Notes under the pieces: model-generated | Database searches by the model: none | Seen by the model: only the letters and a program-made list of their open reading frames with translations | Told to the model about the DNA's origin: nothing | NCBI RefSeq assembly: GCF_963921235.1 | Contig: NC_086097.1 | Location: 5,890,001 to 5,954,000, forward strand | DNA from: Mobula hypostoma | Taxonomy: Eukaryota | DNA: 64,000 nucleotides | Direction: 5' to 3' | Shown: positions 1-64,000 of the stretch, piece by piece | Position numbering within the stretch: the first letter of the stretch is position 1 | How the letters are laid out: every line of letters begins with the position of its first letter | Translations under genes and position numbers: made by a program

Positions 1-419
1 TGGAACGTGGTGTGTGATTTCACACAGACCATGGGCCCAGCACGAGAGTAAAAGAACTCCAACGGTCCTGTGCCCATCGGAGTGCTGCAACTGTAATGGG
101 CCTTCCAGTTTATTTCTCCTTCTTTTCCTATTAACTGCTTGATAAAGCTGAAATTTGTAAGTATACTTTCTTTATGAAGTGTACAAACTGTTATTTCCGG
201 CTGACCGACAATGGTATACGGACAGCATTTACCCAGTGTCTGCTCGAATGGAGATTTCTTTAATTGCAACATCACAATATTCCCATCAGGTTGAACCATA
301 CCAACCCTAGAGGAGGATTGTTTTGAAAGGTGGCCTTCTCTCTGCTGAGTCCCAGGGCTTTTAGCGGGCTACCCGGCCAGTCAAGTTTGTATACAAGCCT
401 GGTGACAGGGGTGTACACA
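1..419 (+). repeat. LTR-like interspersed repeat (partial); related copy at ~34453-34760 on the minus strand
   Basis: Its reverse complement aligns by eye with 34453-34760 (ctttatcaa.cagttaataggaaaa; gaaggyccattacagttg). Ends in ...TGTACACA. Confidence 0.45.
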
Positions 420-789
420 TAACAGATAAAGTAATATTACTACATATAAATTAACAAATAATTTGCAACACAAGTTGAAAAGTAAACAGTAAAGTGCTAC
501 TGGTGCTTCATCCATGAAGAAACCTGTGTGGTGGCAGGGAGTTCAATTGTCTCACAAACTGAGGGAAGAAGCTGCTTCCCATCCTTAGGTTCCTGGTTCC
601 AATGCTACAGTACCTCCTGTCTGATGGTCAGGGGCCACAGGGATTGTTGGATGGTGGGAGAGATGATTGACACTGTTAAGGGCACTGAATGCGTAGCATT
701 CTTGGTAATTATCTTAGTTAGGTGGAAGAGCGACCATAAGACCTTAAGATAGACAATAAGACATGACTTGAGGTACGTTGATGGAGAAG

Positions 790-1908
790 ATCCTAAAAGG
801 TACCCCATGCAAGGCTTATTGAGAAAGTAAGGAGACGTGGGATCCAAGGGGACATTGCTTTGTGGATCCAGAACTAGCTTGCTCACAGAAGGCAAAGAGT
901 GGTTGTAGATGGGTCACATTCTGCATGGAGGTCGGTGGCAGTGGTGTGCCTCAGGGATCTATGCTGGGACCCCTTCTCTTCATGATTTTTATAAATGATC
1001 TGGATGAAGAAGTGGAGGGATGGGTTAGTAAGTGTGCTGATGACACAAAGGTTGGGGGTGTTGTGGATAGTGTGGAGGGCTGTCAGAGGTTACAGTGGGA
1101 CATTGATAGGATGCAAAACTGGGCTGAGAAGTGGCAGATGGAGTTCAACCCAGATAAATGTGAGGTGGTTCATTTTGGTAGGTCAAATATGATGGCAGAA
1201 TATAGTATTAATTGTAAGACTCTTGGCAGTGTGGAGGATCAGAGGGATCTTGGGGTCTGACATTGAAAGCAGCTGTGCAGGTTGATTAATAAGGCATATG
1301 GTGTACTGGCCTTGATCAATTGTGGGATTTGAGCCGAGAGGTAATGTTGCAGCTATATAGGACCCTGGTCAGACCCCACTTGGGAGTAATGTGCTCAGTT
1401 TTGGTCAGCTCACTACAAGAAGGATATGGAATCTATAGATCGGCTGCAGAGGAGATTTACAAGGATGTTGCCTGGATTGGGGAGTATGCCTTATGAGAAT
1501 AGGTTGAGTGAACTCGGCCTTTTCTCCTTGGAGCAACAGAGGATGAGAGGTGACCTGATAGAGGTGTACAAGATAATGAGAGGCATTCATCGTGTGGATT
1601 GTCAGAGGCTTTTTCCCAGGGCTGAAATGGCTGGCATGAGAGGGCACAGTTTTAAGGTGCTTGGAAGTAGGTCCAGAGGAGATGTCAGGGGTAAGTTTTT
1701 TACGCAGAGTGCATGGAATGGGCTGCCGGCGACGGTCATGGAGGCAAATATGATAGAGTCTTTTGAGAGGCTCCTGGATAGGTACATGGAGCTTATAAAA
1801 ATAGAGGGCTATGGTAACCCTAGATAATTTCTAAGGTAAATACATGTTTGGGACAGCTTTGTGGGTTGAAGGGCCTGTATTGTGCTTAGGTTTTCTATGT
1901 TTCTATGT
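790..1908 (+). mobile_element. CR1 LINE, 5'-truncated (RT C-terminal half and 3' tail), decayed
   Basis: ORFs 862-1260 (SGVPQGSMLGPLLF, ADDTKVGG) and 1426-1827 (RRFTRMLPG, RGDLIEVYKI); TTCTATGT tail repeats. Confidence 0.92.
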
Positions 1909-1974
1909 AAGATATAGGAGCAGAAGTAGGACATTTGGCCTATCGAGTCTTCTCTGCCATGGCTGATCCTTTCT

Positions 1975-2660
1975 GACAGTACAACAATTGTTGGTAGAAT
2001 CTCAGGTGGTGACGAGAGGGTGTACAGGAGTGAGATATGCCAACTAGTGGAGTGGTGCCGCAGCAACAACCTGGCACTCAACGTCAGCAAGACAAAAGAG
2101 CTGATTGTGGGCTTCAGGAAGGGTAGATGAAGGAACACATGCCAATCCACATAGAGGGATCAGAAGTGGAGAGAGTGAGCAGTTTCAAGTTCCTGTGTGT
2201 CAAGATCTCTGAGGATCTAACCTGGTCCCAACATATTGATGTAGTCATAAGGAAGGCAAGACAGTGGCTATACTTTATTAGGGGTTTGAAGAGATTTGGC
2301 ATGTCAACAAATACACCCAAAAACTTCTATGATTGTACTGTGGTGAGCATTCTGACAGGCTGCATCACTGTCTGGTATGGAGGGGCTAGTGCGCAAGATC
2401 GAAAGAAGCTTCAGAGGGTTGTAAATTTAGTCAGCTCCATCTTGGGTACTAGCCTACAAAGTACCCAGGACATCTTCAAGAAATGGTGTCTCAGAAAGGC
2501 AGCATACATTATTAAGGACCTCCAGCACCCAGGGCATGCCCTTTTCTCACTGTTACCATCAAGTAGGAGATACAGAAGCCTGAAGACACACACTCAGCTA
2601 TGCAGGAACAGCTTCTTCCTCTCTGCCATCCTATTCCTAAATGGAAATTGAAGCTTTGGA
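1975..2660 (+). mobile_element. Rex1/Babar LINE 3' fragment, inserted into an older minus-strand CR1 (1908-1975 and 2665-3445)
   Basis: ORF 2127-2651 VERVSSFKFL..ISEDLTWS..HPGHALFSLLPS..RRYRS..NSFF; flanks are the two halves of a CR1 3' end. Confidence 0.88.
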
Positions 2661-2664
2661 CACT

Positions 2665-3445
2665 GCCCAACCAATCAAGAATCTATCAACCTCTGTCTTA
2701 AATATACATAGAACAAAAAAGACTTGGCTCCACAGCTGCCTGTGGCAATGAATTCTACAGATTCAACACACTTTGGCTAAAGAAATCCCTTCTCATCTCT
2801 GTTCTAAAAGGACAGCCCTCTATTCAGATGCTGTGTCCTTTGGTCTTAGACACTCCCACTATAGGAAACAGCCTCTCCGCATGCACCCTATCAAGGCATT
2901 TCACCATTCAATAAGTTTCATTGAGGTCACCCCTCATTGTTCTGAATTCCAATGAATACAGGCCCAGACCCATCAAACTCTCCTCATATGACAAGCCATT
3001 CAATCCTGGAATCATTTTTGTGAATTTCCTTAGAACCCCTCCAGCTTTAGTGCATTCTTTCTGAGATAAGGGGCCCAAAACAGCTTGCAATACTCTAGGT
3101 GAGACCTCATCAGTGCTTTATAAAGTCTCAACATTACATCGTTGCTTTTATATTCTAGTTCTCTTCAAATGAATGCTAACATTGCATTTGCCTTCCTCAC
3201 CTCAGAATTTGTACTTTCTTTCCATGTAGAAAGTAGCCAACCCTTTCATTTCTTCTACCAAAGTGCATGGCCATACACGTCCTGACACTGTATTCCATCA
3301 GTCACTACTTTGCCCATTCTCGTAATCTAAGTTCTTCTCTAATCTCTTTATTTCCTCAAAGCTATCTGCCTCTCCACCTATCTTCATATTGTCTGCATAC
3401 TTTGCAACAATCTGTCAATTCTATTATCCACGTCATTGACATACG
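2665..3445 (-). mobile_element. CR1 LINE 3' fragment, decayed
   Basis: ORF 2908-3090 KFTKMIPGLNGLSYEE..LGLYSLEFRTMRGDL. Confidence 0.85.
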
Positions 3446-3459
3446 TAACACCTGTGTAA

Positions 3460-5354
3460 GTCTTATTGTGTATGACTAGTCGTCACATTCTTTTGAGAAA
3501 ATCAAATTACACAGGCCATCACAAGGTTATAGGTATCAGAAGGAGGCGGTGAATAGAAACCACACACTTCTGGAAATAAGGTTTGATTATAAGAAAAAAA
3601 AAGTACAAAATATTTACATGAGCAAGAACAATTCAAAATTCCAACATTCTGTGTAGGTTCCAAATCTTAGATCTCTAACTACAACAAATTCTTTTTCAAT
3701 TAGAATCAATGAGATTCCTTTATTACTATAATCTAACTAATTAGATTTAGTGTTATTTACTATTTAAAAGTTTACAGAAAAAACTTTCCTTTTTACTTAT
3801 CCTTTATCAGTTAGAAATCCAAACATAATTCCTATTCTCAAGTATTATAGTTTCAGTTCCAGGCAATACATATCTACAAGTTTAAATTCAAATGTTAAAA
3901 TTATTTATATTTATATACACACACAGTTTAACACCTTTCATGACAATTCTCCAACATCACAACTCTTAAACAGTCTAAAACAAATCTCATTCAGTAACTT
4001 ATCAAAGTCTTTGCAATAATAATTGGAGGAGGAGGAGAAGATGGCGACGCGACGGCAGCGCGCGCGGCCACTCCTGTGAATGATATCTGTAATCTGTCAA
4101 GTAGGGTACCGTGCACAATTCTGAATTGATGGAGACAGACGTGAGAGTATGGAAGAACATCTGGAAACCTTCTGAAATGCCCGCTTCGCTGCCGCTGCTA
4201 CTGTGTGGTCTGGAATCTCCGGAGGAGAAGGCCCCAAATCCTCGGCTTTGCTTGTTTTGGCAGCTGGGGTGAGGTCGAAAGCACTCAGCAGAGGATGGCG
4301 CTCAGGAGGCTGTATCAAAGGGGATGGTTGGAGGCTTGAAGTTTTCGGATGGAGGAACTGAATGTCGGCTGTTGTTGGGTGCTTCTAATGCATCGGCGGT
4401 AGTCAGTGCCTGGAGGTTTATGGCAGGGAGTTTCTCCCTTTTGCTGCCTGCTATCGGGGACTCGGGATTCAATCGGGACTTGAGACTTTTTTTTACCGTG
4501 CCCATGGTCTGCTCGTCATCAAATTACAGTATTGCTTTGCACTGCTGTAACTATATGTTATAATTATGTGGTTCTGTCAATGTTAGTCTTTGGTTTATCC
4601 TGTTTTTCTGTGATATCACTCTGGAGGAACATTGTATCATTTTGAATGCATGCATGCATTAAGAAATTACAATAAACGAGGACTGAGTGTTTTCCTAATC
4701 TAAAAAATAATCAGTTCTTACAGAAAATCAAATTTGGATGCTTCGAATGAAAGTAGCTTATACATCCAAACATATTAAATCCTCTGCGTCATTACACATA
4801 CCATTCCCACACTGATTCTTCACCTTGGGTGGCTCGCCATTTTGTTCCTTCGTTCAGCGGAATTAAATAGTTTATCATCCACAGAAAGTTAATTCACAAA
4901 CTTGTTCAAAACACTTGACCAAATCCCTTGGTATGATTTTACAGAACTAATTCCCGACTACACAGTAGGGATTTTGGACATTGGTTTCTGCCGATATTGT
5001 CTTGTTAAAGCCGTTGTGTGTTATAGGTGTAGCTTCAATAGATCTTTTATCGCTATTGTCTCTCCTCCAGGGGTCTCACCCTGAGGTTTTCAAGTTACTA
5101 GAGTAAAGATACTCACTACTAATTCCACTCTTAACAATTCACGTCTTTGGCTTCTAATAGTTGCTGCGTTTCTCGACTTGTCCATCCTGTTCCCAGCCAT
5201 GCCCCACCCCCGCATAGTGTTTTTTTTCAAATTCTCTTTTTTTCAATCCGTAAACCACAGGTAGAACTTTCTAACATAACATCTTTGGGTTTAATTAACC
5301 TGGGTTATACCCTCCCCCTTTGTATTTATGCAAGTCCCTTTGCATATTGTTACA
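3460..5354 (-). mobile_element. Putative LTR element 5' part: LTR 4843-5354, tRNA-Arg-like PBS 4822-4839, AT-rich internal region
   Basis: Minus strand reads TGTAAC...GGAACA, then AAA-TGGCGAGCCACCCAAGG, resembling the tRNA-Arg(ACG) PBS TGGCGAGCCAGCCAGG. No coding domain recognised. Confidence 0.45.
4021..4705 (+). mobile_element. Non-autonomous non-LTR retroelement (LINE-UTR-derived)
   Basis: CpG-rich head with AAGATGGCG; AATAAA near the 3' end; A-rich tail; flanking AATAAT at 4015-4020 and 4706-4711. Confidence 0.6.
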
Positions 5355-5357
5355 TAT

Positions 5358-6950
5358 TGTTACAGGTTGCACTGTAATGGCTTTGGAGTGGAATTGAGTC
5401 AGGTTTTATAAAAAACAAACATTTATTACAGTCTGCTCAGAAATAGCGAAATGGATTTAAATGACTAACTTAACCAGAAGTCCAGCAGTTAACTGCTATA
5501 CGGCAACTCTTGAACAGTTCTTAAAAGGGTAAATGCAAAGACAGTTCTTAAAGTGGTAAATTCAAACACAGTTCTTAGTTAAATTTGAAAGTCCAAGAGA
5601 TTTATACAGTCAATTAGGAGAGACTTTCCTGAAGTAAAGAATTCCTCGAAGACGTGGCGTTACTGCTGATCCCAGCCAGAACCTGCCTTGTCCACAGGAT
5701 TCACGACGACAGAAATAAAACGGTTTAAAGGAACTGACCATTTCCTCTGGAGAATAGACACTGCACAATCCTTCCTGCTTTACCAGAGGATATCTCAGAT
5801 GCAGGTCACTTTTTCTTGAACGAAGATCAATAAAGGTCGATCTTCTCCAAAACCGCCAAACGATATCAGCTTTACTCAACTCGGCGAATTCCTGTACTTT
5901 GGTAAGGTCTTCACTCTCCAATACTACTTACAATAGAAAGTAGAACTCCACTTTAAAATGAAACTGTGTCATAAGCCGAATATGCAGCAAAACGGAGTAT
6001 CTGACAAATTAAATAACGAACTAAACTTGAAAACTAACTGCATCACCCCAGAGGTATCCCTTTTATACCTGTGGTGAACATGTCATCACGTGACCTCACA
6101 CTGGAAAATTACATCACCCCACCATCACATGACCATTACCTCATGCTCATAAGATACTCAATTACTTCATGATCATAAGACAGTCACAAGATATCATGAG
6201 GTATGTAACACCACCCTCCAAAAAAATTGTTCTTTTAGGAACAAAATTGTAACAAATAACTATTTACAAAAAAAAGAAATGTATAATATTTACAATTTAA
6301 TATTCACAGTATTATCATACAGCATCTTGCAAACTAATATACAGTACAAGTGCTACAAATGTTAAAATACCACTCCAAAAAAAATTTACATTTTACGTTT
6401 AACATCTAAATAGACAATCAGCGATCACATTATCTTTCCCTATAATATGAGTTATCAAAATATTGTACTCCTGTAACATCAAACTCCAATTTAGTAATCT
6501 ACTTTTGTCTCTCATCTTACTCAAAAACACTAACGGATTATGATCGGTGTAACCTATGAGTGGTTCCTGAGTAGTACCAGCATACACTTCAAAATGTTGT
6601 AAAGCCAAAACAAGAGATAGTAACATACATCAAAGTTGCTGGTGAACGCAGCAGGCCAAGCAGCACCTATAGGAAGAGGCTGCGCCTCTTCCTATAGATG
6701 CTGCTTGGCCTGCTGCGTTCACCAGCAACTTTGATGTATGTTGCTTGAATTTCCAGCATCTGCAGAATTCCTGTTGTTTACAAGAGATAGTAGTTCCTTT
6801 TCTGTAGTTGAATAACTTCTTTGATGCAAATTAAATTTCTTAGAAAAGTAAGCTACCCGACGATCAACTTCATCACCCTCATCCCTTTGAAGTAACACTG
6901 CTCCTGCAGCTTCATCACTAGCATCTACATATAACAAAAAAGCAAAGTTC
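5358..6950 (-). mobile_element. Gmr1-like Gypsy 3' end: C-terminal RNase H, PPT and 3' LTR (5358-6209)
   Basis: YVDASDEAAGAVLLQ..VAYFSKKF..YSTTEKELL..YTDHNPL..GKDNVIADCLFRC* followed by PPT GGAGGGTGG and an LTR with TGTTAC...GTAACA termini. Confidence 0.8.
6623..6779. mobile_element. Fold-back mini-Penelope insertion with 13-bp TSD
   Basis: ACAAGAGATAGTA at 6610-6622 and 6780-6792; near-perfect palindrome made of the pLTR tail seen at ~38470-38560. Confidence 0.85.
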
Positions 6951-7068
6951 CTTACAAAGATTGATTTGTTAAAAAGTTATTGATGTGTTCCATTAGAAAA
7001 TAGAAGCCCACTTTGAAACGAAACTGCGTCATAAGACGAATACGCAGCATAACGGAGTATCTGACGAA

Positions 7069-7657
7069 TTATACTTTATATTTTATTGTCACCAAACAAT
7101 TGATATTAGAACATACAATTATCACAGTGATATTTGATTCTGCACTTCCTGCTCCCTGCAGTACAAATCGATAGTAAATATTAAAAATTTAAATTATAAA
7201 TCATAAATAGAAAATAGAAACTGGAAAGTAAGGTAGTGCAAAAAAACTGAGAGGCAGGTCTGGATATTTGGAGGGTACAGCCCAGATCCGGGTCAGGATC
7301 CGTTCAGCAGTCTTATCACAGTTGGAAAGAAGCTATTCCCAAATCTGGCCATATGAGTCTTCAAGCTCCTGAGCCTTCTCCCGGAGGGAAGAGGGATGAA
7401 AAGTGTGTTGGCTGGGTGGGTCGTGTCCTTGATTATCCTGGCAGCACTGCTCCGACAGCGTGCGGTGTAAAGTGAGTCCAAGGACGGAAGAATGGTTTGT
7501 GTGATGTGCTACGCCATGTTCATGATCTTCTGAAGCTTCTTCCAGTATTGGACAGGACAACTTCCATACCAGGTTGTGATGCACCCTAGAAAAATGCTTC
7601 CTGCGGTGCATCTATAAAAATTAGTGAGGGTTTTTGGGCACAGGCCAAATTTGTTTC
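7069..7657 (-). mobile_element. Rex1/Babar LINE 3' end, close relative of 47367-48760
   Basis: KFGLCPKTLTNFYRCT..; HPANTLFIPLPSGRRLRSL..FGNSFFPTVIRLLN; 3' UTR matches the reverse complement of 48510-48756. Confidence 0.9.
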
Positions 7658-7659
7658 GG

Positions 7660-8206
7660 TCTGCCATTTTCTGTGAGCTCCCCATAGCTATTTTGAAGCA
7701 TATTGACAATGTGATTCTTCCAATGGTAGTCTGAAAGTTAAGTCAACTGGGAATCTGGGTTGTCATCTGAACATCAATTCATACGAACTGAAGCCAGTCA
7801 TCTCATTCCTAGTACAATTATAAGCACGGTCTAGGGGTTTCACAAATTGTCACCAGTGACTTTTACTTCTCACTTCCAGGGTTCTTGACATATATAAGAG
7901 GGCCCTGTTAAACCTCTTGACAAGCTTTCCTCTGGGATGATATGGTGTAGTTCTGACTTTTTGAATTCCCGCTAACTCACACAATTCTTTAATCAAATGG
8001 GATTCAAAATCAGGTCCTCTATTGCTGTATAGGCGCTTGGGATAAACATAAGGTGAGATGAAATGCTCCCATAGGCACTGTGCAACCGTCTTGGCTTTTT
8101 GGTTAGATGTAGGAATAGCCCAAGCATATTTACTGAAACGATCAGTTATATCTAACACACCCTTTGTGTTTCTTTGATCGGGTTCTTATGTAAGAAAATC
8201 CATGCT
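7660..8206 (-). pseudogene. Gypsy integrase core remnant
   Basis: ITDRFSKYAWAIPTSNQKAKTVA..YPKRLYSNRGPDFES..RTTPYHP..KRFNR. Confidence 0.85.
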
Positions 8207-9090
8207 GTTACGTACCTCATGGGTATCTTGTGACTGTCTTATGATCATAATGTAATTGAGCATCTTGTGAGCATGATGTAATTGTCTTGTGATGGTGGGG
8301 TGATGTAATCTTCCTGCCAGTGTGAAGTCACATGATGTAATTTTCCCACTGCTGTGAGGTCTCGTGAATGCATGTCCCAACAGGTATATAAGGGGAAACC
8401 CCTGTTGTCACGCAGTTAGTTCATTAGTTAATTCGTTAGTTAATTTTGCTGCGAATTCGCCTCATGACGTAGTTTTGTTTTAAAGTATAGTTTTACTTTC
8501 TATTTTAAGGTGCAAAGTTTGTTGCCGGCAGTTTCGCCAATTGCTGCCAGTTCTTGTTTGTTGCACCTTTGTTTTCCTTTCCAGTCTAATACTGGAGAGT
8601 GAAGACCTTACCAAAGTACGGGAGCCTGAAGGATTGAGTAAAGTTGGTGTCATTCGGCAGTTTAATAAAGGAACGACCTTATTGAATCTTCGTTCAGGTA
8701 CAATGGCCTGCATCTGATATAACCCCTGCAAGATCAGGAAGGTTTGTGCAGTGTTTACCCTCCAGCAAAAAGGTCAGTTCCTTTAAGCCGTTTTATTTCC
8801 TTCATCGTGACTCCTTTGGACAAGGCATCTCTCAGCTGGGATCAGCAGTAATGTCACGTCTTCAAAGAAATCAGTTTTCAGGGAAGTCTCTCCTTACTGA
8901 CTGTATAAATCACTTGGACTTCCGAATTTACCACTTTAAGACTGTGTTCGAATTTACCACTTTAAGACTGTGTTCGAATTTACCACTTTAAGAACTGTTC
9001 CAGAGTTTGGCTGTCTGTTAAATTGACATATAGCACTTTGGAGGTGCTTAGGGCTTCCTGTATTGTGTTAGTAGCTTCCGCTCAGTTTTC
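8207..9090 (+). mobile_element. LTR of the same Gmr1-like family, opposite orientation, 3'-truncated; contains a 26-bp tandem repeat at ~8923-8997
   Basis: Starts TGTTACGTACCTCATG; colinear with the reverse complement of 5358-6209; interrupts the integrase remnant. Confidence 0.8.
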
Positions 9091-9385
9091 ACGACTGTCA
9101 GTCATTCAAGTTCTGGGAGGAGACTCAGGAGTACCATCACACTCAGATGTAGAAGGATTTTTCATTGCCGTTTATCTAACCATTTTATTTGAGCAGTCAG
9201 GGTTGTTTACACAGAGCTGAATCCCTGAACCTGAAGGACCAGTGGACCAATTTTAGTCTGGCCTCTATTCTTTGACCTGTTTGGCATGGGTGACACTACC
9301 AAGAGCCAAAACATAAAGCCCTGACTCCAGGCAACGTAGCTCTCTGGGTCATTGTGGCACGTGCGTCTCCAAACCTTGACAAGGT
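9090..9385 (-). repeat. RTE-clade 5'-UTR-derived repeat (copy of 31107-31410)
   Basis: Shared TGACCTGTTTGGCATGGGT and GGAGACTCAGGA..CATCACACTCAGAT motifs. Confidence 0.6.
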
Positions 9386-9394
9386 GGAGGAAGT

Positions 9395-10080
9395 GCATAA
9401 GGCATAGAACCATAATTAGGCCATCTGGCCCTTTGAATCTGCTCCACCATTCCATCATTTGGTATATCATCCCTCTCAACCCCATTATCGTGTCTTTTTC
9501 CTGTAATCTTTGACACCCTCGCTGATCAAAAACCTCTCAACCTCTACTTTATATATACCCAATGGTTTGTCCCCCACAGCCACTTGTGGCAGTGAATTCC
9601 ACTCTCTGTCTAAATAAATTCCTCCTCATCTCTGTTCTGAAGGGGTGTCCTTGTATTCCTAGCCAGTGCCCTCTAGCTGTAGACTCCCCCGCTATTGGGA
9701 ACATCTTCTCCATGTCCACTCTATCAATAGTTTTCTCTGAGATTCTTCCTCATTCTTCTAAACCCACTGAGTGCAGGCCCAGATCCATCCAGCACCAGCA
9801 GCTTTACAGGAATTAAGTAGGTAAACATGCAGATTAAAAAATAATCTCTGTGGAAAATATCTATCAGAAATTTAACTTAGTTTGTGTAAGAAATCAATAA
9901 GTGAATGACAGAACGTTGTTTAGAGTCATAGAGTCATAGAAAAGTACAGCAGACAAACAGGCCCATTGGCCCATCTAGCTTGTTCCAACCTAGTTAAACT
10001 GCCTAGTCCCATCAACCTGTATCTGTATCATAGCCCTCCATACCCCTCCCATCCTATACCTATCCAAACTCCTCTTAACG
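9395..10080 (-). mobile_element. Two CR1 3'-end fragments (9395-9785; 9922-10080)
   Basis: CR1 terminal motifs: attaggccat..gccc; (AGAGTCAT)2 AGAAAAGTACAGC. Confidence 0.7.
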
Positions 10081-10629
10081 GTTGATTTTTTAAAACAAAT
10101 GATCATGACCTATTTCTATGCAGGCCATTCTGATTGGTTAAGCGTTGGAGATTCGTTAACCACAGTTTTGTTGGTCTAAGTTATTTAATTACAACATGGA
10201 CAGCAATGTGCTGATATGGTTCACCTCAGTCAGATTTAGGCATGCTATAGGCTTTCTTTACCAGCCTATCTATCGACTTGTGCAGCCACATCAGAGAGCT
10301 ACAGTCTTGGATCCTCACATTCAATGTTGTACATCAGCATTGCTCAGGGTCCTACCATTAACTGTGTACTTTCCTCTACATTTGATTCCTCAAAGTACAA
10401 CACCTCACTCTTGCCCAGAATAAATGCTATCGATTTTAGTTCTCATTTTGAAACTATTGCACATTCTGGGTGCGTAATGACAAAGATTTCATATTTATTA
10501 AATATGAACTGAGCATTTATTGAATAAGACGAAGGCTAGTTATAGAAGGAATAATGTAAAATGGTCTTGAATGGGCTCCTATTCTAACAATAGTAATAAA
10601 TATCTGATCCATTATTACATACAGGACAA

Positions 10630-12320
10630 TTCTTTCCTTTCCAAGTACGCCTTTGCCAAAAAACAGTCTGTCCCAATCCACACTTTCTAGACCATTTCTG
10701 ATACCATCAAAATTGGCCTTTCTCCAATTTAAAATCTCACCCAATGGACCAGAACTATTACTTTGCATAGTTACTTTGAAACTAATAGCATTGTGGTCAC
10801 TGGACACAAGGTGTTCCCCTATACAAGCATCTGTCACCTGCCCTGTCTCATTCCCTAATAGCAGATCTGGTATCGCACAAATCTTCCTTCGGACTTCTGT
10901 GTACTGATGAAGGAAACGTTCCTGAATACATTTGACAAACTCTATCCCATCTAGTACTTTTACAGTACGGGATTCCCAGTCAATATGTGGAAAGTTAAAA
11001 TCACCTACTACAACAACCTGATGTTTCTTACAACCGTTTGTAAACCCTTTCAAATTTGTTCCTCTAAATCCCAAGGACTGCTGCGTGATCTGTAATACAA
11101 CTCCACCAATATGGTCATACATTTCTTATTTCTCAGGTCAACCCATAATGACTCACCAGTCAAGTTCTCCAGTCTGTCTTGATGGAACACTGCTGTGATA
11201 TTTTCCCTGACTAGTAATACCACCCCTTTTCCTTTAATCCCTCCTGCTCTGCCACACCTAAAAGAACGGAACCCTGGAATATTGAGCTGTCAGTCCCGTC
11301 ACTCCTGCAATCGATTCTCACTAATGGCTACAATGTCATAAATTCAGGCTTTGATCCATGCCCCGAGCTCATCCACCTTTCCTATAAATCTTCTTGCATT
11401 GAAACAGACGCAGCTCAGGACACTAGTGCCATCATGTTCAACCTTTTGATTTCTAACTTTGTCTGAAGTCTTACTGTCTCCACTCACTGTTCTGGCACTC
11501 TGGTTCCCATCCCCCTGCAACTCAAACTTAAGCTCCATCATGCAGCAACAACAAGTCTTCCCGCTAGGATATTAGTCCCCCTCCAGTTCAGGAGCAAACT
11601 ATCCCTTCTGTACAGGTCCCACTTTTCCTGGAAGAGAGCCCAACGATCCAAAAATCTTATACCCTCCCTCCATCATCAACTCCTTAGCCATGTGTTTAAC
11701 TGTATAATCTTTGGTTTGGTCTCACTAGCATTGACACGGGTAGTAATCCCGAGATCACAACCTAGGAGTTCCTGACTTTTAACTTAGCACCTAACTCCCT
11801 GTACTCCCTATGCAGAACCTCCTACTCATGTCATTGGTACCTACAGGGACCACGACTTCTGGCTGTTCACCCTCCCACTTAAGAGCGCTGAGGATTTGAT
11901 CCTAGATATCCCAGACCCTGGCATCTGGGGTGGGGGGGGGGTAACATACCATCTAGGAATCTTGTTCTCGCCCACAGAACCTCCTGTCCATGTCCATAAC
12001 TAACAAATCCCTGAACAACACACCATGCCTCTTCTCCTCCCTTCCCTTCTGAGTCACAGAAGCCAGCTCAGTGCTGGAGACCCGACTTGTGTGACTTTCT
12101 TCTGTTAGGTTCTCCTCCCAGGGGTATCAAAAGTGATATACCTGTAGTTGAGGGAGATGGCCACAGAGTACCCTGCACTGTCTCCTTATCTCTTTTCTCC
12201 CTCCTGACTGTCACCCTGCACCTTGGGTGTAACTACCTCTCTACCTCTCCTTTTGAATGATCCAGAGTTCATCCAGTTCCAGCTCCAGCTTCTTAATGCA
12301 GAGTGGTAGAAGCTGCACTT
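10630..12320 (-). mobile_element. CR1 5' portion (ORF1 and APE endonuclease), decayed
   Basis: VVVVGDFNFPHIDWE..SSDHNAISF; CVCFNARRFIGKVDEL; colinear with ~16800-18540. Confidence 0.85.
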
Positions 12321-12692
12321 CTCACCACTGGTCAAAGTCAATTGATTAGTTTTGAGGGGATGATGAGCTGTAGTCAATAAAGAGCATCCTGATGTATGCA
12401 ACTTTGCTGTCCAGGTGTTCCAGGAGCATTTATACTCCCTTTTGCAGTCAGATACTATCAATATGTATTATGGACGCCGTGAATTGGAATGAGGCAGACT
12501 CGTCCGAACTCAAGGTGTCGAATTTGAAGTGAATGGCTCGAGTCACCATTGGAAGAGCCTGATGGGGCTGACTTGTCTTGTCCCCTCCTCCATACCATGG
12601 AGCTGGGCTACTAGACTTTAACGACCTGTATGTGAAAGTGATTTACACCTTGAGATACTGATGGAAATGCTGCGCTGTCTGTGGTACATCCA

Positions 12693-12795
12693 CATACAAT
12701 CAGCAGCCACTTTATTAGGTACACGTGCATGTTAATGCAAATATCTAATCAACCAATCACATTACAGCAGTTCAATGATTTAAAACATGCAGATA
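12693..12795 (+). mobile_element. Tc1-like DNA transposon left-end fragment
   Basis: TA-CAATCAGCAGCCACTTTATTAGGTACAC..TAATGCAAATATCTAATCAACCAATCA resembles a recalled fish Tc1 terminus. Confidence 0.5.
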
Positions 12796-13574
12796 TAAGA
12801 CCATAAGACAGAGGAGCAGAACAGTATCATTTGGCCCATTGAGTTTGGTCTGCCATTCCATCATGACTGATCTATTATCCCTCTCAATTTCATTCTCCTG
12901 CCTTCTCCCCATAACCTTTGATGGTCTGACTAATCAAGAACCTATCCATCTCTCCTTTAAATATACCCAATGACTTGCCCTCACAAGCCACCTGTGGTAA
13001 TTAATTCCACAGATTTACCACCCTCTTGTTAAAGAAATTTTTCCTTATCTCTGTTCTAAAGGGATGTCCTTGTATTCTGAAGCTGCTTTAAATATACACA
13101 ATGATTTGGCCTCACAGCCATCTGTGGCAATTAAGTCCACAGTGTATAAATATATAAATAAGTCATGTCATGTGATGTAACATAATTGCCGTATGACAAA
13201 TGTTCACATGTGAATTATTGTTAGTCTACAATACAACACACATTCTTGAAGCATTTGCTACCTTTGAGATATTTTTTGCATTTAGAAACTTCAAGCACTA
13301 CAGGACTGGTCTACACACACCTCCTGAGGTACTACAATTGCAAATAAGGACAGTCTCAATTATTTGTAGTCATTGACACAAAGAGGAAAAAATATGTTTG
13401 TAAATTATTTTTCATCTCATCTCTGGATTACTGTCACCATGGGAGTCCAAAACTCTACTGTCAAAAAGGTAAAAACATCACTGGTGTTGACGATCTCTGC
13501 TGTACTGTGAGAAGGTGAATACATTTTGTTTCGACCTGCAATATGGAACATATTGTGCAGCCCAACAGCAGCAC

Positions 13575-13745
13575 TGCCGAGAAACCCGTGACTAACTGGT
13601 ACATCTTTTGACTGCGAGAGGAAACTGGATCATTTGGAGGAACCCCATGCACGCAGAAGAATGATGCGCAAACTTCTTACACACTTGGGATTGATTGCCA
13701 AGCTCCGACACCCCATGCTGAGACAGCATCGTGCTAGCTACCAGT
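13575..13745 (-). repeat. tRNA-derived V-SINE/HE1-like SINE; relatives at ~27150-27290(+), 30640-30900(-), 33915-34185(-), 36180-36435(-), 59280-59535(-)
   Basis: Recurrent core ..gactgtgggaggaaacyggagcacccggaggaaacccac..caaactc..aca and a tRNA-like head. Confidence 0.7.
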
Positions 13746-14345
13746 ACAATGTATAATAGACAGGATTATGACTTTATGGGTAGAAAATAACTTTTTTAAA
13801 AGGGATCTGATCTGATGCTAATGCAAAACCCAACCCACAATGTTTTAATGTGCCAAATTTATGGAGATACTTGCAAAGTAAACAACAAAAAGAGATAAGT
13901 AACAGCAATCGTATGAGAATATAATTGAAGATTGTTCAAATTTTAATAATTTTGGTTACAGGTATTCAGTCTTTTCAGGTTTGTTTTGAAGAAAATGTAA
14001 ATCCAAATTTTCTCAATTGTGCGCTTCTAATACATCCAGTGCAGTGCCACATATGACACAATCCTGAAATATAATACACTTGTATAATTCACTAGACTAG
14101 ACCATAGACCATAGAAACTACAGCACAGAAACAGGCCTTTTGGCCCTTCTTGGCTGTGCCGAACCATTTTCTGCCTAGTCCCACTGACCTGCACACGGAC
14201 CATATCCCCCCACACACCTCCCATCCGTGTATCTGTCCAATTTATTCTTAAATGTTAAAAAAACCCCGCATTTACCACCTCGTCTGGCAGCTCATTCCAT
14301 ACTCCCACCACTCTCTGTGTGAAGAAGCCCCCCCTAATGTTCCCT

Positions 14346-17300
14346 TTAAACTTTTCCCCCCTCACCCTTAACCCATGTCCTCTGGTTTTTTTCTCCCCTT
14401 GCCTCAGTGGAAACAGGCCTGCTTGCATTCACTCTATCTATACCCATCATAATTTTATATACCTCTATCAAATCTCCCCTCATTCTTCTACGCTCCAGGG
14501 AATAAAGTCCTAACCTATTCAACCTTTCTCTGTAACTGAGTTTCTCAAGTCCCGGCAACATCCTTGTAAACCTTCTCTGCACTCTTTCAACCTTATTTAC
14601 ATCCTTCCTGTAATTTGGTGACCAAAACTGAACACAATACTCCAGATTCAGCCTCACCAATGCCTTATACAACCTTATCATAAGATTCCGGTTCTTATAC
14701 TCAATACTTTGATTAATAAAGGCCAATGTACCAAAAGCTCTCTTTACGACCCTATCTACCTGTGACGCCACTTTTAGGGAATTTTGTATCTGTATTCCCA
14801 GATCCCTCTGTTCCACTGCACTCCTCAGTGCCTTACCATTAACATAGAAACATAGAGACATAGAAAATAGGTGCAGGAGTAGGCCATTCGGCCCTTCGAG
14901 CCTGCACCACAATTTATTATGATCATGGCTGATCATCCAACTCAGAACCCCGCCCCAGCCTTCCCGCCATACCCCCAGATCCCAGTAGCCACAAGGGCCA
15001 TATCTAACTCCCTCTTAAATATAGCCAATGAACTGGCCTCAACTGTTTCCTGTGGCAGAGAATTCCACAGATTCACCACTCTCTGTGTGAAGAAATTTTT
15101 CCTAATCTCGGTCCTTAAAGGCTTCCCCTTTATTCTCAAACTGTGACCCCTCGTTCTGGACTTCCCCAACATCGGGAACAATCTTCCTGCATCTAGCCTG
15201 TCCAATCCCTTTAGGATTTTATACGTTTCAATCAGATCCCCCCTCAATCTTCTAAATTCCAACGAGTACAAGCCCAGTTCATCCAGTCTTTCTTCATATG
15301 AAAGTCCTGCCATCCCAGGAATCAATCTGGTGAACCTTCTTTGTACTCCCTCTATGGCAAGGATGCCTTTCCTCAGATTAGGGGACCAAAACTGCACACA
15401 ATAACCAAAACTGCACACAATACCAAAACTGCACACTAACCCTGTATGTTCTACATTGGTTTGTCCTTCCAACATGCAATACCTCACACTTGTCAGTATT
15501 AAACTCCATCTGCCATTTTTCAGCCCATTTTTCCAGCTGGTCCAAGTCCCTCTGCAGGCTCTGAAAACCTTCCTCACTCTACTACACCTCCAATCTTTGT
15601 ATCATCAGCAAACTTGCTGATCCAATTTACCACATTATCATCCAGATCGTTGATATAGATGACAAATAACAACGGACCCAGCACTGATCCCTGTGACACA
15701 CCACTAGTCACAGGCCTCCACTCAGAGAAGCAATTCTCCACCACCACTCTCTGGCTTCTTCCATCGAGCCAATGTCTAATCCAATTTACCACCTCTCCAT
15801 GTATACCTAGCGACTGAATTTTCCTAACTAACCTCCCATGCGGGATCTTGTCAAAGCCCTTACTGAAATCCATATAGAGAATATCCACTGCTTTCCCTTC
15901 ATCCACTTTCCTGGTAACCTCCTCAAAAAACTCCAACAGATTGCTCAAACATGACCTACCACGCACAAAGCCATGTGGACTCTCCCTAATAAGTCCCTGT
16001 CTATCCAAATGCTTGTAGATTCTGTCTCTTAGTACTCCCTCCAATAACTTACCTACTACCGATGTTAAACTTACCGGCCTATAATTTCCCGGATTACTTT
16101 TCGATCCTTTTTTAAACAACGGAACAACATGAGCCACTCTCCAATCCTCCGGCACTTCACCCGTAGACAGCGACATTTTAAATATTTCTGCCAGGGCCCC
16201 CGCAATTTCAACACTAGTCTCCTTCAAGGTCCGAGGGAACACCCTGTCAGGTCCCGGGGATTTATCCACTTTAATTTTCCTCAAGACAGCAAGGACCTCC
16301 TCCTTTTCGAGCTGTACAGTTTCCATGATCTCACTACTTGTTTCCTTTAATTCCATAGACTTCATGCCAGTTTCCTTAGTAAATACAGATGCAAAAAACC
16401 TATTTAAGATCTCCCCCATTTCCTTTGGTTCCGCACATAGCTGACCACTCTGATCTTCAAGAGGACCAATTTCATCCCTTACAATCCTTTTGCTCTTAAT
16501 ATACCTGTAAAAGCTCTTTGGATTATCCTTCACTTTGACTGCCAAGGCAACCTCATGTCTTTTAGACCTCCCGATTTCTTTCTTAAGTATTTTCTTGCTC
16601 TTCTTATACTCCTCTAGCACCCTATTTACTCCCTGTTTCCTATACATTTCATACAACTCTCTCTTCTTCTTTATCAGAGTTGCAATATCCCTTGAGAACC
16701 AAGGTTCCTTATTCCTACTAACCTTGCCTTTAATCCTGACAGGAACATACAAATTCTGCACTCTCAAAATTTCTGCTTTGGAGGCTTCCCACCTACTGAT
16801 CACATCCTTGCCAGAGAACAACCTGTCCCAATCCACGCATTTTAGATCCTTTCTCATTTCTTCAAATTTGGCCTTCTTCCACTTAAGAACCTCAACCCTA
16901 GGACCAGATCTATCCTTGTCCATGATCAAATTGAAACTAATGGTGTTATGATCACTGGAACCAAAGTGCTCCCCTACACAGACTTCTGTCACTTGTCCTA
17001 ACTCGTTTCCTAACAGGGGATCCAATATTGCATCCCCTCTAGTTGGTCCCTCTATATATTGATTTAGAAAACTTTCCTGAACACATTTTACAAACTCTAA
17101 ACCATCTAGACCACTAACAGTATGGGAGACCTAAACAATATATGGAAAATTAAAATCCCCTACCACCACAACTTTATGTTTCCTGCAGTTGCCTGCTATC
17201 TCTCTGCAGATTTGAACTTCCAATTCTCTTTGACTATTGGGTGGTCTGTAATGCAATCCCACTAATGTGGCCATGCCTTTCCTGTTTCTCAGCTCCACCC

Positions 17301-17694
17301 ATAAGGACTCAGTAGACAAGCCCTCTAATCTGTCCTGCCTGAGCACTGCTGCAATATTTTCCCTAACAAGCAATGCTACTCCCCCACCTTTCATTCCTCT
17401 GCCTCGATCACATCTGAAACATCGGAACCCTGGAATATTAAGCTGCCAGTCCTGCCCCTCCTGTAGCCAAGTTTCACTAATTGCTACAACATCATAATTC
17501 CACGTGTCAATCCACGCCCTCAACTCATCCGCCTTCCCTGCAATACTCCTAGCATTGAAATATATACACCTCAGAAAATTTTTACCAACACTCACAACCT
17601 TTCTATTAGCGGATTTGCTTGAACTTTTAACATCATTTATTTTCACCCCAGCCACACTGTCAGCTCTGACACTTTGGTTCCCATCCCCCTGCAA
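14346..17694 (-). pseudogene. CR1 ORF2: APE endonuclease and reverse transcriptase, disrupted
   Basis: YFNARSI..ISETWL..GGGVALL..YRPP..GDFN; KSPGPD..NYRPVSLTS..SGVSQGSVLGPLLF..FADDTK. Confidence 0.92.
14844..15436 (-). mobile_element. Young 5'-truncated CR1 nested in the ORF2 above
   Basis: TAAC at 14840-14843 and 15437-15440; CATAGAAA tail; same subfamily as the copies at 43781, 51659 and 60182. Confidence 0.9.
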
Positions 17695-17696
17695 AT

Positions 17697-18655
17697 CTAG
17701 TTTAAAGCCCCCCCAATAGCATTAACAAACCTCCCTGAAAGGATATTGGTCCCCCTGTAGTTCAAGTGCAACCCGTCTCTCTTGTACAGGTCCCACCTGC
17801 CCCAGAAGAGGTCCCAATTATCCTGAAATCTGAAACACTGCTCCCTACACCAGTTCCTCAGCCATTTGTTCCTCCTCCAGAGCATCCTATTCCTACCCTC
17901 ACTGGCATGTAGCACAGGTAGCAATCCTGAGATTACCACCCTTGAGGTCCTGCTTTTCAACTTCCTACCAAGCTCTCTATACTCACTGTCCAGGACCTCC
18001 TCACTCTTCCTTGCTATGTCATTGGTACGGATGTGCACCACAACATCTGGCTGGTCACCCTCCCACTTCAGAATGTCATGCAATCGATCAGAGATATCCT
18101 TGACCCTGGCACCTGGGAGGCAACAAACCATCCTGGATTCTCTGTCACGACCACAGAACCTCCTATCTGCACCTCTAACTATCGAGTCCCCTATCACTAC
18201 CGCTCTCCTCTTTTCCCCCCTCCCTTCTGCACTGTAGAGCCAGACTCAGTGCCAGAGATCCGGCTACTACAGCTAGTCCCAGGTAAGTCATCCCCCCCAA
18301 CAGTATCCAATGCAGTATACTTGTTGCTGAGGGGAATGGCCACAGGGGAACCCTGCTCTGCCTGCCCTTTCCCCTTCCCTCGCCTGACAGTGACCCAATT
18401 TCCTGTCCTTTGCTCCTTTGGCGTAACTACTTCCCTGTAGCTACGATCTATAATCTCCTCATTCTCCTGAATGATCCGCAGGTCATCCAGCTCCTGCTCC
18501 AGTTCCCTAACGCGGTTTGTCAGGAGCTGCAGCTGGATGCACTTCTTGCAGGTGTCGTTGTCAGGGACACCGGACTCCCTGACTTCCCACATCCTGCAAG
18601 AGGAGCATTCCAACATCCTGCCTGGCATTCTCTCTACGCTAGACAATCTGAACAA
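17697..18655 (-). pseudogene. CR1 ORF1: Cys-rich motif, coiled coil and SGNH/GDSL esterase; one frameshift near 18197
   Basis: CSSCRMW..CKKC, RVRELEQELDDL, then IGDSIVR..PGA..RTND..RDGLH. Confidence 0.88.
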
Positions 18656-18914
18656 AAAACTTACTAGAACCTACCCTGGCCTCTGCCTGTTCTCGCCGAA
18701 GCCTGCTTGAGCCAAAGCCGTCCCACTCTGACTCAGTCCACTCCGACGATGGCCGCTACAACGATGGCCGCTGTATATGGTGGTCTGCTTTTTAAACCTT
18801 GGCGCGCTACGTCACGCGCCTGCGCAGTGCAGACCCTTCTCCCCAAGCAGTTTTTTAAAAAGATGACTTTTTCGACCCGAATTCTTCCGCTCACTTCTTC
18901 AGCTACTTGCTTCG

Positions 18915-19225
18915 ACTGAATGTCATTTCCAGCACACAAGTGTAAAGAGGAACAAAATAATTGTTACCCCAGATCTGATGCAACACAAAAAAACACAATA
19001 ATAAAAAAGACACAATAAATATAAATGCATAAGAGAGCTCATATACATGGATTGATTGTAGGTAAAGTGACGATAGGCACAGGAGTGTCTGTACATAAGG
19101 TGACACTGACAGGAAATGATAAAGTAGTGGTGGTTGGTGGTGTGGTGAGGTGGGTTAGTGGGTGGAGGTGTTGATCAGCCTTACTGCTGGGAGAAAGAAA
19201 CTGTTTTTGTTCTGGTGGTCTCAGT
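18915..19225 (-). repeat. Rex1-type 3'-UTR fragment (relative of 59765-60180)
   Basis: Shared AATGTCATTTCCAGCACACAAGTGTAAAG and AGGCACAGGAGTGTCTGTA. Confidence 0.7.
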
Positions 19226-19649
19226 GCGATTTATTTTAAATCCCAAGATTTTATGCTTTACATCAATGATTAAAATTCTGCTGTGATAAATGATAATTCT
19301 ATCTGTGATGAACAAAAGCAATATAAAATCAAATAAAATGGGAGCATTCTAATCCTTTTTGATTGTTAAGTGTCCCAGAGGAAATTTTGGCAAGAATGGT
19401 CAACTTCCCCTTTCAGAATCCATATAATCTTCTTTACAGTTCAGTTAAGTATCAGTTAGATCATTCATTTGGAATGCAATGTTTTTCTTCCACCTGATGT
19501 TCATCACGGACAGAGTTTAACATGTAGATCCTGGCTTGCTATTTATTAGGAAGTCAACTTAGGAGTAACACACACAAAATACTGGAGAGATTCAGTGGCT
19601 CAGGTAGCATCTTTAGGGGTGGGAGAGGTGGAATTAAAACCATGAAGGG

Positions 19650-22600
19650 CAGTGCTAGTCTTCACCATGTGCTGAGTGTAGTTCAGTTAAAGATTTAGGG
19701 GACTCAGGTGAATCAGCATTAACTACCTGCACAGAACTTACATTTTCATCTATGAAACCAGCACTGAAGAAGATTTTTGGAGAAAAGCCCCCAAGACAGT
19801 CAGTCAGTCAGTCAGTCAGTGGGTGCCGTCCCAAATCCGGGGTTGGTGGCTATGCACCTCCATCTTCTTCAATCTTGTAACAGTACCGAGTACAGCCTCT
19901 CCTCTAGTTTGTTCCCGCCCGCCACCGCCCCCGCCAAACTGGAGCCTGAGGCCATGCCGGCCTCCAGCCGCGGCTGCTTCTTCGAACTCGGCCCTTCCTT
20001 AGGCGGAGCCCCTAAGACAACAATCAGAATTAGTTTGTGTCAGGAAACAGTATTCTCCACTGAACAGAAACAAAGAGTATTGCAAGTGTAGATCCCAGAG
20101 GGACCAGACAATGGTACCATTACCTGGCACAAATCCAATAAACAAGAATGGTAGGAAATCGAAATGTGTGATATGTCAAAGTATTTACAACTGAGCAAGA
20201 AACTGCTCATTCAGGACTGAACAAGTTAGGCTAAAGGAAGAAAACAACAAATATGAAGATGTAGAAGAGTGCCATGTCACATTGTTTGCGAAGAAATCAC
20301 TTACTAATGCAGAGACATCTGAGGCAGAGATTTTGACAATGGAATCTCTGGGATCTGCTATTATTGACACAGCATGCGCACACACAGCGTGTAGAGAAAA
20401 TGGCTCGAAAGCTGTGTAAGTGAACTAAACCAGAATGAAGTGTAGAAACTGGTGAACACAGATACACCCAGCAACAAAGCATTCAAATTTGGAGATGGAA
20501 AGATTGTGCATTCCACCAAAAGAGTGAAAATTCCTGCAAAAATAGGGCAGACAAAATGTTATGCTGAAATGGAGGTGGTACCAGTGAACTTTCCACTACT
20601 CTTGAGTAAATCTTCCCTAAAGAAGGCAGGAACAGTACTGGATATGGAGAATGACTAAGCAACGATGTTTCAACAGCCAGTGTCTCTTGAGTTCACCAGC
20701 TCTGGATATTACTGTGTGAACATAAAGACATTACTGAAAACCAATGTGAGAATGAAGTACTAACTGTCACAGAAAACATGACCATGGATGAGAAATACAA
20801 ACCTCACAAGCAGTTTGAACACGCTTCAATTGAAAGACTTAAGAAACTGCTCAGGAGTTCAGGAAACAAAGATGCCAATTATTTTTCCGTTCTAAAGCAG
20901 ATCATTGACAGTTGTGAGATGTGCCAAAAGTCTGGAAAGCCCAACCCCAAAACTGCCGTTGGTCTGCCACTAGCATCTGAATTCAATGAAACAGTAGCCG
21001 TAGACCTACATGAACTGGACCAAGGAGTGTGGTATCTCCACATCACTGATGAGTTCACACGTTTTGGTGCTGGTAGCATTGTAAATACAAAGAGATCCTC
21101 AGAGATAGTAAAAAAACTCCACTCATTTCCACCTCGTAAAGTATTCAGTGATAATGGTAATTAATTTATTAATAATGAACTCAGAGATATGGCAGAGAAC
21201 TTTAACATTGAATCAAAGTGACACACAGTCCTTGGTGTAATGGACCTCAGAGTGACACAATCAAACGCTTACTGAAATTATGCTGAAGGCAAAGAAAAGC
21301 AATGGCTGTGATTGGAACACAGCCCTGGACTGGGCCCTTATGGTGAAGAATACCATAGACAATGTACATGGCTTTAGCCCTATCAATTGGTGTTCGGCCA
21401 GAATCCAAACCTTCCCTCTGTACTGGTTGACAGACCACCTGCTCTAGGGGGCACTACAAGGACTGAATGGGTATTTCAGCACTGCATTCACCAAGGAAGG
21501 CTTTCGCTGAAGCAGAGTGTTCAGAGAATTCCAAGAGCTCTGAGGGCACAGCTCCATCCTACAAATGACAAATATGACACAGAGGACAAAGGGTACGACA
21601 AAGGAGTTGATTGTGCAGAATGGCAATGTCCTGAAGTTGCCATTGGTCAGGATGGAGTTGTGATATTTGTGAGACATGGAGGTACATGTGTGAGAGTGCT
21701 TCATTCCAGATTACGTAAAGCACAAAATGAAGACCATCAGAACTCCATGGAGAATGATACAAAAAATGAAAAGCACTTACCTGGCACATGGTCACATAGC
21801 ACAGACAGGAATGAGGGAAGTGCAGCTAAGGATCCAACAGACTTGCTCAACAATGGCACAGACAGTGCAGAAGAGCGTGCAGCTGGGGACTCAACAGAAT
21901 TGCGTGAACAGGAATGACCACAATTGCAAAGACAACATGGAAGTTTCAATCTTAAAAAAAGGACAAATTGTGAGATAAGCAGACCAAACACTGGTATCTC
22001 ATACAAAGCTGAAGTCTTAGGACAAGCAGGCAAAGTCTTTGGGAAAAACAAAATTTGGTACTACTTGAATTACCTAGAACCAGTCACGGTCACTGGCTCT
22101 GCAGGATCGGTCGACATGTCATGTGTAGACAGACTTCATATTGAATCAATATAGATCAGGCTGGACCATCTGAAAAATAACAAGATGAAGATGTCTTAGT
22201 AACTAAAGAGGTGTTATTTGAATCTGTAAAACAGGATGAAATCAGAAGTTGGAGAAATAATGGAGTTTTTGAGGAAGCTAGAGACATTGGCCTAAAGATA
22301 ATGTCTACTGGATGGGTGTGCATTGTGAAAGAAAACCCGACAAGCGTTATACCAAAAGCACATCTGGTGGCTAGAGGTTTTGAGGAACTGAACATAGAAC
22401 TCCAAAAAGACTCGCCAACATGTGCATCAGAGTCTCTCTAGTGATATGTCAAAACCATTAGCAAGTCCATATCGCATAAAATTCACAGGGAATGGAGCTG
22501 TCAAGTGACATTTACATTCATCCGCCACCTGAAGCCAGAAGCAAAGGAACACTGTGGAAACTCAGAAAACGTACGTATGGTCCGGCAGATGCATCACTCT

Positions 22601-23966
22601 ACTGGCATAAAAAGGTCAAGAAAATAATGTTGAAAACAGGTGGAAAACATCACCAGTGAACCCAGCTGTTTTTTACTGGTGAGGTTCAGGATATCATGTG
22701 ATTGGAATACTTGCCTGTCATGTCGGTGACTTCCTATGAAGAGGCTCAGAAAACTTCGCCACAGCAGTTATCTCTCAGCTAAAGTCAGCCGTTCAGGTTG
22801 GATGGGAGGAACGTGACAGATTCTGCTATGTACAGTAGACATCCTCGCTGTTGACGGAACAGTACAACTGCACCAAGAACACTACATCAGGAATCTTCAG
22901 ACAATCCGCATGGAATCCTCACATGCCACACAACGGGATGCACCACTCAGTGAAGCTGAAACTGAGCAACTTGGGTCAAAGGTAGGCCAGATTCTACGGG
23001 TGGCAAGGCCGAGCAGACACGACATCATGTGTGATGCCTCCAACTTGGCATCCAGCACAGAAAATGCCACAGTATAAACTTTACCTGAGGCAAACAAGAT
23101 AGTGCACAGAACTCAGTCTGAAAACGTTGCCTTGAAGTTTCACAGCTTGGAAAAGATAGCTCACTGAGGCTCGTTTTCTTCAGCGATGCCGCACTCGGAA
23201 ATCTTCCTGATGGAGGGACTCATGGGGGACATTTTATTGTACTGATGGGAGAAGAGGGAAGATTTACACCAATCGGCAATCAAGAAGGATCCTAAGAGTT
23301 GTATGGAGTATGCTGGCAGGAGAAACCCTTGCATTGTCTGAAAGTATTGACAAAGCTGTTTTTCTGGCCACACTGTATTCTGAGCTTCCACTGTGATCCA
23401 AAGATGAACAGTCTACAGATAACTTGTGTCACAGACAGCTACTTATTGATTGATGCCATCAAATCCACCAAGTCAGTTACAGAGAAGAGGCTTCGTCTGG
23501 GGATAAGCAGCATCAGAGGACTTGTCCAAGCACAGAAAATTCATCACCTGCTATGGTCAACACCAAAGGAACAACTAGCTGACTGTCTCACAAAGAAGGG
23601 AGGCTCCAGCTGTTGTGCTGTTAAAGGCACTTAATAAAGGCATTTGTACCTCAAGAATTGTACTAACTTCAAGGGTTAGAACTTGTATCCCATATCCTAA
23701 TGGCCACTTGAATTGTCTTTACATTTTGTTCAAATTTAATTTCTTTAATATATACATAAAAAGGATGGGAGATTGTTGAGTTCTGTTCATTTGAACTTTG
23801 TAAGTAATTAGCACACATGTCCACTTTCCCTGTTATGTGTGAGTGTGTGTGTGGTGGGAGGGGAATGATAGGATGTAAAGTTTGTGGTCCTCATGTATTG
23901 AAAGGAGACATAGAAAGTAAAGTTGAAACAAAAGAAAAGTGTGTCCTTGTTGTTTGGGTGTTAACA
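19650..23966 (+). mobile_element. Decayed Ty1/Copia LTR retrotransposon, GalEa-like (gag-PR-INT-RT-RH, PPT, 3' LTR 23774-23966)
   Basis: gag ALTTCTELTFSSMKPALKKIFG; knuckle CVICQSIYN*ARNC; PR AIIDTAC; INT HKQFEHAS..CEMC..VAVDL..TDEFTRF..SDNG; RT KAHLVARGFEE..DSPT; RH FSDA..TDS..QLADCLTK; PPT AAAAGGATGGGAGA; LTR TGTTGA...TTAACA. Confidence 0.88.
19799..20006 (-). pseudogene. CYHR1: Chimeric retrocopy: CYHR1/ZFTRAF1-like mRNA fragment (19881-20006) fused to an RTE-type LINE 3' end with (TGAC)n tail (19799-19880)
   Basis: Minus frame PPKEGPSSKKQPRLEAGMASGSSLAGAVAGGNKLEERLYSVL | LQD*RRWRCIATNPGFGTAPTD*; 13-bp TSD AGCCCC(C/T)AAGACA at 19786-19798 and 20007-20019. Confidence 0.75.
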
Positions 23967-26470
23967 TTGAGCACTGAACCGTAATCAATAAACAACAGTT
24001 TGACAAAGGCATTCCGAATGTAATCCAAGGCCCAGAGAAGAGACAATGAGATTGCATCCACTGCAGACCTATTTTGGTGATAGGCAAAATGCAGTGTTTT
24101 CAGGTCCTTGCTTAGGCAGGAGTTCATTCCTGCCATGAACAACCTCTTAAAGCACTTCCTCATAGTAGATATGAGTGATAGTTGTTGAACCTGCTCTTGT
24201 GGGGTATTAGTATGATTATCATACTATAGTATGATTATTATTAGTATGATTATCACCCTTATGAAGCAGGTGGGAACCTTTAAATGCAGTAGTGAGAGAT
24301 TGAAGATGTCCTTGAATACCCCTGCCGGTTGGTTTGGACGGGTTTTCAGTGCCCTACCAGGTACCGAGATCCTGATGCCTTGTGAGGTATCACCCTCTTG
24401 AAAGTTTTTCTGATGTTGGCCTCCGAGACAGAGATTACAGGGTCAACTGATGCTGCAGAGATTTGCACAGGTATAGTTTTATTCTCCCTTTTATAGTGTG
24501 CATAAAAGGCATTGAGCTCATCTAGGAGTGAACCATCACAGCCACTCATAGTGTTATGCTTTGCTTTAAGGAAGTAATGGCCTGCAAACCCTGCCAGAGC
24601 CGAGAGATTCCATCTAATTCCATCTCTAACTTTGATCGGAATAGTTTTTCTTTTGCTCTTAAAATAGCCTTCTGTGGGTTGTACCTGGTCTACTTGTATA
24701 GCTTGGGATCACTGGTCTTGAATGTCACAGATCTGGCCCTCATCGGAATATGCATCTCCCGGTTCAACCATGGCTTTTGATTTGGGTATGTCCGGTATGT
24801 TCTTGAAGGGATACACTCATCTGTGCAGTTGTTGATGAAGTCAGTGACAATTGTGGCACATTGAGTCAGATTCAAAGATGAATCCCTGAATATTGTCCAG
24901 CAATCCAACTCAAAACATTCCTGTAAGTGCTCCTCAGCCTCCCTTGACCATACCTTCTTGGTCCTCACCACTGGCGCTGCCATCTTTAGACTCTGTCTGT
25001 ATGCTGGGAGTAGAAGTACAGGCAGCTGATCTGACTTTCCAAAGTCAGCACGTGGTATAACAGTGATCAAGTGTGCTGGCTCCTGTGGTTCCACAGGTGC
25101 CACGTAGATGGTGGTAGATGTTCAGCGATTTCTTCAAGCTGGCCTGGTTGAAATCCCCCACAGTGATAGTGAAGACATTAAGTTTCACGACTGCTGATTA
25201 CATTTCTCAGGCTGTCATGACGTTGGCCAGAGGAGGAATGTACACTGCTATCAGAATGACAGCGGTAAACTCCCTCAGCAGATAACATGGAAACCCGTGT
25301 CTGCTGGATGTTCCAGGTTGGGTGAGCAGAATTGAGACCAACCAACATGTCTGTGCACCACGAAAAGCAAATTGTGTAGAAGATATAGAGAGATATAGAT
25401 AGCTTAAGTGAGTGTGCCAGGGTCTGGCAGATGGAATATAATGTTGGTAAATGTGAGTTCATCCACTTTGGAAGGGAAAATGGAAGAACAGAGTATTAAT
25501 TAATCAGTAAAAAATCGCAGCATGCTACTGTACAGAGGGACTTGGGAGTGCCTATGCACAAATCACAAAAGGTTAGTTTGTAGGTACAGCAGACTATCAA
25601 GAAGGCAAATGGAATGTTGGCCCTCATTGCCAGAGGGATTGGTTTTAAGAGCAGACAGGTTATGCTGCAACTGTACAGGGTACTGGTGAAACTGAACCTG
25701 GAGTACCGTGTACAGTTCTGGTCTCCTTACTTGAGGAAGAATATACTAGTTTTGGAGGCAGTGTAGAGGAGGTTCACCAAGTTGATTCCAGAGATGAGAG
25801 GTTTATACTATGAGGAGAGATTGAGTTGCCTGGGACTGTACTTGCTGGAATTCAGTAGAATAAGAGGAGATCTTATAGAAGCAAATAAAATTATGGAAGA
25901 GATAGATAAGTTAGAGGCAGCAAAGTTATTTCCATTGATAGATCTGATAGATGAGACTAGAACTAGGGAACATAGGCTCAAGATTTGGGGGAGTAGATTT
26001 AGGACAGAGATGAGGAGGAACTGTAGAATTCTCTGCCCAGTGAAGCAGTGGAGGCTACCTCAGTAAATATATTTAAGACAAGGTTGGATAGAGTTTTGCA
26101 TAGTAGGGGAATTAAGGGTTATGGGGGAAAGGTAGGTAGGTGGAGATGAGTTCATGGCCAGATCAGCCATCATCTTATTGAATGGCTCAATGGGCCTGAT
26201 GGCCTACTCCTGCTCCTATTTCTATGTTCTTACGTTAAACATACTCTACTTCCTTTACCTTTAAAAGACTCATATGTCCTGTCTTTGCAGTGAGCGATGA
26301 ATACCTTGGGCTGCAGTGCTGCATCCAAACTGGTGATGCTGAGCCATAGATATGTGAAGCAAAGTACACAGCAGTCCCTTATATCCCTCTGGTACTGCAA
26401 TCTGGCTCTTACATCTTCAATTTTATTTTCCAGAGACTGCACATTCTCTAGTTGGGAATGGGGGCTTAAG
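23967..26470 (-). mobile_element. Rex1/Babar LINE endonuclease-to-RT region, decayed and split by a CR1
   Basis: NVQSLENKIEDVRARLQYQRDIRDCCVLCFT; FGKSDQLPVLLLPAYRQ; YPNQKPW; KCFKRL..FAYHQNRSAVDAISL..LLFIDY. Confidence 0.85.
25400..26232 (+). mobile_element. CR1 3' fragment nested in Rex1
   Basis: MIPEMRGLYYEERLSCLGLYLLEFSRIRGDLIE; terminal ggcctactcctgctcctatttctatgttctt. Confidence 0.88.
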
Positions 26471-27362
26471 GTCTTCAAAATGGTGTCTTGCTATCTTTTT
26501 CATCTACCAAGGGGACAAATTGGAGACTCGCCAAATAAAGTCAATTGAATACATAATGTCAATTCTCTTAAGTAAAAAAAAACAATTATAGCAATAGAAT
26601 TGTAGATGGAAACCAAAATCTATAATGTGTAATGTGTAATTGGCAGAAATAACTTTCACTCTCACAAAAATGTAAACTGGTATTTTAACGATATTGAAGC
26701 TTCGACTTTTCTAACTAATTATAGTGATATCACTGCAATTCCTCAAAGATACACATCTTAGCTCAAAGACAAGATGTTTGAGACTGGTAAATACCAGTCT
26801 GCTTTCTTCAAACTACCTACATCTTTCATTTTCAAGATTAAATGAAAGACCTTTTCCTGCCCACAGGAATTTTAAGAGCAGTGTGAAAAGTGTCATTTAC
26901 TTTCAAAAAAACCTGCAGAAAAATTTTAATGGTGTAGGATCACACAATGAAGATAATTGAGCAAGAAGATTGTACTCACTTACAGTAGCTCACACCTATC
27001 AGCCCACATAACGATGAAAGAAAGAGTATTTTTCTTTGAGTACATTGAATATGTTGCTGTGGTTAAGGTTCAGATTCTCCTCATGAAAGAAACAGACTTA
27101 GGAATGAATCTTTACATGCTGCTGTCAGTAGCTGGGAAATTATAGGGATAATTGGCAGCATAGTGGTGTAACCAGCAGCGTTGCTGTTTCACAGTTCCAG
27201 TGACTCTGGATAATCGTGGCCTCCTGCATTTTTTGTACGGAGTTTGCATGGTCTTCCGGTATGACTGCATAGATTCCTTCCCCACTCGTCCATCACACCC
27301 ACTAAACACTTTGGTTTCGTTGCACATCCCAGAAGGTTTTTGTTTTGGTAGTTTAATTCTGA

Positions 27363-27935
27363 GGCCTCCGTTAGTCAGGGTCGATCAAGGATGTTGTGCT
27401 CTAGCTGTCCAGCTATACAGCCCAGGGCAGTACAATACGGAGAACAAGCTGTTGCCCCTGTACCAGGCTCCTCCTCTCCATGCATCTGATGAACCCAAAG
27501 GAAAAGCAGAGACTGATACAGTCTGACACTGGGAGCATCACAGGAGTTGCTAGTCAGTGTTGAACACAACTTCCTTATGGACTCCAGCTGCAGATTTTTC
27601 CCTTGGGATTTACTCCCGAAGCCTTCCTTATGGTTGGAGATAGCCACAAGGCAGCGGAGGTTTGAGGTTAGTGTTTTTCTTCGAGATGAGCTGTCAACGC
27701 GGCTGATAAGCTCCATCTACCCAAAGCAACTGGTTTAAAGGTACCAGTAACCCGCCGTTACCTCTTCTCCTGTCAGTAAAAATGGTTCTACTGGGCTTAG
27801 TAGATAAGTCACACGTGAAGGCCAGGAATTGGACATAGTTGTCAGAGGTTATTTGAGATGCATGCTATTTGGAGCATTTAATAGGTATTGGGAGTTTGTC
27901 TTGACTATCTTCCCCGGCTATAGCAACCTTAACGA
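27363..27935 (-). repeat. RTE-clade 5'-UTR-derived non-autonomous repeat; copies at 36455-36995(+) and 51028-51595(-)
   Basis: Three colinear copies share GGCAACTCCTG..; GGAGAGGGGRAGC..GGGCAACAGCTTG.TCTCCA and CTCAAATARCCTCTGAC; resembles recalled RTE/AviRTE-like 5' UTRs. Confidence 0.65.
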
Positions 27936-28030
27936 TGCATGTTTACTTAGTCAGTTGTTATTGGCCCTAGCTGGTATGTGAGTGTAACCTATGAGGTGAG
28001 TAGGTGAGGACAGTTTGAGTATAACACTGA

Positions 28031-28627
28031 GGTTGTCTAGAAGAAGGGTCAGAGCCATCTCTATTTCCTGAGGAGACTGAGGTCCTTTAACATCTGCTGG
28101 ACGATGCTGAGGGAGTTCTACAAGTCTGTGGTGGCCAGTGCTATCATGTTTGCTGTTGTGTGCTGGGGCAGCAGGCTGAGGGTAGCAGACACCAACAGAA
28201 TCAACAAACTCATTCGTAAGGCCAGTGATGTTGTGGGGATGGAACTGGACTCTCTCACGGTGGTGTCTGAAAAGAGGATGCTGTCCAAGTTGCATGCCAT
28301 CTTGGTCAATGTCTCCCATCCACTACATAATGTACTGGGTGGGCACAGGAGTACATTCAGCCAGAGACTCATTCCACCGAGATGCAACACTGAGCGTCAT
28401 AGGAAGTCATTCCTGCCTGTGGCCATCAAACTTTACAACTCCTCCCTTGGAGGGTCAGACACCCTGAGCCAATAGGCTGGTCCTGGACGTATTTCATAGT
28501 TTACTGGCATAATTTACATATTACTATTTAATTATTTATGGTTCTATTACTATTTATTATTTATGGAGCAACTGTAACGAAAACTAATTTCCCCCATGAT
28601 TAATAAAGTATGACTATGACTATGACT
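28031..28627 (+). mobile_element. Rex1/Babar 3' end with (TATGAC)n tail
   Basis: ORF 28104-28475 FYKSVVASAIMFAVVCWG..SHPLH..RCNTERHRKSFLPVAIKLYN. Confidence 0.88.
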
Positions 28628-28659
28628 AATAGGATTAGAGTAAATGGGTGTTTGGTGCT

Positions 28660-29155
28660 CAGAGCAAAGCCCTCCCCACCATTGAGCACATTGACACGGA
28701 GTGTTACCATAGGAAAGCAGCATCCATTATCAAAGACCCCCACCACCCATCCGTGCTCTCTTCGCGCTGCTGCCATCAGGAAGGAGGTATGGGAGCTTCA
28801 AGACTCACACCATCAGGTTCAAGAACAGTAATTACTCCCCAACGATCAGGCCCTTGAAATACAGGGGATAATTTCCCTCAGAACTGAACTGATTCCATAA
28901 CCTATGGACTCACTTTCAAGGACTCGGCAACTCATAATCTCCATATTTATTACTTATTTAACTATTATTAATCATTTTTTTTGTATTTGTACAGTTTGGA
29001 GTCTTTTGTACATTGGTTGCTTGGTTACATATTTGTTGTGTGTGGTTTTGCATTGATTCTGTTGTGTTTCTTTCTATTTACTGTGAATGCCTACAAGAAA
29101 ATTAACGTCAGGGTGACATATATGTACTTTGATAATAAATTTACTTTGAACTTTG
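28660..29155 (+). mobile_element. Rex1-type 3' fragment
   Basis: RKAASIIKDPHHP; tail GATAATAAATTTACTTTGAACTTTGA. Confidence 0.75.
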
Positions 29156-29404
29156 AGCGGAGTTGATGGACCGAAGCATCAGTTTCTGTGCTGTACAACT
29201 CTTTATCCTTAAATTTTGCTCACGCTAGTATGTCGATGACCGTACGCAGACCAACATACATATCAAAAACAGCAGACGTCCCAGAACAGATCCCTGTGGA
29301 GCATTGCTGGTCACAGACCTTCAGCTGGAATAAGCCCCATTGGCCACTACCCTCCGTCTACTATGGACAAGTCAATTCTGAATCCAAACAGCCAGCTTCA
29401 GAGT

Positions 29405-30035
29405 AACAGAATCAGGTTTAATATCACGAGCATATGTCATGAAGTTTGTCATCTTTGCAGCAGCAGTACTATACAATCCATAATAATAGAGAAAATTACA
29501 TGAATGACAGCAATTATGTATATGTTAAAAAGTTAAATTAGTGCAAAAATAAAAATAAACAAAGAGTGCTTATTTTTATTTTTGCACTACTTATTTAATT
29601 TAATAAATTAAATAGTGAGGTAGTGTTCTAGGGTTCACTGTTCGTTCCGAAATCTTATGGCAGAGGGGAAGCAACTGTTTCTGAAAAGTCGAGTGTGTGT
29701 CTCCAGGCTCCTGTGCCTCCTTCCTGATGGTAGCAATGAGAACAAGGCAAGACCTGGGTGATGGGGTCCTTAATGATAGACACCAGCTTTTTGAGGCATT
29801 GCTCCTTGAAGATATCCTGGTTACTACGGAGGCTAGTGCTCATGATGGAACTGACTAAGTCTACAACTCTCTGCAGCTTATTTTGATCCTGCGTAGTAGC
29901 TCCCCACCATACCAGATAGTGATGCACCCAGTTAGAATCCTTTCCACAGTACATCTGTAGAAATTTGCGAGTGTCCTTGGTGACATACCAAATCTCCTCA
30001 GACTCCAAATGAAAATGGCTGCTGCTGTGGTAGAT
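29405..30035 (-). mobile_element. Rex1 3' fragment inside a decayed CR1 RT (29260-29400, 30035-30410)
   Basis: RRFGMSPRTLANFYRCTVE..; flank encodes VIDEGRDVNVIYVGFRKAFDKVSH. Confidence 0.75.
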
Positions 30036-30994
30036 ACATGATACCTCATGCATCTTAATTTTCTGCACGAGCCTAACATGAGAGACCTTGTCAAATGCCT
30101 TCCTAAAACCCACATAGATAACATTCACATCTCTGCCTTCATCAATCACATTCATCACAGCTCAAAAAAACTCAATCAAGTTACTAACTTTCCCTGCCAA
30201 CACCCATGCCAACTGCCCTTAATTGAAATATGGTTCTCAAAATGGTCATGAATCCTATCCCTAAGAATTTTCTCTTATAACTTTCCTAGCACTGATGTGA
30301 GACTCAGCAGTACATACAGTATTTTCCAGGATTATCCCTATTTGCCTTCGTGAATCATGGAGCAACATTAGTTACTCCCCAATCTTCCAGGACCTGTGGC
30401 TAAAGAGGACACAATGACTGACATTGTTAAAAGAGGCTGTGTATATTGTGATATCAATCTCTCAACTAGTCAAAAGCTATTTTATACGTTGAGCCTCCTC
30501 CTTACAATAGATTTCTCATGGTACAGAAACACACAGCTACTCAAAGCTGTGTGCTGACTGTGATAAGGATCAAGATGTATGGCTATTTCTTATATTGCCA
30601 TAGAGTGAAAGAAATTAAAATAAAATATTTATTTATTTTTAAGAAACAGCATGGAATAGAACAGGCCTTTGCAGCCATGGCGCCTAGCAGTCCCCCAATT
30701 TAACCTGAGTCTAATCACAGGACAATTTTCAATGACCAATTAACCTACCAAATGGTTTGTGTTTGGACTGTGGGTTGAAACTGGAGCACCCGGAGGAAAC
30801 ACACATGGTCACAAGAGAGAACATTCAAACTCCTGACAGGCAGCGGTGGGAATTGAACCGTGGTTGCCTGTACTGTAAAGTGTTCTGCTAACCACTGTGT
30901 CCCCAGGATAACTGACACAAAGAGCCCTTGGCTGCTTATTCAATGTGACAGGCTGTCTTTCGATATGCTTACGGTGTTGTTGACAATGTATCAG

Positions 30995-31420
30995 ACTTAT
31001 TTACTTACTGGCCGTTATGCTGCAAGTGTTTAGGGCAGCAATGCGGGTTCTCCATCGCCTTAGAGGTGTTCAGGGTACCCTTCATCGTGCCAGAGGCTTC
31101 CTCTGATTTTCACGACTGTCAGTCATGCAAGTCCCTGGTGGAGACTCAGGAACAGCATCACACTCAGATATAGAAAGAGTCTTCATTGCTGTTTCTGGAA
31201 CAATTTTGTTTGATCAGTCAGGATTGTTAGCCCTGAGCTGAACCACAGAACCTGGAGGACTGGTGGACCACTCTTAGTCTTACCTCTGCCCTTTGACCTG
31301 TTTGGCATGGGTTTGGCGACTAAGTGCCAAAGCATAACGCTCTGGCTTTAGCCAACATAGCTGTCCAGGTCATTGAGCCACACAGGCCTCAAACCCAATA
31401 ACAAGGTAGTTACTCTCGTG
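30995..31420 (-). mobile_element. Bipartite RTE-derived non-autonomous element (5' UTR joined to 3' terminus)
   Basis: Minus strand ends ..TGGAGAACCCGCATTGCTGCCCTAAAC..AACGGCCAGTAAGTAAATAAGT; the 5' part matches 9090-9385. Confidence 0.55.
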
Positions 31421-31784
31421 GGGGAATGAATCATATATTCTATTCAATCCAGTTCAAGTTCAATTGTCATTCAACCATATGTGAATATTCATGAATACAG
31501 CCACGTGAGACAGTGTTACTCTGGGGCCAAGGTGCAAAATTCAGTCACCAACAGTCACACACAGCACAAAGCAAATATAACACGTATAAGCTGCAGCCAC
31601 ACAGTGAAAGAGTCCAAACTGGAGCTATCCAATACTGCTGAAATCTGCAGACGACCACAACAGAGTTTGTCTTCTACCGAGCGAACACTGGGGGTTGTGG
31701 GGCAGTGCCGACTCCAGCCTAGACACCGCACCTAATCATCCCCGGTTATCGTTCCCGGCTCCGATCCCACACCACATCGTTCCC

Positions 31785-32082
31785 AGCTCTAATCACACAT
31801 CACATCGTCCCCAGTGGAATGTACCAGATCCAATCCCACGTCACATTGTTCTCAGTGGAATGCACAAAGCTCCGATCACACTTCACGTCGTCCCCAGTGG
31901 AATACACCAGATCCGATCCTACATCACATTGTTCCTGGTGGAATGTACCAGATCCAATCCCACGTCACATTGTTCCCGGTGGAATGCACCGGCTCCAACA
32001 CGCTGCCTCATTGTCCCCAGTAGAACTCACTGGCTCTGACACCTCACCATATTGTCCTTGGTGGAGTGCACCAGCTCCAATG
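31785..32082. repeat. 41-bp minisatellite, ~7 copies
   Basis: GTRGAR anchors at 31814, 31855, 31897, 31938, 31979, 32020 and 32061; unit ~CCAGATCCAATCCCACGTCACATTGTTCCCAGTGGAATGTA. Confidence 0.9.
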
Positions 32083-32422
32083 TCCCACTGCTGGCAGCTG
32101 TAACCAGGTAACACTGTGGCTTGCTACGACTGAGGCCACGCCGATCCCCTGCCAACCGCCCCTGCTCTACATCAGTAAATCAGTGAATTGAACTGATGGC
32201 ATATCACATTAACGATGTCCGAGAGGGTCTCCTGATAACAAGAAAAGCAACCATGATGGTCACTCCCTATTAGACCATGTGCCTGCTTTGACTCTGGCAA
32301 CAGCACAATGCTCAGCTCCTTCAATTTCTCTACCAGCGAGCAATTCGTTGATGGGTAGACCTGCAGTGCTTCAGTTTTTAATATATCGCAGGACCTTGCG
32401 ATCATTAACAATACATTTTAAT

Positions 32423-33196
32423 CAATGTTCCTTCTAAGGTGTGTGCGAGCACACATCTTCTGCTACTAGCACACAAAAGAACTTAAAATGCGCACAAATT
32501 GTTGTCACCCTCTACCTCATTGACATGTTAAGTATATTTCACGATTGTACATAACCATATTTCGTTTTCCAGTTTTTGATATGGATGGTGTTGACAACAT
32601 GGAGTTTGCAATGATTTGTCTGCTGATCTTAGAACTGGCTTATTTATATTGTTTTTATTGAAGAAATTATTGATTCACTATGTCAAATTCCAAAGCAAAG
32701 GGCATGAAGTGCAGAAGAACTGCTAGTTCATTTAAAGCAGAATGGCTTAATGAAACAGCAGAAACTGCTACACCGAAATCTCATGAGGTCAGGAACGTGC
32801 AGCTATGAGTAAAATTCATGAGTAAAACTGGTGTTACCCATGTGTACTGTTGCGATGCAGAAGTAGCTGGAGAATTTGCAAGTGGGAGGAAGTGGAGAGA
32901 TCTTTGGAAACTTGACTTTTTAAAGTGTCATTTAGTAACCAAATCACATATGGACGGTGTGCAAAAGCTCCACAAGTAAATCCTCCATTACCCACTATAG
33001 GCCTGCTATGTATGCTTTGTGAGAGTGCAGATGAACGAGAGCGAAAACGATCAAACCCAAAGGAGATCAAAGCTCTTACTGAGAGTGTTTTTAGCTGTTA
33101 AAATTAATATTTCTTTATATAAAATTCAGTGTGCACATGTGCCACTAGGCAAAAAGAATTGTGCACACTGGTCATTACAAATTAGACGGATCATTG
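32423..33196 (+). mobile_element. Internally deleted hAT DNA transposon (Tip100/ZNF862-like)
   Basis: Imperfect TIRs CAATGTTCCTTCTAA / TTAGACGGATCATTG; transposase start MSNSKAKG..SSFKAEWL and TTF-type zinc-finger-like FASGRKWRDLWKLDFLKCHLVTKSH. Confidence 0.7.
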
Positions 33197-34916
33197 GTTT
33201 AAACATGATAGCAGCACTCTTGTTCACCCCGTAAAAGCCACTTGCAAAGGTGCTGCCGTCTTATGGAAGAACCGGATATAAATGGCCAAATTTCTTCCCT
33301 AGATTGTATGTGGGCTCTGAAAGGATTAGGATTCAGTGCCTTTGTGACATTACATCAAAATGGAGCTGTTATAATTTTTGTCATTAACAATTCACTTTTT
33401 TTTCCTCGAGTTTAACATAACTGATAAAAATCCAGATTAGAATAACATCAACTAATCGCATACCACAATGAGCAATTTATTTCTTCAGTGCTATCTGAAT
33501 TGAATCCTCCCCAGTGAATGCAGTCTGATGATTTAATTGCGGTGCTCAGAAGGACTTTTCCCCTTCGCCTGCCACTCCACCCAAACTCTGCCCCTTAGTA
33601 GAATATCTAGTTGATGGTCCCACAGCTTATTTAAGTCTGAAGCTGCTGAAAGGTTAAATCCTGCGACATTTTTTTTAAGAATAAGAGATTTTTATTTTAA
33701 TCCAAGAAGCATGTTCAATTAAGTCCTCATCAACACTTAAGAATGTGATTTGATTAGAAGTAGTGGTTGATAACTTCTTGATTCATCAGAGGGTCAAAGA
33801 TTAGGAGAATGGGGTTGAGCAGGGTAGTAAATCAGTCATGATGGAATGGTGGAGCAGACTCGATGGACTGAATGATCAATTTCTTCTCCTATGTTTTATG
33901 GTTTTATTTATTTATTCTGAGATACAGTGTGGAACAGGCTCTTCCTGCCAGCAACACACTGATTTAACCCTGGCCTAAACGCAGGACAATTTACAATGAC
34001 CAATTAACATACTAACTGGTACATCTTTAGACTGTGGGAAGAAACCAGGACACTAGGAGAAAACCCACACACACACAGGAAGAACGTGCAAACTTTCTTA
34101 TAGAAGCTATTGAAAATGAACTCTGAATTCCACTGCCCTGACTGTAATAGTGTTGCACTAATTGTTACGTGACTAACTACCATGGTGCCTGAACAATAAT
34201 TAGGAACAGGAGTAATGCCCAAGAATTCATTGCCATCACGGCAATCTTCTACATCAGACCCATTTCCCTGCATTATTTTGGCAATTCTGTAAAATAACTT
34301 CAGGCCAATATAAGATTATAATATTTCAATCCCCAGCAGATGAGTCAGAATGAAATTCTACAAAACTCATGTCATTCAGAACCCCTTTGTCTGTGATGAA
34401 ACCCATTTCAAAGTTCAAAGTTCAAAGTACATTTATTATCAAAGTATGTATATGTAACCCCCTCACCAGGGCCTGTACACAAACTCAGCTCGATAGCTGA
34501 CTCTGCTAACAGCCATGGGCTCACCGGTGAGCAGGTTCAACCAAACAGGAACGTCATGATGTTCCAATTAAACAAACCTTGATCTGAGCGAATGCTGCCT
34601 ACAGACACAATTATTGGTCGTCAAAAAAATAACAGATCATACACTACATAAAATTATAAAGAAAGTGCATTTACCAATTTCTGCTTTATCAAACAGTTAA
34701 TAGGAAAAATAAATCAAAAAATAAGAAGGTCCATTACAGTTGAACCAATCCGATGTGCTGTCTGAACAGCAAGCTGAACACCAGCCTGTCTCTTTCCTTT
34801 GGCTCCAACTTCCTGACCTTTCAAAGAGGAGCAGGCTTAAAATGTCCGAACAGCAGCCCATTCCTTACTCTGCAACTCAGGCCTTGCCATTTTGAGATGC
34901 ACTTAGGTCCAGCACA

Positions 34917-35139
34917 TGTTGGGCACGTGGCCAAGTGGTTAAGGCATTCGTCTAGTGATCTCAAGGTCGCTAGTTCGAGCCTTAGTTTTGGCAGCATGTT
35001 TGTGTCCTTGAGCAAGGCACATTGCTCTAGTATCTGTGCGAGGAGTGGTGCCCCACACAGACTTCCAATCTGCGCCTTGTAAGGCATGAAAATGCCCGAC
35101 GCAGCCCTCTCATGGTCTGAGTTGACATTCCCTCCCCTG
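34917..35139 (+). mobile_element. tRNA-derived SINE with 11-bp TSD
   Basis: A box TGGCCAAGTGG (34928), B box GTTCGAGCC (34973), GTGTCCTTGAGCAAGGCAC; GGTCCAGCACA at 34906-34916 and 35140-35150. Confidence 0.85.
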
Positions 35140-35349
35140 GGTCCAGCACACAGCATTTTGACCTAGCCCAAACCTGACCTTTCCAATCTGGCCTGATGTT
35201 TAAATCATTCAAAGATCGGCTTGTTCCTTGTTCTCGGGCCCAGGCGCTGTCTCAGCTCTGCCTCACCTTGGTTTTACCACTTCAAGTTGGGTCCTCCCCT
35301 GCATTTGGGCCAGGCCCTGCAGCCTCAGTTCAGCCCATGCACACCATGC

Positions 35350-35660
35350 CATTTAGCCAACATTCCCCCCCGCAGTCCCACCCCGATCAGGGTCACATGA
35401 AGACTTGGGAGCAGGTGGTGGATGGTCGTATGAGCAGCCGGTGCAGATCACAAGTCCTGGTTATGTGACCACAGACACCAAACAGAAAATCTCCGAAGGA
35501 TATTGAAAATGACTGGGGTCACCCATGTTGTAAAGACACTGCCCAGAAGAAGGCAATAGAAAACCACTTCGGCAGAAAAATTTGCCAAGAACAATCCTGG
35601 TCATGGATAGAGCATGATCGCCCATGTCAGGCAACCGCAGCACACAATGATGATGATGGT
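35350..35660 (+). repeat. RTE-related SINE-like repeat; copies at 46910-47305(-) and 63627-63695(+)
   Basis: AGAAGAAGGCAAT..AAACCACTTC..TTTGCCAAGAA (BovB/Sauria-SINE-like motif) and a (TGA)n tail. Confidence 0.6.
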
Positions 35661-35842
35661 TATGAAACCTCTTAAACTTTTTGACCTTACACTGGATAAT
35701 TTGCTCCATCTCGTCATGTGATTCAATGTGAAAACTTATTTCATATTGTTCTTTTGCAGCAGTTTGCTACATTTCAGTTTATCTTCATGAGTAAGTATTG
35801 TTGTTTTTAACTGGGATACTGCCAAACTAACAACCCCAATGT

Positions 35843-36004
35843 TGCAAACAGGAGGAAATCCGCAGATGCTGGAAATTCAAGCAACACACATAAAAATTGC
35901 TGGTGAACGCAGCAAGCCAGGCAGCATCTCTAGGAAGAGGTACATTCGATGTTTCCGGCGAAGGGTCTCGACCCGAAACGTTGACTGTACCTCTTCCTAG
36001 AGAT
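35843..36004. mobile_element. Fold-back mini-Penelope insertion with 11-bp TSD and a partial hammerhead
   Basis: AACCCCAATGT at 35832-35842 and 36005-36015; inverted arms around GGCGAAGGGTCTCGACCCGAAACGTTGAC. Confidence 0.82.
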
Positions 36005-37204
36005 AACCCCAATGTATTATTTCATTTGCAGTATTAAAAAATCATTATTTTACACTTTCTAACATTCCTACTTTTGATCTGTTGAGACATCATACAGTTG
36101 CCTTTTGGGACAATTTTTGGTCTTGTTGCCTGTCTTTGCACCTCCTTTATTTTCTCCTCAACGCAGAACTCATTTGATTTATTCAGAGATACACCGCTGA
36201 ACAGACCCTCCCGGCCCAGTGAGCCGCACCAGCCAGCACCCCTCCGATTAACCCAGGCCAAATCACAGGACCATTCCCACTGACCAATCAGCCAGTCCGT
36301 CTTTGCGCTGTGGGAAGAAACCTATGTGACCACAGAGAGAATGTACGAGCTCCTTACAGATGGCGCCAGAATAGAATTCCGACTCCCTGAGCTGTAATAG
36401 CATCATTTTAACCTCTACGCTACCATGGTGCCTCATGATATTGATGACTGTCTGGTTCCTTAACGTTGTCATAGCGGGGTTGGGGCAGGAGAAGGTTGTG
36501 GGAGTAACCTACCTATTAACTGGCGTGCACCTCAAATAACCTCTGATAGCAAATTCAGTCTTCACGGGTGACTTAGCTACTAAAGCCCAGTACAACTGTT
36601 TCTACTGATAAGAAGCGAGTTACTAGAGACTTAAAACCAATTGCTTTAGGCTGATGGGCCCAGCAGCCATGGCTGGCAGCTCTGATCTTAAACTTCCTCT
36701 GCCTTGCAGCATACCCACTCAAGGAAGTAAAATTCAAGGAAAACTCCAGAGCAGGATTCTGAGTCTGTAAGGCAGCCTGAAGTTGAGTTCAACACTGACT
36801 GGCAACTCCTGTGATGCCACTAGGGTCAAACTATATTGGTCTCTGTTGTTCCTTTGGATTCACTGGCTGCGTGGAGAGGGGAAGCCTGCTGCCTGGGCAA
36901 CAGCTTGCTCTCCACATCATACTGACCTGCCTTGCGTATCACAAAGACAGCTGGGATGCAACATTCATGGCTGACCTCAGCCAACGGAGGGTCAGTCAGA
37001 CATAACTGTCTCCAATGTTTATGAAAGATCACTAAAGCGTTGACTCTGCTTCATTCATTGCAGCTGCTGCCTGACCTACTGAGATTTTTGATCCTTTCTC
37101 CATCGCATTAGCAGCATTGCTGATATTTCTCAGTTCAGATTGGCAACATCATGCAGGCTCGAAGGGCCGAATGGCCTACTTCACCTATTTTCTATGTTTC
37201 TATC

Positions 37205-37677
37205 TCCTCCACTCCCTTGTCCATTCGTCCCCCCCATCCCTCCCCACTGATCTCCCTCCTGGCACTTATCCTTGTAAGCGGAACAAGTGCTACACATGCC
37301 CTTACACTTCCTCCCTTACCACCATTCAGGGCCCCAAACAGTCCTTCCAGGTGAGGCATCACTTCACCTGTGAGTCGACTGGGGTGATATACTGCGTCCG
37401 GTGCTCCCGATGTGGCCTTTTATATATTGGTGAGACCCGACGCAGACTGGGAGACCGCTTTGCTGAACATCTACGCTCTGTCCGCCAGAGAAAGCAGGAT
37501 CTCCCAGTGGCCACACATTTTAATTCCACATCCCATTCCCATTCTGACATGTCTATCCACGGCCTCCTCTACTGTAAAGATGAAGCCACACTCAGGTTGG
37601 AGGAACAACACCTTATATTCCGTATGGGTAGCCTCCAACCTGATGGCATGAACATTGACTTCTCTAACTTCCGCTAG
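37205..37677 (+). CDS. Penelope GIY-YIG endonuclease domain, open frame, N-terminally truncated
   Basis: Part of ORF 37117-37677 with VIY..YIG motifs, the intervening CxxC and the conserved R/H/E/N residues. Confidence 0.8.
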
Positions 37678-37970
37678 GCCCCACCTCCCCCTCGTACCCC
37701 ATCTGTTATTCTTTTTTATGCACACATTCTTTCTCTCACTCTCCTTTTTCTCCCTCTGTCCCTCTGAATATACCTCTTGCCCATCCTCTGGGTCACCCCC
37801 CCCCCGTCTTTCTTCCCTGACCTTCTGTCCCATGATCCTCTCGTATCCCCTTCTGCCTATCACCTGTCCAGCTCTCGGCTCTATCCCTCCCCCTCCTGTC
37901 TTCTCCTATCATTTTGCATCTCCCCCTCCCCCTCCAGCTTTCAAATCCCTTACTCACTCTTCCTTCAGTT

Positions 37971-38006
37971 AGTCCTGACGAAGGGTCTCGGCCTGAAACG
38001 TCGACT
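37971..38006 (+). ncRNA. Minimal type I hammerhead ribozyme (Penelope pLTR), copy 1
   Basis: AGUC-CUGACGA-A-GGGU(CUCG)GCCU-GAAA-CG-UC^GACU: stem I AGUC/GACU, conserved core, palindromic ACGU stem III. Confidence 0.8.
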
Positions 38007-38430
38007 GCGCCTCTTCCTATAGATGCTGCCTGGCCTGCTGCGTTCACCAGCAACTTTGATGTATGTTACCTTATATTCCGTCTGGGTAGCCTCCAACTTG
38101 ATGGCATGAACATTGACTTCTCTAACTTCTGCTAATGCCCCACCTCCCCCTCGTACCCAATCCATTATTTATGTACACACATTCTTTCTCTCTCTCTCCT
38201 TTTTCTCCCTCTCTCCCTCTGACTATACCCCTTGCCCAACCTCTGGGTTTTCCCCCCCTCCCCCTTTTCCTTCTCCCTGAGCCTCCTGTCCCATGATCCT
38301 CTCATATCCCTTTTGCCTATCACCTGTCCAGCTCTTGGCTCCATCCCTCCCCCTCCTGTCTTCTCCTATCATTTTGGATCTCCCCCTCCCTCTCCCACTT
38401 TCAAATCTCTTACTAACTCTTCCTTCAGTT

Positions 38431-38466
38431 AGTCCTGACGAAGGGTCTCGGCCTGAAACGTCGACT
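38431..38466 (+). ncRNA. Minimal type I hammerhead ribozyme, copy 2
   Basis: Identical to copy 1 and 460 nt downstream. Confidence 0.8.
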
Positions 38467-38574
38467 GTACCTCTTCCTACAGATGCTGCCTGGCCTGCTG
38501 CGTTCACCAGCAACTTTGATGTGTGTTGCTTGAATTTCCAGCATCTGCAGAACTCCTCGTGTTTGCGGAGGTAA

Positions 38575-38815
38575 TGAGTGATTTTTTTTTTTAGCCAGGG
38601 AGTAGTGAATCTGTGGAATTCTCTGCCACAGACAGCTGTGGATGCCAAGACCGGGGTATATTTAAAACAAAATATTGATAGTTTCCTGATTTGTCAGGGC
38701 ATCAATGGTTATGGTGAGAAGGTGGGATCAGCAATGATGGAATGGCAGAGCAGACCCAATGGGCTGAGCGGCCTAATTCTGTTCCTATGTCTTATGGTCT
38801 TTTGGTCCTTTGGTC
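38575..38815 (+). mobile_element. CR1 3' fragment
   Basis: FFSQGVVNLWNSLPQTAV and terminal CR1 motifs. Confidence 0.8.
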
Positions 38816-38819
38816 TTTC

Positions 38820-41800
38820 AACCCCAAGATGGCCAGCCGCCACCAGTCCATACAACCACCACAGTACGGTGGAGCAGAGCCTCTGGGGGATCACCAGCTG
38901 CAGGAGATGTCTGTTGCCACCGGGAAACCGCCACTGCCCGTACAGCCACCCGTCGCACACCTCCAGCATGCCCCGCTGGGATTATAGGGCTTTGGTCTCT
39001 GGGTCCAGGACGGAGACCTCTCCCACCCACATTCAGCTGCCTCCTCAACCAGGCCAGCATGGGATCAGTCACCTGCTCGCTGCGCAGTGGCCGGTGGTCA
39101 GTGGTGGGGAGGTCTACCTGAGGTACCGCCTCTGCTGCTTGCCCTCCGCTCCTCTCCTCCAGGCGGCGACAGTAGTGACACTGGGTGGCCTCACAGGATC
39201 GGCGAGGGAGGGTGTCAGCGTTGTCGTGGTGCCTTCCGGCACCGTGCTGTTTCTCAAAATCAGAGCCCCTTGGGACCATGGGAGATCAATGGCCAGGTCA
39301 GTGACGTGTGGTCCGTGTGAAGCAGGAACCATTGGCTGAAGAGGCAGGCGTGGAAGTGTTGGAGGGCTTGGACCACGGCCAAGAGCTCCTGGATGGTGAT
39401 ACAATCACAACCCAGGGTGTGGTTGAAGTGCGCCACAGTGCCTTTTCCTTGGTCCCCCTCCTGTGACAGGCCACGCCGACCCCCACCCCCTCCCCCCATT
39501 GCTGGTGTCTGTGTCAACAATGAATCGGGGTACGTCAACACTGGGGCCTGGGTGACCACATCTCAGAGCTCATCGAAGGCTGCAGTGCAGGTGTGAGTTC
39601 AGGTGAGGGGCCTCCCCTTCTTGCTGAGCTGGTGCAGGGAATTGGTGATGGTGGCAACAGTAAACTGGCTGCAGAACGATGCCAGCCCCAGGAAACCACC
39701 ACCTTTTCAGGGGCAGTCCTCGCTACTTCTTCCAAAGTTCGTCTGCCGGTGAAGCAGAGAGAATTTTGTGGGGTTGAGGGTAGGTTTGCCTGGCAGACGC
39801 TGGCGAAAACCTCTTCCAAGATCCGCAGGGCATCATCAAAAAAGAAAGCATACACTAGGAGATCACCCAAATAGATGACAGAGTATGTGATCCTGCGCCC
39901 TCTCCATCAGTCTCTCAAATGTGGCCCGGGCCTTACACAAGCCAAACGGCATCACCCGGAAGTGCCACAGCCCTGGTCCAATGGTGAAGGCAGCCTTGGG
40001 CCGGGCCTCCAGGCCCAGTTTGACCTGCCAGTAGCCACTGCGGAGAGCAAGAGAGCTGAACCAGGTTGAGCCTGTGATACAGTCCAGGGCATCAACACAA
40101 ACACAAGGAAATATGCCGATGCTGGAAATTCAAGCAACACACGTCAAAGTTGCTGGTGAACGCAGCAGGTCAGGCAGCCTGGCCTGCTGCATACACCAGC
40201 AACTTTGATGTGTGTTGGCAGAGCATCATCAGTTAGGGACAGCGGGTAGGAATCCTCCTGGGTCAGTCCATTAAGATGGCAGTAGTCTACGCAGTACCGC
40301 CACGATCCGTCTTTCTTCCTGACCAGCTCCACTGGAGCTGCCCATGGGCTATCGGAGGACTTGATGATGCTTACTGCTGCCATCTCTTTGATCCATTGCT
40401 CTGCTTCCTGACATTTGGTGAGGGCCAAGCAATGGGGCTGCAGGCGGCTGGACTTGACGTTGCCGGTGATAATGTGGTGCTGGACAAGTCCCGTGTGTCT
40501 GCAGTCCTTGTCCTTGACTGCAAAGATGTTGAGATGCTCGTCCAAGAGATCCTTTAGCCATCGCCGCTGGTCCTGATCCAAGCCCCTCACTCCTCCGCTG
40601 CCATAGCCCTCGCACTGCCAGGATAGTCTCACTGGAGGGTGTCGCAGTAGTGCTGCTGATATTGCTGTGTTGCACCAATGCAGTTGCTGATGACAGGGGC
40701 AGGGTGAGCTGCACTGTTGGTGGCCGGTACTGGTTGTTGCTGCGGCCAGCTGGAGCTGCCCCGCTGGAGGGCTTTGGCCAAGGTTGAGAGTTGCCCCTGA
40801 CAAATCTGCACAGGCTCCGCAGCAGGACAGCAGGTCAGCAGGCCAATGATGCAGGGCTCCCGGATGTCGGCAAACCACACCTCATGCTCCGCTGTGCTTC
40901 TGCCCACTGTGTTGTCCAGCCTCCTCTACCCTCTCATCGCCACACGATCGCCATAGTCAGCTGGACCGCCATCATTGTCCACCAGGTGTGATGGTTGGTC
41001 CATATTGGGAAGGACACCTGGAGGTTAGATGGTAGTGGTTGACCCCATGTCCACCAACGCACGGCATATGATGCACTCCACCACGCAGTCCACACATAAG
41101 CCTGGCTCTTCATCCAAATGGCCCACCCGGAGGGCGACAATGCCGGGATTCTGCTGGAGGCACTGAGTGGTGCTTCCCTCATGGCACTGCCCGTTCGGCA
41201 TTTCCCAATGGCTGCACTGGGCTGTGGCGTGGTGCAGGTGTGGGGCAGTTCCGGGCCACGTGGCCAGCCTCGCCACACCGGTAGCAGAGATCGCTTCATG
41301 GCATGTGGTGGTATTGGTCAGACCTGCCTCACCAGCTCCTCCTTGTCAGTTTCCTCCTCTGCCTTGATGACACAAGCCTGGGATCCTAGCATGTGGGGGC
41401 GACACTGGAATGTCATGGGGGACTAAAATAGCTTCTGCTCTCTCCGACCACGCCAGTGCCTTGCCAGCAATGATGGTGATGTAAGGTGAACACGCTGGCA
41501 AAGGCACTCTGGCATCAATGCCTTTACAAAGGCGTAGAGGACAAGCTCTTCCTGGGCTGTGGGAGGGAACTGGGTGGGGGGGGGGTGACCATGCCAAGCA
41601 CAGTGGTGAAGATCTACCGCCACGTTTTCTCCCACACCCCACCATCTGCTGCCCAGCTTTTCCCTCACGGCTGCGGAGTCGTGAGTTCCCCGGTGCAATG
41701 CACAGAGATGGAGGGTGATGCGATCCACTGTGTACCTGGTTTGAGCAACTTGGGTATGCTCACTCCGTTGGGGTCCCCTGGGAAGGCATGATGCCCGGTA

Positions 41801-42306
41801 ACAGGTCCTCCCTCCAGGTTGGTATGCCATCTTCAGGAGTCTGGCCTGGGGCGCGGAGGAAGTATCTTGCTCGGTCTCCTGACTTATTTTTCCCGGGTCT
41901 GAAGGTGCTCCAACCAACATCGTAGCTCTTGAATCTCACCGTCTATTTCTAATCCCAGTCCTGACACCAATGATGACTAACAAGAAAAGCTTGCTTAACT
42001 TAACTGCTGCTGTTATTGGAATAACACAAAAACAGACTGGGCACACTGATCCAGGGAGAGAACTACTCATTCTCTTACAGACGGGGTAGGTGATTATCAC
42101 ACACTATGGTTACAGTTAGGGTGAACCACATACACACAAATGAATAACTGTATTACCCAAGTTAAAATGTAACAATAAATTAACTTGAGCATCCCACCAT
42201 AATCCCACAAGAACAATATATAGCGCTGGCCACCAGGAATGCTAGGGTGGGGTTTCAAGCATGCCCACCTCCCTGTGCGTCCCCCCCCCCCCCCCGGAGC
42301 ACCACA
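38820..42306 (-). mobile_element. Decayed GC-rich Gypsy LTR retrotransposon: 5' LTR 41971-42306, tRNA-Leu PBS, gag-PR-RT-RH and the start of the INT region
   Basis: LTR TGTGG...ATCA; PBS TGGTGTCAGGACTGGGAT (41952-41969); CYRCGEAGHVARNC; ALVDMGS; SDSPWAAPVELVRKKDGSWRYCVDY; QAPVLTYPD; HTDHTSLTW; HDNADTLPR. Confidence 0.9.
40095..40218. mobile_element. Fold-back mini-Penelope insertion in the Gypsy RT
   Basis: CAG(G/A)GCATCA at 40085-40094 and 40219-40228; inverted arms CAACACAC.TCAAAGTTGCTGGTG / CACCAGCAACTTTGATGTGTGTTG. Confidence 0.8.
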
Positions 42307-43148
42307 ATACTATTCTATAGATTTGCAGAGTATGCACTCAAGAAAATGGATCTCAGAGTTGTGTATGGTGACACATAAGTACTTTGATAATAAAATTTAC
42401 TTTGAACTTTGTAACTAGAATTTTGCCTTTAGAGGTGGTATGTCATGTTGCCAGTAATGCTGGACTTTTATCTCCAGAAGGAGAAATAAATAGTTACAAT
42501 CTCCCCCAAGACCTCTTGGCAAAGATATATGGAAAAGATAGAGAATATCCATTTTTCCTGTTGTAGAAAATTTCATTGTCAGTACAGACTTTTAGAAGCT
42601 TCAATAGAAACTTTAATGAAATCCAAAGATGTTTAAAAAGTTTTTATAAATAAATTAGACTTTATCATGAAGAAATGTGTAACTTTGATTTACTGTACAT
42701 TTAAAAATGAGCTTGACTTGAACTTTAAACATTTCAGTCATCAAGAAAAGAAGTCTATTTTTGCAATATGCATTGTGAGATATTCTAATTGATTTGGTTT
42801 GCCAAAGTCCCATCCCTCAATAACTTTTTAGGTTCTTCAATAGTTTTCAAATGATCACTTGTCTGAAATGTTCCTTCTGCTCTTCTATCTACAGATTCGA
42901 TTTGACCTGCTATGTACTACGACACTTCCCATGCACCAATCACAATTCCAGCACCCATGGATTTTTGTTTTGGTTCAGAGTCGTACAGAAATACTTCACT
43001 GAGTTCCAACTTTGAATGAACAACGTGGAGATTGGAGCCAGAGAGATAAAAGATCTTCATGCAACATAACAAACAGTCCTTCTGGAAGAATTTATTTGAA
43101 GAATCTCATTTAACTCAATGGACCTTGATGTTTTATACTCTTCAAATA

Positions 43149-46025
43149 CATGTTGAGCTCCCCTTATCTGAAAATCACAAAATCTGAAAACCTCCAAAAC
43201 CCAGTTTTTTTTTTGAGTGCTGACCTGATGCCACAAGGGGAAATTCCACAAGACTGGCGAGGTTGTCAGGTGATGCGTAGGTCTTTGTGTACCACAGACA
43301 GTTCTGAGTCGTGACCTCACAGACCCTGAATAGGGTTCTGTTGGCACCACTTTGTTTTCAGCGGTGATCATAGCCAAACTTTTCTGCATTATTTTATGTG
43401 CTTTGTGCTTATTCTCAGCTTTGTGCTGTGAAGCTATTGTTGGAAATGTCGAAAAGTCCTGCAGTTATTCCTATAGATAATAGTGAAAAGAAAAATAGGA
43501 AGCATTTATCTAAAGCACATTTATGTATCCATGACACATCCTTTCATTATATTAATGGCATGTAATGAGCTTTACTGTGAAGTAGATGTGTGTGATGAAC
43601 AAATGTAAGACAAAGACTGCTTACCAGTAACACATAAATTCAGAGTCGGAAATGATGACAATGCCAATGAGCCACTGACTCTCCAACAGGGCGGCTGAGG
43701 TAGTGATGGTTCAATATATACATTATTGTTTCATGCACAGGGTTATTAAAAATATTATTAAAATTATCTTCAAGCTGTATATAGAAACATAGAAACATAG
43801 AAAATAGGTGCAGGAGTAGGCCATTCACTACCCTGCACTAGCCTTCCCTCCATACCCAGAGAATTCCACAGATTCACCACTCTCTGTGTGAAGAAGTTTT
43901 TCCTAATATCGGTCCTAAAAGGCTTCCCCTTTATCCTCAAACTGTGGCCCCTCGTTCTGGACTTCCCCAACATCGGGAACAATCTTCCTGCATCTAGCCT
44001 GTCCAATCCCTTTAGTATTTTATACGTTTCAATCAGATCCCCCCTCAATCTTCTAAATTCCAACGAGTACAAGCCCAGTTCATCCAGTCTTTCTTCATAT
44101 GAAAGTCCTGCCATCCCAGGAATCAATCTGGTGAACCTTCTTTGTATTCCCTCTACGGCAAAGATGTCTTTCCTCAGATTAGGGGACCAAAACTGCACAC
44201 AATACTCCAGGTGTGGTCTCACCAAGGCCTTGTACAACTGCAGTAGTACCTCCCTGCTCCTGTACTCGAATCCTCTCGCTATAAATGCCAGCATACCATT
44301 CGCCTTTTTCACCGCCTGCTGTACCTGCATGCCCACTTTCAATGACTGGTGTATAATGACACCCAGGTCTCGTTGCACCTCCCCTTTTCCTAATTGGCCA
44401 CCATTCAGATAATAATCTGTTTTCCTATTTTTGCCACCAAAGTGGATAACTTCACATTTATCCACATTAAATTGCATCTGCCATGAATTTGCCCACTCAC
44501 CCAACCTATCCAAGTCACTCTGCATCCTCTTAGCATCCTCCTCACAGCTAACACTGCCACCCAGCTTCGTGTCATCCACAAACTTGGAGATGCTGCATTT
44601 AATTCCCTCATCCAAGTCGTTAATATATATTGTAAACAACTGGGGTCCCAGCACTGAGCCTTGCGGTACCCCACTAGTCACTGCCTGCCATTCTGAAAAG
44701 GTCCCGTTTATTCCCACTCTTTGCTTCCTGTCTGCCAACCAATGCTCTATCCACATCAATACCTTACCCCCAATACCGTGTGCTTTAAATTTGCACACTA
44801 ATCTCCTGTGTGGGACCTTGTCAAAAGCCTTTTGAAAATCCAAATATACCACATCCACTGGTTCTTCCCTATCCACTCTACTAGTTACATCCTCAAAAAA
44901 TTCTATGAGATTCGTCAGACATGATTTTCCTTTCACAAATCCATGCTGACTTTGTCCGATGATTTCACCGCTTTCCAAATGTGCTGTTATCACATCCTTG
45001 ATAACTGACTCCAGCAGTTTACCCACCACCGACGTTAGGCTAACCTGTCTATAATTCCCCGGTTTCTCTCTCCCTCCTTTTTTAAAAAGTGGAGTTACAT
45101 TAGCCACCCTCCAATCCTCAGGAACTAGTCCAGAATCTAATGAGTTTTGAAAAATTATCACTAATGCATCCACTATTTCTTGGGCTACTTCTTTAAGCAC
45201 TCTAGGATGCAGACCATCTGGCCCTGGGGATTTATCTGCCTTCAATCCCTTCAATTTACCTAACACCACTTCCCTACTAACAAGTATTTCACTCAGTTCC
45301 TCCATCTCACTGGACCCTCTGTCCCCTACTATTTCTGGAAGATTATTTATGTCCTCCTTAGTGAAGACAGAACCAAAGTAATTATTCAATTGGTCTGCCA
45401 TGTCCTTGCTCCCCATAATCAATTCACCTGTTTCTGTCTGTAGGGGACCTACATTTGTCTTTACCAGTCTTTTCCTTTTTACATATCTATAAAAGCTTTT
45501 ACAGTCAGTTTTTATGTTCCCTGCCAGTTTTCTCTCATAATCTTTTTTCCCCTTCCTAATTAAGCCCTTTGTCCTCCTCTGCTGAACTCTGAATTTCTCC
45601 CAGTCCTCAGGTGAGCCACTTTTTCTGGCTAATTTGTATGCTTCTTCTTTGGAATTGATACTATCCCTAATTTCTCTTGTCAGCCACGGGTGCACTACCT
45701 TCCTTGATTTATTCTTTTGCCAAACTGGGATGAACAATTGTTGTAGTTCATCCATGCAATCCTTAAATGCTTGCCATTGCATATCCACCGTCAATCCTTT
45801 AAGTGTCATTTGCCAGTCTATCTTAGCTAATTCATGTCTCATACCTTCAAAGTTACCCCTTTTTAAGTTCAGAACCTATGTAATGTAAATGGACTTTGTG
45901 TTTAGATTTGGGTTCCATCCCAAGGTATCTCATTATATATATGCAAATATTCCAAAATCTGCAAATAATCTGAAATCTGAAACACTTCCTGCCCCAGGCA
46001 TTTTGGATAAGGGGTGCTCAGTCGA
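43149..46025 (+). mobile_element. Tigger4/Zombi-like pogo DNA transposon derivative, split by a CR1
   Basis: TA flanks (43147-43148, 46026-46027); TIRs CATGTTGAGCTCCCCTTATCTGAAA / TTTTGGATAAGGGGTGCTCAGTCGA; transposase start MSKSPAVIPIDNSEKKNRKHL at 43446. Confidence 0.8.
43781..45876 (-). mobile_element. Young 5'-truncated CR1 with an uninterrupted 690-aa RT frame (43770-45842)
   Basis: KSPGPDGLHPRVLKE..QHGF..LDFQKAFD..SGVPQGSVLGP..FVDDTK; 3' internal deletions relative to 51659-53934. Confidence 0.95.
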
Positions 46026-46079
46026 TAGTGAATAAATTGAGCCTCAACCTCAGCACTCTGGGATTCTGCAAATGCTGTT

Positions 46080-46575
46080 TGAGTCATAGAGTCACAGAAA
46101 AGTACAGCACAGAAACAGGTCCTTTGGCCCATCTAGTCCATGCCAAACCTGCCTAGCCCCATTGTCCTGCACCCGGACCATAGTCCTTCATGTCCGTGCT
46201 ATCACTTACCTATCCAAACCTCTCTTAAACATTGAAATCAGGCTTGCATGTACCATATTCATTGGTAGCTTGTTCCACACTCTCACCACCCTTTGTGAAG
46301 AAGTTTCCCCTCATGCTCCCTTTAAACTTTCACCCCTTAACCCATGACCTCTGGCTGCATTCCCACCCAACCTCAGTGAAAAAAAGTCTGTTTGCACTTA
46401 ACTTATCTATACCCCTCATAATTTTGTATACCTCTATCAAATCTCCCCTCAATCTTCTATGTTCCAAGAAATAAAGTTCAAACTATTCAATCTTTCCTTA
46501 TAACTCAGGTCATCCAGTCCTGGCAACTTCCTTGTGAATTTTATCTGTACTCTTTCACTCTTGCTTACATCCTGT
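46080..46575 (-). mobile_element. CR1 3' fragment
   Basis: (GAGTCATA) tail then AGAAAAGTACAGCACAGAAACAGG; colinear with ~14110-14610. Confidence 0.8.
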
Positions 46576-47366
46576 GTTGTAGAATTTCATATTTGGATTG
46601 GGAGCACATTACAATTAGAAAGAACATAAACGTTCTTGCTAGGAAATCAGATACCCAAAATAACTGTCTTTTATACTGCATTGAAAGATGCCTTTCTGCA
46701 GATATCGGTATTTATTCATTGAAGATTAAAGTTTGGTTCTTATTTATATTAACTGGCTGCTACTCCAATAACTTCTGAAAGATATCACCCACCAAACAAT
46801 CCCTGAAATGGTCACGAATGCTGCCAAATAATTCAAAGTAAATTTATTATCAAAGTACATATATGTCACCATAGACAACCCTGAGATTCGTTTTTTGCTG
46901 GTATACTCAATAATCATTATCATCTTCATTATATGCCATGTTGTATGACTGATGCAATCATGGATTTTGACCATGATTGTTCTTGAAAAATTTTTCTGCA
47001 GAATTGGCTTGTCATTGCCTCATGCGTGGGCAGCGTCTTTGCAAGACGGGTGACTCCAGCCATTATCAATACTCTTCAGAGATTGTCTGCCTGGCATCTG
47101 TGGTCGCACAACCAGGACTTGTGATGTGCACCAGCTGCATACATGGTCACCCACCACTTGCTCTCATGGTTTCACGTGACCCTGATTGGGGTGGGGTGAG
47201 GGCTAAGCACGTGCTACACCTTGCTCAAAAGTGACCCAGAGGCTGGCGGGGGTAAGAAGTGCTTTACACTTCCTTTAGTACAGACACATCTCAAATCTGC
47301 CATCTGAATTCTCAATAAATCCATAGGTAATTCCATTCTTCTTCTCCCTTTCCCCACAGTATCAAC

Positions 47367-48760
47367 CTGTGGCTCTGGCATCGATTGCTATGAAGTGCTT
47401 CGAGCGATTGGTTATGGCACACATCAACCACAGCCTACCGGTCAACCTCGACACTTTGCAACTCACCTACCGGAGCAACAGGTCAATGGCAGATGCCATC
47501 TCTCTGGCCCTACATTCCTCCTTAGAACACCTGGAGAATAAAGACGCATACATAAGGCTCTTTTTCATTGACTACAGCTCTGCCTTTAATACCATCGTTC
47601 CAAATAAACTGATTCCTAAGCTCCGGAACCTGGTCCCTAGCACTCAGATCTGCAACTGGATCTTCAACTTCCTCACAGACAGGACCCAGGCTGTAAAAAT
47701 AGAGGACAAGCTCTCCTCTACAATCACTCTGAGCACCGGTGCCCCACAAGGCTGTGTACTCAGCCCCCTGCTGTACTCACTGTACACCCATGATTGTGTA
47801 GCCAAGTTTCCATCAAACTCAATATATAAGTCTGCTGATGACACAACAATTGTAGGCCGTATCTCGGGTAATGATGAGTTTGAGTACAGAGAGGAAATTA
47901 AGAACCTGGTGGCATGGTGCGAAGACAATAACCTATCCCTCAACGTCAGCAAGATGAAGGAATTAGTTGTTGACCTCAGAAGGAGTAGCAGACCGCACGA
48001 CCCAATTTACATCAGTGGTGCGTAAGTGGAACAGGTCAAAAGCTTCAAGTTCCTCGGGGTCAATATCACAAATGACCTGACTTGGTTGAACCAAGCAGAG
48101 TCCACTGCCAAGAAGGCCCACCAGCGCCTTTACTTCCTGAGAAAACTAAAGAAATTTGGCCTGTCCTCTAAAACCCTCACGAATTTTTATAGATGCACCG
48201 TAGAAAGCATTCTTCTAGGGTGCATCACAACCTGGTATGGAAGTTGTCCTGTCCAAGACCGAAAGAAGCTGCAGAAGATCGTGAACACGGCGCAGCACAT
48301 CACACAAACCAATTTCCATCCGTGGACTCACTTTACACCGCACGCTGTCGGAGCAGTGCTGCCAGGATAATCAAGGACACGACCCACCCAGCCAACAGAC
48401 TTTTCGTCCCTCTTCCCTCCGGGAGAAGGCTCAGGAGCTTGAAGACTTGTACAGCCAGATTTGGGAACAGCTTCTTTCCAACTGTGATAAGACTGCTGAA
48501 CAGATCCTGACCCAGATCTGGGCCGTACCCTCCAAATATCCAGACCTGCCTCTCGGCTTTTTGCACTACCTCACTTTCCATTTTCCTATTTTCTATTTAT
48601 GATTTATAATTTAAATTTTTATATTTACTAATTTTTACTATTTTTAATATTTAATATTTAATATTTGTAATCCAGGGAGCGGGAAGCGCAGAATCAAATA
48701 TCGCTGTGATGATCGTACGTTCTAGTATCAATTGTTTGGCGACAATAAAGTATAAAGTAA
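47367..48760 (+). mobile_element. Young 5'-truncated Rex1/Babar LINE (RT and C-terminus; one stop and one frameshift)
   Basis: [77 protein letters not shown]. Confidence 0.93.
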
Positions 48761-48776
48761 AGACAAGTAAAGTAGG

Positions 48777-48940
48777 CAAACATGAGGAATTCCGCAGATG
48801 CTGGTAATTCAAGCAACACACATCAAAGTTGCTGGTGAACGCCTGACGAAGGGTCTTGGCCTGAAAAGTCGACTGTACCTCTTCCTAGAGATGCTGCCTG
48901 GCCTGCTGCATTCACCAGCAACTTTGATGTGAGTTGCCTA
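48777..48940. mobile_element. Fold-back mini-Penelope insertion with 12-bp TSD and a hammerhead core
   Basis: AAGTAAAGTAGG at 48765-48776 and 48941-48952; CCTGACGAAGGGTCTTGGCCTGAAAAGTCGAC at ~48842-48873. Confidence 0.85.
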
Positions 48941-49509
48941 AAGTAAAGTAGGGGCAACTTGTAGTGGTCAATTAATTGACCAACTCTCATGCCACATCTG
49001 GCAGAAAACTAGAATAACCAAAGGATTCACTGCAGACACAGGGAGAACAGAAAACACAAACTCCACACAGGGTTTCCGATTCCAATCATTTCTAATAAAC
49101 TCTCGTGCTTCATTTATTTAATGGAATTGAATTATCACTGCTTTGAAGTAGTAATCTATGTATGTATTCTCTGATCTCTTTGTTTTTGTACCTCACTTAG
49201 AGCCCTATTTCCCAGTAATATATGAACTTATCATTCTTCTTGAAATACAATTGTTCATCTGCGTTGCAATTCATTTAGCAACTATAGTAGATGTCCACTT
49301 TACAATTTATTAAATTTATTACCCCTCTGTTTGCTGCCATTTGCAAATTTACGGCTTCAGTTTTGACTCCAAAATGTAAGTCATCAACAAGTTATGAATG
49401 ATTATAATGGAACGTTGTGGAACCCTCCCTTCTGCCATCACTCACTTTCTACAGTTGCTCTTTAACTCAGATCTCTGCCTGCTGCTTTGAAGTTTAGCAT
49501 GCTTTTAAG

Positions 49510-50675
49510 ATGAAAGTGGGTAATTTCAAAGGAGATGTGAGGGGTAAGCTACTTATACAGAGAGTGGTGGTTGTGCTTGGGGTGGTGGTGGTAGAGGCAA
49601 ATACATAGGGTATTTTTAATAGACATTTTGACAAGTACATGAATGTGAGGAAAATGGAAGGATATGGACATTGTGTAGGCAGAGAGGATTAGTTCAGATA
49701 GCCTTTGATCACTAACTTAATTGGTTTGGCACAGCATTATGGGCTGAAGGACTGTTCCTGTGCTGTATGTTCTATGTTCTAAGCGGTTTGCTATTCATTC
49801 TGTGACTTGTCTGTTGATTTTTCCTACTAAGGCATTATATATCAATCCATCAGATAAATTAGATCTCTTCTGCAGCTCTTGCTTATTCTTTTCCATCACT
49901 TTAAAGAATTCAGTTAGTTTCCAAGTGAAATCCATGCCAACCATTCACAATAACGTTTCTGATTTTCAGATGCTTTCCAAATTTAGACACTATTTTACTT
50001 TTTACCCTCTATTTGATATTAAGGTGGTTGTTCTGGAATTTGCAATACAATCTGCATTCCTCTCATTAAGTGCAGTAATTAATAATTCTAATTTCAATAG
50101 ATGCAAACGATTCACCTAATGGAGGGTGTGTAAACTACTTCCCACAAATTTCTATAGATGTTCTGTGGAGAGCATTCTAACTGGTTGCATTGCTGCCCGG
50201 TGTGGAGGGGTCACCACACAGGATCAGATAAAGCTGCAGAAGTTGTAAGCTCAGCCAGCACCATCATGGTCACTGGCCTCCCCACAATCCAGAACACTTC
50301 CTAAAGGCAATGCCTCAAAAAGATGGCATCTATTATTCAGGACTCCCCATCACCCAGGACATCCACTCTGCTCTTTACTACCATCAGGGAGGAGGTGCAG
50401 GAGACTGAAGACAAACACTCAATGATTCACAAACAACTTCTTCCCCTCTGCCACCAGATTTCTGAATGGGTATTGCACACGACCTCACTATTTGTTTTCC
50501 TTTTCTTTTGGTCTCTTTTTTGCACTATTTATTTTATATCTATAAATTAAATAGTGTAAATATATCTATATAATTGTAATTTATCACAATTTCTGTTATT
50601 ATGTATTGCACTATACTGCTGCCACAAAACAACAAATTTCACAACATATTGCAGTGATAAGAAACCTGATTCTGA
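49510..50675 (+). mobile_element. CR1 3' fragment (49510-49780) and Rex1 3' fragment (50135-50675)
   Basis: CR1 tail ctgtatgttctatgttct; Rex caaatttctatagatg..gagagcattctaactggttgcat and (TCTGAT)n tail. Confidence 0.7.
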
Positions 50676-51658
50676 TTCTGGTTACGTTAACTCCAGCTGC
50701 AAGTAACGAAAATTGCTCCAAGACTACCCAGAACAGCATTGCATCTGACAGTTGAAAACAAGCTTGCAAATAGGCTTGGTATATAAAAACTAGGATGAAA
50801 CCAAATATGATAAGCATTTTATCGAACATGAGATGTTGCATAATGAACTGTTATTTTCTATGTCACTATGTCATTAGTGGTGGAGCTTTGCAAGAGCAGT
50901 GTCCCCTGATATGTCGATAACTTCAGGATGTCAGATTTTATTATAACATAGTCTCCTGGTGCAACATTAATCATGAGAACAGGAAATGAAAATTACAAGT
51001 GCGATAATGATAAGAAAAGTCAAGGAAGCCCTCCGTTGGTCATGGTCGACCATGGATGTTGCATCCTACCTGTCTATGTAATACACAAGTCAGGGCAGTA
51101 CAAAATGGAGAACAAGCTGTAGCCCATGTAGCAAGCTCCCCCTCTCCACGGAGCTAATGAATCCAAAGGAACGAAAGAGATTGATAGAGTTTGGCACCAG
51201 CAGCGTCTCAGGAGATGCTGGTAGGTGTTGAGCTCAATGTGGGACTGCTCTGGGGACTCCAGCTCCAGAGTTATCTTCAGGGTTTGCTCCCAAAGCTTTC
51301 CCCATAGGTGCAAGGCAGCAGAGGTTTGAGATCAATTTTGCTTCTCCTAGGTGAGCTGCCAACCACAGCTGACCTGCCAAACATGCATGAAGCGGCTGGT
51401 TTTAAGGTGCCAGAAACTGGCCTTTGCCCCTTCTCCTGTCAGTAGAGCGGGCCTAGAAGCGGAGACATAAGTGAAAGCTAGGAGCTGGAATTGATTGTCA
51501 GAGGCTATTTGAGACGCGTGTCATTAAAACATACAAAAGGTAGTGGGAGCTTATCCCCACTGACCCCCGCACCTACGACAACCTTAAGGAACCGGAAGAA
51601 GATTATAGGGAGTGTACAGTAGTTCATCATTAGCATAACGCTATTACAGCACAGATGA

Positions 51659-53934
51659 TATAGAAACATAGAAACATAGAAAATAGGTGCAGGAGTAGGC
51701 CATTCGGCCCTTCGAGCCTGCACCGCCATTCAGTACGATCATGGCTGATCAACCAACTCAGAACCCTGTACCAGCCTTCCCTCCATACCCCCGATCCCTT
51801 TAGCCACAAGGGCCATATCTAACTCCCTCTTAAATATAGCCAATGAGCTGGCCTCAACTGTTTCCCGTGGCAGAGAATTCCACAGATTCACCACTCTCTG
51901 TGTGAAGAAGTTTTTCCTAATCTCGGTCCTAAAAGGCTTCCCCTTTATCCTCAAACTGTGACCCCTCGTTCTGGACTTCCCCAACATCGAGAACAATCTT
52001 CCTGCATCTAGCCTGTCCAATCCCTTTAGGATTTTATATGTTTCAATAAGATCCCCCCTCAATCTTCTAAATTCCAACGAGTATAAGCCTACTTCATCCA
52101 GTCTTTCATCATATGAAAGTCCTGCCATCCCAGAAATCAATCTGGTGAACCTTCTTTGTACTCCCTCTATGGCAAAGATGTCTTTCCTCAGTTTAGGGGA
52201 CCAAAACTGCACACAATACTCCAGGTGTGGTCTCACCAAGGCCTTGTACAACTGCAGTAGTACCTCCCTGCTCCTGTACTCGAATCCTCTCGCTATGAAT
52301 GCCAGCATACCATTTGCCTTTTTCACTGCCTGCTGTACCTGCATGCCCACTTTCAATGACTGGTGTATAATGACACCCAGGTCTCGCGGCACCTCCCCTT
52401 TTCCTAATCGGCCACCATTCAGATAATAATCTGTTTTCCTGTTTTTGCCACCAAAGTGGATAACCTCACATTTATTCACATTAAATTGTATCTGCCATGA
52501 ATTTGCCCACTCACCCAACCTATCCAAGTCACCCTGCATCCTCTTAGCATCCTCCTCACAGCTAATACTGCCGCCCAGCTTCTTGTCATCCGCAAACTTG
52601 GAGATGCTGCATTTAATTCCCTCATCTAAGTCATTAATATATATTGTAAACAACTGGGATCTCAGCACTGAGCCTTGCGGTACCCCACTAGTCACTGCCT
52701 GCCATTCTGAAAAGGTCCCGTTTATTCCCACTCTTTGCTTCCTGTCTGCCAACCAATGCTCTATCCACACCAATACCTTACCCCCAATACCGTGTGCTTT
52801 AAGTTTGCACACTAATCTCCTATGTGGGACCTTGTCAAAAGCCTTTTTAAAATCCAAATATACCACATCCACTGGTTCTTCCCTATCCACTCTACTGGTT
52901 ACATCCTCAAAAAACTCTATGAAATTCGTCAGACATGATTTTCCTTTCACAAATCCATGCTGACTTTGCCCGATGATTTCACCGCTTTCCAAATGTGCTG
53001 TTATCACACCTTTGATAACTGACTCTAGCATTTTCCCCACCACCGATGTCAGGCTAACTGGTCTATAATTCCCCAGTTTCTCTCTCCCTCCTTTTTTAAA
53101 AAGCGGGGTTACATTAGCCACCCTCCAATCCTCAGGAACTAGTCCAGAATCTAAAGAGTTTTGAAAAATTATCACTAATGCATCCACTATTTCTTGGGCT
53201 ACTTCCTTAAGCACTCTGGGATGTAGACCATCTGGCCCTGGGGATTTATCTGCCTTTAATCCCTTCAATTTACCTAACACCACTTCCCTACTAACATGTA
53301 TTTCGCTCAGTTCCTCCATCTCACTGGACCCTCTGTCCCCTACTATTTCCGGAAGATTATTTATGTCCTCCTTAGTGAAGACAGAACCAAAGTAATTATT
53401 CAATTGGTCTGCCATGTCCTTGTTCCCCATAATCAATTCACCTGTTTCTGTGACAAATGACCTACATTTGTCTTTACCAGTCTTTTCCTTTTTACATATC
53501 TATAAAAGCTTTTACAGTCTGTTTTTATGTTCCCCGCCAGTTTTCTCTCATAATCTTTTTTCTCCTTCCTAATTAAGCCCTTTGTCCTCCTCTGCTGAAC
53601 TCTGAATTTCTCCCAGTCCTCAGGTGAGCCACTTTTTCTGGCTAATTTGTATGCTTCTTCTTTGGAATTGATACTATCCCTAATATTCCCTTGTCAGCAC
53701 TACCTTCCTTGATTTATTTTTGCCAAACTGGGATGAACAATTGTTGTAGTTCATCCATGCGATCTTTAAATGCTTGCCATTGCATATCCACCGTCAACCC
53801 TTTAAGTGTCATTTGCCACTCTATCTTAGCTAATTCACGTCTCACACCTTCAAAGTTACCCTTCTTTCAGTTCAGAACCTTTGTTTCTGAATTAACTATG
53901 TCACTCTCCATCCTAATAAGAATTCCACTATATT
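51659..53934 (-). mobile_element. Young 5'-truncated CR1 (565-aa RT ORF 51739-53436) inserted in a SINE head (51608-51658, 53935-54140)
   Basis: Complete RT motifs including FADD; ATGA at 51655-51658 and 53935-53938; the SINE halves rejoin as ..ctattacagcacagatgacctgggcttaactccc. Confidence 0.93.
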
Positions 53935-54189
53935 ATGACCTGGGCTTAACTCCCGCCACTATCTGGAAGATGTTTGTACTTTCTCCCTGCGACTATGTGA
54001 GCTTCCTCCACGTCCTTCAGTTGCATCCCGTAATCTAAAATGTAGAGATTAATATGTTGTTTGGCACATGTGTCCGATTATGTAGTGTGTGGCACAGTCC
54101 CATAGGGCCGGAAAAACCTTTTACCGTGTTGTATCCGTAAATTATTTAAATTAAATTGAATAGTAAGGTGGGGATCCAAGGGATACACA

Positions 54190-54630
54190 CAGGGAAGAAG
54201 TACAAACAGAAATTAAGGGGCAACCCAGGCCAAGGAATCTTGAACAGATGTTGTGTCCTGATTGCTGAGTGTGTGCCTTCAGGCTTCTGTACCTCTTTCC
54301 CGATGGTAACAGTGAAAAGAGGGCATGTCCTGGGTGATAGGGGTCATTAATAATACTCGCCGCCTTTCTGAGGCACCGCTCTTTGAAGATGCCTTGGTTA
54401 CTACGGAGGCTAGTACCCAAGATGGAGCTGACTAACTTTATATCTTTTGATCTTGTGCAGTAGCCCACCTCCCACCCTCTCCCATACCAGACAGTGACGT
54501 AGCCTGTCAGAAAGCTCTCCATGGTGCATCTGTAGAAATTTTCAAATGTTTTAGGTGACAAACCAAATCGCCTAAAACTCCTAATGAAATATAGCCACTG
54601 TCTTGCCTTCATAACAGCTGCATCAATATG
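54190..54630 (-). mobile_element. Rex1 3' fragment
   Basis: KARQWLYFIRSFRRFGLSPKT..HPGHALFSLLPSGKRYRSL. Confidence 0.85.
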
Positions 54631-54864
54631 TTAGGAGCTGGCCATCACCATTGTGGCTCTCACAATGCAGTATTCATCAGAGAGAATAGATCACATTACA
54701 TCTCTCACTTCATGTCAGTAAAGCTAAAGGGTTGATTGTTGACTTAAGAACGAGGAAGCAGGGCAAGCTCGTACCTGTCTGTAGTGGGGAGTCTGCAGTG
54801 GAGTGTCAGCAGTTTAAATTCCTGGGCCTTACCATATCAGATGACCTGTGCTGGGCCCATCAAA

Positions 54865-54935
54865 TACAGCACTCTGCAAAGCTCTTAGGCACATATACAT
54901 GGCTAGGGTGCCAAATACTTTTACACACTACTGAA
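54865..54935. mobile_element. Tiny Tc1/mariner-type MITE; related right end at ~55348-55375
   Basis: TACAGCACTCTGCAAAGCTCTTAGGCAC / GTGCCAAATACTTTTACACACTACTG inverted repeats. Confidence 0.55.
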
Positions 54936-55904
54936 CTTGTCAACTTGAATCAGAGAGTGAGTTTGTTAATCTGGTGGGACCAAATGATGTTGTTAGTAGT
55001 GAGGGTGAGGCACCATGGGAGGGGTGTGGGACCGGTGGCAGAGGAGGAGTGTCGGGGTGGGGAGTGGTGTAGGTGCAGACACACCCAGCACTCAGACACC
55101 AGGCAAGGTCACTTGATTCCAAACAATTGGTTCATTGATCATTACAGAATGTCTCTCTGGTGCTCCCCTTTCTCTTTCCCTTTACCCTCTGCATGCCCCC
55201 TTCGCACTCTCGGTCTACAAAGAGATCCATATCAGAATCAGGTTTATCATCATTCACATATGTCACAATTTTTTTTGTGGAAGTATTACAGTGCAATACA
55301 TAAAATTACGACAGTACTCTGAGCTGTGTGCGTGTGTGCGTGCGTGTACACCTAAGACTTTTGCACAGTACTGTAGATGCAATCACAAGGAAAGCACTCT
55401 AAAGTCTCTCACACAAAATGCTGGAGGAACTCAGCAGGACAGGCAGCATCTATGGAAAAGAGTAAACAGTTTAGTCTCTACTTGTTAAAAGATGAAGGAT
55501 ATCTGGCTTGTCACCAAACATTCCAAGAAACTTACACAGATGTAATGCTGAAAGCATCCCGACTTGTTGCATTCATGATCTGGTACACCAATTCGAATGT
55601 GCAGGAACATCAGAAGCTTCAGAGGGTAGAAGACTCATACTAATAAATCACAGGCACTCTTGCCCCACCATCAGTATTATCTACATGAGGTGCTGCTTCA
55701 ACAAAGCAAAATCCATCATCAGAGAGAGGTACACACCTTCTGGGCCATGCCATATTCTTGAAGCTACCATCAGGCAGGAGGTACAGAAGCCTGTAAACTA
55801 AACACCAGCTGGTTCAATAACAGTTACTTTAGTCGAACCACTCGGTCCTTGCCCCTACTGGTACAAGTCTAATCACTATAGCAACGCTGTGATCACCTTG
55901 CAAT

Positions 55905-58070
55905 TGAAGTGAAATGAATTTATTTAAACCTTACATCCACCCACAATGCGAGGGAGTAAAAATCTTTGTGTTATGACTCTGTTGCAACGTGAATTTATAA
56001 GTCTGATGGCTTGTAGAGAGAAGCTGTCCCGTAACCTGTTGGTCCTGGCTTTAATGCTGTGGTACCACTTGCCAGATGTAAGCAACTGAAACAGTTTATG
56101 GCTGTGGTGACTGGTGTCCCCAGTGATCTTCCAGTCCTTCTTTCTGCACCTGCTGCTGTAAATAACCATATAACCACATAACAATTACAGCACGGAAACA
56201 GGCCATCTCGGCCCTTCTAGTCCATGCCGAACTCTTACTCTCACCTAGTCCCATCAACCTGCAATCAGCCCATAACCCTCCATTCCTTTCCTGTCCATAT
56301 AGCTGTCCAATTTAACTTCAAATGACAACATCGAACCTGCCTCAACCACTTCTGCTGGAAGCTCGTTCCACACAGCTACCACTCTTTAAGTAAAGAAGTT
56401 CCCCCTCATGTTACCCCTAAACTTTTGCCCTTTAACTCTCAACTCACGTCCTCTTGTTTGAATCTCCCCCACTCTCAATGGAAAAAGCCTATCCACGTCA
56501 ACTCTATCTATCCCACTCATAATTTTAAAAACCTCTATCAAGTCCCCCCTCAATGTTAAAGATCTAAGGAATAAAGATCCACATTGGAAATGTCCTCAGC
56601 GGAGGGAAGTTCATATCCACAGATGTGCTGGGCTGTCCGTACCACTCTCTGCCGTGCCCAGCGATCAAGGTTGGTGCAGTTCCCATACCAAGTGGTGATA
56701 CAGCCAGTCAGGATGCTCTCAATGGTGCTTCTGTAGAAGGTCTTGAGGATTTGGGGGCTCATGCCGAACTTCTTCATTACCTAAGGTGGAAGAGACGCTG
56801 TTGTACTTTTTTGCCACACAGCTGGTGTGTACAGTCCAAGTGAGATCTTCGGTGATATGTATACTGAGGAACATGAAACTACTCACCCTCTTATCTGCAG
56901 ACTCATTGATGCTGATCTGAGCAAACCTATCTCCGTTCCTCCTGTAATCCACGATCAGCTCTTTTTGTTTTTTGGACATTGAGGGAAAGGTTGTTGCCCT
57001 GGCACCACTGTGTCAGGGTGTCAACCTCTCCTCTGTAGGCCGTCTCATCACCACTAGAAATTAGGCCGATCAATGTCATGTTATCTACAAACTTGATCAG
57101 TAAATTGGAGCTGTGTGTTGCAGCAGAGTTGTGGGTGGGACTGAGGATGGGACTGAGGACACAACCCCGGTGGGGGGGCACCAGTGTTGAGGGTCAGAGG
57201 GGCAGAGGGTGAGGGAGCCCAATCTTACCACCTGTTGGTGATCTGATAGGAAGTCTAGAATCCAGCTGCACAAGGCAGGATGTAGGCCAAGGTCACTGAG
57301 CTTCCTGTCAAGACTGGAAGGAATTATGGTGTTGAATGCTGAACTGTAATCCAGGAACAGCATTTTAACATATGCATCCCTCTACTCCAGGTGAGTGAGG
57401 ATGGTGTGTAGTGCTGTGGCTATGGCATTATTGGTAGACCGGTTCCATTGATAAGCAAATTGTAAAGGGTCCAGTGTGGATGGTAGCATGCTGCAGAAGT
57501 AGTCTTTAACCAGCCTCTCAAAGCATTTGCTTATAATTGAGGAGAGTGCGATAGGGCGCCAGTCACTCAGGCATGCGACCTTGGTTTTCTTAGGTACAAG
57601 GACAATGATGGATGATTTGAAACAGGAGGGCACTACACACTGGGAGTGGGAGAGATTAAAAATGTCCATAAATGCACCAGCCAGCTGCTCTGTAAACACT
57701 TTGAGGATGCGCCCTGGGATGCCGTCCGGCCCTGTTGCCATACAGCTGTTAACATGTTGCAATGTTTTACGTACCTCAGCCTAGGAGATGACCAAGGAGC
57801 AGGCCTCGTTGGTGGCTCTCCTCGGGAGTTCAGTCTTCTCAAGATTGAATTGACCGTAGAGAACATTTAGCTCATCTGGGAGTGAGGCGGTAATGGTCAC
57901 TGTACTGCTCCGTTTCCTCTTGAAGTCCGTGATGGTGTGCAGTCATATGCTGCGCGTGTCATTATCGCAGACTTGTGACTGGATTTCATCCCTTTGTTGC
58001 TGTCTTGTCACCTTGATGGCCCTACGTTAATCATAGTGGCATCTCTTGAGCTTCTGTTGGTCTCCAAGAT
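55905..58070 (-). mobile_element. Rex1/Babar LINE RT region, decayed, split by a CR1 3' end (56164-56587, AAAT TSD)
   Basis: [52 protein letters not shown]..; RLRDSFSLQAIRLIN. Confidence 0.88.
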
Positions 58071-58134
58071 GAAATCAACTTTGCTTTTCTGTTTTCTCTG
58101 GTAAATATTGTGTGCAATTTACCTTTCATTTTGA

Positions 58135-58640
58135 CCATAAGACCACAAGATATAGGAGCAGAATTAGGCCATTTGGCCCATCGAGTCTTCTTCACCATTT
58201 CATCATGGCTGATCTATTTTTCCTCACAGCCCCAATTTCCTGCCTTCTCCCCATATCCCTTTATATTGTGACTAATCAAAAATCTATCAACCTCTGCCTT
58301 AAATACACCCAATGACTTGGCCTCCGCAGATGCTGGCAGTAACAAATTCTACAGATTCACCACTCTCTGGCTGAAGAAATTTCTCCTCATCGCCATTCTA
58401 AATGAACATCCTTCTTTTCAGAGGCTGTGTCCTCGGGTTTTAGACTCCCCCACTATAGGAAACATCCCCTCCACATCCATTCTGCAGAGACCTTTTAACA
58501 TTCAATAGGTTTCAGTGTGGTCACCTCTCATTCTTCTGAATTCCATTGAGTAGAAGCCTGGAGCCATCAAATGCTCCTCATATGACAAGCTTTTCAGTCC
58601 CAGAATCACCTTCTTTGGATTCTTTCAAATGTCAGCAAAA
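58135..58640 (-). mobile_element. CR1 3' fragment
   Basis: gaccataagaccacaagatataggagcagaattaggcc tail. Confidence 0.8.
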
Positions 58641-59764
58641 CTGCTCGCAATAGCAAGGTGCTAAGGTGAGGCCACCTTACATTCCACCGATTCGCCAAAT
58701 CTGCATAAATAAATTCCTCCTCATCTCTGCTCTAAGTGGACTTCCTTTTATTCTGAGGCAACAAAAGGCTTCAGATGATGGGACCTGATGGAGAAGGAAG
58801 GTGGAGTATGGAATCAAAATAAGGAGGGGTAGGGAGGGCAGATGGAAACAGAAAGGAGTGAGGATCTAGTAGGAGGAGTGTGTGGTGATGAGCAGGTGGA
58901 GTGGGTGGAGGAGAGAAAAGATAGGGAAAGAAATAGAGTTGGGTGGGTTTAGAAAGAACTGGGTAGATCAGGAGGAGAGAGAAAAGGGACAGAGGGGTAG
59001 GCTTCATTGGAAAATGGTGAATTTAATGCCCATGCTTTTGGGTTGTAAAACTACCCATGCAGAATGCAAGATGCTAAGTTACTTCTGAAAAAGTATCAGA
59101 ATTGGCAAGTGGGAAACATCGCCCTCATAAAGGTCTCACAATAGTGAAGTGACAAATCTAATTTAGTGGCATTCCTGAAGATTGAAAGTCTTCTCCTTTC
59201 CCTTTGTTCCTAACTGCCTGTGATCTTTTGTACTAATTAAAGGAATAAATGATTATTATGAAGATTGTTAAATTTATTTTATTTATTGAGACACAGTATT
59301 GAGTAGTCCCCAGTTTTAAACTAGCCTAATTATGGGACAATTAAAAATGACCAATTAACCAGTCCAGGACATCTTTGGACTGTGGGAGGAAGCTGGAGCA
59401 CTGGGAGGAAACCTATGCGTTCCATGGGGAGGGCGTACACAGACTCCTTGCAGAGGATGCCAGACGTGAACTCTGAACTTTGAACTCTGACCGACCGAGC
59501 TGTAATTGTGACATGCTGACTGCCATGGCACCCAGTTTGTACTGATCAAAGGAATAAATGATTTTCATGAAAACCTTTGTGGAGTTTTTTTCATAGCTAC
59601 CAAAAAACTAAACCTTAACATTTGAAATATTTAACTTCCAGGACACGATGCTTTTATTTCAAAGCCAGTGCAGCCTCTTCCTCACAGTGGTTGCACCAAA
59701 CTCAATTTGTCCTTCAGTACATACTCCTGCACCCCAGAGAACGTCATTCTGCAACACTCACTCA

Positions 59765-61000
59765 CAAGATTCAACATTCAAGATCGTTTAATGTCATTTC
59801 CAGCACACAAGTGTAAAGGAGAATGAAATAATTGTTACTCCGGATCCAATGCAGCACAAAAAAACACAATAAATTGAAGAATACAATATAAAAATCCACA
59901 ATACTCGTAAATAATAAATACATATGATAGTTTATATATATAGATTGATTGTATGTCTATAAAGTGAAGCTAGGCACAGGAGTGTCTGTATTTAAGGTGA
60001 CTAAAAGGGAAATGATGGAGTAGTGGTGTAGAGGGGTGGATTAGTCGCTGGAGGTGTTGATCAGCCTTACTGCTTGGGGAAAGTAACTGTTTTTGAGTCT
60101 GATGGTCCTGGTGTGGATGCTACCTAGCCTCCTCCCTGATGGGAGTGGGGCAAACAGTCCATGAACAGAGTGTGTGGGATCATAGAAACATAGAAACATA
60201 GAAAACAAGTACAGGAGTAGGCCATTCGGCCCTTCGAGCCTGCACCGCCATTCAGTATGATCATGGCTGATCATCCAACTCAGAACCCTGTACCTGCCTT
60301 CTCTCCATACCCCCTGATCCCTTTAGCCACAAGGGCCATATCTAACTCCCTCTTAAGTATAGCCAATGAACTGGCCTCAACTGTTTCCTGTGGCAGAGAA
60401 TTCCACAGATTCACCACTCTCTGTGTGAAGAAGTTTTTCCTAATCTCAGTCCTAAGAGGCTTCCCCTTTATCCTCAAACTGTGACCCCTCGTTCTGGACT
60501 TCCCCAACATCGGGAACAAACTTCCTGCATCTAGCCTGTCCAATTCCTTTAGGATTTTATACGTTTCGATAAGATCCTTCTCAAAATTCCAGCGAGTATA
60601 AACCTAGTCAATCTAGTCTTTCATCCTGTGAAAGTCCTGCCATCCCAGGAATCAATCTGGTGAACCTTCTTTGTACTCCCTCTCTGGCAAGAATGTCTTT
60701 CCTCAGATTAGGGGACCAAAACTGCACACAATACTCCAGGTGTGGTCTCACCAAGGCCTTGTACAACTGCAGATCCTTCATAATGTTGCTGGCCCTTGTA
60801 CCGGCACCTTTCTGTATAATATGTGCTTGGTGGCTTCTAGGCTGAACTGAAGACCAGAGAGTTTCAGGTACATCGAAGTGTAGTGTTTATCAAGTTGAGG
60901 ATCTTCCCACAGCAGATGATACTTGTCTTCTGATTTGTAGAAGGCTGAGGAGCTAGTTTCTGTAGAACAGCCTTCAAACACTTCTTCGGTGTCAGATGAT
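59765..61000 (-). mobile_element. Rex1 3' portion with a nested young CR1 (60182-60771, GATC TSD)
   Basis: Host reads ASNIMK|DPTHSVHGLFAPLPSGRRL across the insertion; GATC at 60178-60181 and 60772-60775. Confidence 0.85.
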
Positions 61001-61619
61001 AGTGTCTGAGGTGTCCAAGGAGGGGTAGCACCTGTGGTGAAGGGGCTTGTTGTGTCCATCCTGGGGCAGCTCACTCACCTTTGGTCCTCACCGGACACTC
61101 AACTTTCACCTGTGTCTCCAAGTAGCTGTTTGCATGTGAGTGACCACACCCCAGTATATTGCTTTGACAAGGAGGTTAAACAATTGACGGTAGCTGATGG
61201 TCCTTATACCACAGTCAGTGAGAACTTACTTATTGCATAATATTTTGGCTTATGTACAGAGTGTGATTGATGTGTGGGGTCACCGAGGTCTTGAGAATCA
61301 TTGTTTCATTGGATTGTGTATATATATAGTCAGATGACAACAAACTTGAACTTCAACTTGACAAGGACCTGTCTGTCCTAGCATGTGAAGTCAGCTCGGG
61401 CAGACTGGGCAGATGAGATCTACAATGAGATCCAACGGCCAGGACGGCAGCTCTGTGACACTTCATGGAAAATGAATGGCATGGCGAGGCACAGAAGACA
61501 TCATGGTCATCTACTGTAACCAAGGAAGACCCCAGTTGTAATGACTACTTGCACCACTGGACCTGGACCTCTGAGGTTCAGGTCCAGTAGAACTCTCCAG
61601 TTCAACATCTTTTCCAAAG

Positions 61620-62245
61620 CAAAACACACAAAGTGCTGGAGAAACTCAGCAGATCAGGCAGCATCTATGAAACTGAATAGATAGTTGACATCTCGGGCCA
61701 AGACTCCTCTCCAGGACTGAGAAGGAAGGGAGAAGATCTCAGAATAAAAGATGGGGGGAGGGGAAGGAGGCTAGCGGGAAGGGGATAGGTGAAGCCAGGC
61801 TCGTGGGAAAGGTCAAGGGATGCAGAAGAGGTAATCTGTTAGCAGAGTAAAGTGGACTAAACGAAAAATGGAAGAAAGTGCGGACCCAGGGGGAGGTAAT
61901 GGGCAGGACAGAAGAGGTAAGAGGTCATAGTGGGGAACGGGGGGGGGGATTTTGTTTACACAAAGGAGAAATCAATATTCATACCATTAGGTTGGAGGGT
62001 ACCCAGACAGAATATAAGGAGTTGCTTCTCCTCCGTGAGGGTGGCCTCATCTTGGCACAAAAGGAGACCATGGATCAACACGTCAGAACAGAAATGGGAA
62101 TTAGAATTAAAATGTTTGGTTACTGGGAAGTCCCACTTGTGGTGGATGAAGCAGAGCTGCTCGACAAAGCAGTCCCCAGTTTGGGATGGGTCTCACCAAT
62201 ATAGAGGAGGCCACATCCATAGCACAGACCCCAGCAGATTTGCAG
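61620..62245 (-). mobile_element. Old Penelope 3' end (GIY-YIG remnant and pLTR with a decayed hammerhead)
   Basis: Minus strand YIGET..FPVTKHFNSNSH..FCLGTLQPNGMNIDF; CAGTCCTGGAGAGGAGTCTTGGCCCGAGATGTCAAC. Confidence 0.75.
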
Positions 62246-62509
62246 GTTAGACTGCACTGATTATACTATATTTACAATGTATATATTCATGAATAATGTT
62301 TATCTCTAAAATTAAAGAATATAATCTGAAAGTGTTTTTGCAATGGTTTCCATAATGCATAAACTTCCTTTGTATACTGATACTTAAATAGGCCCCTTCA
62401 AAACAATGTTCCACGGCTCTGCTATTGAATTCACTAATTCATTTAAAATTGTGAACTTTTCTCTGGATCTAAAGATCAATTACTAGGCTATTTAATTCTG
62501 GGTGCATCT

Positions 62510-62640
62510 GGTCCTGAACAAGGTTCTTGACCTGAAACATTGTTTATTAATTTCCATTGATGCTGCCTGACCTGCTAAGTTCCTCCAGCATTCTGTGTGC
62601 GTTGCTCTGGATTTCCAGCATCTGCAGAATCTCTTGTGTT
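62510..62640 (+). repeat. Penelope pLTR tail with a decayed hammerhead
   Basis: GTCCTGAACAAGGTTCTTGACCTGAAACATTG..GATGCTGCCTGACCTGCT..TTTCCAGCATCTGCAGAATCTCTTGTGTTT. Confidence 0.7.
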
Positions 62641-62957
62641 TAGGCTATTTAATAATTCCATGTAGGAAACTGCACTTGCACATGGTTAAATATTGCATTA
62701 TTTGTGAATAAGAAGCTGTCACATAATCAGTTCGGGTTCTTCTATCAGGTTCAAACACATGAGTTTGACAATATTTTTTCTATTCATACATTTATTGTAC
62801 ACACAAGTTACAAGGCAGCTGATTAACACACAAGCTTTGAAAATTATGACTTCTCAAGATAATAAATAGTTTATTCGTTGCAATAGGACCATCTTTTTTA
62901 ATGACAAAACATGCCCTTGATGAGAGCAGAAAAGACAATCTAACTTCTGGTTTATAG

Positions 62958-63010
62958 TCTGGATGGAGCAACATTTACATATACTGATTGCAGTGTTGTT
63001 AATCATAAAG
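62958..63010 (+). other. Candidate 53-nt internal exon of an unidentified host gene
   Basis: CTAAC branch-like motif, TTTATAG acceptor and AAG|GTAAGC donor in non-repetitive DNA; two frames are open. Confidence 0.3.
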
Positions 63011-63439
63011 GTAAGCCACATCTTACAGCAATTAGCACTTTCTTATTACTTCAACAGAGAATCATTAAATCTAAAATACGCGTGTGGGTGAATTGAAAAA
63101 TGATGCATTGATGTGGCTGTTGTGCTTTTTATTCACCCGAGGAACTATCTGTAAACTTCCTCACTTTGATGAATAGGATTTTATTCACAATGATTTCTCT
63201 GTATGTATCCAGAGATGGTAATGGCACTTTGTTAAGGATTCACTTTGCAATTCCAAGCTGTTTTACATAATTCCATTTCTACTAAAATAATCCATTAGAT
63301 GAAAATTATAGTACTTCATACATTTCTGGCACAAGCGGTGTAACAATATATTCCAATTTTTGTGTGACTGTAGCAAAATAAACAAAGTACTTTGCAACGA
63401 TGTTATCTACAGTAATTTTTTTTTTTCTGAATCCTGTAA

Positions 63440-64000
63440 GCTACTAAGATAGAAATGTAGACCAGTACATCACAGGGTAAACCCTTCTGGCCCACAATGT
63501 TATGCCAAACCAGTTAAATTCGCAATCAAATAGCCAACTAAAGTAATCCCTTCTATTTACAAAATGTCCATATCCTTCAATTTTCCTCTCATTCATTTGT
63601 CTATCTAAACATCTATTTAAAGACTGTAGGGTGGCGAGGTGGAGATACATCTCTAACGAAAGAGGTGTAAGGTACTCCTTCTCTCCACTAGCCTTAGAAA
63701 AATAGAGGGCTATGAGTAAGCCTAGTAATTTCTAAGGTAGGGACATGTTCGGAACAACTTTGTGGGCCGAAGGGCCTGAATTGTGCTGTAGGTTTTCTAT
63801 GTTTCTATGTTTTTACTGAACCTATATCCACTCTTATTTCTCCTTTATTTTTTACATACTTGAAAAAGCTATTCCTAAAGTTTAAAGGGAACATTAGGAG
63901 GGGCTTCTTCACACAGAGGGTGGTGGGAGTGTGGAATGAGCTGCCAGACGAGGTGGTAAATGCGGGTTCTTTTTTAACATTTAAGAATAAATTGGACAGA
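63440..64000. mobile_element. Cluster of CR1 3' fragments: 63440-63625(-), 63695-63812(+), 63880-64000(+)
   Basis: CR1 tails; 63695-63812 matches 1795-1908; FFTQRVVGVWNELP. Confidence 0.75.

Follow-up and report, generated by a model that had tools for sequence, protein, structure and literature searches.

The 64-kb window (the whole stretch of DNA analysed here) carries two identical motifs that we read as minimal type I hammerhead ribozymes (min-HHRs) from the terminal repeats of Penelope-like elements (PLEs), brought to a spacing of 460 nt by the head-to-tail abutment of truncated copies from two subfamilies; we put the probability of this explanation at roughly 0.85. A 5'-truncated copy of one subfamily (37211-38067) would adjoin, head to tail, a shorter tail copy of the other (38068-38566), and the motifs would lie 460 nt apart simply because two truncated tail-end PLE copies sit one behind the other, which is the partial-tandem arrangement that PLE integration is known to produce. 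The finding extends the known link between minimal hammerheads and PLEs to one more family, a very abundant one from a cartilaginous fish. The parts of the two motifs are as follows.

37971-38006 (+): hammerhead motif 1, predicted cut after 38002
38431-38466 (+): hammerhead motif 2, identical to motif 1, predicted cut after 38462
37970-37974 with 38003-38007 (+): helix I of motif 1, four Watson-Crick pairs and one U.G pair
37975-37981 (+): CUGACGA box of motif 1
37982 (+), corresponding to 38442 in motif 2: extra A, unpaired, between A9 and 10.1
37983-37986 with 37991-37994 (+): helix II of motif 1, GGGU/GCCU, with CUCG loop at 37987-37990
37995-37998 (+): GAAA box of motif 1
37998-38001 (+): ACGU palindrome of motif 1, in place of helix III, no loop
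38002 (+): C17 of motif 1, the UC being 38001-38002

An earlier, sequence-only reading of this DNA had claimed two identical motifs, and the 36-mer AGTCCTGACGAAGGGTCTCGGCCTGAAACGTCGACT is indeed found in two exact copies, at 37971-38006 and 38431-38466 of the plus strand, with no others in the 64-kb window and 0 matches in 100 dinucleotide-preserving shuffles. The looser core pattern CTGANGA-N(8-30)-GAAACGTC, searched over the whole window, returns the same two sites only and is likewise absent from all 100 shuffles. In both motifs the boxes stand in type I order (CUGANGA, GAAA, UH); the open helix I comprises 4 to 5 pairs and has no loop 1, as in the minimal form. The last base of the GUC site is 38002 in one motif and 38462 in the other, exactly the cut positions that had been proposed, and the interval so delimited (38003-38462) measures 460 nt. 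Since every box is present, the further claim of a minimal type I hammerhead with a palindromic ACGU standing in for helix III is also sound, and to judge from their sequence both motifs are minimal type I hammerheads of the PLE kind. The A at 37982/38442 is regarded as unpaired because the register of helix II is set by GGGU/ACCC and GGGU/GCCC copies, in which that A cannot pair; the 10.1-11.1 pair that closes helix II is a G.U wobble in both window motifs. Note also that a relaxed box expression (CTGAAGA...GAAA...TC) has one unrelated match at 18862-18902 (-), without family context, which is taken as chance.

Metazoan PLE terminal repeats (pLTRs) carry minimal type I hammerheads whose hallmarks are one nucleotide between 9 and 10.1, a palindromic 15.2-16.2 and a short helix I; they occur as thousands of mostly solitary copies, with dual motifs 100-700 bp apart on opposite strands, and their activity is weak, two or three motifs being needed (Cervera and De la Pena, 2014; PMC4209133). 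The motifs described here resemble them in having type I boxes, one unpaired nucleotide between A9 and 10.1 and a position on the sense strand of the PLE tail, in the short open helix I (4 bp plus a U.G pair), in lacking loop 3 and having a palindromic ACGU that allows a helix III only between two motifs, and in numbering thousands of copies, mostly solitary or head-to-head, that derive from truncated elements. They differ from the flatworm and fly families of the same study, in which helix II measures 6-8 bp, by a helix II of 4 bp, and the highly conserved G-C at 10.1-11.1 is replaced by G.U in the dominant variant. Copies outnumber those in coelacanth and Xenopus (roughly 4,000 to 9,000 copies; PMC4209133), and among the copies recovered none was full-length with a repeat on both sides of the ORF. 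The newt satellite 2 and avocado sunblotch viroid double hammerheads (Forster et al., 1988, as cited in the available text of PMC4209133 and PMC6765202) share the principle that helix III is weak and two motifs pair, but have a short looped helix III where the present motifs have none.

Similar in its habits, going by the available text of PMC11167929, is the Poseidon-type PLE 'PAc' of Anolis, which also has a hammerhead in its terminal repeat and insertions that end inside that repeat. Copies of PAc tend to lie beside or inside earlier ones near the ORF/repeat junction, in AT-rich DNA, as is the case here at ...GTTA|CCTTATATTCC; insertion of PLEs into or next to earlier copies at such places is described in the accessible parts of both PMC6765202 and PMC11167929. 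The PAc hammerhead overlaps the start of the ORF, whereas that of the window follows the stop codon at a distance of 294 nt, with its cut site 104 nt short of the end of insertions. Protein-assisted cleavage has been shown for PAc (PMC11167929, available text).

The element to which the first motif belongs is identified by its coding remnant. Its parts, together with the two tandem units, are:

37211-37677 (+): 3' part of a 5'-truncated PLE ORF, GIY-YIG at about 37381-37605, stop codon 37675-37677
37610-38067 (+): tandem unit 1, subfamily A, delimited by the TRF period, 96-99% identical to many genomic copies
38068-38566 (+): tandem unit 2, subfamily B, a 5'-truncated tail copy ending in ...GTGTTTGC at 38566

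The open reading frame 37075-37677 (+) gives a Pfam GIY-YIG match at residues 103-177 (E 8.5e-5). Homology of the window element to other genomic copies starts at 37211, and the element is considered 5'-truncated at this point because the other copies go on upstream with shared sequence. The hammerhead lies in the non-coding tail on the same strand (+) as the GIY-YIG ORF remnant, 294 nt behind its stop codon, the cut site being 104 nt before the usual 3' end of insertions. A longer genomic copy (L053) has a 291-aa ORF with a GIY-YIG match and 47 longer homologues, most of them with RVT_1 plus GIY-YIG; the best named homologue, at 63% identity, is from Stegostoma tigrinum (zebra shark). This ORF is also 49% identical (E 2e-87) to residues 530-800 of P0005, a protein of 806 aa with RVT_1 at 291-479 followed by GIY-YIG at 708-751. 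Endonuclease-positive PLEs have a reverse transcriptase with GIY-YIG behind it (PMC8557442 and PMC4209133, available text), and this order is reached here by homology rather than within one contiguous copy of the family, the window holding the GIY-YIG part only. The Penelope context that had been claimed for the motifs is thus confirmed by a GIY-YIG remnant upstream on the same strand and by longer relatives with both domains.

Tandem Repeats Finder (TRF) reports a single array at 37610-38527, with a period of 460, 2.0 copies and 90% matches. Unit 1 consists of the last 22 codons of the ORF, the stop codon, a pyrimidine-rich non-coding tail, the hammerhead and a 3' arm that ends early, at 38067, which is 39 nt before the usual 3' end; unit 2 ends at 38566, the usual 3' end of other genomic insertions. 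Aligned with each other, the units are identical in 412 of 465 columns, with 41 mismatches and 12 gap columns, and the gaps fall in pyrimidine tracts, in agreement with the indel differences that had been pointed out in the tracts flanking the motifs. The longest run common to both units measures 52 nt (37956-38007) and includes the motif; the next longest measures 42 nt.

The identity of the two units, only 89.9%, can be set against that of copies elsewhere in the genome. Many genomic copies match unit 1 at 95-99% identity and unit 2 at about 90%, and for others, including L016, L022, L024, L049, L054, L061 and L066, the relation is reversed. This split between unit 1-like and unit 2-like copies indicates that the two units belong to two subfamilies, so that unit 2 did not arise by duplication of unit 1 in place. 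Around the composite 37211-38566 no target duplication was found, the flanks having no shared word of at least 6 nt, nor one of 9-12 nt with one mismatch; without such a duplication one event looks like two, and the composite arose either by one integration with a template switch or by two adjacent integrations, both routes agreeing with what is published on PLEs. The junction itself (38067/38068, ...GTTA|CCTTATATTCC) is placed 67 nt upstream of the stop codon in the equivalent of unit 2. It recurs at two other loci (L040 and L042, 1578|1579), at exactly the breakpoint of the window and with different subfamily combinations, and 7 of the 28 direct pairs of motifs described below leave the usual 3' end at the same base (...GTTAC). 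Such a shared breakpoint suggests a junction that has formed repeatedly rather than one dimer that was copied. The usual continuation GCTTGAATTTCC is similar to the acceptor ACCTTATATTCC at the junction, and microhomology or a preferred target site may lie behind the recurrence.

Several further tail copies are scattered over the window:

6623-6779 (unstranded): fold-back tail copy without hammerhead, with a 13-bp target duplication at 6610-6622 / 6780-6792
35844-36004 (unstranded): fold-back (head-to-head) tail copy of the same family, junction inside the hammerhead, CUGA box absent, helix II GGGU/ACCC
40098-40217: fold-back tail copy of the same family
48776-48939 (unstranded): fold-back tail copy, boxes intact at 48843-48870, GAAAAGTC in place of GAAACGTC
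61617-61728 (-): decayed copy of a second PLE family
62511-62641 (+): tail copy of the second, older PLE family, with decayed hammerhead CTGAACA...GAAACATT

Two of these had been cited in the sequence-only reading as copies that keep the pairing of stem II, and both do exist, but both are dead as ribozymes. The GGGU/ACCC pairing near 35961 is present, but beside a fold-back junction at 35959 and without a CUGA box; in the copy near 62521 the AGGU/ACCU pairing needs a shifted register, and its motif (62511-62541, CTGAACA...GAAACATT) has lost both G8 and the GUC site. That reading did not list the hammerhead at 48843-48870, a third copy with intact boxes in which the palindrome has been lost (GAAAAGTC). 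In the copy at 6623-6779 the plus arm begins 2 nt past the predicted cut site (window 6680, equivalent to 38005). Taken with many other loci, the window displays the habits of endonuclease-positive PLEs, namely 5'-truncated, partial-tandem and adjacent inverted copies and target duplication.

The abundance of the family was assessed with exact patterns in the 3.48-Gb assembly that contains the window. The 28-nt core occurs in 42,891 exact copies and its reversed control in 0; a flank-anchored pattern that leaves 40 nt free has 42,945 matches, and a 25-mer from the 3' arm has 68,737. Counted by eye among the matches listed, 49 of 100 flank-anchored rows have the exact 28-mer and 12 have C instead of U at 11.1, giving G-C at 10.1-11.1; most of the variants in the listed rows are C-to-T or G-to-A changes at CpG sites of the motif. 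With the anchor placed in the 3' arm, 22 of 30 sampled arms cover the motif, with the exact 28-mer in 12 and the exact 36-mer in 11. Both window motifs carry the commonest form of the family, and so their identity to each other is nothing peculiar to this locus. With about 43,000 exact motifs in 3.48 Gb, the genome offers ample natural material for studying the function of the motif. The word GATGCTGCCTGACCTGCT (window 62559-62576), which is typical of the tails of other PLE families, occurs 38,808 times, and several PLE families jointly give well over 100,000 tail fragments in this genome.

Counted by eye, the first 100 exact motifs listed, which span 6.1 Mb, include 9 head-to-head pairs within 1 kb and a single direct pair, that of the window. 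Direct pairs at a spacing of 445-475 nt number 28 genome-wide, as against about 43,000 exact motifs, and three of these 28 rows belong to one 233-nt array. Head-to-head fold-back pairs are the usual form, and direct pairs at this spacing are rare. The 12 direct pairs that were inspected differ in internal structure, which argues that no 460-nt unit has been amplified. As to the 460-nt unit that the sequence-only reading had put forward, the spacing does not mark out a recurrent unit and its rare counterparts are heterogeneous; the 460-nt spacing is probably not meaningful. The 233-nt array just mentioned (L039 1024-2047; G000:C12, about 195329094-195330117) has 4.4 copies with 98% matches; each unit combines the tail of the family, from the hammerhead to the 3' end, with some 96 nt of different sequence. 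The array, which is preceded by a fold-back copy, could be a young local duplication or a retrozyme-like array.

Fourteen of the 30 anchor-sampled arms span 37940-38037 and served to measure conservation relative to unit 1. Differences number 15 in 504 sites within the motif, 28 in 434 over the 31 nt upstream of it and 38 in 434 over the 31 nt downstream; with CpG transitions excluded, the rates are 2.0% for the motif versus 6.5% upstream and 4.6% downstream, in 14 arms that share ancestry and are a non-independent sample. When GATGCTGCCTGACCTGCT is used as a second anchor, CTGA is found 38-46 nt upstream in 17,178 of 38,808 matches. Among the matches listed, 100 rows contain at least two further families, whose linkers from the cut site to the GATGCTGCC block are unrelated, and which keep the same boxes, the extra A, a GGGU...GCCY helix II and GAAACGUC. 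The loop of helix II is CUCG in one of these families and UCCG in the other, many copies being decayed, and many copies of other PLE families among the matches listed also have G-C at 10.1-11.1. Retention of the motif across subfamilies and at least two further families with unrelated linkers indicates constraint at the level of lineages. Variants within the stems are one-sided and keep pairing (C/U at 11.1, G/A at 11.4 and C/U opposite G at the outer pair of helix I), and no two-sided compensatory change was seen by eye in the variant lists of this family and of the others. Of the conservation and covariation that had been claimed across copies, the former is borne out across subfamilies and families, whereas the variation seen by eye in the stems is one-sided, and the two dead copies near 35961 and 62521 that had been cited for covariation make poor evidence.

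The covariance-model scan proposed for the hammerhead gave nothing: Rfam at gathering threshold has 0 matches in the whole window, and at E <= 10 there is no hammerhead match in a 2.5-kb segment or even in one of 81 nt. No curated model backs the hammerhead call; absence of a match is expected for a motif without helix III. Nearest-neighbour folding, whose energies ignore the tertiary core, predicts two alternative hairpins at -12.3 kcal/mol as against -7.7 kcal/mol for the hammerhead fold, and these hairpins would bury the CUGA box and the cut site. In the minimum-energy fold of 37962-38012, CCUUC.GUUA/UGAC.GAAGG hides helix I and the CUGA box, and UCGGC/GUCGA hides the cut site. For two motifs, the nested double-hammerhead pairing is predicted at -12.8 kcal/mol and the dimer minimum at -33.7 kcal/mol. 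A 6-nt palindrome, GUCGAC, overlaps ACGU and could, in such models, compete for dimer pairing. The predicted energies agree with the low intrinsic activity and the protein-assisted cleavage described in PMC4209133 and, in its available text, PMC11167929.

Where truncated copies begin was examined in the 30 sampled tail arms (L043-L072). Sixteen of them begin between the equivalents of 37943 and 38011, around the motif, and at least 8 of these 16 adjoin an inverted arm. No arm of the 30 starts at the cut site itself (38003), the nearest starts being 37998 and 38011, nor does any start in the 26 nt between 38012 and the anchor; L015, which is outside this sample, starts at the equivalent of 38004. 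The idea that cleavage defines the 5' ends of truncated copies was rejected for want of a peak at the cut site.

Three other explanations of the motif or of the pair have to be weighed against this evidence. A chance resemblance to hammerhead boxes within a repeat, to which the silence of Rfam and the unrelated match of the relaxed expression at 18862-18902 (-) might point, is scarcely credible in view of the 0 matches across 100 shuffles, the conservation of the motif across families and the fact that all published hallmarks of the PLE hammerhead occur together, at the correct place and on the correct strand of a PLE. Nor do we give much credence to the 460-nt pair as a retrozyme-like unit, which would be transcribed, cut twice and ligated as a monomer into a circle, and maybe copied back into DNA. 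Two intact motifs in direct orientation, 460 nt apart, are what such a unit calls for, and an array of 4.4 units of 233 nt made from the same tail exists elsewhere in the genome. Moreover, animal non-LTR retrozymes are reported to derive from PLE terminal repeats and to have units averaging 363 bp in the single cartilaginous fish sampled (bioRxiv 10.64898/2026.07.22.740005, 2026, available text). The window pair resembles those retrozymes in its relation to PLE terminal repeats and in its head-to-tail units of a few hundred nucleotides with type I hammerheads thought to act as dimers (PMC7229834 and the same preprint, in their accessible parts), but it comprises only two units (2.0 copies, with 28 direct pairs genome-wide), has a coding remnant inside the unit, joins two subfamilies and, the 12 inspected pairs being different, has not been amplified. 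The retrozyme hammerhead is furthermore canonical, with contacts between the loops of helices I and II (PMC7229834, available text), whereas the one found here is minimal, with an open helix I, no loop 1 and hence no such contacts. A circle junction, for its part, would look like ordinary genomic copies and would hence be invisible in contigs.

A less improbable alternative, though still one that we consider unlikely, is that the 36-nt block has been kept mainly for a non-catalytic role, as a binding or pausing signal for PLE protein or as a promoter, the boxes being residual or secondary. The hammerhead-shaped block would then persist chiefly as a structured signal for the PLE's own protein, and not for cutting, and could serve as a point of stalling, fold-back or template switching during reverse transcription. 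The reasons for entertaining this are the G.U wobble at 10.1-11.1 in the most prolific variant, the 5' ends and fold-back junctions that cluster around the motif, with the 5' ends not at the cut site itself, and the fit of the recurrent head-to-tail junction; predicted folding, too, favours hairpins that hide the core. Hammerhead mutants of the Anolis PLE are reported to insert normally in vitro (PMC11167929, available text), and functions besides cleavage were left open in PMC4209133. Yet plain 5' truncation also piles up short copies near the 3' end, and all boxes, the extra nucleotide and the palindrome are kept jointly across families with fully diverged linkers, a pattern that a functional hammerhead would require. 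PLE hammerheads of other species, in addition, cut as dimers or with protein (PMC4209133; PMC11167929 and PMC6765202, citing Lunse et al., in their available text). In a weaker variant, head-to-tail pairs like that of the window would be the raw material for retrozyme arrays.

We therefore return to the reading of two terminal-repeat hammerheads placed 460 nt apart by the abutment of truncated copies. By analogy with published PLE work, two motifs in transcripts of an active element would pair through the ACGU palindrome and form a shared helix III, and the RNA would be cut after GUC, weakly by itself and probably with protein help. In the Anolis PLE cleavage needed protein and was dispensable for insertion in vitro, and no RNA-seq read ended at the cut site, according to the available text of PMC11167929. 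Both truncated copies in the window are taken to be inert relics, although read-through transcription could in principle release a 460-nt RNA from the pair. That cleaved ends are ligated into circles, accounting for the tandem layout, was proposed in PMC4209133; the available text of PMC6765202 repeats this proposal and adds that a tandem layout may aid dimer formation by adjacent motifs. The dimer action of minimal hammerheads from PLE terminal repeats and the idea of self-processing or circular RNA are thus already in print, and the latter gains no support at this locus. Three departures from published families deserve mention: G.U predominates at 10.1-11.1, the number of copies is very large, and 5' ends and fold-back junctions cluster round the motif.

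The surroundings of the composite contain other retroelements. Immediately to the left of the PLE fragment, the DNA at 36523-37210 is homologous to 51029-51722 (-), the stretch after an RVT_1 ORF at 51739-53499 (-), and resembles the 3' end of a LINE-like element. Part of it, 52 nt long (37152-37203), is found again at 14852-14906, 43789-43826, 51668-51722 and 60190-60244, as well as at several other loci. The three RVT_1 ORFs of the window, at 43770-45875 (-; E 5e-33), 51739-53499 (-; E 6e-30) and 47327-48025 (+; E 3e-23), belong to these other retroelements.
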